64,000 nt of DNA. It comes from Selaginella moellendorffii. Taxonomy: Eukaryota > Plantae > Lycopodiophyta. This document shows positions 1-64,000 of this stretch, one piece after another (position 1 is the stretch's first letter; each line of letters begins with the position of its first letter). Under the pieces are notes generated by a model. The model was given only the letters and a program-made list of their open reading frames with translations, did no database searches and was not told the origin of the DNA. The translations under genes and the position numbers were made by a program. Where the stretch lies: NCBI RefSeq assembly GCF_000143415.4, contig NW_003314262.1:1415960-1479959 (forward strand), read 5' to 3'.

Positions 1-3000
1 GTGTAATGTGATCAGAAAGATGATCCACAAAACAACCGAAATACTGCATGTTGCTTAAGAAGCATTGCATATCATTCACACACTTCGGAGTAAGAAACTT
101 TAAAATAGCCACAAATTTATTAGGATCAACTTACAAACCTTCACGAAAAATATGGTATCCAAGATAAGTTATGTCCTTGGACCTTGGACTAAACATGCAC
201 TTTGACTACTTCAACTTTAAACCAACTTCTCATACCCAATCCAACACTTTATAAACATTATGGATGTATTCCTCTTACGTCCCCTCCGAGTAAATCAAGA
301 TATCATCAATGAAGTTAGTAATTATCTCCGGCATATTGCAAAACATCTCATCCATCATCCACTGAAAAGTCATTAAAGTACCAAATGGTGTACAAACCAA
401 ACGGTGTATGAAAAATAATTTTAGAAATATCTTCTTCTGCTATTAGTACTTGCCAATACCTAGAAGCAAGATTGAGCTTGGTGAACTAATAACTTCTCCC
501 TAGACGATCCAAGAGATCAATAGTGTGAGGAAGGGGGTACACATCTGGGATCATCACTTCTTTTAATAAATGATCGTCGATGTAGAAATAAATACTAACA
601 TCTCCTTGATGTTTGCACATAAAATCTTGATCTTTTTTAGTGACCGATAATGAATAGAAACCTTGATTAAACGAGCATCCCTAGTTGAAATCAGATGACA
701 TGTGGCAATCTTGACCTCAGATGATAGGTTAAAGTCAAAGAGATCGGCATACTCCATGAGGCGGTCAACTGCTGCAACATAAAGACTATCAAAGGGATCA
801 GAAAAGGGAAGAGCAAAACAAAATAGAAATATAAGAGGAAGTAATAGAGAGATAAAAGTAATAGAAGCAAAGGTAGAAGCAAAGGGACAAAGAAGTCCAA
901 AAGTGAAAGGACTTGATGAAATATAAGGAAGTATGAGATAAAGAGGAGAAGCCTCAAAGTCACATTTGGCATGATTGCATTGCAACTAATCCATACCAAA
1001 TATGAGGTCAAAAGCTTGACTCGACACTATCCATAATGACTGCAACCCAAGCTTGAGATCGCCCATATGCACAACAAGGTCCACTTCATCCCATGCACAT
1101 GCATGTGTACGGGTGTCGCCATAAAGAATGAAAACTAGCTCTATTGTACAATGCAAATGTAGATAGCAATGTATGGCTATAGGTCGAGCAATAAAAGATA
1201 AACTTAAACATGTATTAACCAACACAGAGAGAATAATAAGAGGCCTCTTGTTATAAAAACAAGCTTGGAAAGTAAATACTAGATGAATTGGTGCCGAGTG
1301 AACCCTTTGATGATACTCCTAAAAGAAAGATAGAAGGGTCATAAACTTATTTGCAAGATCCTTCCATTACTCATATGACTCCTTATTTCCTAGATGCATC
1401 TTGGTGTCTAAACCTTCCACTACAGCAACATCAATAAAATGTTATTGACACCAAGGTCTTTACACAGGATATGGAGGCTACCAATCTGGAAAATGCTGAC
1501 AACGGCAATAAATGTGACTAGCTTCATCACATTGTAAATGACTAATTTTTCCATTCTACTTTAGCCATTTAACCACACCTTTAACAACTTAAAGGAGTCT
1601 CACTCATAAACTTCATAAGTCTTATTCTTGACTTGGGGACATGTTAGCCCTATAAATGGCATATATGCCACTCAACTTTTGCATTTGATCCCAGTGATCC
1701 ACATGTCCAATCCCATGACTAACACCCAAACGTACTATTAACATATAAGCCCGTTACGCTAAGGCCATACCCGTTCACTCTTGTTACATTAATAGTCCAA
1801 AACCACCTCCATCACAGTCTTATTTTTCACAGACTAGGCCATCCATCCATGAGTGGTCATCACCTAACCACACCTTAGCACCCTTAGGATGCTTGGAAAC
1901 ATGGAGAATGCCATTCCCCAATGTCTCTTTTCCCATTCCCATCAAGTCCTTCTCCATCTATGGTCATGCTCACCAACTCTGCCACTGGATCAAGGCTCAA
2001 AGGCCTAACCACTAAGTCCCACTAACTTTTGGATTTCCTCACTATGTGACCATATTTTTTGTCACTATACTAGAGGATTATTCCTCTTCCTTTCCATAGT
2101 TTAGAACTTTAGGATGATATTTCGAAACACCATAGCCCTACACAAGCTTTATGGGTACTCTTCCCACCTTCCACCCTTATGTACCCTAGCTATGTGGCTA
2201 AAGCAAGGTTCTAATGAGCCAAGCAAGGTATCCAAGTAGGTAGTGCCATTCATACTTGGATTGGGAGCATTAACCATTCGATCTTTCAGGGGAGTTAGAG
2301 CCGGCTCTTGAACACTTCACCAAGATTACCCGCTTGTCTGTCTGTATTCATTTTAGCCTTAAACTCCTTAGTGGATATATCATCACTGAACACGTGGGTA
2401 TAACCTTCTTTGGTCACACTAGCCTTTCCTAGCCAAATTGGCTCCACTGGAGTCCTCCCCCTATTATACTTTTGGAGCTCACCAAACCTCCCAGGGTGTA
2501 GGAGACAATCACTTTGGGCTTTCACTCTCAGACTCAGACTTGGACTCGGACTCGGACTCAGACTCAGACTCAGACTTAGTCTTGGACTCGGTCTTGGTTT
2601 CAGTCTCGGGCTCGGTCTTGGTCTCAGTCTTAGACTTGATCTCAGTCTCAGTCTTGGTCCCGGTCTCGGTCTCGGTCTTGGTCTCGACCTCGGACTCAAT
2701 CTCGGGTCCATCTCAAACTCGACCTCGGACTCCATTTCAGATCTATCTCAAACTCCATCTTAGGTCCATCTCAGACTTCATCTTAGGTCTATCTCGGACT
2801 CCATCTTACGTCCATTTCGAACTTGATCTCAGGTCCATCTTGGACTCCATCTCTGACTCCATCTCTGACTCCATCTAGGGTCCATATTATACTCCATCTC
2901 GAATTCCATCTCAGACTCCTTCTTGAACTCCATCTTGGACTCTTTTTCGGACTCATTCCTAACACTTCCATGTGTCACGACACTTGGCATACGTTAGTCC

Positions 3001-4344
3001 TTCTTATGTCCCTTTTTAGAGACTCATTCACCGATTACTTCATGCTCATCCCTTGAGCACTTCATTTGGAGTTCCACTCCCACTCTCAACTTTCTAAGTT
3101 AGAGTCTTTGGTCCAAACATGTTATATTTGTGGACTTCTGCTTTGACCACTACCATGTGGCACTTTTTCGGCTCCACTTTGGGGCTTAGGGATTTATGTC
3201 TCACACACATGCCTAGCTAGCCACGACCACATCCTTGCCTTTGTCTTTGAACTTGAGCAACAATAGCATCAACTTCCATCTCCCATAGGAAGTAGAATTG
3301 AAGGATATACAATGAGAAATGGAAGAGATAATATTTTATAATGTTGTGCTAAGCAAAGAGCATTTTTAAAGGTGGCTGGAGCAATAAGTCCTACAAAATT
3401 TTGATGAAGTGCTGGCCACAACATTCCCAGTTTGATCTGCTTCGACATATTTAGCTCCACATAAAGCAAGAGGCTTCAAAAACAAATGCCAAATTACATC
3501 ACTAACTCAAATAACCCTTGATGAAGACGATCCAATTGCTGGCATCATCACAATCGTCAACATGTTCGAATGCATGTTTGACAATGTCTGAAAGAATATT
3601 TCAATCCTCACGAATGGCTGCAATCAAATTATTGTACCACTGCAATGCCATCCCTTGGAGACACATGGGAAACTCATGCAAATATTGAGCATCATCCCAA
3701 GAATGATATGTGGCAATCACCATGAAATAATTGAACCAATAGTACATATCAACTTTAAGATTCTCATGAAAGAACTCCGGCCAAATGCGAACATTGGCAC
3801 CAAAAATAGGAAGAGCTATACCATGTGCTATGAATGCCACCACCAATTGAGTTTAATTGGTCAACTGCAATTGCATAGCATCAAACAATTGCACCAACTG
3901 TTGTTCTAGAGTCAAAAGAGGAGAAGACTACCCTCTGCCATAAAAATGAAAGAAAAGGAAAAAGTAAAAATAAAGAAATGAAAAAAGCTAGAAGGAAATG
4001 GAGATCTAGACAATGCAAAAACTAAATCTAAACAATCCTGAAAGGAAAGAATAGAATAAAAGAAATGGAAAAAGCTAGATCTAGACGATGCAAAAACTAA
4101 ATCTAAACTAAAATCCCAAATTTAAGCATTCCTTAGGGATAATCAAATGTGCCCTTTATCTCCACCAATGTGAGTGCATGGAATATAAAGAGGGAATACA
4201 AAAAATGTGCATATCAATTAGCCTAAAAACCTTAACTTATATACAAGAGCAAGTAGTTTAGATTGAAATTGATCCGACGGCTACTAAAATCCAAGTACGC
4301 TAATATTAGTATATAGCATCATAGCTGTACACTTGGATGTTACA
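1..4344 (-). mobile_element. Degenerate Ty3/Gypsy LTR retrotransposon, 5' part (LTR 4169-4344, gag remnant ~3270-3850, protease/RT remnant to the window edge), interrupted by a solo LTR
   Basis: TG...CA LTR at 4169-4344 matches the LTR at 58638-58813. A PBS-like TGGTGGAG (complement of a tRNA-Ala-type 3' end) abuts the LTR on the minus strand. ORF 3601-3846 is gag-like (WDDAQYLHEFPMCLQGMALQWY). The 540-1530 region aligns with pol remnants at 61640-63790. Confidence 0.8.
1533..3205. mobile_element. Solo LTR, ~1.7-1.8 kb family with internal hexamer/12-mer satellite
   Basis: Starts TGTAAATG and ends TCTCACA. 5-bp TSD CACAT at 1528-1532 and 3206-3210. Colinear with 23591-25401. Confidence 0.85.
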
Positions 4345-5221
4345 TTCTATAAATTTTTTAGAAAAATTTATAAATTATAAATATATACTAACTATTAGAT
4401 GGTAAAATATTCTAGAATATTCAAATATATTTTAGGTATATCTATTACCCTTGCCAAACATAAAAGTGGTCACAAAAGGAATATTTTAGAGTAACAAATA
4501 ATTCACCTTTAACATTGATTTTTATCTTAAGTGAATAAATTATATTTAACTCTATTATTTAAGTATTTCTTTTCTAGAGCATGGCATCTAAACCCTAAAC
4601 CCTCCTGCCATGCTCTAGTTCAATGAAAACTTGAACACTTGTAGGATATCCACTTGTCCAAGGAAGTAATAGACGGGCAAGCATCTTAGTGATTGCCCAA
4701 AGATATCTGGGCAATCACTGAGATGCCATCCCATCTGTAACTTACTTAGAGCACATAAACTCATACCACTTCCATTTTCTGGGTTGGTGTCAACATAACA
4801 CCTTCACATTGCTGATGTGTCCGATTTCCTAGCCTGAAAGGAAGAAGGCCGGATCCTCATGCAGCAAGCTCCTCCCATCAAGGAAAAGGTCGATGCCTTC
4901 ACGAAACTCGGGACTTCTCAATTCAGGGGACTTTAAAGCTTCTGTACAGAGAAAACATGGTTTGCCTATAGTCGCAGATTGCTGCCAGCAAGTGGCACAT
5001 ACTTCTGATGGTCTTGCGGAATGCTGCTCAAGACTCCAGGAAGGTAGACAGCATCATGGCGGATCGTTTTGCAAAGGCGGTGAAAATATGCAAGTCATAC
5101 GACCATACCTCTGTTGCGGAGAGAGTCATCAAGAACAACTGTCTCGACTTCAAGACATGAAAGATAACCACGATCCGACATGTCAATTGGATCGCCAGAA
5201 CGATCGACTGGACATACAAGC

Positions 5222-6793
5222 TGTCAGTGGTTGATCGTGATTGATGCAGATAAGCTGATAGCAGCCTTCCAAGAAGAGGTTAGTGAGCAATGTTTGACCA
5301 AGCAGCAGCACTACCTTGGTTTGTTTGTTTGTTTGTTGTGCTACATTTGGATAAAGAGTCTACCCAAATGTGTCCAGCTTGGGATTCACTCCGACAGTGT
5401 GACTCATCTCACAGTTACCTCAGGCTGCCAAAAGCCCGTGTACACGATGGAAGAAGTGAGCCCAGGAGCAGAGTATACAAGTTTTGTGTCCGTTCATTTC
5501 AGCATCCACATAAATCTCTTGCCACCTTGGATTAGACTCCAGGCTGGCTATCTACACTCCCACTCAGCCGTGAGAGTCTATAACGCTCATACCTTCACGA
5601 TGTTGTTGAAACTTGTCTTTGCTCAAAGCTTTTGTCATAATGTCTGCTGTCATTTGCTTCGTCGAAACATAGCTCAGCTGCACTCTGTTCACTAGAACCT
5701 GCTCTCGAACAAAATGTACCTTTATCTCGAAGTGTTTGGTGCGGCCGTGGAACTTCGGATTTTTCAACAACTCAATCGCGCTTCGATTGTCACAAAACAA
5801 AGTCACTGGCTGCTGCACTGGAAGACCAATCTGCTCCAGAAAATCTGTAAGCCACCTCGCTTCTTGAGTTGCTGTTGTTGCACCAATATATTCGGCCTCA
5901 GTGGATGAAAGTGCTGTGATTGCTTGTCGCTTGCTGCTCCAGCTGACAAGTCCAGGAAGAAAAGATATCCTGAAGTTGATCTTCTTGTATCCTTGTCGCC
6001 AGCCCAAACTGAGTCTGTAAAGCTGACAAGTTGCATACTCCTGGAGCTCCCACTGCTGCTAGACACACTGCTGATGCTTCTGTAGCTCAGTCGATATCCT
6101 ACTGTTCCTCGCAAATACCTGAAAATTCGTTTAACAACGCTCCAATGAACTTCTCCTGGATTCTCAAGAAATCTTGAGACTGCTCCAAATGCAAATCCCA
6201 AGTCTGGTCTGGTACTGATGGCTAGATTAATAAGGCATCCAACTGCTTGTATGGAACTCTCGCCATCACTGTTTTCTCCTCCTCAGAGTTGGGACTTTGC
6301 TCAATAGACAGCACAAGACCTGGATCCATTGGCGTTGCCACAGGCTTGCAATCTTGCATGTTGAACTTGTGCAAAATTTCTTCAACATAATGTGCTTGAG
6401 AGAGCTTGATGACTGCTGCTTCTCTGTCCCAAAGCACCTGGATCCCAAGGCTATAAGAAAGATGTCCAGTCGCTGAAATCTCGAACTGGGACAAAAACTG
6501 TTGCTCGAAATAGCTGATGATTGTTGGCGGACGGGCTGCCATATTATCATATAGAGCTAGAATAGAAAACGCATCTCCAGAACTAAAAATATACATGTTT
6601 GCTATCCGCAAAAATCTTCTTAAAGCCAATGGAGGAAAGAAACCTGTCCATGTGCTCATACCATGCTCTAGAAGACTGCTTCAAGCCATATAGTGCACGC
6701 TTAAGTCGACATACCTTCTGCTCCGGATAATGAATCCATCTGGCTGAGAAATATAAACTTCCTCCTGAAGCTCGCCATGTCTTGATATCAAGC
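5222..6793 (-). mobile_element. Ty1/Copia 3' fragment (RT/RNase H remnants, PPT, 3' LTR)
   Basis: RNase H motifs SSTEAEY, CDNRSAI, HGRTKHFEIKVHFVRE and ADIMTKAL in ORFs at 5564-6659. PPT TGAGTGGGAG at 5557-5566. LTR starts TGTAGATAGCC at 5556 on the minus strand and matches the LTR start at 6794(+). Left boundary is approximate. Confidence 0.85.
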
Positions 6794-7851
6794 TGTAGAT
6801 AGCCAGCCTGGAGTCTAATCTAAGGTGGCAAGAGATTTATGTGGACGCTGACATGAGCGGACACAAGACTTGTGCATGGAGAAAATGAAAAAGTAGTAGT
6901 TAGGTGAAACAGAGTATGTCGTTTAACTAGAAAACTACAGAGCAAATGATGATCTCATGGTCAAAACAAGACCACGCAGTGAGCAGCAAGGCTACGCAAT
7001 CTAGATCATGTGACCACTCGACTGCAGCAAAAGAAGAGGAAGGGAAAAATCCGTGCTGTAGAAAAGTTCATTCAAGATCATGGTTGGAGCGTGCTGGAAA
7101 TTGTAGAAGAAATGACCACAACTAAGGCAATACCAATCCCTTTCTTTACAGGCACAGATTTTGAGAATTGGGTGAAAGAAATTTCATTCCTCTTTCTCTG
7201 GGACAACTGTCTCCGAGTTGTCCAGGGGACAGAGCTTAAGTCAGTGGCAAGCGACAAAGACGAATGGCAGGTCAGAAACGATAAGGCAATCTCCACTATG
7301 GGGATTGGCTTGGGCAAATTGCACCACCACCACTTGTATATCACGAAGACCGCAAAAGAGAATTGGACAGCCTTGAAGAACGTATTTGGGAACCAAGCTA
7401 GCTCAGAGATTTCAAAGGTTGAGTTAAAGTCTAAACTTGGCAGCAGATAAGACTCCAGCAGGAAGGCTGAAGTCGGTGCTCTCCCAGCTGTCAAGTTTAG
7501 GTGAAGCAGTCACCGAGAATGATAAGCGAGCAGTTCTTCTCAATGCTTTGGTTCGCCCAGAATTCAAATCATTGAAGACTATGCTCAAGAACTCAATGAA
7601 AACCTTCATTGAAATGCAAGCAGCTCTTATCAATAAAGAAGAACCAGCCAAAGACCAGACACCCGCAGATACAACCACAACCACAGCTTTGTTTGTCAAC
7701 TCAAAGCAAACAAAGAATTCTCCAGGTAGCGCTAGCAGTTTGGTGCGAGCAACACTGCAAGCAGTTTCAGGGCTAGCAATGTTGGAGACAGCAACTCACG
7801 TGAGCGTAAAGGTGAGTGCAATTATTGTAAGCGGGTTGACTACGCCAGAGA

Positions 7852-9681
7852 ATGCCAAGACAGGTTAGCAGGGCGTCCTCAAGGATTGGGGAGAAAGAAC
7901 GCCAGGACTGGCTATACAAATCAGTCAAGAGCATGGTAAGAGCTATTCCAGAACCTGTGTTTGTTCAGCAGCAGGATCAAGACGTAATCTGGCTAGACAC
8001 AGCAGCAAATATGCACATGACAGGCAGGCGAGAAACTTTCCTGAATCTCAGGAAAATTTCTACAGGCAGGCAGGTTGGTTTAGGAGACAAGAGTTTTCTT
8101 TCAGTTGTAGTAGTGGGCACAGTTCAAGTAAAGCTGGCCTCAGGAGAGCTCCGAGATATCAGGAACATGTATTTTGTTCCAGGCTTGGCGTATCATCTTT
8201 TCTCAATCGGTGAAGCTTCTGACAACGGTTTCTATTTTATTTTTAATGCCAAGCAGGCTATTATGCGAGACGCGAAGACAGATGCTTATGGACAACGCTA
8301 TTCTGGACTTCATAAACTTGACGCCACCATGGTTGTTCCAGATAAGCAGCCAGATCGAGCGCTCTCAACTCGAGCGAGTAATCTCCAGTTGTGGCATGAG
8401 CGTCTAGGCCATGTGCATGAAGACGCCCTCAAAGCAGTGTCCAGAGATCAAGCACATGCACAAGAATTCGAGTTTACAGGCAAGCTTGAATTTTGTGAGG
8501 CTCGTGTGCTAGGAAAACAAACACGCACATCATTTCCAAAGTTTTCAGAATCCAAGAGCAGTCAGCCTCTTGAGCTCGTTCACACAGATGTGTGTGGGCC
8601 TCTCCATGTCCAAAGTCATCGTGGAATGAGGTATTTTTTGACATTCATCAATGACCACTCACGCTACACAGTCGTGAGACTTTTGGCCAAGAAATCTGAA
8701 GTTCTTGATCACTTTAAAGTTTACAAGGCTTCTGCTGAAAATCTTCTTGGCAAGCAGCTCAAGACTTTACGCAGTGACAGAGGTGGCGAGTACAAGTCAC
8801 GAAATTTTATGAAGCTGTACAATGGGAGCGGTATCCAGCAGCAGTTTACAGCTCCAGATAGTCCTGCTCAAAATGGAGTTGCTGAAAGAATGAACCGGAC
8901 TCTTATGGTGAGTGCACGTAGCATGCTTATTCACGCAGGAATGCCACTATCGTTCTGGGCCGAGGCGATTAATACAGCCACATATATTCGCAATCGAGTG
9001 CCTACCCAGCCTCTTGCAGACATTCCTTATCGTCTTTGGACTGGGAAGCAAGTCAGCTTGAGACATCTACGAGTTTTTGGATGCATAACTTATGCGAAAG
9101 TTTCTAACACTCATCGCAGAAAATTGGAGCCGAAGAGCATTCCTTGCATCATGGTTGGCTATTGTCTCGAAACTAAAGTTTATCGTCTTTACAACATAAC
9201 CACCAGATCAATTCTTATCAGCAGAGATGTCAAGTTTGATGAGAATTCTCTTTACAAGCATTGTTATAAAAATCCTGAGACTCCGAGGACGTTTCTGGGG
9301 CATCTGGGCCGCAGCCGCAAGTGCACGGCCAGCAGCAGCTGCGAGTTCAGCAGCCTCAGCCTCAGCAGCAGGTCGAAGCAGAGTAGCAGCCTCCAATTGA
9401 GCCCACACCCGAGCAAGAAGATGAAGCAGTTATGCCATTTGATAACTGGCTTCATTTTTCCAGGTTTGTTTGATGAACCAGAGGAGGAGGAGTCTCCACC
9501 AGGGCAGCCGCAAGCAGAGCCTAGTACTCCTGTGGCTGCAAGATCTCAGCAAGAAGCCGATCTAATTATTCCCGGCAAACCATATCGGACATTCACACGC
9601 AGTGGGAGAGTTAGCTATTTATCGCAAGCAGCTCGCGATGCTCATAACTCCGGCCTCAAATTGCTGTCAGTGATGGAGTAG
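7852..9681 (+). CDS. Copia pol fragment (protease, GAG-pre-integrase, integrase core, SH3)
   Basis: 609-aa ORF with the canonical Copia integrase D,D,E region and RVFGC..Y motif; truncated by a frameshift/stop before RT. Confidence 0.8.
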   Translation: MPRQVSRASSRIGEKERQDWLYKSVKSMVRAIPEPVFVQQQDQDVIWLDTAANMHMTGRRETFLNLRKISTGRQVGLGDKSFLSVVVVGTVQVKLASGELRDIRNMYFVPGLAYHLFSIGEASDNGFYFIFNAKQAIMRDAKTDAYGQRYSGLHKLDATMVVPDKQPDRALSTRASNLQLWHERLGHVHEDALKAVSRDQAHAQEFEFTGKLEFCEARVLGKQTRTSFPKFSESKSSQPLELVHTDVCGPLHVQSHRGMRYFLTFINDHSRYTVVRLLAKKSEVLDHFKVYKASAENLLGKQLKTLRSDRGGEYKSRNFMKLYNGSGIQQQFTAPDSPAQNGVAERMNRTLMVSARSMLIHAGMPLSFWAEAINTATYIRNRVPTQPLADIPYRLWTGKQVSLRHLRVFGCITYAKVSNTHRRKLEPKSIPCIMVGYCLETKVYRLYNITTRSILISRDVKFDENSLYKHCYKNPETPRTFLGHLGRSRKCTASSSCEFSSLSLSSRSKQSSSLQLSPHPSKKMKQLCHLITGFIFPGLFDEPEEEESPPGQPQAEPSTPVAARSQQEADLIIPGKPYRTFTRSGRVSYLSQAARDAHNSGLKLLSVME

Positions 9682-10332
9682 CTTCCTCTTAAACCACGCA
9701 CAGTTTGTGCAGCTCTCCAATCACCAGAAGCAGGACAGTGGAAGGCTGCTATGTAGGAGGAGTATAACCCTTTGATACGTAACAACATTGGGAGTTTGTT
9801 TCTCTTCCACTAGGCAGGAAAATTGTCAGTACCAAGTGGATATTCAAGCACAAATTGGATGCTACTGGAGCAGTGACTCGACATGGAGCTCGCTTTGTAG
9901 CGAGAGGATTTAGTCAAGTACTTGGCGTGGATTTTTCTGAGACTTTTTCACCAGTGGCTAAAATGTCTTCTATACAAATTATTCTATGTCTTGCAGCATA
10001 TTGGGATCTGGAAGTCCATCAGCTTAATATCAAGACAGCGTTTTTAGAGAAGCAGCAGTCATCAAGCTCTCTCAAGCACATTATGTTGAAGAAATTTTGC
10101 ACAAGTTCAACATGCAAGATTGCAAGCCTGTGGCAATGCCAATGGATCCAGGTCTTGTGCTGTCTATTGAGCAAAGTCCCAACTCTGAGGAGGAGAAAAC
10201 AGTGATGGCAAGAGTTCCATATCGACAAGCAGTTGGATGCCTTATTTATCTAGCCATCAGTACCAGACCAGACTTGGGATTTGCATTTGGAGCAGTCTCA
10301 AGATTTCTTGAGAATCCAGGAGAAGTTCATTG

Positions 10333-10620
10333 ATGCTTTATTTCGTTAAAGTGGGACTTTTCATTATCCCATTTATGGTGTGTGGCCACATGCCATTTTT
10401 ATAACAACAATAAAAAATTGAAGTTTTAACTTTATAATTTATAAATTAAAAACTTTTCATATGATTTTGTGTTATAATATTGTGAAATATAAAAAAATAA
10501 ATTAAAAAACTGATAGAAATATTAATAAATATTAATTAAGTACTAGGAAATGGCATGTGGACACATGCTAATTAATGTCCCACTTTACTGAATAAGTCCC
10601 ACTTTAACGAAATAAAGCAT
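10333..10620. mobile_element. 288-bp MITE, non-autonomous relative of the 36799-49383 transposon
   Basis: 27-bp perfect TIR ATGCTTTATTTCGTTAAAGTGGGACTT. 4-bp TSD ATTG at 10329-10332 and 10621-10624. The empty site GAAGTTCATTGGAGC is present in the minus-strand Copia copy near 6140-6153. Confidence 0.92.
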
Positions 10621-11448
10621 ATTGGAGCATTGTTAAACGAATTTTCAAGTATTTGCGAGGAACAGTAGGATATCGACTGAGCTACAGAAGCATCAGCAGC
10701 GTGTCTAGCAGCAGTGGGAGCTCCAGGAGTATGCAACTTGTCAGCTTTACACAATCAGTTTGGGCTGGCGACAAGGATACAAGAAGATCAACTTCAGGAT
10801 ATCTTTTCTTCCTGGACGGTGGACTTGTCAGCTGGAGCAGCAAGTGACAAGCAATCACAGCACTTTCATCCAATGAGGCCGAATATATTGGTGCAACAAC
10901 AGCAGCTCAAGAAGCGAGGTGGCTTACAGATTTTCTGGAGCAGATTGGTGTTCCAGTGCAGCAGCCAGTGACTTTGTTTTGTGACAATCGAAGCACAATT
11001 GAGTTGTTGAAAAATCTGAAGTTCCATGGCAAACACTTTGAGATAAAGGTACATTTTATTCGAGAGCAGGTTCTAGCGAACAGAGTGCAGTTGAGCTATG
11101 TTTTGACGAAGCAGATGACAGCAGACATTATGACAAAAGGTTTGAGCAAAGACAAGTTTCAACAACATTGTGAAGGTATGCTACATGTTGATATAGTTTA
11201 GTAAGTTGATGATTTTATTTGTTTATACTGTAACTATAATCTGTAAAGAACTTCATCTTGGTAATAGCAAAAACAAAAGAAGTGTGAACATTAAGATTTG
11301 AACCTGTGCTGGCAATATTAAATACTATTTTGGCACCAGAAGCATGTTGGTGGTAGAGTGCTCTATGGCAAGTTTTGCAAGTCATGGAGTGTAACAAGTG
11401 GCTTCAAATTTCGCAAATCACTTAGGAAGTAAACATTTTAAGAGTAGT

Positions 11449-11795
11449 GTGTAAGTGATTAATTTTCCATTTTACTTTAGTCACTTATTGACCATTTGAA
11501 GGAGTCTCACTCATAACTTCTATAAGTTTTATTTCTGACTTAGGGACATATTAGCTTTGTAAATGGCATTTATGTCACTCAACTTTTACACTTGGTCCAA
11601 GTGTTCCATGTGTTTGATCCCATGACAAATACACAAAGGTACCACTGACATATCAATTTATTACACTAAAGCTATATCCATTTATTTTTCTCTCATTGGT
11701 AGTCCAAAACCATATATATCATAAACCCATCCCCTATGGATTGGGCCATCTGTCCATGAGTGGTCATCCTTTGACTACATCTTAGCACCCTTAGA
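11449..11795. repeat. Truncated copy of the 1.7-1.8 kb LTR family
   Basis: Aligns with the first ~350 bp of 1533-3205 and 23591-25401. Confidence 0.7.
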
Positions 11796-11799
11796 ATCT

Positions 11800-13370
11800 T
11801 TATGATGGCAATAGAGCCAATATATGTTTAGTGGAACACCAATAATGAGGAATTCTTAGATCATGGTTTGGAGTTAGTGCAATGCAAGTTAGAATATAAG
11901 TTTAGGGAATTTTTGAGCCTTTAAAGTTATCAACTTATACCTATACTCAAGATTTAGACAAGAAAGCAGAAAGAATCTAAGACAATCTAGGCTTATGAGC
12001 CATATTATAGTGCAACTACAGCCTTCAGTTCATGATTGGCAACTATAGAATTATTTTTTAGGTGGGTTTAAGAAATCTTTATTCACTGGAAAATCAATTA
12101 CTTGCAACATTCTAAGATCAAGAGTTGGTGCTAAAGTTATACCACAATATTCCATCCCTACAATAGATTTGAACGGATGGGAAATAAAAGGATATTTGAA
12201 CAAAGATAAAGAATCTTATTGCTTCACTAACTCAAGAGCTTAAGTCTCAATTTACCAAAGTGGATCATTACATAGTGATTTTGGGAAAAACTTAGTGGAC
12301 AAATATATAAAAATTCCAAATCAAGCCAAAACTAAGATATGTTTTAAGTGCAAAAGGAGATATGTAAGCTTCTCAAACTTTCCTAAAATGTCACTCAATC
12401 TAGTATTATTTAAAAATAAAAACACTTAACCTTAATTATCTTAACACCTTAACCAATTAAAAATGAAGTGTACTTTTATTCATAAGTCATTTCTTTTTAT
12501 ATTTAAACCTTAATGGATTGTCTCTTAAGTTGTTCTCTTTAGTTACTTACAAAATAATCATTGAGCTAGAAATTATCTACTAAATTAAAAAAGGTTTAGG
12601 AAATCACATAATAGCAACTAAGGAAAGAGATCATAAAAAAGTAGAGGCACAATTTTCTCAAAAGGAAGAAGAAAAAGATTCTCTTATATATGCAATATAC
12701 ACTTGTTAGCAACAAAAGAAGATGAACAAAAAAAAAGAAAGCTCTAGAAAATAATTAGGCAAATCAAGTTGTTCTAGCAAGCATCCAAAATTAGAGATAT
12801 AAGAGATGACCAAGTTTATAAAGGAATCTCTAATTTAATTTCAACTTAATTAAATTTAACAACTGATGAGGAAAGAACATTGAGGCTACTAGTAAAATAG
12901 ATAGATGAAGATAAGAGAGTAGATTGGAAGAGGCCCTAAGGGGAATAGAGTGGAATCTTTTCTCTTTTTAAAGATTAACTTCCAATGCATCCTTATGCAA
13001 TTGGTGAAATGATGAAATGAAATGATTATTTTCAAAAGAAAGGTTAAAGCTTTGTTAGATTTCAATGTGAATCAATCAATCTTGAACTATAAGGTGGTGA
13101 AAAAGCTCAAAATTAAGCAACTAATAGAGCTGTGGCCTTTTAAAATGATTGGAGCTAATGGTGACTTAACTTAATCAAGGATTTATTTAGAATCTTTTGA
13201 TTTAAGTAGGACTAATAGTGATTCTCTTCATAGTTATGGTTAACCATTAGGACTATTATTTTCTCCTATTCAATCTAGAAGCTTATCTCATACTACATGG
13301 ATATCTAAAGCCTCATAAGAAGGTATTTTGTTTCTTCAATCATGAAGGAAAGAAGTTAAAATTTTAGTGA
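11800..13370 (+). mobile_element. Highly decayed Gypsy gag/protease relic
   Basis: Zn-knuckle-like TGTTTTAAGTGC near 12340 and protease-like KVKALLD near 13040-13060; no intact ORF. Confidence 0.4.
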
Positions 13371-13426
13371 TTTATAATTATCATGGTAAGAGGCTGGTAT
13401 TGCTAAACCCTTTATCAATCCCTTTT

Positions 13427-15042
13427 TGTAAACTCATGAATTTAAACTTTTTAGAAGGTTACCCAACTCGATACTATTCAAACCCAATGATGTTTAACCC
13501 CAAATATCCTAAGACTCATAACCGATTAGCAAAAAAGGTGCACTTTTGTTTATAACCCCTTTCCCTTCATATTTGAACCCCATAGTTTGTTTCTCAAATC
13601 ATTCTCTTTGATTACTTATAATTTACCATACCTCTTTGCAAGTTCACACCCTTGTGAATTGTAGCGCATGTGGTTTTCACCCTTTATCTTATAATGATTT
13701 AGCATAGGATAACCACAAAGTAGAACTTAAACCCTTCATGTGCCACATGTCATATGCCATGTGTCAAAGGACAGTGGTGTGAAACCTAAGTTTTAAGGCC
13801 TTGAGCCACTGAATGAAAGAATAGAGCCAAACTCCTAAGCACAGAGCCAAGGAGTGATGGAACTGGAGCACAGAGCAATTTTCGAGCATATAGCCCAAGG
13901 AGCAAAAGGACAGGAGCACGGAGTGACTTAGAACAATCCTAGAACATCTAACATCCCAATGCTAAAATCAACACGCAAAACAAAGCTAAACAGAGTTTGG
14001 TGCTATTTCAACATACATATGGCTTAACATGATGTTATGGATACTCCACCAACTAACACACTATGGAACTTAGATGCAAAACAAAGATAGGCATGCAAGT
14101 GGGAGCTAAACTATGCATCAAGTTGGAACCCCCTATATCCCTCACCTCGTGAGGAACACACACTTTGGGATTTCACCCCAAGCTTCCCTTAGTTCTAGGA
14201 GTTAGTCTCTAGGACAAGCTTGAAACTTACTAAATATGGAATGTCCCTAGATTGTGAATTTAAACATGGGATGAACACCATTGTGTTTAGAATAATCTCT
14301 TCATTCCGTAGACATGCCAAATGAGCAAATCTGGACACTTTCCATAGTTAACATTTGGGACCATAATGAGACTAACACAAAGGGCATAATAATGAAAGTG
14401 TTTGGCAGACATGGTAAGTTATCATCCAGTGATATTGAGGGACTAATTTTAATACACAAGGGTTTTTGTCAAACCAATGCAAGACAAAGTAAAAGAGAAC
14501 TAACAAGCCAAGCCGAGTATACTCAGCTAAATAGACATTTAGGAATTCCTTCTTTATGCTTATCTGGCCAAGTATAAATGCTAAGCCCAATTTACTAACA
14601 CTTGAACAAAAGGGACTAATAAAGGGTCCAACAATACTAACCTCTTGCTATCGTGATAGTAAGGAAAGAATATATAAAAAGGCTAGTCAACAGGTAATTT
14701 TCGATATCCACAATCACATTTGCAACATGAATAAAAGCTAAGAGCTATAACTCTCCTGAGAGTCTATTCTTTTGACACCATACCCCTCAGGTTGAGCCCA
14801 ACTAAAGGCAAACTAGACCTACCAGATGTCAATCTCAACATGTGGTTTGATTCTCTTAGCCATTTAACAGAGTTGGACTTGAGACCCCTCTTTGATACCA
14901 AATGTAAGCTCTTGAATTTAAACTTGCCAAATGTCAATCTCAATATATGGTTTGATTCCCCTAGCCAACTAACAAAGTCACATTTGAGACCCCCTTTGAT
15001 ACCAAATGTACACTCATGAATTTAGACTTATTGGGAGGTCAC
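13427..15042 (-). mobile_element. Degenerate Cassandra TRIM (partly tandem) with a nested solo LTR
   Basis: LTR similar to 27720-27914. PBS remnants (TTTGATACCA) near 14890 and 14995. Internal domain is split by 13660-14727. Confidence 0.7.
13660..14727. mobile_element. Solo LTR, ~1-kb family
   Basis: TGTAGCGC...GCAACA with 5-bp TSD TGAAT at 13655-13659 and 14728-14732. Homologous to 29703-30820 (inverted), 49384-49907 and 51753-52675. Confidence 0.85.
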
Positions 15043-15072
15043 GATATCTTACCTTGTCCGCTAAGACACCTT

Positions 15073-15738
15073 TGCTATCATGTCCCATATGTTGATTCCA
15101 TGTGGTCTTATTAACTATTTATGGAAAGTGTTTAGATTTATTAATGAGGCATATTTATGGAATGTAGAAATTGTCATAAACATAATAGTGTTATTCCTGT
15201 ATCCAAATCCAATCTAATGTCATTCCATATTTAGTAAGTTTTTGTGATTATCCCATAGTGAGTAGGTTGGGTATAACTAAGGTATATTTTAACTTTCTGC
15301 TTGAGTGATTGTCTTTATTCTGCATTTGGTTTAGGTTTAAGCCTAAGTTCCATACTATATTAGCTAGTGGAGTACCCATATCCTTATATTAGGCCATTGG
15401 TGTGTTAAAATAGTACTAAACTCTATTTGGCTCTATTTTGAGTGTTGGTTTTAATATTGAGATGCTATATGCTTTAAGACTATTCTTATATTGCTTTATG
15501 CTTATATCCCTTTACTTCTTGGGCTTATGCTTGAGAATTATTTTGTGCTCTGTTTTCTTTGCTCCTTAGCTCTGTGCTTAGAAGTTTAGCTTTGTCCCTT
15601 CATTTAGTGGTTTAAGGCTCTGAAATTTAAGTTTTGGTATATGGCATGTGAAGGGTTTAGGTTCCACTTCATGGTTATTCTATAAAACACCATAGAATAA
15701 AGGGTGAAAACTACCTATGCTACATTTGGTATCAGAGG
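15073..15738 (+). mobile_element. Partial ~1-kb-family LTR followed by a tRNA-iMet PBS
   Basis: Ends ...TATGCTACA then TTTGGTATCAGAG; inverted homology to 13660-14400. Confidence 0.6.
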
Positions 15739-17866
15739 ATGAATCTCAACAAGTACTATCTAATGAAATTGGGCAATTAATTTTATTGTATACGTAGAGA
15801 TAAAAATGATGATTTGAGTGGGTATAGGTTTGGGTGCTATAACTTCACATTCATTCATTAAGATGGATTAAAAACATATCATTTGTATAAGTTTGTGCTT
15901 GGGCTCGTGAATGAAACATATTAGCAACTTATAGTTACACTTTGAGTTGGTAGGATTAATGTTAGTCTATTGATGGTTATTACGAGTGTTCCAAGTTACT
16001 ATGGGTAAAAACAAACCTTCCTTAGGTTTGCAAAGAGTGGTGAATAGGCTGATCTATAGCTATTTAGCATGGCACTAATGGATCCTTCTTAAGTATGATT
16101 ATACGTGGATCAATCAAGATTACAAAGATTAGTTTATTGATTTAAGTAATCGTTGCTATATTCTCTCATAAAATTTTTTTAGATTGGATTGAAAACAATG
16201 CAAACACAATCTTGAAGTTTAGTCAAGTTAAATCTAAATAAAAAGTCATCAAGGACGAAAGATCAAACATGTAAATCATTTTTTTCTTCTTGGAAAGATG
16301 ATTTGCAATGAGGTGTGAATTCATTACTTGTGTTCACGTTATACAATCAAAAGTCCTTACCTTGATGCATATTGTTTATGATAGTTTTACAAGTAGTAAA
16401 TCGTGGGATGGATAATGGTGGAGTGTTAAACCATTTTATATAGACTTGCTATTGAAGACTTGGGTTATAATGTTTAATTCTTTTCCAAAGAATTTTGCTA
16501 TTGCTCCTTGAGTAGCTTGGTGTTGAATTAATTTTGAAATTGGTTGAAAATAAAATCACCTTTAGACTGGTAGGAATTTAACTAGGGTAGTACATACATT
16601 GAAATTTGGGGCTTAAAAACTACATTTGTGCTCTATCTCTGTTCAACAGGTTGAGATGTTCACATGATGATGATCAAGTGCATGGATTTTAGTCCAGCCT
16701 GCATTAGGATTTTAACCACCAAATGAAAATTGCATATGTCATCAGGTTTTGCTTCTAAGTGTCTCTTTTTTATTGGCTGCAATGATATATATTGAGCTTT
16801 CACTTAGTATGGCGACCAAACACTAGTACTACCATACTATACTCACAACAGAGGGAATTTCATGAGGGGGCAAGCTAGTTGGTCTGAGTTCACCCTGGAC
16901 AGCCTCACTTGCCCCTTTGAAATTTTCCATGCCATGTGTCAACCGAGTCAGAGTCCATGCTCTACCCAATGCCCAAGTCCAAGCTCAAGTCTGACCTGCA
17001 GTCCAAGATCACTAAAACCGAGCCCGAGGACATGGAGACAGTAAACTTGGAGTCTGAGTCTTATCTCATGTCTGAGACTAAGCCCAAGCCAAAGCACAAG
17101 TCTAAGTTCCAATCCCAGCACTTTTTGAGACAACTTTCACCCACGACCTTGCTGGAGTCAGAGCCCTATGCCTGGAGGTAGTCATATCTTTTGCTTGCAA
17201 AGATTTTTTATTTCTACTTCTGTGTAGAAAAAAACCGAAGTGGAGCAGCCTGAGTCGGAGTTGTAAGTCCAAGACTACAAATGTGAGCACATTCAGGTTG
17301 ACCCTTTAGGAAATGGACATTGTACCTTGACAAACTTGTTCACGTTACTTCACTTTTGGACCATCTCGGAAACTGAATTCTTTGTCAAGACTCGCAGACA
17401 AGAAGCATGGGAAATCCCTCAGCATGTCGCGTCCAAGCATTTGGTGGTACTCAAGACTGAGCAGGAGAGCAATGGCTCGCATGGTGTGTGGTTGTTCAGT
17501 GACCGTTTGTGGGCTGCTTATTTGGACCTTGTTGATTTGCTGATCTGTTGTCATTGGGTTCATTTAGTATACAACGTTGTTGTCACTCTAAAGAAACACA
17601 CTAAACAGATATCCCGCTGGATTAAGTCAAATCCCACTGCAATACTCACTGAATTACTAGCTTAGGGAATCACTCTCTTCTACTCGGCTGTACACACATT
17701 TCAATCGAATTGATGATAGCAAGCCATATGTACCTGCAAGCCTCTCACTCGAGGTATTGCACACTACATGTACGCGTAATTTTATTTATACTGTGATGAT
17801 TAATTCCATTTATTTATGAATCCATGGGCTGCAGAAAACCTCGTCCATGATTCAAGAGCAAGCATT

Positions 17867-18310
17867 TTACTTCTGCTGGTGGAGGAACTTGATAAGTGAA
17901 TCGCTGGTATTGGTGTGCCAGACAGGAACATCCTTGCTTGAGTAGAGCACCATGTCGCCATCATTCTCAACCACCAGCTTGTAGATGTCCTCTGGAAAAT
18001 GCCCAGGGCTGGTGTACACAGCTTCCCCAAACTTGCTGCGAACAACCAACTGGCCATTTGGGGTCACAAGGCAGTCGAAGCCCTTGTGCCAAGACCCCGA
18101 AGCCCAGAGGCAGTGAGCAGAATCAGGCTTAGCCGATGGATACAAACACATATTGCCATCTCCTTGCATACAAACAAAACAGGCACCATTGTTGGAAGTG
18201 AGGCTCTTGTCTGTGCCAAGCACCTAGTTTGACAAAGAATGAATCAGTATGTTTCTTGGAGAAGGAAATTTACGAACCTGGCCGCAGTAGAGAGTGTTCG
18301 TGTTTGCCAT
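17867..18310 (-). CDS. Bulb-type (GNA-related) mannose-binding lectin, ~129 aa, 2 exons (18310-18278, 18223-17867)
   Basis: Splicing a 54-bp GT-AG intron (18277-18224) gives MANTNTLYCGQVLGTDKSLTSNNG..MQGDGNMCLY..LWAS..LVVENDGDMVLY..PVWHTNT, with QxDxNxxxY-type motifs. No signal peptide evident. Confidence 0.85.
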
Positions 18311-19767
18311 CTTCCTCAATTCAGAATGCAGGTGTTAAACTTGTGTATATGAGAAGACGATGTGTATATCACCATATGCAGTTCTTTTTATAGGAGTGAG
18401 AACACAAAATCCACCTTCTCTTGGCTTTGAGATATACACGTTTTTCTTGGGAGTCTGACTTCTTCAGTTCCTTGAACTGGCTTGTGAATTCGTGGAAGAG
18501 GCGAACTGTAGCAATTGCGTCTGAAATAAATAGTTGGCAGAATCCAGAACTAGCTGCCACAAACTTCGTCTACAAATCCTTTTCATATTTTCACCTTTAG
18601 ACTGGCAGGAATTTACATGCTGTGAACAAGTTCATGTGGACGTGAAGCAACATCGAAATTTAGTTAGGGTGGGGCTTAAAAACTGTTCTTTTTCTCTGTC
18701 TCAGGTTGAGATGTTCACATGATGATGATCAGGTGCAAGGATCTTAATCCAGCCTGCATTAGGATTTGATTGAAGCTCCACCACTAACAGAAAATAGCAT
18801 ATGTCATCTCTAAGAGTCGCTTTTTTTGGCTGCAATGATATATATATTGAGCTTTCACTTAGTATGGAAACCAAACACTAATACCACCATGGTATACTCA
18901 CGACAGGGAATTTCATGAGGGGGCAAGCTAGTCGGTCTGAGTTCACCCTGGACAGCCTGGCTTTGCCCAATTTTCCATGCCACGTGTCAACTGAGTCAGA
19001 GTCCATAAGTCTGACCTAGAGTCCATAAGACTAAGTCTGGGGATGTGGAGACAGTAAAGTCGGCGTTTGAGTCTTATCTCATGTCTGAGACCAAGCCCAA
19101 GCCCAAGCCCAAGCTTGAGTCTGAGTTCCAATCTCAACACCCAAGGTTTACTATACTTCCAGCACTTTTTGAGACAACATCCTTGCTGGAGTCCGAGCCC
19201 TATGCCTGGAGCATCCCGAGTCTGAGTTGTAAGTTCAAGACTTAAAATGTGAGCACATTCAGGTAGCCCTTGAGGCAATGAAACATTGTACCTTGACAAA
19301 ACTTACTTCACTTTTGGACCATCTCGGAATCTGAATTCCAGGTCAAGACTCGCTGACAAAAAGCATGGGAAATCCCTCAGCATGTCGCGTCCAAGCATTT
19401 GGTGGTACTCAAGACTGGGCAGGAGAGCAATGGGCTCGCATGGTGTGTGGTTGTTCAGTGACCGTTTGTGCTTATTTAAACCTTGTTGATTTGCTGATCC
19501 GTTATCATTAGGTTGATTTGGATGTTAATGTTGTCTACAACGTTGCTGTCACTCTAAAGAAACACTCTGGATTAAGTCAAATCCCACACCCATTTCAATA
19601 GAATCAGTGATAGCAAGCCATATGTACCTGCAAGTCTCTCACTTGAAGTATTGCACACTACATGTATGTGTAATTTATTTATACTTTGATGATAAGCATC
19701 ACTAATTCCATTTATTTATGAATCGATGGGCCGCAGAAAACTTCGTCCATGATTCAAGAGCAAGCAT

Positions 19768-20212
19768 TTACTTCTGCTGGTGGAGGAACTTGATAAGTGA
19801 ATCGCTGGTATTGGTGTGCCAGACAGGAACATCCTTGCTTGAGTAGAGCACCATTGTCGCCATCATTCTCAACCACCAGCTTGTAGATGTCCTCTGGAAA
19901 ATGCCCAGGGCTGGTGTACACAGCTTCCCCAGACTTGCTGCGAACAACCAACTGGCCATTTGGGGTCACAAGGCAGTCGAAGCCCTTGTGCCAAGACCCC
20001 GAAGCCCAGAGGCAGTGAGCAGAATCAGCCTTAGCCGATGGATACAAACACATATTGCCATTTCCTTGCATACAAACAAAACAGGCACCATTGTTGGCAG
20101 TGAGGCTCTTGTCTGTGCCAAGCACCTAGTTTGACAAAGAATGAATCAGTATGTTTCTTGGAAAAGGAAATTTACGAACCTGGCCGTAGTAGAGAGTGTT
20201 CGTGTTTGCCAT
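19768..20212 (-). pseudogene. Second bulb-type lectin copy with a 1-bp frameshift
   Basis: Same exon structure. CACCATTGTCGCC (~19849-19861) versus CACCATGTCGCC in copy 1 shifts the frame before the last subdomain; could also be an assembly error. Confidence 0.75.
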
Positions 20213-20349
20213 CTTCCTCAATTCAGAATGCGGGTGTTAAACTTGTGTATATGATATGCAGTTCTTTTTATAGGAGTACGGATCTCCACTGTAGAATTAA
20301 GTTCTTACTTAGTATCGCCAGTACCACGATGCTATACTCACACAGGGGA

Positions 20350-20765
20350 AATTCCGGTTCTCTCACATTGACAACACTCTGGCTCTTGGATATCTGAGCA
20401 AGCCGCGTGAGACCTCTGGAAACCTCACCCATTGGGAGGATTTTATGCTGAAGAGATCGGTGATACTCATGTTCTTCTAGTGATCACCCAATCCCCTTAA
20501 AATACTCTCCAATGGCCCAAAGCCAATGCTAGGATCATTGCTCATCTGGGCTGGATTTATCTCAAGTCTTGCATACATGACCTCCAAGCTTTCGAGACAA
20601 GTTCTGGAGGGACTGGTGAGGCAGCCTTGAAAGATGGAGGTCACCATTCATCCCTATGGAGATGGAGGCAATCTCTTTCTACCTTGCAGCAGAGCTCTTC
20701 CTAGAAAACACCACCAAAGCAAGAAAGTAGACTGGAAATTGCCTTGCTCTAGCCAGAGACCATCG
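20350..20765 (-). pseudogene. Cytochrome P450 (CYP71-clan-like) 5' relic
   Basis: Minus-strand frames give a hydrophobic anchor, RLPPSP, GDLHLSRLPHQSLQNLSRKLG and SIGFGP..EYF..MSITDLFS, with stops and frameshifts. Confidence 0.6.
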
Positions 20766-20984
20766 CAATATAAAGAAAACGCTAAGCTCTCAAGTTTTTG
20801 TAAGTCACTGGCTGACAAAACTTATCACTCAAGGGATCAAAGCTCGAGAACCTTTCTCTGAGCTTTGCTTTCTCCTCCAAGACGTTCCCAAACACCGTGC
20901 CATCACTTCCCCACCTCAGCCTCAAGCCATCTTCGCAATTCCTACTTCTGGCAAGCCCCCAGCACGTCTTCCACGCCTGTCTCG

Positions 20985-22315
20985 ATGGCGCTCCAGTGGC
21001 ATCCAATTTGCGCTTGAATATACTGACGATTTTCCTGCCTGGTGGGAGAGAAACAAGCTCCAAACGTCGTTACGTATATATATTGACGATTTTCCTGCCT
21101 GGTGGGAGAGAAACAAGCTCCCAAACGTCGTTACGTATCAAAGAGTTGTACTCCTCCTGCATAGCGACCTTCCACAGTCCTGCTTCTGGCGATTGGAGAG
21201 CTGCACAAACTGTCTGTGGTTCAGGAGGAAGCTGCTCCATCGCCGACAGCAATCTGAGGCCGGAGTCTTGAGCATCGCGAGCTGCTTGTGCTAAATAGCT
21301 AACTCTCCCATTGCATGTCACAGTCCGATAAGGTTTGCCGGGAATAATTAACTTGCTAAGATCTTGCAGCCACAGGAGTACTAGGCTCTACTTGCGGCTG
21401 CCCTGGAGACTCCTCCTCTGGTTCATCAAACAAACTTGGAAAAATGAAGCCATCATCAAATGGCGTAACTGCTTCATCTTCTTGCTCGGGCGTGACAGGA
21501 CTGGGCTCGAGTGGAGGCTGCGGCTCTGCTTCGACCTGCTGCTGAGGCTGAGGCTGCTGAACTCGTGGCTACTGCTGGCCGTGCACTTGCGGCTGCGGCC
21601 CAGATGCCCCAGAAACGTCCTCGGAGTCTCAGGATTTTTATAACAATGCTTGTAAAGAGAATTCTCATCAAACTTGACATCGCTGCTGATAAGAATTGAT
21701 CTGGTGGCTATGTTGTAAAGACGATAAGCTTTAGTCTCGAGACAATAGCCAACCATGATGCATGGAATGCTCTTCGGTTCCAATTTTCTGCGATGGCTGT
21801 TAGAAAATTTCGCATAAGCTATGCATCCAAAAACTTGTAGATGTCTCAAGCTGACTTGCTAAAATAAGGATTATCTGGAAGACACTTGATTGCGAATATA
21901 TGTGGCTGTATTAATTGCCTCGGCCCAGAACGATGCGTGAATAAGCATGCTGCGTGCACTCTCCATAAGAGTCCGGTTCATTCTTTCAGCAACTCCGTTT
22001 TGAGTAGGACTATGGAGCTGTAAACTGCTGCTGGATCCCACTCTCATTGCACAGCTTCATAAAATTTCGTGACTTGTACTTGCCCTGTCTGTCACTGTGT
22101 AAAGTCTTGAACTGCTTGCCAAGAAGATTTTCAGCAGAAGCCTTGTAAACTTTAAAGTGATCAAGAACTTCCGATTCTTGGCCAAAAGTCTCATGACTGT
22201 GTATCATCGATGAATGTCAAAAAATACCTCATTCCATGATGACTTTGGACATGGAGAGGCCCACACACATCTGTGTGAACGAGCTTAAGAGGTTGATTAC
22301 TCTTAGATTTTGAAT
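20985..22315 (-). mobile_element. Copia fragment (integrase to start of RT), same family as 6794-11201
   Basis: Near-identical to 8540-9870 in reverse; small deletions and a ~58-bp local duplication at 21021-21138. Confidence 0.85.
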
Positions 22316-23590
22316 GAAGAAAGTTAGTAGTGTTGAGTGTTATAAATTTTTATTAGTGGGGTGCGGCATTTATGTTGCATTTTGTTGAATTAAGTTGGAA
22401 TTTAATATTCACATAAACTTTTATAGTAGTGATATAGGCATTACTTGTGGTATTGCTTAATTGATAGTCAATTCATTGTGATTTTTATATCATATTCATG
22501 TGATCATGAGTAATGTGTTTATGAAGTTGTTTGATTAAACAATGATCAACTCCAAAATAGTTGATAGTGATGTTAATCTACTTGCATGTAATAGCATTGA
22601 AGTAACTTTGACTAAATTCTATATAGTAATCTATTTTATACTAAAGTTAAGTTAATAGTTTAGTTTCTTGAGAGTTTGCTCATTAGAATTATGGAAAAGT
22701 TGTAACATTCATTTACTATAATTTATTGGTGAATCTATTAGCACAAATTGTTAGATGGAGAAGTATGAAGTTAAGGCATTGATATTACTAACACTTGTGT
22801 TAGTGGAAGTAGCACTCTTGTTTCGAGTGATGAAAAATTTTATTTAGACCTTAAATTTTTATGTAATTTTTTAAATTAGTATTTTAGTTTCATATTAAAT
22901 CTTGAAGGTAATTGAAAAAGAGTGTTAATGCAATATAGATATCTAAAGATATAGTCTTCATGATCAATTCTTGGGTATTCATTTGCATTTGTGGATATTG
23001 ATATTGGATATAAAAAATATAGGATATTCAATGCTTAGGCCTATTATTGGGTTATGAGAATTTGTATTAATGTGAATATATATGATGTTGTAGGTAAGAG
23101 GAAGTTGGTTGAGTCATGAGAACTTGCATTCCAAAATCATTCTTTCTCTAGAATGAAAAATTTTCCATAAATTTTCTTAGACTTTTTAATGGTTAATTTA
23201 TTAATCATTTTGCTTCAAAGCCATTCTGTTTTCATGAACTATTGCAAGCTAGTGAAAGGGTTAGAGTTGACTTCAGTTGACTTATATTTTAATAGGTAAT
23301 TTGTATTATACAACTTGAAAAATATATTAACTTTTAAAGTTATGGCAATTGAGTTGGATAGAATCTGGAGTTAGTGTGTAAGCAACCAAAAGGAACGATT
23401 ATAAAAATTTATAAAGGTTTAAATATAAAGGGAAAAGGTTCATGAACAAGAGTGCACCCCTTTTTTAATCAGTTAAGGGTTTTGGGATATTTGAGGTTAA
23501 TTGTCCTTAGGTTTGAATTGTACTGAGTTGAGTGACATTCTGAAAAGTCCAAATTCATGAGTTTACATTTGATATTAGAAGGGCCTTGAG

Positions 23591-25401
23591 TGTAAACGAC
23601 TAAATTTTCCATTCTACTTTAGTCACTTAACCACACCTCTGACCACTTGGAGGAGTCTTATTCACAACCTCTATAAGTCCAATTCAGGACTTGGGACTTG
23701 CTAGCCCCAAGAATGGCATCCATGCCACTCAACACTTGCACCTAGTCCAAGTGCTCCATGTGTCCGGTCCCAAGACCGACACCCAAAGGTACCACTGACA
23801 TCTTGGCCCGTTACGCTAAGGCCATGCCCATTCACCCTTGCTACACTAGTGGTCCAATACCACTTGCATCACCATCCCGTCTCTCCAAGACTGGGCCATC
23901 TGTCCACGAGTGGTCATCTTAGATCCACTCCTTAGCATCCTTAGGATGCCCACAGACTTGGGGAATCGCCTTCCCCAAAGTCCCTTTTGTCAGTTCCTAC
24001 GAAGTCCCTTTCTGCCCCTGGCCGTGTTTGCCAACACTGCCACTGGATCGAGGCCCACAGGCTCGACCACTAAGTCCCATGGTCCTCTGGGACTTCCTCA
24101 CCACACGACTGTGTCCTTGGTCACTACCCCAGAGGATTGCTCCTCTTCCTTTCCACAGTCTAGGCCTTTGGGACAACATTTCGGAACACCGTGGCCTTAC
24201 GCGAGCCACCTGAGTACTCTCCCCGCCTTTCGCCTTTAGGTGCTCTAGCCATGGGCTTAGAGCGAAGTTCCGTTGAGCCACGCCTGGTATCCAAGTAGGT
24301 AGTGCCACCCACACTTGGACTGGGAGCATCGGCCAGTCGATCTCCCGGGGGAACTAGAGCCGGCTCTTGAACACTTCACCAAGCTACCCCGCTTGTCGGT
24401 CCATATTCACTCTAGTCTTGGACTTCCCAGTGGTCAGTTCATCACCCAACACTGGGTCTAGCCTTCCTGGGCCAAACTGGCCTTTCCTGGCCAAACTGGC
24501 TCCATTGCAGTCCTCCCCCTTACTATACTTTTGGAGCTCACCAAACCCCCCAGGGTCTGGGAGACGAACGCTTTGGGCTTTCACCCTCTCAGACTCGAAC
24601 TCGGACTCGGACTCGGACTCGGACTCGGACTCAGACTCGGGCTCGGGCTCGGTCTCAGCCTTGGCCTCGGTCTCGGTCTCGGTCCTGGTCCCGGTCTCGG
24701 TCTCGGTCTCGGTCCCGGTCTCGGTCTCGGTCTCGGTCCCGGTCTCGGTCTCGACCTCGGACTCCATCTCGAGTCCTTTTCGGACTCCATCTCGGACTCC
24801 ATCTCGGACTCCGTCTCGGTCCATCTCGGACTCCATCTCGGACTCTGTCTCGGTCCATCTCGGACTCCATCTCGGGTCCATCTCGGACTCCGTCTCGGTC
24901 CACCTCGGACTCCATCTCGGACTCCATCTCGGACTCCATCTCGGGTCCATCTCGGACTCCATCTCGGACTCTATCTCGGGTCCATCTCAGACTCCGTCTC
25001 GGTCCACCTCGGACTCCATTTCGGGTCCATCTCGGACTCCATATCGGACTCCATCTTGGACTCCACTTCGGGTCCATCTCGGACTCCATATCGGACTCCA
25101 TCTCGGACTCCACTTCGGACTCCATATCGGACTCCAACTAGGGTCTGCCTCGGACTCCATCTCGAACACTTCCACGTGTCATGTGTTGGTCCTTTTTGGG
25201 TCCCTTTTTGGAGCCTTGCTTATTGCTCGCTTCGTGCTTGCTCCTTGAGCACTTTGTTGGGAGTTCCACTCCCGCTCTCGACCTTCCAAGTCAGAGTTTT
25301 TAGTCCAAACGTGTTACACTCGTTTGGGCTTTCGCTTCGGCCACTACCACGGGGCACCCTTTCCGGCTCCACTTTGGGGCCTAGGGATTTTGTGTCTCAC
25401 A
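23591..25401. mobile_element. Solo LTR (1811 bp), least decayed copy of the satellite-bearing LTR family
   Basis: TGTAAACG...TCTCACA with TSD TTGAG at 23586-23590 and 25402-25406. Confidence 0.9.
24592..25165. repeat. Compound satellite: (GACTCG)n, (GGTCTC)n, then the 12-mer CTCGGACTCCAT
   Basis: Directly visible. Decayed versions at 2530-2950, 32095-32520 and 62783-62990. Confidence 0.95.
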
Positions 25402-27179
25402 TTGAGTTTGACTTTGTTAGTTGGATAAAAGAATCACATCATATGTTGATTAACATTTGGCAAGTCTAGTGTGCTCTGGTTGGGCTTGACACCTTACTTC
25501 TCAGGTCAAGTTGAGATGTAAGGTGTCAAGAGAGCGGGGCTCTCAGGAGATTTGTGACTCTTAGCTTTTATTTACAAGGGAAGTATGGTGAATTATAAGC
25601 AACCAAAAGGAAGAACTTGAAAAACAATCTATAAAGGTTCAAATATAGACAAAAAAGGCCCATAAACACCTTATTTTCTTATGGTTCTTGAGATATTTGG
25701 GGTTAAGTGTAAACTTGTAGGGAAGTATGGTGAATTATAAACAACTAAAGGGAAAGACTTGAGAAACAATTTATAAAGGTTCAAATATAAATGAAAAGGG
25801 TCCATAAACACTCTCTTTTCTAATCTGTTAAGGATCTTGGGATATTTGGGGTTAAATGCTTTTGGGTTTAAATAATACTGAGCTGAGTGACTTTTTGGGA
25901 AGTCCAAATTTAAGAGCTTACATAGTGTAGAAAAGTGGTTGTTGCACTTTTTTAGGAAAGTGACCCTTGTACTTTTCTTTTATAGCGATATATTTGATGG
26001 CAGATTACATCTTATATTTTGTTAAACTTTATAAGAGTAGTGAGCTGTCACTGATCTTGACTTGGTCTTAGTAATCTTGTGCCTTGGTTGAAGATGGTGA
26101 TGTTCAACTTAATTATTGAAGTTGAGGTGTTAATACCTATATTAGAGCTTTATCTATTAAGAGGTTATGTACTATACACTTTAATTTCAGCTAAGTGTTG
26201 ATTATGAAAAACTAGATTCTTTAGACATACCTAAAATTGTTGATGTGGTATGAGCTTATTATTGTATAATTTGATTTAAGTGGTCATTTTATCCATACTT
26301 GTCTATATTTTTATATCTTGTATCTTGGGTGTTACCTTGATATTGAATAAGTATATGACTAGATGACATAAGTTTAGTGTTAGGGTCTTGTGAAGGAAAG
26401 TTAAAGAGTAATTGTTAGTTGTTTTGTGACTAGTGATTATTTGTAAACTCGTTGAGGACTTTTGACATTTACTTCACTTGATGATGATTTAGCAATGATG
26501 GGCTTACTTTACTAGATTGAGGATCATGTCCTTAACTTATATATTTTTCCATGTTAGCATGTCAATTTTACCTCTGTCAATATTATTTGGTTGTGTTTAG
26601 TTTATAGTGTTGAATTTCATTGAGTCTTAGGTATGGTGAATCACTCCTTGATTATGTGTTATTTAAAGTTGAGTATTATTAAAGGTTTGGTCTTGAATAC
26701 TATCTTCAACTTTGGTTAACTTGGTTGTTAAAGAGTTTTGAGTGGTGATTTGTTTTTACTTTTTTTTAGTTTTGTTTTGGTGTTGATGGCATTGAAGTGA
26801 TGCCCTATTATTAATATTATTAACATTGTGATTAGAGTGAGATAAAATATCTTTTAATAGGATTGATATTGAGTTTCATTAGTCTTGACGTAAATAGTGT
26901 TGATGATTTGGTTGTTGTTTATGTTATTGGTATTTATGCATTTTCTAGTTAATAACTATATTGGCATTCAAACAAGTTGAATGACAAGTTGAGTTAGTTG
27001 TATTCTATACGAAATTGTTTAGTAGGGGGAGTTTTAGCTTTTCCTTGAAAAATGATCTAATCATGGCTTATACTAGCCTTGGAAAGAAGAAGAGTTAGTG
27101 ATCGATATTGAAATGATTGAATCCATTAAATTTGAGTTGGGATTGATCATTAATGATTCTTCATATGTTTGTTATAAAG

Positions 27180-27914
27180 TGTAAGCTCCTGAATTTGGAC
27201 TTCCCGGGAGGTCACCCAGCTCAGTAGTATTCAAACCCAAGGACGCTTAACCCCAAGTATCCCAAAACCCTTAACTAATTGGAAAATGGGGTGCACTCTT
27301 GTTTGCAGTGTTTGAACCCCTATGGATCTTGAATTTGGACTTTCCGGGAGGTCACCCAGCCTAATATTATTCAAACCCAAGGACACTTAACCCCAAGTAT
27401 CCCAAGACCCTTAACCGATTGGAAAAGAAGATGCACTCTTGTTCATGGGCCCTGTCTTTTTATATTTGAACCTCTATGGATCGTCTCTCGAGTTGTTCTC
27501 TTTGGTTACTTACAATCCACCATGCTTCCCTGCAAGTTCACGTCCTCGTGAACGGAAGCTGAGAGCTGCAGCTCTTCCGAGATCCCTGCTCTCTTGACAC
27601 CCTACCCCTCGGGTCGAGCCCTGCGGGAGCAAACTGGACCAGCCAAATATCAATTAACATGTAGTGTGATTCCTCTAGCCAACCAACAGAGTCGGACCCG
27701 AGACCTCTCTGATACCATATGTAAGCTCCTGAGTTTGGACTTCCCGAGAGGTCACCCAGCCCAGTACTATTCAAACCCAAGGACATTTAACCCCAAGTAT
27801 CCCAAGACCTTTAACCAATTGGAAAAGGGGGTGCACTCTTGTTCATGGGCCCTGTCCCTTTATATTTGAACCCCTATGTATCGTCTCTTGAGTCGTTATC
27901 TTTGGTTGCTTACA
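27180..27914 (-). mobile_element. Cassandra TRIM (5S rRNA-derived LTR core), with a partially duplicated LTR
   Basis: TSD TAAAG at 27175-27179 and 27915-27919. LTR 27720-27914; tRNA-iMet PBS TGGTATCAGAG at 27707-27717. Minus strand reads GTTAAGCGTCCTTGGG..TACTACTGAGCTGGGTGACCTCCCGGGAAGTCC, matching the plant 5S rRNA box A-IE-box C region. Confidence 0.9.
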
Positions 27915-29062
27915 TAAAGTGCATTACATCTTGCTATTGATGAATTTATAAAGGATTATTTTAATGATCACTTGTTAAACATAGCTTTGTTTTGCTTGGC
28001 TTGATGTGCTCTTTATTAGCTTTGGTATTATGAAGTTTGGATTTTAGATGTGTTGAGGAGGATATTATAGGTTGCACCATGACTTATTTTTTAGCATTGA
28101 AGTTAGTTTATGCAAGACTCATGATCATTATTATACGAGACTTGGCTATAAACTTCTTCAATCTTTTGGTTTTTAATTTTTATGCTTAGTTGTTGGGGAA
28201 GATATTTTGGCTCATTAGCTTCAATATTAAAGTTGGCATCTACATCTGATAGTGATGATTGATTTTCATTTAGGATATTGATTGTTCTTGTCAAAGGTTT
28301 TGCTTGATTATTATTAATATTGAATGATTTACTATTCTTTGAGATCATGGATTCTTTCTTTGACAATTCAGCCCAAGGAGCGAAGGGACAAGAGTACATA
28401 GTAATATTGGAATAGTCTTAGAGCTTCTAGCATCCTAGTGTCGATTGTAGAGGGTTCTAAATATATAGTAGGGATAGTGAGTAGGTTAGGCATGATTGAC
28501 CAACTTAATGCATAGTTTAGTTTTCACTTGCATGCTTGTCTTTGTTTTATATCTGGCTTGGGTCTAAACTTAAGTTCTATACCATGTTAACTGATGAAGT
28601 ATCCATATCCTCACGTTAAGTCACTGAAAATAGCACCAAACTTAATTTAGCTCTGTTTTGCATATTAGTTTTGGCATTGGGATGCTAGATGCTTTTGGAT
28701 TGTTTTTATATTGCTCCATTATCTCTTTTGTACACTCAAAGAATTTGCTCAAACTCAAAAACATGAATATAAAATAGTTTATTTTATACTTTATGAGTTT
28801 AGAAAAGGATAAACTAAGTAATTTCCCTCAGTGAGCAAGCTGAATAGATTATTCTCAAAGAGATGAGATTTAAAACTTTGTCATAACAAAATATAAGATC
28901 TTGATGCCAAATAAGTAAAAAAAAAACTATTATAAAGCTCATGCATCCCATTGCCATGGAAGTGACTTTTATTATTCTCTTGAGAAAATTTGCTTCAAAA
29001 GAGACTTTATAGGCATATATGGTTTTGCTAAGAAGAAGCTAATAGTTGGAACTGGGAAATCG

Positions 29063-29390
29063 TGTAACATATGTGATCATGGGATGAGATTTAGATAATT
29101 TAATCACTATGAATCCTTGGAATCTTGGAATTTTGTCATTGTGGATCTTTAAAATTTTGGGGGATAAATAAGGATAAAATAACTACTAAGGACTCTGTCA
29201 TCAAGCAATTGCCTTTTTTCCAATTAGCTTAAAAATAGAGAGATAAAGTGCACTACATGTAGTATCTGAGCAAATGACATAGGTTATAACATCCATAAAT
29301 GAAGGCATCCACTGTGAGACTATGGTACGGGTGGATGACTAACTGGTTACATAGAATAGTTGGTCTACACAATGGAAAGATTGGCTATAA
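29063..29390 (+). mobile_element. Relic of a short-LTR TRIM (LTR 29063-29257, PBS, part of the internal domain)
   Basis: LTR homologous to the 162-bp LTRs of 51241-58636. Downstream sequence matches the reverse complement of ~51500-51750. Confidence 0.7.
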
Positions 29391-29702
29391 ACTTCTTTAA
29401 GCTTTTGGTTTTTTGAAATTTATGTTTATTGTTCCATCTATTAGAAATTGTTAAAAAAAGCATTTTAGCTCATTAGTTTTGATATTTAAGTTGGCTGTCA
29501 TCTAGGATAGTTAATTAACCTTGTTAAGGCTTTTTTTGATTATTGTTGATATAAAATGATTTGTCATTCTTTAGAGTGATGGATTATTTCTTTGATAATG
29601 ATTATGTATCTCTCTATTGATAGGATGATTAATGTTCTTTCATGATGGTTAGTTATTTTCTTTGATGGCTTTTGGCTTTTCACATTACAACATATTCTTT
29701 GT

Positions 29703-30820
29703 TGTCGTGAATGTGACTTTGGGTATCAAAAGTTAGCTGTCAGCTAGTCATTTCAAATATTCTTTCCTTAATGTCATGATGGCAGGAGGTTGGTATTGTT
29801 GGACCCGTTATTAGTTCCCACTGTAGTTGAAAAACTGGTCAATGACCATGCACTTAAATTGGATGAACATAAGGTAGGAACCCTATGTGTTTCTTGCTGA
29901 GCATACTCGGCCTGGTTTGAGAAACTTGTGTCATCGGCTTGCACTTGCTAGTATCAAGAACCCCCGTGATATTGACCTTAGTCCCTCAATATTCGCTAAA
30001 TGATAGTTTACCGTGTCTGACAAACATCTTTACTATTAGTACCATTCAGTCCTAATTGCTATTTATGGAAAGTACCTAGATTTGTTCATTTGGCATATCT
30101 ACGGAATATAGAGATTGTCTTGATGGTGTTTGCTCCATGTCCAAATTCGCAATCTAGGGATATTCTATATTTAGTAAGTTTTGAGTTAGTCCCAGAGATT
30201 AACTCTTAGTACTAAAGATGGCTTGGGGTGAAAGCTCAATGCGTAGTAGCGTATTAGGGGGTGGGGGGGGGGGGGAGGATATGAATGTATAGTAGGGATA
30301 GTGGGTAAGTTGGGCATGGTTGACCAACTTGAGGCATAGTCTAACTCTTGTTTGCATGCTTGTCCTTGTTTTACATTCAACTTGGGTTTAAGCCCAAGCT
30401 CCACACCATATTAGCTGGTGGAGTACCCATATCCTTGTGTTAGGCCATCGGTATGCTAAAATAGTGCTAGACTCCATTTGGCTTTGTTTTGCATACTAGT
30501 CCTAGCATTAGGATGCTGGATGCTTTAGAACTATTCCAAGTTGTTCCATACTCCTATCCCTTTGCTCCTTGGGCTATATGTTCAGGAGTTACTCCATGTT
30601 CCTGTCCCTTTGCTCCTTGGCTCCATGCTTGGGAGTTTGGCACCGTTCCTTTATTCAGTGGCCCAAGGCCTTGAAACTCAAGTTCTACACCACTATCCTT
30701 TGGGCACATGGTATAAGCGTTGGCATATAACACATGGCACATGGAGGGTTTATGTTCCACTCTGTGGTTATCCTATGGTAAATCACTAAAGGATAAAGGG
30801 TAAAAACCACATACGCTATA
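29703..30820. mobile_element. ~1-kb-family LTR, inverted relative to 13660-14727
   Basis: Colinear reverse-complement homology; ends CCACATACGCTATA. Confidence 0.7.
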
Positions 30821-31074
30821 TTTGTGGTTTGTTCTGGTTTGAGGGTGTTGTTAATGCTTGCTTAAGAAACTTGTATTGTTAATTAAGATCTATTTAGATT
30901 AGCTAGTGCGATAGTTAGCATGAACGAGTGTTTGTTGGTCTTGTAGCATTCTTTCTATGTTATTGATTGTTGTTATAGTTGGTTTTAGTTTGAGTTATCT
31001 TATGTAAATTATTTGGCATACTATTTACAATCTTTGGTAGTTAATCTTTATTATTAAGTTTTCTTGATGATATC

Positions 31075-34000
31075 TACAAGCAACTAAATTTTCCATTATA
31101 CTTTAGTCACTTAACCACACCTCCGACCACTTGGAGGAGTCTCACACACAACCTCCATAATTCTTATTTTGGATTTGGGGCTGGCTAGCCCCGAGAATGG
31201 CATCCTTGCCACTCAACCTTTGCACTTGGTCCAAGTGCTTCACGTGTTTGATTCCATGATCAACACCTAAAGGTACCATCGACATATCAACTTATTACAC
31301 TAAGGCTATGCCCATTCACCTTTGCCACACTAGTGGTCCAACACCACTTGCATCACAGTCCCGTTTCATAAAAACTAGGCCATTCATCCATGAGTGGTTA
31401 TCCTAGATCCACTCTTTAGCATCCTTAGAATGCCCACAGATATGGGGAATAGCCTTCCCTAATATCCCTTTTTCAAGCCCTACCAAGTCCCTTCCTATCC
31501 ATGGCCGAGTTCACCGACACTGCCACTGGGTCAAGGCCCACAGGCCTGACCACCAAGTCTTACTATCCTTTGGGTCTTCCACACCATGTGACCGTAACTT
31601 TGGTCATTACACCAAAGGACTACCCCTATTCCTTTCCACAATATGGGACCTTTGGGATAACATTTTGGAACACCGTGGCCCTACGTAACCCTCATGGGTA
31701 CTCTTATCACTTTCCACCTTTGGGTGCTCTAGCCATAGGCTTAGAGTGAGGTTCTGTTGAGCCACACTAAGTATCCAAGTAGGTAGTGCCACCCACATTT
31801 GGATCGGGAGCATTGACCATTTGATCTCCCGAGGGAACTATACCTGGCTTTTGAACACTTCACCAAACTACCCTGCTTGTCAGTCTGTATTCACTTTAGC
31901 CTTGGACTTCTTAATGGTTTCTCATCATTCAACACTTGGGTATAGCCTTCTTGGACCAAACTGGCTCCACTGGGGTCCAACCCCCACACTTTCCCTACTA
32001 TACTTTTGGAACCCCCTGTAGCGCCCCCCCCCCCCCCACCTCTCCCAAGGGACGATCGCTTTGGGCTTTCACCCAACAGCTTGTATTAGTATTCGGACTC
32101 AGACTTGGACTCGAACTTTGATTCGGACTCAGTCTCGGTCTCAGTTTTGGAATCGGACTTGATCTCGGTCTTAGTCTCGCTCTTGATCTCGGTTCTATCT
32201 TGGACTCCATCTCAGACTCCATCTCGGGTCCATTTCAAACTTCATCTTGGACTCCATCTCGGGTCCATCTCGGACTCCATCTTGAGTCTATCTCAGACTC
32301 CATCTCAGGTCCATCTCAGACTCCATCTCAATTCCATCTCGGACTCCATCTCGGACTCCATCTCGGGACCATCTCAGGTCCATCTTGGGTCCATCTTGGG
32401 TCCATCTCGGACTCCATCTGGGGTCTATCTCATACTCCATCTTGGACTCCATCTTGGGTCTATCTCAGATCTACATCTCAGACTTCATCTTGGGTCCATC
32501 TCGGACTCCATCTTAAACTCCTTCCACGTGTCATATGTTGGTCCTTTTATATCCCTTTTTTAGAGACTCACTTATTGCTCGTTTTGTGCTCATTCCTCGA
32601 GCACTTCGTAGCAACATAGGATCACTACTTCTATTTTTGAGGTATCCTTTTGGTTCTATGGAAAAGGCTCTATTTTGCCAAGTCTAGAGGGTGTTCACCC
32701 CTAGTAGGTTTCTTTAGCATTTTTTACTACAGGCCCCATTGACAGCCCAACTTTGTGACCCTCCTATGGGTCTTTTCTATAAATTACTTATTTGGACTTA
32801 CTATACCATCGTATCGGCACAACTAATTTCCCTTTAAGTGTCCTTCCCACTTGGTCACCTTGACCAAACCATACCATTATCAATAGTTCAAATCAACACT
32901 TTGAACTAGGAACTTTATTCCTTAACCTCACAAGGACCTCACACTTGTTTAACCGTAAGATCATCTAGTGATCTAACTTTTGTCACCTTAACAGGTTTGT
33001 TAATAAGTACTAGGTTTTTGAAACCTTTAACTTGTTAACGATGACTCCGGGGCCATCCCTCACACTTGGCGATGCACCCAAGCTAGCCCTTCCGGCCAAG
33101 GGTCCATAGCAACTGAGATTGAGTGTCCCCATCTCCTTCACCACATCCTTGGTGCCACTTGCACCAAAGTGTTCAAGTTAGATATGACAAGCCACACTTA
33201 GCAATCTAATAGTGCTTCACAACTCCAAAGCATCCCCTACTTGGCAATGTGTCCAAACCAATCTCCTTACTAAGAGTCCATGACCACTAAAAATGAGTGT
33301 CCTCATATTCCAAACCATCACCCTGCCCTAGTGAGTTGGGACTTGAACCCATGCACGAGAGGGTTGGGACTCAAACCCAACCTTTGTATATGCATCTACG
33401 AATGGCATCACACAGGATGCTTCGTGTGACTCCCTACGTCGGTGCACTAACTTATACTTAAAGCATGCTATAGATCACAGCTTAAGAACTTAGTTCCTCC
33501 ACACTACCAAGTCTTCTTACTTGACAAATCTGTGATCATGCATAGATTCCTCCATGCTTGGCTCCATAGGCCACCTTTTTTGAAATTAGCACCTTCAACT
33601 AAAGGATTTATTCCCTTGACTTGCTAATCTCACTTAGCAAGTCATCCGACCAATGTAACATGGTTTCATGCATAAGTGTGAAAGTCCTTGACCATTAACT
33701 TTTACTCAAAGCTATCCCTTTGAACATTTGGGAACTACTTCCCTAACCTTGATAGCCTTGCCTTATGGTAAGTTTCAAAACCACATTTCTTCTATGCCAC
33801 ACTGATTTCACGTGTTTTATGAACTATTTAGATTTGGCTTTCTAGGTACTAAGTTACCTAGAATTATCTTTGGGAACCTTGAAGGAATTTTATCTCTTAG
33901 CTTGCTAAGGCCTCTCCTTTCGCAAGCTTTTTAATTGCTATAAGGTTTAACATGGATAATTCCATGCTTTAGACTCTCCATAGCATCACAGTTGTTAGTA

Positions 34001-36775
34001 ATAATATGCTCAAGCACCCATTTAATTCTCCACTCTCAACGTGCATAATCACCCTTGGTTATGCCTTTCGGTTCCTATGATTCGATTTTATTCCCTTACT
34101 ACTTGTTTTTGGCCTTACACATTTCGTTTGGTTATTCTCTTCTAGATTAAAAGGATAGTTTTGCACTTTTTACCATACCTTAACAAGTTTTCTTAGGGAT
34201 GAACCTACTTGATAACCTGGAGAGTGGTTCCTCAATTTGGGTACGCTCACCTTGTAAGCCCACACACCATGATTAACATTGCTACTTATGGGCCTTTATA
34301 TGCCCATCATTAGCCTTGCCAAAATCCCTTTTTGGCCTTGTCCAATTTGGATAAATAGACTTTTCTCGTCTCCGCAACCTTGGACGTTAAATAGCACTTC
34401 CTATCCATCATTCACTAAGGACTTAGTCCCTTGGGCATTATCTAATACCCTCATGATACCAAACACCACTTCTTGGTGTTTTAAAGTGTTTGGGTGTCCC
34501 AATGATGCCCTTTTTTGACAATAAGCATTCCTTTCACGACATTGATTTATTATATTGCAACATAAGTAATTTATCCCCCACAAGGGTATCTCTAATTTCT
34601 TTATCCCAATAAAAAGTCTTAAATAGTAACCTTTTACCAATTCAATCAATTATTTTGCACCTTTTGTTTGGTTGTCTCATAAGTTTCAAGTCCTACAACT
34701 CATTGTTAGTGTTTTCACATCTTTATCATTATTTGGGTCACCACACTCTAACTGCATACCTTCCAGCTTAGGCTATGCCATTCTCATTTCTATTAGGAGT
34801 CATTTGGGAAGAGGTTTTTATGGACCTATCAACTTGACCTCAAGGCATCACGCCTTGGCATATTTAATGTCTCCATACCATCGGCTCCACAAGCCTACCT
34901 TTATGACACTTCTTACTTGTGTGAAGGTCTTTGTTAAGATCAATACAATTATTTCACATGCCAACTATTTATTAGCACTACACTATAGTGTTTACACATA
35001 GCTTTGTATTTAAGTTGTTTTCTTCTGGGAACACCTTTCCCACGACTTTAGTATGGTACATTCTGCTATTAATGAGATACCCATTGTTTTCATACTTGAA
35101 TTTTATGATTCTCCCCATCTTTTGTGGGGCACAACACATCTTAGTCCAAATGCTTTTACTAATCTTTTAGGACCATTCTTTGACTCTACTTGAGTCATCC
35201 AGCATCTTTAGACTTTGCTAATCCAATGATCTGTAAGGTTCTATTTTTGAGGTGCCAGCTTGCTAAAATACAAATTCTTGTATTCATGTTCTACTCATAA
35301 AGACTATCTTTGCAAGTGTTATTCCAACACTTGATTATTTTCCATTCCCTATGGGCTACCTTTACCCCTTAGGACTATCTATTCTTATGATGAGAATATC
35401 GACTCATCCTCTAAGTACACCCCAACTCTTTGGGTTTGTTCCAGCATTTATAAAAGGTAGCCCCAGCTACTATTTCAAGGATTTATGTCCTTATCCGTAT
35501 TTGACCTTTCACAATCATTAATTCTAGTCTCAAATTCATAAGCACTAGCTTCAACTATATAAGGATAATTTTGTGACTCCTTTATAGTTTTAGAGTCTTT
35601 ATCATTTCCGTGATCCCAACTATAATTGTTTACCACAATTATATTAGCTAGTTTTCTTAGTCAAATGCTCATCTAAATCATATCCTCAACTTTCTAAGGA
35701 AAACCTTATATTATTCCCAAGATCCCAAAATCATTCCATTATTAGCTGTTTTCTATTCACCACCTTGTCTACAAGTTCACACATGAATTTTAGTGGAGGG
35801 CTATATCTTCCCGACCTGCTATTCCTCAAGGATAGGCCCACTCCTAGGACCTTCCAATGCAAACATTAGTAGTGATATACTTGAGCACCAATAAATAGCA
35901 GACTAAGAAACAACTTTGATACTAAATTGTAAGCAACTAAATTTTCCATTCTACTTTAGTCACTTAACCACACTTGGAGGAGTTTCACTTACAACCTTCA
36001 TAAATCCTATTCCGGACTTGGGGTTAGCTAGCCCCGAGAATGGCATCCCTACCACTCAACCTTTGCACTTAGTCCAAGTGCTCCACGTGTCCAATCCCAT
36101 AATCGACACCTAAAGTTACCACAGACATATCAACCCGTTATGCTAAAGCCATACCCATTCACCTTTGCCACACTAGTGGTTCAACACCACTTGCATCACA
36201 GTTCCGTCTTTCAAAGACTGGGCCATCCATCCATGAGTGGTCATCCCTGATCCACTTTTTAGCATCCTTAAGATGCCCATAGACATGGGGAATAACTTTC
36301 CTTGATATCCTTTTTTTAGTCCCTACCAAGTCCCTTTTTGTCTATGGCCAAGTTCGCCGATACTGCCACTGGGTCAAGGCCTATAGGACCGACCACCAAG
36401 TCCCACTGTCCCTTAGGACTTCCACACCATGTGACTGTAACCTTGGTCATTATACTAGCGGACTGCCCCTCTTCCTTTCCATAGTATGGGACCTTTGGGA
36501 CAACATTTCGGAATACCGTGGCCTTACGAGAGCCTCATGGGTACTTTCCCCACCTTCCACCTTTGGGTGCTCTAGCCATGGGCTTAGAGTGAGGTTCTAT
36601 TGAGCCACACCAAGTATCCAAGTAGGTAGTGCCACCCACGTTTGGATTAAGAGCATTGACCATTCAATCTTCCGAGGGAATTATACCTGGCTTTTGAACA
36701 CTTCACCAAGCTACCCTGCTTTGCCAGTCCATATTCACTTCAGCCTTGGACTTCCCAATGGTTTCTCATCACCCA
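31075..36775 (-). mobile_element. Decayed two-LTR element of the satellite-bearing LTR family (LTRs ~31075-32605 and ~35928-36775, both truncated)
   Basis: Both LTR copies align with 23591-25401. A PBS remnant (TTTGATACTAA) precedes 35928. Internal region has no intact ORF. Confidence 0.65.
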
Positions 36776-37487
36776 CTCCCTTAGTATCAGGAGTTAATAA
36801 GCTCTATTTCGTTAAAGTGGGATTTATTCAGTAAAATGGGACTAGGTACAAATTTTCAAGTATTTGAAAATGACGTGAAATTATATGTTTTTTGTCCAGG
36901 GGCTAGACATATCTGGGGCATGGTGACTAGCGTGGTGACTTTGTGTCCAGACTGAGTCCATCTGGTTGTATAATAAATCTCATTGTCAAGGTGAACAAGC
37001 CGAATCTGAAGCTAAAGAAGAGCGATGGCATGCGCGCACACACTATTTGTTTGTTCATTGAGCGTGTGGTGAGCTTTCCAAGATGAACGTCATTCCTATT
37101 AGCCAGACATATAACTTAATGGTGAGAACATTTAGATATTATTCAATGTTATTTTTTTCTAACGAATCTAATTGTGAAGGTGTAGCAAGAGGCATTGCTA
37201 GTCTGGAGAAGTCATTTAACTCATTTGACCCTTAGTGTATTTTCATGAAACTAAATAACATTCATATTATTAAGGAATTTCTCTAGTACCTTTTTTTTAC
37301 GACATAGAGTCTTGCATTTCTTTCAAAGGTGATTTAGTAAAAGGCCTGAGAGCACATGCCATTCTATTTCTCAGACCGGTATTAAGATATACTAGTGCAA
37401 AGGGCCACATGCCATCACGCCTCCTCTGATTCAGATTCGGATTGTTCACCTTGAAATAAAATACATTAGAAACTTAGTAAAGGAATA

Positions 37488-40400
37488 TTAATGAATCTCA
37501 CCTTGAACCCGGGTTATGAATGCTCTTGCTGCATCTCTTGCATGGTCTGGCAAGGTGATGGTGGCACTCTGCTTCCGCATCCAACCATGCACAACATTAT
37601 CCACCGATATGCTCATGCTGGGATCCCTTGGATTCAGCACCCATCTCTTTTCTAGGCAATCCTTCGTATATCCGGAACTTGGCTTGAACCACTCCATAGT
37701 TACATTGAAGGAATTAGTTTCCGCGTCCTCCTCTGCATCAGTGATGCAGCGCCCCACCCATATCATTTGTTTTTTATTACTGGGTTTGACAAGCACGACC
37801 ATTCCTTTGCAGACCTGTACTGGATTGAATGCTGAATCCGGCTTCTTGTTCCTCGGCCCACAATAGTGATCCTCAACATCGTTATCTGTCACTGCATTTC
37901 CAGAGGACATTGTTCCGCTACTATCTAGTGCTCTGGGTTCTGGCCAAAAGGACTCTTCCAATTCTTCATATACAACCGGCCCATTTTGGATAGTAGATAT
38001 AATCTTCTCCCAGTATTCGAGCAAAGGCTTGCACCTCTTAAAATAGGATTCTCCACCAAACACTAACCCCCTCTTCCAGAAGGCAATATGCTGTCTAATC
38101 CCGGCCACTATACTTTCCTGGTCTTTGAGTCCATCCGGGTGCATCGGCCGTGGGGAACCCTGAGGAATCATAGGTTCCCCAGTTATGGGATCTCTCTTGA
38201 AGAGTTCAATGCCATCCACTGGCAGCCACACTGTGTCCCATTCTCTCATCTTGTACCTCATCACTGGAGCACCGTCACGCATGCTGAAATGAAACTGAAG
38301 AGGCTTGGAGTGGCCAATCAGCGTTTCGGATCCGTCCCTGATGTAGCCTCTTACAAACCCCTTAAAGTCTGGAACCTCTGTCACAAGTGCAGCTTCAACA
38401 GTGCCTTTGATGCAATTTTGGAATTCATCGTAGAGTTGTGGGAGGGTGAGGACATTGGATCGCCGGAGGGACTCTGCCAGGTGACTGAACATGGCATCGA
38501 CGTCTTCATGAGTGTGCCCAACCATGAGAAAGCCAAGTGTAACCGTTTCAAATATGCCTTTGGCAACAAGCATCGCCAAGTACGCGAAGACGTACATGTT
38601 TTTGTTCTCACTGCCAGCATTGTCTGTTTGGAGCAGAAGATGGGGTGGAAGGCCACATCGGCCGCAAGAACTTCCTTGAGATTCTGCTTCGTTTGGATGA
38701 GGCTGTGCATTCACCGGGCGACCAGCCTCGTCGGAATGGCATGAGGCCTCACGTGATAACCCTACAATCTGATGGCCAACATATTCACTGGGATGGCATG
38801 GGGCCCCACGCGATACTGCAAGCCTTTGCTCCTCCTCCAGCTGAACCCTGTATGGGGTTCGATCGACAAGGGCCTTATGCAAGGGTTGGCCGTTCAGCTC
38901 AGTCTGCGCACTTTGCAGAGAACTTAAGTGTTTTGCTAGGGACGCAATCATCATGTTTGCACCCCTGCCACCCCATAGAGGTACAAAGAAGTTCCCATAG
39001 TTCTGGGCACCATGCCCATGAGCGATTATGCCAAACAGAGACACAGGCAGCTGCATGGATGAAGAGATTGCCTTGGGAGCAGGATTGAGTCGAGGTAAGC
39101 ACGTCTTTTTCTGGTCCATTTTGTCGTGGATGATGCAGAGGTAAGAGTCAGGTCTCTCCATGGAGAGAATCCTGTTATGATAATATGCAGTCCTGCAGCT
39201 TCTCTGCTCGATGTTGTGGTCGAGCCGCCTTCTAACCAACGTCTCTCGCTCTTGAGCGCTGCAAGAATTCTTCGACAAAGCCATTTTGATAGCAGTGCAC
39301 TCGTCACACTTTGAAAAGCTGGAGTACTTTCCTATACTCACATCCCTGAACCTGTTGCTCCACAATCTACTAAATCTAGATTGGCTCAGCTTCCTGTAGC
39401 CATTACTCTGGAGTTCCCGATTCACATCTTCCAATATGGCCCCCTTGGTATACATGGAAGGGAGAACTCGTTGGGTGTCTCGTGTTCCATCTTCCAAGAG
39501 GCGGGTTTTATGTGGTTGCTGCTCGCTACATGTCTCGACAAACCTCTTGAAGATTGCCTCTCCATATACAACATGACCCCTGGTTTTGTGCGTACCGTCG
39601 TTCCCATGGACTGCCTGTTGAACCCTTTGTTCCTCAAACTCAGTTTTGATTCTGTAGAATGTGGTTCGAGGGACTCCATAAATGATTCTCCATGCCTTCA
39701 TGCAGACCAAACCCCTCTGGAAGACCATGCCCCCCACCTGGTGTTCTGAAGCATCAACAGATGACCGTAATGCCTCATACACAAAATTGCGAGCTGCCTT
39801 CCAGGACAATGTCTTGTATCTTGCTCTCTCCTCTTCAATAGCATCCCAATCAGCATGTTGACAGCACCTCCTCTTGCAACAAGCAACTGTCGAGACCATT
39901 CGAACCTCCATCGCCATTTTCTGCCTTTTCGGTTCGTTGCTCAGATCCCTTTGGCTGCGCTGTAGGAAGGTGTACTTTCTTTTCCCATGAAGAGATGTTC
40001 TGTCATCAGTTGTAGTGGTGTTTGATTGTGAATCCTTCACATTCTCAAACACTAAATGCCTCAATTTCCACCGCACAATGCTTCCAATAGTCAGACTGTT
40101 TTCTTCTGTGTCAACAACCTCTAAAATCGCAACTCCAATATCATCCCAGCCCAATTCTTGATTAGCAACCGCATCTCTTGGATCGACAACTGTGGCTAAG
40201 CCCTCAGCTACCACCTCCCCTTCGGGGTTGTTTAGAAACACCTTTGCCTGAATCCATGTAGCACGGTTCTTAAGATCCACGGAGGGAACATGCGTCGCAC
40301 TTGCACTGTCCCCAACATCTACTTTCTTCTGCAGATTTTTCAAGGCAACAACAACATTTACCCCGACGACCATCTCTCCTCGTTCAATAGCGACCACATT

Positions 40401-40556
40401 CCCATCGAAGACAGTCTCTACTGATACAGCAGCATTGCCTTCCCCAAGCCTTTGATAGTGTATAACAAAGTTCCAATCCATAGACACAAGGGTCCCTTTT
40501 GCAACTCTCTTCCCACCATTCAAAATGTAAACCTTTTCCCCAACCCTGAAGGCCAT
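37488..40556 (-). CDS. Sola1-like DDD transposase, 1022 aa, with two N-terminal Tnp1/En/Spm-like repeats
   Basis: Uninterrupted ORF. Cys motifs CCKRRCC and FSKCDEC. Candidate catalytic Asp motifs IIHDKMDQ, LQTDNAGSENKN and FLMVGHTHEDVDAMFS. The 4-bp TSD fits Sola. Confidence 0.85.
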   Translation of the reverse strand: MAFRVGEKVYILNGGKRVAKGTLVSMDWNFVIHYQRLGEGNAAVSVETVFDGNVVAIERGEMVVGVNVVVALKNLQKKVDVGDSASATHVPSVDLKNRATWIQAKVFLNNPEGEVVAEGLATVVDPRDAVANQELGWDDIGVAILEVVDTEENSLTIGSIVRWKLRHLVFENVKDSQSNTTTTDDRTSLHGKRKYTFLQRSQRDLSNEPKRQKMAMEVRMVSTVACCKRRCCQHADWDAIEEERARYKTLSWKAARNFVYEALRSSVDASEHQVGGMVFQRGLVCMKAWRIIYGVPRTTFYRIKTEFEEQRVQQAVHGNDGTHKTRGHVVYGEAIFKRFVETCSEQQPHKTRLLEDGTRDTQRVLPSMYTKGAILEDVNRELQSNGYRKLSQSRFSRLWSNRFRDVSIGKYSSFSKCDECTAIKMALSKNSCSAQERETLVRRRLDHNIEQRSCRTAYYHNRILSMERPDSYLCIIHDKMDQKKTCLPRLNPAPKAISSSMQLPVSLFGIIAHGHGAQNYGNFFVPLWGGRGANMMIASLAKHLSSLQSAQTELNGQPLHKALVDRTPYRVQLEEEQRLAVSRGAPCHPSEYVGHQIVGLSREASCHSDEAGRPVNAQPHPNEAESQGSSCGRCGLPPHLLLQTDNAGSENKNMYVFAYLAMLVAKGIFETVTLGFLMVGHTHEDVDAMFSHLAESLRRSNVLTLPQLYDEFQNCIKGTVEAALVTEVPDFKGFVRGYIRDGSETLIGHSKPLQFHFSMRDGAPVMRYKMREWDTVWLPVDGIELFKRDPITGEPMIPQGSPRPMHPDGLKDQESIVAGIRQHIAFWKRGLVFGGESYFKRCKPLLEYWEKIISTIQNGPVVYEELEESFWPEPRALDSSGTMSSGNAVTDNDVEDHYCGPRNKKPDSAFNPVQVCKGMVVLVKPSNKKQMIWVGRCITDAEEDAETNSFNVTMEWFKPSSGYTKDCLEKRWVLNPRDPSMSISVDNVVHGWMRKQSATITLPDHARDAARAFITRVQGEIH

Positions 40557-40700
40557 TCTGAAAGTGCAGAAAAGAAGTTAAGACCATACAAAAAATGATT
40601 GGAGAATGGCCTAAATCATAACATACCAAATAGCATGAGGCCACATGCCATTATTCAAACATGCTATTGACACCCACGTGAAATTTCGCATTCACAAAAT

Positions 40701-40927
40701 TGGCATGAGCCCTCATGCCATTAGTGGTACCACTAATGGCATGAGGCTTCACGCTATCTTTGGCCCCTGCTAGCCTGTTGCTATATTCCTTTTGCCTTGT
40801 TGCAACTGTATATATTTTTGTGTGCGTGACTAGTCACCCATACAAAAATATATACAGTTGCAGCAAGGCAAAAGGAATATGGCAATAGGCTAGCAGGGGC
40901 CAAAGATGGCATGAGGCCTCATGCCAT
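40701..40927. repeat. Overlapping palindromes upstream of the transposase: 56 bp (40701-40756) and 192 bp (40736-40927)
   Basis: Spacerless centres TAGTGGT|ACCACTA and GTGACT|AGTCAC; the arms end in 22-bp motif copies. Confidence 0.95.
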
Positions 40928-41117
40928 CTTGATATACACACAGCTGCAGGCAAGTAAAAACATACATGACAATACGCTAGCCATGAAATTGCAAGGGCCC
41001 AAGATGGCATGTGGCCTCATGCCATTTCTAAATGTGGTCCTAAACCATTCCATGGTGAACATACCAGGAAGCACAAGTGCCGAATATCAAGAGGAAGCGG
41101 TAGCCACACCAAAGACA

Positions 41118-41250
41118 GTGCCGCTCGCAACACCGCAACTACTCGTAGCGCCGCTCGCAACACCGCAACTGCTCGTAGCGCCGCTCGCACAAACTGCCAC
41201 TCGCATAAACTGCCGCTCGCAATGGCGCTCGCAATGCCGCAACCGCTTGT
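41118..41250. repeat. CpG-rich 30-bp minisatellite (GCCGCTCGCAACACCGCAACT.CTCGTAGC)
   Basis: Two full tandem units plus degenerate partial units. Confidence 0.8.
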
Positions 41251-42047
41251 AGACGCATAAACCACAGCTCACAACGCCGCTTACACAAGCAGCGCTCACT
41301 GCGCTCAGCGGAACCAAGAACACGGCGCACAAAAATGATAGACCTAGGAATGAGTTCGAGAATTCAAAAATAACACACGCTTGAACGTCACATCAAATCC
41401 TCTGACAAACCAGATCTTATGATTCCTCTGACAAATTTCAAACTGAGTAGCTTCTAGACTTTGCTGTCGGAGGTTGAACTTTGTCACATCATGTCCTTGC
41501 CTCGATCCAGCTGTGCCATGTCAGTGATTCGAACTTTGCCATGCCATGTCAGCGATCCGCGCCAAGATTATTCGCCGTGTAAAGGAATAATTATGCTGTG
41601 TGTGTACGTCCATTTATGGCAATATAAGGCCACACGCCATTCAATGAATAATGCTAGTCGAGCATTTTTTGGTGCATTTTTGGGTTCAAAATTGCATGAG
41701 CCCACACGCTATAAAGTTTACCTGTACCAAAAATAGAAACAGCTTTATTTACTTGGGAATTTATATGGCTGAGGCATTTTTAAACTTACAAACACATGCC
41801 CTACTTACATTCCTTTGGTTGCTTAAAATTCAAAAATATTATAAACCTTTTTTTTTGCATTTTCAATGTTTTCAATTATGGTTTTTGATTTTCGCAGGAC
41901 CAGCCTAGTAATCTATTTGCATCCCGTCATGTTTATAGCTAGCTTTCGTTTGTCCCCTTCGCTGGCCTGAGATACATCTGCTCGGCATCTGCCTCTTACA
42001 GCATTTGCCCAGAAAGGGCATCTTTCTTCACGCAGCATTTGCCACAT

Positions 42048-42080
42048 GTTTAGGGTTAGGGTTTAGGGTTTAGGGTTTAG
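42048..42080 (+). repeat. Interstitial plant telomere-type repeats / telo-boxes (TTTAGGG)
   Basis: GTTTAGGGTTAGGGTTTAGGGTTTAGGGTTTAG between the two divergent genes. Confidence 0.9.
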
Positions 42081-42799
42081 CAATTCAGTAGCTTGATAAA
42101 CATGCAAATACAGAACTTAATGCAAAATCCTTTGATATGTGACAATGCCCCTAGGACCATAAACACATTTCAATAGAGAGGGTCCTTTCATTTCATAACT
42201 CCTTACGTAGATCTTGGTGAAACCAGAGTTAGTGAAGTTGGTTTCTTGTGATCCCGCATCTGATTATGATGTCCCTTTGCAGTGTCGATGGAAAGGTCAA
42301 TGCACACCAAACTGTAGAATCTTGGAGCAAAATAACGGTCGGATCTATAGCAAATGCCCCTGAAACATTGTAAGGCTCGTGTGGTCTCATGTGGTGTCCG
42401 ATCGAGATGCTTCTTTGCAGGGTCATCAAGAAGGACATTGTATACCATTCTGTAAAATCTAGTTGCGATCTAACGGTTGGATCTCCAGGAAACTCAAAAC
42501 AATCTCGCGCGTGTCAGAATATTCTAGGAATATACTCCTATGTGCTCCTGAAAATGGCATGCGGTCCCACGCCATTCAAGAGATAACGCCAGATGACGCC
42601 GAGCATTTTTTAGTGCATTTTTTGGGATCAAAATTGCATGAGCCCACATGCTTGAACGTCACATCAAATCCTTTGACAATTTATTTAGCTGAACATCTGG
42701 CATTTTTGGAAATACAAGATGCTTTGGAATATCCAATCATGCATGGTATAAATATAGCGAGGGTATTAAATGATATCCCAATCATGATCTTTCTTTTAG

Positions 42800-43322
42800 A
42801 TTTCACGTGCATGCAGTCCGAGGAATGATGACGTTGCGGATTTCTTTTGGATTTCACGCATGCGCGCGCCGATCCAGAAATTAATGGTGGCGCCCAAGTC
42901 CGAGAAATGATGACGTGGCGGGATTACCAACCGTCGTGACATTTTGCGCGTGTGAGGTTAGGTTTTGCATTTTGCTTCGTACTCGCGCTCGCACACTCGC
43001 GCTCGCATCGCGCTCCCACTCGCGCTCCCACTTCTCTACAGGTTTCTCGTGTGCATCGGCGTCCACTCGCGCTTGCATCACACTCGCGCTCGCATCGCGC
43101 TCGTGTGCATCGGCGTCCACTTCAAGACACACCCAGTTTGTAACTTCGCCGCCAACTCCGCCGCCCACTCTGCCACCCACACGCAGCCCACTTGGCGTCC
43201 CGGGAGATTTCAGCGCCACTCTCCAACTGTAAGTGGCAGAGTAGCCTTGCTGCTACGATCCGCTGCACACACAGTGCACATTCGCCAGCGAGTCCGGTTG
43301 TCACGCCTCCATTCGGCTTCAA
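42800..43322 (+). promoter_or_regulatory. CpG-rich putative promoter/5' UTR of the cargo gene
   Basis: Dense CG dinucleotides, TGATGACGT repeats and short direct repeats directly upstream of ATG 43323; function is inferred. Confidence 0.45.
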
Positions 43323-46300
43323 ATGGTAAGTCTTTTAGGCCAAGTAGAAAATGGCATGAGGCCACATGCCATTCAGTAGCAACATTGGCATGCACCGATT
43401 GGGCTCTCGAGTGCAGTCCGGTTACAGATGGCGTGTAGCCTCACGCCATCTTAGGATGCAGCCTCAAGACATCTGATGCAGTGGTGAATGGCGTGTGGCC
43501 TCACGTTATTTCCAGCTACTAGCTTTTCATCTGTCAGCTCTAATTGTTGTGCATTTCTGAACAGGCAAGGAATTGCGTTCTTCTTCCAGCCACTGTCAAT
43601 GTGGATGCAGAGAAGGGGGAGGAGCTCACCAGTTGGACTTTTGGGATGGAAGGCGAGGATCTGAGGCTGTACAACACAGATGGTGGGAGAAAAGAATGCA
43701 TGGGGATCCTCATCCAAGTGACAGACACTCCATGCAGTTCCATGCAAGAATATGGACTGGCACTTGTGGTAGAGACAGCGTCTGCCTTCAAGATCCACCT
43801 TGCACATCCTAGCGGCTTTCCGGAGGGGGGCAGCGGCTATGAGGAATTCCTAGAGGGAGCTAGGGAGAGGTTGTCTAGGAGGCCCACAATTTCAAAGACG
43901 CTGCGGGTCTATGAAGATCACATGGAATCCACAGACCTCACCTACGGCGATGTTCAAAAACTATATTCCAACATTGAGCCGTTGAGAGTGACTCCAGTTC
44001 GCGAAGCAAAGGGGAAGGGGGTCGATCTGGAAACTACCTCGAAGCAGAAAAGGGTGGTCAAGCTCAAGCCGACGTCCGACTCTCCTGCTCCAAAAAAGAA
44101 GCTACTCAGTGATGCCATTGCCTCGGGTTCGAACACTACACCCACCAAAAAGAAGAGCCGCAAAGAGCAGAAAGAGCAAGAAGAGGCAGCAAAAATCGTC
44201 GCAGATAATAGTACTTGTTACTATTCCAACAAAGTATATACAATCGACGTGAGCCGTATCGACATCCAAAGCAAATACAACCACAGGCTAGTATCTGATG
44301 AGTGGGTGGAGAAACTGAAGCAGAAGATGCTGGCAAGTCTAGTAACACCCGACATCGCAGACGTGATCCCCTACTACCGAACAATGAAGGGCGAGACGAG
44401 GTTTCCAGACTTGATCAATAGGAAGGTGTTGGACGATCAGAACATCCGGTTCTATGCCGTCTCCGGGCAGCATTCTAGCTTGGCGATGCAAGAGATAGTT
44501 GTGGATATTATGGTGGGCGAGGAGGTGAAGAAAGTCTTCAAGACAAGAGTTGTCCGCCTGATAAAAGGCAACTCGCCCCTCCGATCTATCATATACATCT
44601 CCCACGCGCAGAATGTCAAGCAAGAAACGTGCTACAAATCGGGTCTGCACGAGACATTGGCACGAACACGGAAGCTCTGGGTTCAACTGAAGAAGCCACA
44701 AAAACCAGGACAAGGACGTGCACTAGCAACTAACGCCTGGCAGGTAAGCCTCGTTGCATGTGGCATAGCATGTGGCCTCACGCCATTTCCATTGCAGGAA
44801 TTCTCGAGTCTTCTCTCGAAAACACTGGGGGTCAATGACACACTCAGCATCCATAACATTCTACTCGCGACAAAAGTTGTTTTTGACAAATGGGTAGATG
44901 TGCTGAGGAGGTACCATGACGGGGAGTTGCCAAACTCAATGGGTGTGGAGGACGGCCGGAAGCCCAATGATTTGAAGCTCAACGCCTTGCGTTTCTCGTG
45001 GTCTCTAGACGACGACGACCTTCTGACAGTGGCTAATGCTCTTCTACGTGGTGAGGTAGTCTTCAACAAGACCAAAATGACTCCCGGCCATATTGTGACA
45101 TACGAGGACTTGTGCACGACTCTGAGAGCTCGTGCGCTATTGAAGGATTGGATCTTCGAGCAAGTGGCCGTGGAGAGGGTGAGCATCGACACCATGCAAG
45201 AGATGATGGAAGCGCTGGAGTTGTCAAATGAAGACATCGACGAGTACGTGAAGGGGGCCCCCAAGTTCATCGATCTGCTGCGGGATGCCACGAAAAGTAA
45301 AGCTGAGAAGTTGGATCAGTATCCAAATTTCATTAAGATTGATGTCGACCACCGGCTTCAGAAACAGCTCGACCCCGCAGCAGAGGCCTATCGAGAACCT
45401 TACCGGGTATACTTGAATTCGGATGAGGATCAAAGGTGGAGGAGCATCGTTTCCCGCGGAGATGAGCAGGTCAAGAACATCTTTTGTGTGATGGACTTCA
45501 CAAACGAGGAGATCACTCATGCAGACGAAGTCAGCTCCATCATTGACTTAATGGTGGGACTTGCGGAGGTGGAATCTTCAGTCCACTATATGATCTACGA
45601 CTCCGAATCCTATCACAAGTTCTGGAAGGCATTGAACGAGGTGAAGGCTCGGTTGAAAGGCAAGGAGATGCGGGAGATCCATGGGATAATGGCTAAGAAG
45701 AAGATACCGACGAATGTCCGCATCTTCACACTCGCCCTTGTTATTGGTCCTGCAGCAGAGTGGGACTAGAGTGACTTCCCAGCTTCGTTCGACAAGGCCA
45801 ATCGAATTGATCTGAGGGAGGTCAATTTACCCGTGCCTGAGGAACTGAAGACGGCTATGGAGCTTTCGAATCCAAAGAAAGCTCCAGGTGCAGCATGGGA
45901 AATGCTTAGCTGGGTCTTCAACGCAATAGCGGGTGGGTCACCTGCTTCCGACTCCAAGGGCAAATGCGTTGTCGAGTACAACTGCGGCGGACTATTCTTT
46001 CGAGCCGCACTACTCAAGGGTGTCCCGTGTGTTGCGGTAACAAACTCCATTGAAGAGGTGACTTCAATGGAGCATATAATTACAGTTGCCAAAGAAAAAC
46101 AGTATCTTCTCTGCGAACCTGGTGAGTACACACTTTAAGTTTAAATGTTATCTCACAAGCTCTGTATGCAGGAGCGTGGCCACCCCCAGATGTTGAAACG
46201 GCGTTAACAGCTACTGTTGAAGATACCCATGTTGGGCCGAGCTCACAACCTGCACAAGGTAAGGTCACGTGAGGCCTCACGCCATTTTGATTATAGATCG

Positions 46301-48941
46301 TTGTGAATATTCAGACACGAGGACTGAAAAGCGCACTGGTGGCGCATCGAAGAAGGACAAACAGACAAGCAATAGGAAAAAAGGAGGTACAAATTATATT
46401 TGCAATGGCGTGTGGTCTCATGCCATTCCTTGCAGGAGAAACTTCTTCAAAGGCAAAACAGGCAAGCACCAGCCAAGCTCAAACTGACAGTGGTCATAAA
46501 AAGCGAAAGCACGTTGGACAGTCGTCGAAATCAGAGGCGTTTGATTCGAAAAGGAAGAAGGGCAACGAAAAGATGATAGGTAATGCCTCGCGGTTATGGC
46601 GTGTGTGCTCATGCCATTCATTGCAGATCAAGGGCTGAGTGAAAGCAGGCAGTCACCACCTCATGACTCAGATTCCTATGGCGGACTCCCCTTCCCCAAT
46701 CTCAATGGAGAGGTACAATAGATGAGGGAAGCTTTTCAAGTCAGGGCCACGTTTTTCTCATCTCGTCGTCTTCGAAGGGTGCAAGAACGTGCAGAAACCA
46801 TGTTAAGACAGTCGGGTGAGGATACGGTCCTAGGTCACGCACTAAAACAGGCTATGGATGTCTTGTATTTTGAGATGGAGACTCGGCCAGATGATTTTCC
46901 CAAGATGGTCCTGGAAGAACAAGCCATCCAGCCTGAGCAGCCTATGGAAGAAATGCAGGAGGGGGATGAGGAGCCAGAGAAAGATAATGAGCAGGAAGAG
47001 CAGAAGGACGAAGAGGAGGACAAAGAAGAGGAGGACGAAGAAGAGGAGGACGAAGAGGACTTGGATGGTCCTCACAATGGTGACGATCACAATAATGACG
47101 ACGACGATGATGACGACGATGGCCAGCCTGAGGTGGCCAAAGAGCAGCGGAGGAAGGTCATACAAGACAAACCATCAGGTAAATAATAGTACATCCATTC
47201 CTAACCTTTTACCATTTCTAACATTGTCCATGTAGGTCGCAGAGCAAATGGTAAGTAGAGATTATTCAGTTGAATTTACAAACTCTAGCCTTTAGTGTCG
47301 AGGAAGGATAGTGCCAAGCAAGGGTCGAAACGTATGTCCAATCCTTCAGAATCAGCAGTGCGCCCAAGTGATATCGGTCCTAGTTCCTCAATAGCAGTTG
47401 ATGGTAAATACAGTATAGTCGATTCAATGTGCTAATGAGTTTGTTTTTAGTAGCACGGGAGGATACCATCTCAATCGAAGGGAGATATTTGGACATGCAT
47501 ATGGATCCGCCAGTGGACTCTACTTGGCTGCAAGAGTCATCAGAGCTGGTGGAGGCTACTATCCATATCAACGCCAAGCAAGCTGACCACGCTCCACTTG
47601 ATGCTGCCCATACCACTGAGTCAATCTTGTCCACGTATCCAACTGACGGTGACCAGGCGCCATTGGACCCACATGAGGCCGCCCCAGCCGCCGAGCCGGT
47701 CGTATCCTCATTTCCAACGGACTCAACATGTGCCCAATCGTCTGACTACGCGCCGTTGGAACCTCCCCCGCCCCTGCTGCCTGTTCGGTCATGTCCACTT
47801 TGCCAACGGAGGCACCAGCTGAAATGGCGTGTGATCACACGCCATCGGAACCACCCCATGCCACTGTTGAGCCAGTTGTACCAGAGTCTACAGCTGAAAT
47901 GGCATGTGCCCACACGCCATCGGATGCGATTGACCCCACATTGCAGAGGAGAGTATTTCCGCCCTTCACGTTTCCTCGACCAAAACCCTCTCAACGACCA
48001 TCGGGAGCAACATTCGCTAATATTGTAGATGGTAAAATTGACTTGTACCATTTTTTATGCTGACGCATTTCATTTCAGAGTCACGGCGAAGGTACTGTAT
48101 CGTTTTTGATCTGAACGGTGTCCTTTTCTCCCATGAGCGTGGCTCGTCCTCGAATGTCATTGCACCCTCCAAAGCCTGCGGTCGCAAGTTGGTCAAAAGA
48201 GACAGATTCACATTAATCACACGGGAGAAACTGCAGGATCTAATAATGACCATGCGACACTTAAAACAGAGGGCCGGGTTCAATTTGCAATTGGGAGTTT
48301 GGACATCCATGATGCGCCACAATGCATTAACGTTGCTACAGATGATGCACGATCAGACGCGAGTAATATTACCATTTGACTTTCTCCTAACGCAGGAGGA
48401 TTGCTTGAGTATGGTCCATGTGAGGGGTAGCAAGCCCATCTTCGTCAAGCCAGAGGCTGTAGTGATGAACCGGACTGCTAGCTCAAGTGAAATCCTCATC
48501 ATCGATGACTCGCCGATTAAAACTGCAGCGAACACGCACACATATGCAGTGCACCCCATCTCTTGCAGTATGGAAACTAGGGAGAAGAAACCGTATGTTC
48601 TGGGGGACCTTGCAAAACGGCTTGGAGCGATGGTGATAGAGAACCGGCCAGTCCAGGAGGTGGCTGCAGAAATCAACCAAATGGCAGATGGAATGGTATA
48701 TCAAAAGCCATTTGATCGGACAAACACCAGTCATCATTTATGGCATGTATATTGTCTAGCCAAGCACTATCCGCATCTCCATAATCTGCTCAACCGGATG
48801 GGTTCTTCGACCACTGAACATGAGCGTGGACGTATTAGAGAAGAGATGGCATTACTATTGGGTTTAAATCCTGATAGTGTGGAGAGTGATGAAATTCCAA
48901 GATTATTGTATAGGCGTTGGAGGCAAAAAATAACAGTCTGA
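43323..48941 (+). pseudogene. Transposon cargo gene, 11 exons, ~1640 aa: ParB-like domain, MTase-like segment, acidic/low-complexity linker, FCP1/NIF-type HAD phosphatase; three lesions in this copy
   Basis: GT-AG introns at 43326-43564, 44744-44797, 46122-46171, 46259-46314, 46387-46435, 46580-46626, 47179-47235, 47251-47295, 47404-47450 and 48032-48078 join the ORFs in frame. In-frame TAGs at 45767 and 46719, and a 1-bp frameshift in the C-run near 47762-47775. Confidence 0.8.
48079..48941 (+). CDS. Terminal exon: FCP1-homology (NIF) HAD-superfamily domain
   Basis: IVFDLNGVL (motif I variant), GVWTSMM (II), FVKP (III), LIIDDSPIK (IV). Confidence 0.8.
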
Positions 48942-49383
48942 GATGGCATGTATTTATTTAAAAATGTAACTTATTATGGCATGGGGTTCCATGCCATTGT
49001 ATTAATATTAAAAGACAATTCTTTGAGAGGATTTGCATTATACTAGAAGTGTTACAGCATGTTATTGGAAGTCTACGAAGTTGTTTTATTAATAAGGGGA
49101 AAGTAAAGATTGAATGGGGACTTGGGCTCCACCTAGACTCGGAGCAACTGAGCCAATATTAAAAGGATGGAAAGAAATTGGGCGACGATGACAAGGAGAA
49201 GAGAGAGGTGAAGCAGTGGCAGGGGGAGGAGAAGTGATTGAGTAGACATTTCCTTGTTTAAAATAAAATGGCATGTGCCTCAATGCAATTGAATTTTGTT
49301 ATATTTATATACTATATAAAGGTTTGGAAACCTTATTTTACAAGTGGGATAATGACAATTCCCACTTTAACGAAATAGAGCTT

Positions 49384-49907
49384 TAGTCTCTGGGACAAAC
49401 TTGAAACTTACTAAATATGGAATGGCGCTAAATTGCGAATTTGGACATGGGACGAACACCATTGTGTTTAAGACAATCTCTACATTTCGTAGATATGCCA
49501 AATGAGCAAATCTAGACACTTTCCATAAATAGTATTTGGGACCGAATTGAGACTAACACAAAAGGCATGATAACGAGGGTGTTTGGCAAACACGGTAAGC
49601 TATCATCCAGCGATATTGAGGACTAATCTCAATATGCGATAGTTCTTGTCAAGCCAGTGCAAGACAGAGCAAAAGAGAACTAATAAGTCCGGCCAAGTAT
49701 GCTTGGCTAAATAGACACTTAGGAATTCCTTCCTTATGCTCATCCGACCAAATACAGATACAAAGTTCAGTTTACTAACACTTGAACAAGAGGGACTAAT
49801 AAAAGGTCCAACAATACCGACCTCCTGCCATCGTGGCAGTAAGGTAAGAGTGTTCGTAAGGACTAACTGACAGGTAACTTTTGATACCCAAAGTCACATT
49901 CCCAACA
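49384..49907. repeat. Remainder of the ~1-kb-family LTR that hosts the DNA transposon
   Basis: Colinear with 14203-14727 and 52150-52675. Confidence 0.85.
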
Positions 49908-52900
49908 CTAAAACACTCTCACTATTATGCCTCATGTATTGGTCCCATTTGGTCTTATTAACTATTTATAAAAAGTGTCTAGATTTTCTTGTTGGGCATA
50001 TTGGAGGGAGTGAGTGATGGAATGTATAGACAATTGCTACAATCCACTTTTCTCTCTAGCCCTCCAATTGTCACCCATGGTTTGGCATGCTTTAGTATAA
50101 TAGATACATGCATTGCTGAGTCAAGCAAAAAGAAAATAATGTCTTAGGGCATTGCTAAATTTTGATGTTTGTTTTCTACCAATGATTGCGTAGCATAGCC
50201 TATGCAAGAGGCATTTGCAGGATAACTGCCACATTTCCTTCCTTTCTCTCACCAGCTAATGGCAACTAAGGTTATGCCATACTCCTATCTATCGAAAGTA
50301 AATATCAAAAGATTTTTCCAATAACGATGTCAACCAACCTTCCTTTGCACCTAAGATCAAAAGGCTATGGTAAGTTAGAAAATGGCTCTTTATATAATGT
50401 GGATGCATGTGGATCTTATGGTGCCCTATATGCTTTATGACATTATTGTTAGTATGTTTCCCCAAGCATATATTTTATCCAAGTAGCTATGAATATTCTT
50501 TACTTTATTCTTATTTATAACATTTTTTTCTATCTCAATTTGGAGATTGGATTGAGTGATAAGATGATAATGAGTGGATTAAGATGCATCTTTATCTGCC
50601 CACATCCCCTTTCCCACACAGACCTAGCCATGAGAAGAACAACTGTGAATTAGACATTTTGCAACATAAATCAAATACTACTCAAGCTTGATCTAGGCTT
50701 CTATATATCCACATCAATATTAGTAAAGACAATGTTGGAATTCCAATATATTGCCACTGCCATAGAGTGGAGCTACATAGCTTGATCAAGAGATCATTAA
50801 AAAGTTGTCCATCCTTTTTTTCTGTATAAGCTCTTAGTTCTTAAGGCTTACAGATGCCATGAATGTTGCCACAATCATTTGGGAATTTTGAAAAATCCCA
50901 ATCCCACCCATAACATGGAAGAGTTCTAGCATGCAATGTATTGCTTGTTCTTGGTATGGCCCATAGTCTAAGGCAACATTAGCAAGGCATTAAAAAATTG
51001 AGCATCAATCAGGCTATCACACTTGGAGTACTAGTGCTTAAGAAAATAAAAAAGAGTTGTTGTTGATGAATTAAGTTCCAAAAATATTGTGAAAAATATA
51101 ATAGGGACATATGGCTATATTTTAACCATTGATTATCATTTATGACTGCCCCAAACCACTTTTTTTAGGTGATGATGAATCATAAAAAATAATTATATCT
51201 ATTTAAAAATCTATAACAGTTAATATTTTAAAATATTATGTGTAGCGCACCTTATCTCTCTCCCCTTAAGCCAACTGAAAAAGGGGCAATTGCTTGATGA
51301 GAGAGCCCTTAGTGGCTATTTTATCCCCATTTATCCCCCAAGGTTCCAAGGATCCACGGTGAGAGTATATCCAAATCTCATCCCATGATCACATGCGCTA
51401 CACTCACCCCCCCTTGAGAGATGTCAATGTCCTCATTGACTATTGATTAACAACCCCTACTGAGCCAAGGGGAACCAGCACCTCCATTTCCGCACTGAAT
51501 TTACCAATCCTTCTATTGTGTAGACCAGCTATTCCATGTGAGGCAACTAGTCATCCACTTGTACCGCAGTCCCACGGTGGATACCTTCGTCCGTGGATAC
51601 TCCACACAAAAGGAAGGACATATGCATGGATGCCCAATACATACGATTTCAAATTTAGGGGTAGGAATATACCTTACTTAAGGGTATATTATATTTTTAA
51701 GTAGCCACTAATCAATGGGAATCGAACCCGTGCCATTTGCTCCAATACCAACTATAGCGCACCTGAATTTGGAGCTGAACTCCAAGCCCGTTGCGCTATG
51801 AACGAGGGTCCGGTACAATCCCACAAGCACCAGCTCCCCGTATCCAGCACCTGCATGCAAAATGGTGTCAGACGGAGTCTGGCACAATTTTGGCATACCA
51901 GTGGCTTAACGCAGGAAGGAGGGTACTCCACCGACTAGAGCAGCGTGGAGCTTGGGCTTAGACCCAAGCCGGACGCAGAACAAGGAGCGACACAGCCCAG
52001 CGGGAGCCAAACTAATGTCTCAGATGGTCGGACATGCATTCCAACCACTATCCCTACTATACATTTGGAACCCCCCACAGCCCCCCCCCCCCCCCTTGAG
52101 GGACACACGCTTTGGGCTTTCACCCCAAGCCACCTTTAGTACCAGGAGTTAGTCTCTGGAACAAGCTCGAAACTTACTAAATATGGAATGGCCTTAGATT
52201 GCGAATTTGGATACAGGATGAACACCATTGTATTCAGGCCGACCCCTACATTCCGTAGATATGCCAAATGAGCAAATCTAGACACTTTCCATAAATAGCA
52301 TTTGAGACCAAAATGAGACTAACACAAAGGGTGTGATAGCGAGGGTGTTCGGCAGACACAGTAAGCTATCATCCAGCGATATTGAGGGACTAGTCTCAAT
52401 ACGCGAGGGTTCTTGCCAAGCCAGTGCAAGACAGAGCAAAAAAGAACTAACAAGCCGGGCCAAGTATGCTTGGCTAAATAGACACTTAGGAATTCCTTCC
52501 TTATGCTCATCCGGCCAAGTACAGATGCCAAGTCCAGTTTACTAACACTTGGACAAGAGGGGCTAATAAAGGGAACCAGCAGTACCGACCTCATGCCGTC
52601 GTGGCAGTAAGGAAAGAGTGTCCATAAGGACTGGCCGACAAGTATCTTTCGATACCCGAAGTCACATTTGTGACAATCTCCCCCCCTTAGGGAAGATCGA
52701 CGTCCTCGTCGATGCATACCTGAGTCTAGCAAACTGTCAAGGAAACAACTCCGAAAGTTAACGGAAAGCACACTATGTGGGAAATACACCGACTTAAATG
52801 AGTTAGGGAACGACCTCTCCTCTACGTCCAAGGATGCTAAGACTCAAACACCCTCCAGCTGTCACCGACAAGGAAATGACTAACAAAGTTAGCCCCCCTT

Positions 52901-53283
52901 GTTGCTCCGAGTACCACTCGGCTTACAAAGGAATGATACATCTCTGCCCGCAGGGATATAGGGAGAAGGCTAGATGCCGAACTGCCCCTGAGCAAGAAAT
53001 CAACCTCGTCGAGAAGATTTAGACAACTATTATAAACTGGCAGATTAAGTTGTTTACATGACCACGCCCCTTTTCAAAAATGAATCATCGAGAGAGAGGC
53101 GGGGACTTGTGATCAGTCTATAATAGTTGTCCCCATGGTTATGGATTGGACCCACGCACCGAAGTGCCGAAGTCAGCCTGCCAAAACTGACCCAAGTACG
53201 ATCGAACGAAAGAAACGACACGTTGATTTATAGAAATGTATTACTTTATTAATGTGCAAGATTTATTACAAGATTTACAAAAG

Positions 53284-56200
53284 CTAATCTTTATTACGAG
53301 TTTCATACTCCGTGACAAGCTCACGAGCATATGTAAGATTGCTAAGAGGCTCCCAAGTTGATTCACAAGATGGGTAACCTTTCCACTTAACTAAATACTC
53401 TCGACGTTTGGCACGTTTAAGCCAGCGTGTACCCAAAATAGCTTCCACTTCATATTTAGGTTCACCATCCACAACTTCTGGTGGTGGACGAATCTCCACT
53501 TGACGTGCATCATCCATAGTGTATGGAGCCAAGAGATTGGCATGAAATACATTATGAATATTGGACATCTCCGCAGGAAGATCCAATTGGTAGGATACAT
53601 CACCAATTCGTTTTAACACCCGATAGGGTCCAACATATCTCAGCAAGAGCTTCCGAGATAAAGATCCCTTAATGTTCAAGTTCCGGGAAGATAGCCACAC
53701 TTTATCTCCCATTAGATAGGATACATCCCGACAATGCTGATCCTTATCACGTCGATACCTATCCTGAGCTTTGCCCATCGCCTCAGTATCTCTAGACCAA
53801 CCTTGGCGTAGCTGCTCCGCATAAGTTTCAACGGCTGGGACCAACACTTCGGTCATTGGTTTCGGGACAACAATCTGTTGAGCACGAGCATTTCCTTGCA
53901 GCATCTCCCATGGAGAACAGCCTATAGTGCTGTGAAATGTGTTGTTATAACAGATTTCTGCTGTATCCAAATGCTCAACACAATCATTTTGGTCTGCCGC
54001 GACATAGTACCGCAGATAATCCTCAATTTGAGCATTCACGCGTTCGGTCTGCCCATCGGTTTGAGGATGATAAGTCGTACTAAATTTCAACTTGGTACCA
54101 AACAATTGGAATAGGGTCCCCCAAAACTTCCCCGTAAACCTCGAATCTCTATCTGAGATCATTTCTTCAGGAAGACCACGAACTCGCACTACTTCATGGA
54201 AAAAGAGCTTTGCTGCTTGTTTCGCATTTACTGTTCCCACAGTTGGAATGAAGTGTGCAATCTTTGACAACCGATCCACAACCACCATCAAAGTATCATA
54301 ACCCTTAGACTTCGGCAAGCAAGTGACGAAATCAAGTGTCACACTTTGAAATGGCCATGCCGGTGCTGGAATGCATTGCAACTTTCCAGCTTGCTTCTCA
54401 GTTCTGCGCTTACATTGCTGGCATACAGGGCAGGAACGGACATAGTCCGCTACATCACCTTCCATACCAAACTAGAAAAATCCCTTTTTCAATGAAGCCA
54501 GAGTCTTTTGTTGTCCACCATGTCCCGCTGTTGGAACATCATGATGTTCCTGCAGAAATAACTGCTGAAGATCCTTAGAGGGAAGATACAATCTTTCTTG
54601 CTTATAGAATATAAGCCCATCCCGAACTGAGAAGTGAAGCTTTGTATTAGTGCGACTAGCAACTTTCACTGCTTCACTACTAGGGCTCTGCTTCAACAAC
54701 TCCGCAAGGCGTAAGATTGTCTTCGCCAATGGATCACTTCCATACGAAGCCTGAACGTCTTCCAACCAGTCCGAACTGATTGCCGATATTGCCCGGAATT
54801 GAGCTTGATGACTCAACGCATCCGGAACAATATTGTCTTTACCAGGTTTATATATGATTTCAATATCATATTTAGCAAACTTCTCTTGCCAACGAGCTTG
54901 CTTCGGCGTAAGCTTAGGCTACGTAGCAAAGTAGCTTAGTGTGTTACTATCTGTATAAACCTTGGTATGTCCACCCAAGTAGTGTCTCTAGTGTTCCAGG
55001 GCCGACACTATAGCAAACATCTCTTTCTCGTGCGTTGGCCATCTTCGTTGGGTCTCATCCAATTTCTTGGAATAGAACGCAACAGGACAACCATGTCGCT
55101 TTAGCGTAACACCAACTGCTTTGTCACAATAGCGCTGTAACACGGCATCAATAGCATAACCAGATGCATCACAATGCACTTCGAAGGGTTTATCAAGATC
55201 TGGGATCCTGAGAACAGGAACCGTAGTCAAGATCTCCTTCAATCGTACAAAAGCACGCTGGCAAGTTGGTGTCCAATGAAACGGAATATTACTCTTCGTC
55301 AACTCAATCAACGGAAGAGCAATTCTTGCAAAATTGCGGACAAATTTGCGATAGTATCCTGCCAAACCGAGAAAGGAACGAACATCTGACATAGTGGTCG
55401 GGACTTCCCAGGACTTCACCGCTTCCACCTTCTTTGGATTGACCTCAATCACGCCACCACCAACTATATATCCGAGAAAGTTTACGTGCAATTGTCCAAA
55501 AGCACATTTACTTTCCTTAGCATACAGTTTGTGTTCGCGCAACTTCTGAAACACCAGCTCCAAGTGTTTCAAATGATCCTCCAACGTCTCACTAAAGACA
55601 AGAACATCATCGATATATAGGACAACAAACGTGTCCAAATAATCTCCGAATATTCTATCCATCATAGTGTTGAATGTTGCTGGAGCATTGCATAACCCAA
55701 ACGGCATGACAAGGAACTCATAAGATCCATACCGAGTCTTAAAGGCTGTCTTCTCCACATCCTGATTTGCCACCCGTATCTGATGATACCTGGACCACAA
55801 ATCAAGTCGCGTAAAATACTTAGCCTTTAAGAGTTGGTCAAACAAGTCATCAATGCGGGGCAAAGGATAACTATTTTTAACCGTGATCTTATTGAGTGCC
55901 CGATAGTCAATACACATCCTCATGGTTCCGTCCTTTTTCATAACGAAGAGGACCGGCACTCCATAAGGTGACTTGCTTGGTCGGATATGACCTTTGTCAA
56001 GAAACTCCGTGAGTTGCTTCTTGAGTTCAGCCATCTCCTTGATGTTCAACCGATATGGAGCTTTCGTAGGTGGTTTAGAACCCGGAATAACTTCAATCCG
56101 ATGATCAACCTCACGGCTAGGAGGTAGCCTTGGTGGTAAATCTTTCGGGAAGATATCCTGATTCCTCACCAACAACTCCAATATCTTCTTTGGTACAGGA

Positions 56201-58294
56201 TCAACCCTGTCGCCGATTCGAACTGAGTCACCAACATCCTCAGCTTCCATCACTTGAACCCAAAAGGTTCGACATCCCCTCTTAGCTGCTTTTTGAGCGG
56301 CCCTCGCAGTCAGGAACTTTGCATCCCAATCCTTTGAGGAACGCTTTTGCAACTGAAAGGATACATCAGGACGTCCTTCTGACTTCAATGTGATATGACT
56401 TTGTCTAGCACCATAAATCCCTTTTATATACTTGTTGAAGAAGTCCATACCAAACACCATCTGAAATTCTGGTATCTTCAACACTACCAAGTCCACTCTT
56501 TCTTTCCACTTGGATATCTTTATTGGAACATCACTCACAAACTTTTTGGCTACTTGCCCACCTTTTGCAAACCGGAAGTGCATAGGTGACATTTGCTCAG
56601 CATTCAATCCTAACAACTTAACTAAGTCTTCGGATATCACGCTGTGCATAGCTCCCATGTCAATCATCACTCGGATTCGGTGTCCACAGACAAAGCCTAC
56701 CAGATATATCAATGGATCAGTGTTTGCATTGACTGCAAGAAAAGCTTGAGGAAAGCAACGAAAGTTACTCACCTCTTCTTCCTCATAGTTTGCATTGACC
56801 AACTCGTCAACCCCTTCAGCTTCACCACCACCGTCTTCCCTCATGACATTAACCCGAGACCTTGTCTTATGCTTGTTGGGACATTCCGAGGACCTATGTC
56901 CTGATTCTTCACAATGGAAGCAATGACCCACACTACCCGTTCCGCTAGGAGCAGGTTTTGCAAGTTACTGCTGCTTGTACCCACTAGGAGGAGGAACAGA
57001 GGGCCTAGGACCAGAAGAAGCTGCTGGTGGTCTCCAACCACCACCACCTTTATTAACCGTAGCTTGTGGGCCCCCAGGGCGGTACCTACTTTCCACCCTT
57101 TGTTTCCGATCACCTTGCTTATTCCCAGAATTCCTATTCTTATCTGAGTTACCAGCATAAGGTTGCTGATATTGTTCCATGAGCGAGTGACTAAAGGCAA
57201 CTTGCTGCACTGCCTCCTTACACTCCAGGTATGTCTTTGGCTTAAACTTCAAAATCTCATTGCGAGAAAATGAACTTAAACCCTCCAGAAAATAACTCCG
57301 AGCATCTTCGTCACTCATATTTGCAATCATAATGCGCTTCTGAGCAAACGCATTAACGTAATGCATAAGGTCCCCTCGCTGCTTTAACCGCCGCAGCTCC
57401 GCGCGAAGTCTCAGACCAAGATCATCCGGCAAGTATTCCTTACGGATACGAGACCACATTTTGGTCCAACTTCTAGTCTGCCCTTTTTCAGCACACACCT
57501 GGCGCCACCAAGTTTTGGCATGATCGGTGAGAAAGGATTGCGCGCACGCAACTTTCGTACAATCATCTACGTCTGCCGCTATGAAATAGTTTTCCATATC
57601 GTAGACCCAGTCCTCCAAAACTTGATAGTCCCGCATGCCTCTGAAATTGGGTGGTTTCGGAGGCTTGAACTTTGAAACTCGTGCAACCAGGGGTGGCTGC
57701 AGAACTTCATTGTCCTCAGAACTTGAAGAAGAGTCCGGTTGCTTAGGCTTAGCTGGTTTAGCTGCCTCAGCCTCTTTCTTCCTCTTCTTGTTCTCCTTCT
57801 TCAATTTGTGAATCTCCCTTCGCAAATTCTCAATCTCGACTTCCTGAGCCGTACGCTACAGCGCCGCAGCATCTAGCTCTTCCTCTTCTGACTCTGACTC
57901 AGCCTCTTCCGCAGCATCTCTAGCAGGAGTTTCCTCCTCTCGATTTGCTTGTTTAGAGGTTTCAGTGTCATCAGCACGGTTCCTCTTCACCATCCTGCTA
58001 GCTGCATGCATGCCTCTGAGGAGTCCGGTTGCTTAGGCTTAGCTGGTTTAGCTACCTCAGCTTCTTTCTTCCTCTTCTTGTTCTCCTTCTTCAATTTGCG
58101 AATCTCCCTTCGCAAATTCTCGATCTGGACTTCCTGAGCCATATGCTGCAATGCCGCAACATCTAGCTCTTTCTCTTCCGACTCGGCCTCAGCCTCTTCC
58201 GCAGCATCTCTAGCAGGAGTTTCCCCCTCTCGATTCGCCCGTCTAGAGGTTTCAGCGTCATCAGCACGGTTCCTCTTCACCATCCTGCTAGCTG
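53284..58294 (-). pseudogene. gag-pol of the chromovirus (gag, CCHC, protease, RT, RNase H, integrase, chromodomain), broken by in-frame stops
   Basis: [14 protein letters not shown]; MIDMGAMHS; YIDDVLVFS; HCDASGYA; HPQTDGQTER; GPY motif; YEVEAIL..YLVKWKGYPSCESTWEP. Stops at 56965, 54988, ~54917 and 54472. Confidence 0.9.
57731..58294. repeat. 290-bp-period tandem duplication in the 5' part of gag
   Basis: 57731-58004 and 58021-58294 are near-identical. Confidence 0.9.
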
Positions 58295-58637
58295 TATACA
58301 CGCCTCTATTAGTAACTGAACATGCATACAACGTTCTTACCGAATGGTGCTATCCAACTAATCCTACACAGGTCGCTTCGGATCTACTAGAAAAGTCTCT
58401 GCGTATGCAACTTGAGTCAGAAAATCCGACAAAAGTTGGATAGAAATCGCTAAGACAATTCCTCTGATACCAAATGTAGCGCACCTTATCTCTCTCCCCT
58501 TAAGCCAACTGGAAAAGGGGCAATTGCTTGATGAGAGAGCCCTTAGTGGCTATTTTATCCCCATTTATCCCCCAAGGTTCTAAGGATCCACGATGACAGT
58601 ATATTCAAATCTCATCCCATGATCACATGCGCTACAT

Positions 58638-61600
58638 TATGAGTGCATGGAATATGGATAGGGAATACAAAAAATGTGCATATCAATTAGCCCATAAACC
58701 CTAGCTTATATACAGGAGTGAGTGGTCTGGATTGAAATTAATCAAATGGGTACTAAAGTCCCACTACGTTAATATTAATATACAACATTGTAGCCATACA
58801 CTTGGACCTCACATCATCCCCTCCTCTCGGAATAATGGAGGACCGTCAGGGTTCTCTTGTAGATGGGCTTGGATTTAGAGGAATGTTAGAAAAAGGCATC
58901 GACAGATATATAGGTGGTATTAGTTGTTTTTGATCCTTTTGTACGAAGTGTTTCAACCGTTGCATATGCACAATTTCTAGAGCTTGTTGGACATCATGCC
59001 GAACCTCATAAACTTGTTTTTCAATTTGCCGCAACACCTGATACAGTCCTTTCCACTAAGCAAAGAGCCCCTTAGATAAACCATATATAGTAAAATGGGG
59101 AAAACAAATTAACACCAACTCATCCACTTTTTACTCCACAGGTGGATGATGATGGGAGTTGTAGCACTGTTGTTGTCTCACTTGTACATGGCCTAAGTGT
59201 TTGGTAAACTCTGCTTGGACAAGTGGAAGAATGCTTGTTAAATATTGATCCCACGAACTAGCATTGATAACTTGTGGCAATTGTGAAGGTAAACCCAACT
59301 TCGTTGATAATATTGGATCATGACCATATAGGAGTTTATATGGTGAAAAACTAATAAAACTCTACACCCATGTGACATATGCATACCAAAGAAATGGTAA
59401 TTAACCATCCCAATCCAAATGTTGAAAGTTCATGTACTTTACAATCATTCTTTTGAATGTTCGAATAAGCTGTTCCACCAAACTGTCTGACTGTGAATGA
59501 TAAGCACTCGTGAAAGTGTGGCATATCCCCAACCAAGACATCAAAACATGAAATGCCTCAGCTATAAATGTGGGACCATTGTCCGAAAGAATCTGCTCCA
59601 GACAAAAATGTTGGAACACCACTTGATTGAGGAGTAAGTATCTAACAATAGTTGCAAAGGTGCTAGCAAGAGCACCAACTTCCACCCAATGAGTCAAATA
59701 ATTAGAAGCAATAATAACATATTCATTGCTAGCAATCGATAGTGGAAAAGGTCCTATAAACGAGTGCCGTCCCCCGAGGTTGATGCTGCCCTGGGGGCAC
59801 GGCTTGGAAATCCAATTTTGAACAGTCGAGGAGATAAATCCTTTGTAGACAACTTAAATAGGGGATGGGGTACTGTAAGTGGCAGAGTAGGCTTGCTACT
59901 ACAATCCACTGAGGTTCATCCCTCTGTCCTACCAATTTGTCCCACCCACTGAAGGAATAAAACCAAAGGGTACGGCTTTCCCTAGCCCGACGAACCTGGG
60001 CAACATGGGCTTGGGCTCAAGCTCGAGCGCGTAGGGATCAAATGCTACCAACTCAAACGAATGGGAAATTGCAATTGACTCCAACTGTCCTTCCGTGGTA
60101 TGAGGGGGAGTATTACAAGCTTGGCACCAAACACAACTACACACATATTGAATAACATCAAGTTGTATCTTTAGCCAATAGAAAGATCTGCATAGCTTTT
60201 TGGTCACACAATGATATCCTACGTGCCTGCCTAGAATAGAAAAATCATGGTAGGTATAGAGAAACCATGAAATAAAGGCAAAAGGCACCACCAATTGTAA
60301 ATAATCATCAGGATCTGTCCCTATAAAATAAAAAAGGCCATCTTTAAGGTTATGACAAGTCATTAGTAAGTGATGCAGGATTCTCAAACCCATCTCGAAG
60401 CTTTTGAATCTATGGGTCAATCTTTTGAGCTTTGCGAACCTCATCAAGAGAAGGTAGATCTTGCTCTACACTTTATGGACATTGAATGTCAAGTACAATA
60501 ACTGCAGACAACACATAATCCTTGTCTAGAAAATCCATAGATGCTAGAACAACAAGCTCATCAGAAACATGATAAGAGAGTGAAAAAGGAAGAGGAGCTC
60601 GAGAAATAGAATTAGCATTAGCCATAGAACTCTCTAGGTAGTGAACAACATCAAAATCATATATCTAAAGTTTCAAAGCCTACCAAACAGTATGACTAAC
60701 CAAGTTTTTCCACTTTAATAATGAAGTAATGGCAACATGATCACTTTTTAGTAATGTTTAACAACCATGTAGATATGTATGAAGTTTCTCGAAACCCTAG
60801 ACTACTGCTAAACACTCCTTCTCTATTGTAGAGTAATTTACCTTCGCTAGTTGTAATGTATACTTTATATACACAATGGGATGGCACTAACTAGACACAC
60901 TCAGGCTCTCTTGCATCAACACTCCTCCAAGACGAATATCAAAAGCATCCACACGCAAAATGAAAGTTCGAATGTAGTCAGGATATGTCAAAACTGGAAG
61001 AGTCATCAATAACTCTTTGAGATCCATAAATGTCTGCTCACAATCCGAAGACCAAATGAAAAATGACATTAATGACTTTAGCAATGCTCACAATGGTGCA
61101 ATGCGATCAAAAAGATGATCTATAAAGCGATTGAGATACTGCACCTTGCCTAGAAAGCACTGCACATCATTCACACACTTTAGAGTAAAGAACTTTAGAA
61201 CACCCACAAGTTTGTTAGAATCAACTTACAAACCCTCATACGGTACCCAAGATAAGTCGTGTTCTTGGACCCAAATACATACTTCGACCACTTCAGCTTT
61301 ACACTAATATCCCGTAGCCAATCCAACACTTTACAAACATCATGGATGTGTTCCTCCCATGTCCCTTCTGAGTGGATCAAAATATCATCAATAAAGTCAA
61401 TAATCACCTTTGGCACATCACAAAGAACTTTGTCCATCATCCACTAGAAAGTTGCTGGAGCATTGTTTAAACAAAACAACATCACTAAAAACTCATACAA
61501 ACCAAACGGTGTACAAAAAGCAGTCTTAGGAATGTCTTCTTTGGCCACTGGTACTTGTTAATACCCAGAAGCAAGATCTAGTTTGGTGAACTAACGATTT

Positions 61601-64000
61601 ATCTCTAAAAGATCCAAAAGATCAACAATGTGAGGAAGAGGGTACACATCTGGGATCGTCACTTCATTTAACAAACGATAGTCAATGCAGAAATGAATAC
61701 TTCCATTAGGCTTTATCACAAAATGATGTTTATATGCCCAAGGACTTTGTAACTTTTGAATAACACCCTTTTCCAACATCTCCTTGACATTTGCATGTAA
61801 AATCTTGATCTCTTTGAGTGACTGACGATGAATAGAAACCTTAATTGAAGGAACATCCCTGGTTCGAATCAAATGACGTGCGGCAATTTTAGCCCCAAAA
61901 GATCCATCTTGTTCCACTCTTCCCTTTTCCGATCCTTTCAACAATCTTTGTGTTTTAGCAATTAACCGGCTCATGAAGGAGTATACGTAAGCCACAAATT
62001 TTTCTTTTTCAATTTTCCAGCTTACCTCATCTATCCAACCAACACTTCTTTGGACTTAACTAAGTTCCCTTGCCAAGGTTCTTGCCTATGGTATTAACTC
62101 CTACTTGAACTCCTACTTGGTTTCAGCTACTCACTACATGAGTTATGGAGTATTAGCCATCCATCCACAGATTCCCAAATCTCTCCCAATCCACCTCCCC
62201 AGGTTAGACTAGACTTAAGGTTAAGCTACACTCCTCGCAGGCATAAGCATCCAAGCACACCAAGCCTCCAAATTTTTAACATCCCTTTGTACCACAAAAC
62301 TTGATTATGGGACCCTCTAAATCCCAAGCCTTGGGTGCAACACTTGCTCCGGGATGCGGGGGGAAACATTGTGGCCTAGCAGCCCAATATGGGTACCTCT
62401 ACTCCCCCACTTTCATCCCGAAGGGAAGGCCTAAGCCTCTAGGCAAGGTGAGGACCAATCAACTACATGGTACTCAAGTGAGGCACCACTCCACATGAGC
62501 TGGGAGCACCACAATTGATTTCCCTTCCAGGAGTGAGAGTTGCTCTTGAGCACTTCCTAGGGTGGCCCCTCCAGCACCACCCAAGTCTATGCTCACTCCC
62601 ACCTAAGGCCCCTCGGCCCCAATCTCAACCTCAAGTTAGTTTGGAAGCACCACTGGAGAGTTCCTTCAAGAATGGTTCCTAGACCTCACTATCCCTACTA
62701 TACTTTGGAACCCCCTGCAACACACCTCCCCCCCCTTGGGAGACACACGCTTTGGGCTTTCACCCCTCGACCTGTATTAGTACTCGGACTTGGTCTCGGA
62801 CTCGATCTCGGACTCAATCTCGGACCCAACCTCAGACTCGGTCTTGGACTCGGTCTCGGACTTGACCTTAGACCTGATCTCGGACTCAACCTCAGACTCA
62901 ATCTTGGATCTCGGACTTTGTCTCGAATTCGGTCTCGAACTCGGTCTCGGAGTCGGTCTTGGACTCGATCTCAAACTCGGTCCCATCTGATGAACTCTTT
63001 ATCATTTCTGTCGTGCTTTCGGGGATCCTTTGCCTACGACACCTCAGAGAGTTAGTTCTTTACAATATACCGATCTCTTTGAATTTGACTTAAACATAGA
63101 AAGAAGTAGTGGGGAGACAAAAGTAATGGAAGTAGAGGTAGAAGTAGAAAGACAAAGAGGTATGGAAGTGAGGGGAATGGATAAAATATAAAGAAGTATG
63201 AGACAAGGGGGAGAAGCCTCAAAGTCACATTTGGTATGATTGCATTGCAACCAATCCATACTAAGGATGAGGTTAAAAGCTTAACTCAGCACTACTCACA
63301 ATGACTACAACCCAAGCTTGAAATTGCCTACACGCACAACTAGGTCTGCCTCATCTCGTGCACATGCATATGTATGGCTATTGCCATAAAGAATGAAAAC
63401 TAGCTCTACCGTATGACATAAGTGTAGATGGCAACGTATGGCAACAGGTTGAGTAATAGAAGATAAACTTGAACCTATATCAACTAACACAAAGAGAATA
63501 ATAGAAGACCTTTTATTATAAAAATGAACTTAGAAAGTAAATATTGGATGAATTAGTGCCAAATGAACCCCTTAATGATACTCCCGAAAGAAAAATAGAA
63601 GGGTCATTGACTTATTTATACAAGGTCTCTCTACTACTCACACAACTCCTTGTTTCCCGAAAGCATCTTAGTGTTTAGACTTTCCATTGCAGAACATTGT
63701 TGACACTAAAGTCTCTACCCAGGAAATAAAAGTTGCCACTCCAGAATACGCTTACAACGCCAATAAGTGTGACTAACTTCATCATATACCCAACAACAAC
63801 CACAACCATGTTCTCACCCTTGTTTTGGAACTCAGGCAACAGTAGCATCAATTTCCCATTTCCCACAAAAAGTGGAATTGAAGGATATGCAACAATAAGT
63901 GGAAGAGGTGACCAAATGAAAAGCATCGTCAAAAGTGGTTAGAGCAAGTATATACATAACTCCTACAAGATCTTAATAAATTGTTGGTCACAATATTCTC
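58638..64000 (-). mobile_element. Degenerate Gypsy (3' LTR 58638-58813, PPT, integrase, RNase H, RT, protease remnants), same family as 1-4344, with insertions near 59720-60040 and 61895-63045
   Basis: ILSDNGPTF, TSAYHSQSDSLVE, DAFDIRLGGVLMQ, FIDDILIHS and CIDYRLLNEVT remnants; LTR matches 4169-4344. Confidence 0.85.

Follow-up and report, generated by a model that had tools for sequence, protein, structure and literature searches.

A palindrome-rich transposon of Selaginella moellendorffii with a predicted ParB-like accessory gene

Architecture of the element and its two genes

The window, a stretch of 64,000 nucleotides of the Selaginella moellendorffii contig NW_003314262.1, contains a DNA transposon of 12,585 bp (positions 36799..49383) that was delimited by its terminal inverted repeats (TIR) and target site duplication (TSD). 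The two 24-bp TIRs (36799..36822 on the forward and 49360..49383 on the reverse strand) match each other perfectly, and the 4-bp duplication reads TAAT/TAGT with one mismatch between the sides. Helitron ends had also been considered and were dropped after TIR and TSD turned up. A 288-bp MITE at 10333..10620 possesses the ends of the element with two mismatches and a perfect 4-bp TSD (ATTG/ATTG), and its insertion target is a Copia-like coding region. The definition of the Sola superfamily, as worded in PMC10741241, includes a 4-bp TSD and TIRs, and both features are present here in the TSDs of the element and the MITE and in the 24-bp TIR. The reverse strand carries the transposase gene (37488..40577), an open frame of 1029 codons from stop to stop that matches PF25273 (DUF7869; E 2e-42) and no other Pfam family. 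Its conserved acidic motifs in alignment A1 are DKMD, DNA and HEDVD, and a PDB profile search with this protein gave no useful match. The divergent intergenic region (40551..43322) comprises eight copies of the palindrome described below and a 192-bp fold-back (40736-40927), for which Rfam returned only sub-threshold miRNA-type hairpins.

The accessory gene (43323..48941) lies on the forward strand, opposite to the transposase gene, and is predicted to consist of 11 exons. It is broken in this copy by stops at 45767-45769 and 46717-46719 and by a frameshift in exon 10, which measures 581 nt in the window and 585 nt with the four extra letters at 47767 contained in contigs of the sequencing runs X1 and X2. 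For residues encoded at 44195..44743 a ParB/Noc-type N-terminal fold was predicted (pLDDT 76), whose model superimposes on Myxococcus xanthus ParB (7bnk) with a Z of 11.2 and an rmsd of 2.1 over 95 aligned residues and also matches a DUF3723 cluster (0.95). G91, H93, R118 and N140 are invariant in this region (alignment A3). ParB proteins are characterized by the signature GxxRxxA, the CTP-binding arginine motif; the accessory protein reads GQHSSLA at this position, unlike GxxR, and no helix-turn-helix (HTH), the domain by which ParB proteins recognize their sites, or other DNA-binding domain was located in it; exon 3 encodes a helical region. A degenerate N6/N4-methylase-like region follows at 45400..46121 (approximate bounds), assigned by its match to the homologue P0076, the model of which resembles PF01555 clusters with a TM by query of about 0.4 and one hit at the level required for naming. 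No Pfam match was obtained for this region, and the catalytic motifs typical of such enzymes were not seen. The last exon (48079..48941) encodes a NIF/HAD phosphatase-like domain (PF03031, E 3.7e-6, above the cut-off). With the accessory protein, word-index protein searches and PDB profile searches yielded no match, HMMER yielded 18 weak matches, and single-sequence structure modelling reached a pLDDT of 31; two of the weak matches, P0077 and P0080, were excluded from the alignments as apparent repeat artefacts. Homologues of the accessory protein include those of Selaginella, Riccia and Calypogeia. As far as the predicted models go, the accessory gene is a combination of a ParB-like fold, a degenerate methylase-like part and a NIF phosphatase.

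Distribution of the palindrome in the element and its relatives

A 22-bp palindrome with the consensus ATGGCRTGWGGCCWCAYGCCAT occurs 26 times in the window when up to five mismatches are allowed, compared to 0.14 times in 100 shuffles. Twenty-four copies are located in the element and two in the MITE (10375 and 10550), and 20 of the 24 are more than about 600 bp away from either element end. The claim of the initial annotation that palindromes occupy five of the ten predicted introns of the accessory gene could be reproduced: seven of the nine copies inside this gene are intronic (P about 1e-6 under uniform placement), with three in intron 1 (starting at 43351, 43428 and 43488, and ending 192, 115 and 55 nt before the intron end) and one each in four short introns (44765, 46264, 46405 and 46596, with gaps of 11, 29, 9 and 9 nt). 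The 22-mer makes up 39-47% of these four introns, previously given as almost half. The two exonic copies (47824 and 47899) are found in the Pro/Ala-rich exon 10, and two more (38736 and 38793) in a transposase loop of variable length. GT-AG intron candidates in this loop were rejected because it is open and varies in length in homologues. The other 13 of the 24 copies reside in the remaining non-coding parts. The palindrome density amounts to 10.1 per kb in introns versus 3.3 per kb there, a mild excess (P=0.022) that weakens to P=0.12 when the three copies of intron 1 are counted once. Depletion from coding DNA is more pronounced, with four of 24 copies versus 15.2 expected (P=3e-6).

A related palindrome with the core GTGGCCAC is present in at least three copies in 42 of 63 distinct metagenome loci. 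In the transposase-aligned DNA of these 42 loci none of 297 palindromes is found, compared to 89 expected, which, like the depletion in the window, supports the earlier proposal that introns offer room for binding sites without harm to the protein. In most metagenome loci the palindromes are situated close to the transposase and the element ends, as would be expected of transposase sites, and only five of the 63 (L006, L042, L045, L059 and L078) yielded remains of an accessory gene, which were ParB-like, helical or NIF-like. The relatives L001, L081/L082, L089 and L092 each possess a different palindrome of their own, and a divergent ParB-like gene is present in L089 and L092. Eight of the 33 palindromes of L089 are located in one predicted phase-1 intron of this gene, compared to none of 17 within the accessory-gene span of L092 and none in the accessory-gene remains of L045, which argues that siting in introns is not general. 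An intron shared by the transposase genes of relatives contains the motif in ten of 37 cases and is motif-free in 27, and roughly 90-210 nt separate its palindromes from the acceptor. Viral contigs contained neither a relative nor the palindrome.

Predicted introns and branch-like sequences

All ten predicted introns are of the GT-AG type. The eight 3'-most had been described as phase 1, which applies to introns 3-9; intron 10 has this phase only when the exon 10 frameshift is taken into account. Intron 1 (43326..43564, 239 nt, phase 0) has its own branch-like CTAAT at -22. Intron 2 (44744..44797, 54 nt) is likewise of phase 0, in frame and free of stops, and its palindrome (44765-44786) supplies the sole YTNAY, with the A at -18. 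The same holds for intron 5 (46387..46435, 49 nt), in which the palindrome (46405-46426) forms the only YTNAY (A at -16), and in intron 6 (46580..46626, 47 nt) the palindrome (46596-46617) provides the YTNAY at -16, with another at -7. The palindrome of intron 4 (46259..46314, 56 nt) is placed directly 3' of the donor (46264-46285), and the YTNAY at -25 lies outside of it, so that this intron lacks the overlap. The palindrome-free introns comprise intron 3 (46122..46171, 50 nt), which has CTCAC at -17, and introns 7-10 (47179-47235, 47251-47295, 47404-47450 and 48032-48078), which have YTNAY at -15, -18, -16 and -16.

A YTNAY with its A at -15 to -18 is thus found in eight of the nine short introns, compared to 1.1 in shuffles (maximum 6 in 5000); this interval was picked after inspection of the data, although the five introns without the motif suffice to define it. 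In introns 2, 5 and 6 it is the right arm of the palindrome (CTCAY) that places the YTNAY at -16 to -18 (A at 44780, 46420 and 46611), and such a placement in three of the four short motif-bearing introns has a chance probability of P=0.02. The CTCAY-type variant is used by six of the seven intronic but only five of the 19 other palindromes (P=0.011). Accordingly, the spacing of 11, 9 and 9 nt between palindrome and acceptor that had been pointed out before was observed in these three introns, and judged from the sequence it is likely caused by the overlap of the palindrome with the branch site. The distances in the transposase intron of the relatives argue that this overlap is not general. 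Besides the motif, introns 2, 5 and 6 have the tail T(T)CMTTGCAG in common (z 6.6-6.9 with the motif left unmasked) and may share one origin.

In two raw RNA runs, of which about 12% each was read, no spliced reads were seen at the accessory-gene introns. The 197 and 121 aligned reads of the two runs fall nearly all on a 40-nt stretch (43226-43265) and have unlike ends, and run X8 contributed two reads over 43567-43642. Run X1, which is RNA by guess only, retains intron 1 and hence behaves as DNA. The introns are therefore treated as predictions.

Candidate functions of the palindrome and comparison with known systems

With moderate confidence, we favour the palindrome as a docking site in double-stranded DNA on which the ParB-like accessory protein would sit as a dimer. 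The site would be kept where the code tolerates it and would double as the branch site in the three tiniest motif-bearing introns. The palindrome would be read by the element's own ParB-like accessory protein rather than by the transposase, and the many sites would enable this protein to coat the element, probably keeping it active or holding its ends together. An intron of 47-54 nt could accommodate a 22-nt site only if the site replaced the branch site, and this replacement would fix the gap of 9-11 nt to the acceptor. The symmetric phase-1 linker exons, which are of low complexity, may allow exon-intron units with their sites to be gained or lost without a frameshift.

Subterminal repeats serve as transposase-binding sites in Ac and En/Spm, and the palindrome of the Selaginella element might possibly, though not probably, be such a site as well, with the intronic copies as tolerated overflow and the accessory protein doing something else; the branch overlap could hold even then. 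This would be consistent with the retention of the palindrome in the 288-bp MITE and with the many relatives in which 3-11 copies flank the transposase and no accessory gene was detected. However, most copies are remote from the element ends, and a ParB fold, whose bacterial members are palindrome readers, is encoded alongside. The missing accessory genes are weak evidence because the relatives are degraded and frequently truncated, and the accessory protein is able to work in trans. The initial annotation proposed that the hairpin regulates splicing. Such control of the accessory gene by an RNA stem masking the branch point is not favoured and appears very improbable. While the predicted stems of introns 5 and 6 cover the presumed branch A (-14.5 and -16.2 kcal/mol, compared to -0.7 to -9.0 kcal/mol for motif-free introns), the intron 2 copy carries two mismatches in its arms and is not predicted to form the palindromic stem, 17 of the 24 copies are outside introns, and the folding could be a side effect instead of a selected function. 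Moreover, the arms do not covary: the paired positions 6 and 17 vary independently (Fisher P=0.67), with AT 10, AC 8, GC 4, GT 3 and CT 1 among the 26 copies and no compensation, and this speaks for a site in DNA rather than a hairpin in RNA.

It had further been suggested that motif insertion seeded the introns. The position of intron 2 is common to homologues of 20-30% identity and the transposase intron of the relatives carries the motif in a minority of cases, which together weaken this suggestion; it may still apply to the phase-1 linker introns. A palindrome-plus-acceptor cassette that spreads inside the gene by copying and gives rise mainly to such introns would explain the shared motif and tail of introns 2, 5 and 6, the motif would bring its own branch site, and a contig of run X2 contains a fourth such end (motif, 9 nt and AG, leading into exon 6 in phase 1; loose end at 46474), which the window lacks. 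Nevertheless, five of the ten introns are devoid of the motif, and the flanking exons 4-9 are mutually dissimilar (z<=1.3) with no trace of exon duplication, and we regard this origin as quite unlikely. Introner-type elements form families of introns that are nearly identical to each other, occupy unrelated sites and occur in host genes as well; introns 2, 5 and 6 are alike mainly over the motif and the 3' tail. A combined scenario, in which the docking palindrome has turned into a functional splice signal, a palindrome-plus-acceptor cassette of about 31 nt gives the branch point and is copied within the accessory gene into new phase-1 introns, and the transposon thereby adds docking sites inside its own coding sequence, possibly with feedback of the protein or the hairpin on splicing, is likewise unlikely, if somewhat less so.

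The docking-site reading has counterparts in the literature. Binding of transposon-borne ParB-like proteins to their own elements has been proposed, and the papers considered here describe no test of a site for them. Among the closest known systems is Sola1-1_Ec32 of Ectocarpus, a Sola1 element with a ParB-methylase accessory gene opposite the transposase and a 282-bp TIR (PMC12477816). Both elements share the ParB-like domain and the orientation of the accessory gene; the one described here differs in its land-plant host, its 24-bp TIR, a methylase part that looks degenerate and the extra NIF phosphatase. Palindromes are not mentioned in the main text of that article, and the passages considered describe no intronic sites. 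For the ParB-like accessory protein of Plavaka PAG3 from Bostrychia, inverted repeats within the element were proposed as binding sites (bioRxiv 10.1101/2025.02.11.637652); this element differs by its EnSpm/Plavaka transposase and a ParB-2OG oxygenase fusion, and its repeats form tandem arrays beside the gene and are not described within introns in the passages considered of the preprint, which also states that bacterial ParB members read palindromes. Compared to bacterial ParB-parS and Noc-NBS (PDB 7bnk, 7bm8, 7ol9), the N-terminal fold and the dispersed palindromic sites are the same, but the accessory protein is eukaryotic, intron-containing, has the GQHSSLA signature and lacks a located HTH, and no ParA was seen. 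In Arabidopsis, the short motifs of the VANDAL21-encoded accessory protein VANC21 accumulate within introns, between genes and in the non-coding termini (PMC5735166). This gathering in non-coding DNA and a variable exon-intron layout are common to both elements; VANDAL21 differs as a Mutator-like element with a 9-bp non-palindromic motif in tandem arrays and an unrelated protein, for which binding and demethylation were demonstrated (PMC5735166). The 4-bp TSD also sets the Selaginella element apart from VANDAL, since Mutator-like TSDs span 7-12 bp (PMC10741241).

New here are the land-plant case and the putative branch-site overlap; the design itself has already been published for algae and Arabidopsis. 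The element offers a sharp 22-bp candidate site, family-specific variants that lend themselves to swaps, and a host among the land plants. Were the branch overlap real, it would be a compact case of one sequence that is read at the DNA level and also in splicing, which may also constitute a route of intron gain.

The element, its palindrome and the accessory-gene introns

The transposon is bounded by perfect 24-bp TIRs (36799-49383, TSD TAAT/TAGT). On its minus strand an open frame encodes the DUF7869 transposase, for which 74 homologues were found. Those with a named source come from Riccia and Ceratodon, which makes a seedless land plant the probable host. Divergent to it lies the accessory gene, modelled at 43323-48941 with ten predicted introns, all GT-AG, and comprising a ParB/Noc-type domain, a helical part, a methylase-like part, a low-complexity linker and a NIF phosphatase. 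The ParB/Noc-type domain was modelled with a pLDDT of 76, Noc and ParB being its top Foldseek matches and DUF3723 its Atlas neighbour, and it aligns to M. xanthus ParB over 95 residues (Z 11.2, rmsd 2.1); the methylase-like part is suggested solely by the model of a Selaginella homologue. A 288-bp MITE at 10333-10620, within a Copia-like coding region, shares the ends of the element, carries two palindromes and a perfect ATTG TSD, and shows that the family mobilises non-autonomous copies. A repeated family with GACTC/GTCTC tandem arrays of 6, 12 and 23 bp is found at 2500-2970, 24580-25160, 32090-32520 and 62760-62980.

The 22-bp palindrome, ATGGCRTGWGGCCWCAYGCCAT, occurs 26 times in the window at up to five mismatches, compared with 0.14 in shuffles. 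Its presence in five of the ten introns, as described in the initial annotation, is a genuine feature of the sequence: seven copies lie there, three in intron 1 (43326-43564) and one each in introns 2 (44744-44797), 4 (46259-46314), 5 (46387-46435) and 6 (46580-46626). The copies said to end 9-11 nt before the intron end do so: they stop 11 nt short of the acceptor in intron 2 and 9 nt short of it in both intron 5 and intron 6. Likewise, the eight 3'-most introns are all in phase 1 once a frameshift in exon 10 is allowed for, since this exon measures 581 nt and contigs of the sequencing runs X1 and X2 hold four extra letters at 47767. Exons 4-9 each have a length that is a multiple of three. 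If retained, seven of the ten introns would bring an in-frame stop and two a frame shift; intron 2 is open and in frame.

The window copy of the accessory gene is broken by two premature stops and one frameshift. X2 contigs over the element differ by about 1%, and 66 of the 97 changes are A>G or T>C, the bias expected if the window copy had decayed by cytosine deamination. One X2 contig skips 40700-40907, as if by deletion between two palindrome copies; a 192-bp fold-back within 40700-40927 has palindrome copies at its bounds. Between both genes lie about five telomere-like GTTTAGG units (42048-42080). In the 5' region of the accessory gene, 40 nt (43226-43265) match a very abundant RNA whose flanks are unlike the window, with 172 and 111 loose-ended RNA reads. 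We take this stretch to resemble the 3' part of large-subunit rRNA, a likeness that an Rfam check of the stretch did not confirm; it is possibly a captured rRNA piece.

Predicted splicing and a possible overlap with the branch site

Neither of two RNA runs, in which the accessory gene is barely covered, showed a spliced read, and splicing at the predicted junctions is inferred from sequence. The intron model is indirectly supported by the positions of branch-like motifs and by a gap in homologues at intron 2. Eight of the nine short introns contain a branch-like YTNAY whose A falls between -15 and -18 (mean 1.1, maximum 6 in 5000 shuffles); this interval was set post hoc, the five motif-free introns alone giving -17, -15, -18, -16 and -16. 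For the doubtful, in-frame intron 2, an alignment of 16 homologues speaks for the intron: the 18 residues are missing from all four spanning annotated models, themselves predictions (Selaginella P0076, Calypogeia P0081, Riccia P0090 and P0091). Three raw ORF calls (P0075, P0079, P0082) end at this site as W-K-V or W-K-V-G, four homologues enter unrelated tails about there, three start immediately downstream and the remaining two give no information.

Within the -15 to -18 interval, introns 2, 5 and 6 each offer a single YTNAY, namely the CTCAY in the right arm of the palindrome. This variant is found in 6/7 intronic palindromes vs 5/19 others (P=0.011). The palindrome may thus double as the branch site in these introns, which is only suggestive because random placement gives such overlap in three of four introns with P=0.02 and these introns could have arisen from a common source. 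A single X2 contig shows a fourth motif end, missing from the window, that again leaves a 9-nt gap and enters exon 6 in phase 1 (loose end at 46474). Intron 4 departs from the spacing rule; intron 1 contains a separate branch-like site.

Placement of the palindromes and possible readers

Palindrome density per kb is 10.1 in introns, 3.3 in other non-coding DNA and 0.5 in coding DNA. Depletion from coding DNA is strong (P=3e-6); the excess of introns over other non-coding DNA has P=0.022, or 0.12 with intron 1 counted once. Coding DNA holds four copies, located in a transposase loop of variable length among homologues and in the Pro/Ala-rich exon 10. We slightly favour the reading that the element's ParB-like protein would dock on palindromes placed in its non-coding DNA, one of which would have been co-opted as branch site in each of the three smallest motif-bearing introns.

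The initial annotation had offered, besides sites that spare the protein, a splicing hairpin and intron seeding. Since position 6 of the palindrome varies independently of its pairing partner, position 17, two half-sites read in DNA fit better than a conserved RNA stem, and an RNA-hairpin regulator appears very improbable. Seeding of introns by a motif-acceptor cassette is improbable too, if slightly less so. That the palindromes are instead sites of the transposase is the least unlikely of these alternatives.

Related elements and published systems

A transposase search of metagenome contigs yielded 463 confirmed stretches, the best 80 of which gave 63 distinct loci after merging near-identical ones. 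Palindromes whose core, GTGGCCAC, resembles the central part of the window motif have at least three copies in 42/63 loci, and in these 0/297 fall in transposase-aligned DNA vs 89 expected, a count that overstates independence because the loci are kin. Loci with fewer copies hold four more matches; 758 kb of shuffles gave seven. In 40 distinct loci the transposase has an intron that the window's gene lacks; with L055, L073 and L074 left out for poor anchoring, this intron carries the palindrome in 10/37, at a distance of about 90-210 nt to the acceptor, whose counterparts in 27/37 are free of it. Accessory-gene remains were detected in only five of these 63 loci. NIF/HAD-phosphatase-like remains, comparable to the window's last exon, adjoin DUF7869 transposases in L006 (3454-5366), L045 (6576-6889) and L078 (13534-15620).

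Fourteen further loci came from genome contigs filed as prokaryotic MAGs, among which L081/L082, L089 and L092 have their own, different palindromes, as does L001. L089 and L092 encode a divergent ParB-like gene akin to the accessory family (hhalign probability 63%, E 7e-5). In L089, 8 of the 33 palindrome copies fill a single predicted intron of this gene (468 nt, phase 1); 0/17 copies fall within the gene in L092. Both have spliceosomal-type introns though filed in bacterial MAGs, and are likely eukaryotic DNA in bacterial bins; their transposons are intron-rich and eukaryote-like, and one adjoins a Pif1/OTU gene.

Sola1-1_Ec32 of Ectocarpus (21.5 kb, 4-bp TSD) carries a ParB-methylase gene on the opposite strand, whose product has been proposed to bind the element that encodes it and to modify it (PMC12477816; Sola as defined in PMC10741241). 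Also described are inverted-repeat arrays adjoining a ParB-like accessory gene in Bostrychia (bioRxiv 10.1101/2025.02.11.637652), VANC21 binding motifs shown in VANDAL21 introns (PMC5735166) and chlorophyte methylases fused to ParB-HTH (PMC4738411); the accessible part of PMC12730594 held no mention of ParB. A literature search covering few subscription journals found no report of accessory-gene intron palindromes or branch-site overlap. A ParB-like accessory system with its own putative sites would be of an already known, recently proposed kind; new in the present case are the probable land-plant host and the possible overlap with the branch site. The palindromes of the DUF7869 elements in L001, L081, L082, L089, L092 and 42 of the 63 metagenome loci are family-specific, 16-22 bp long and dispersed or tandem, and offer a ready set for tests of protein-site co-evolution.
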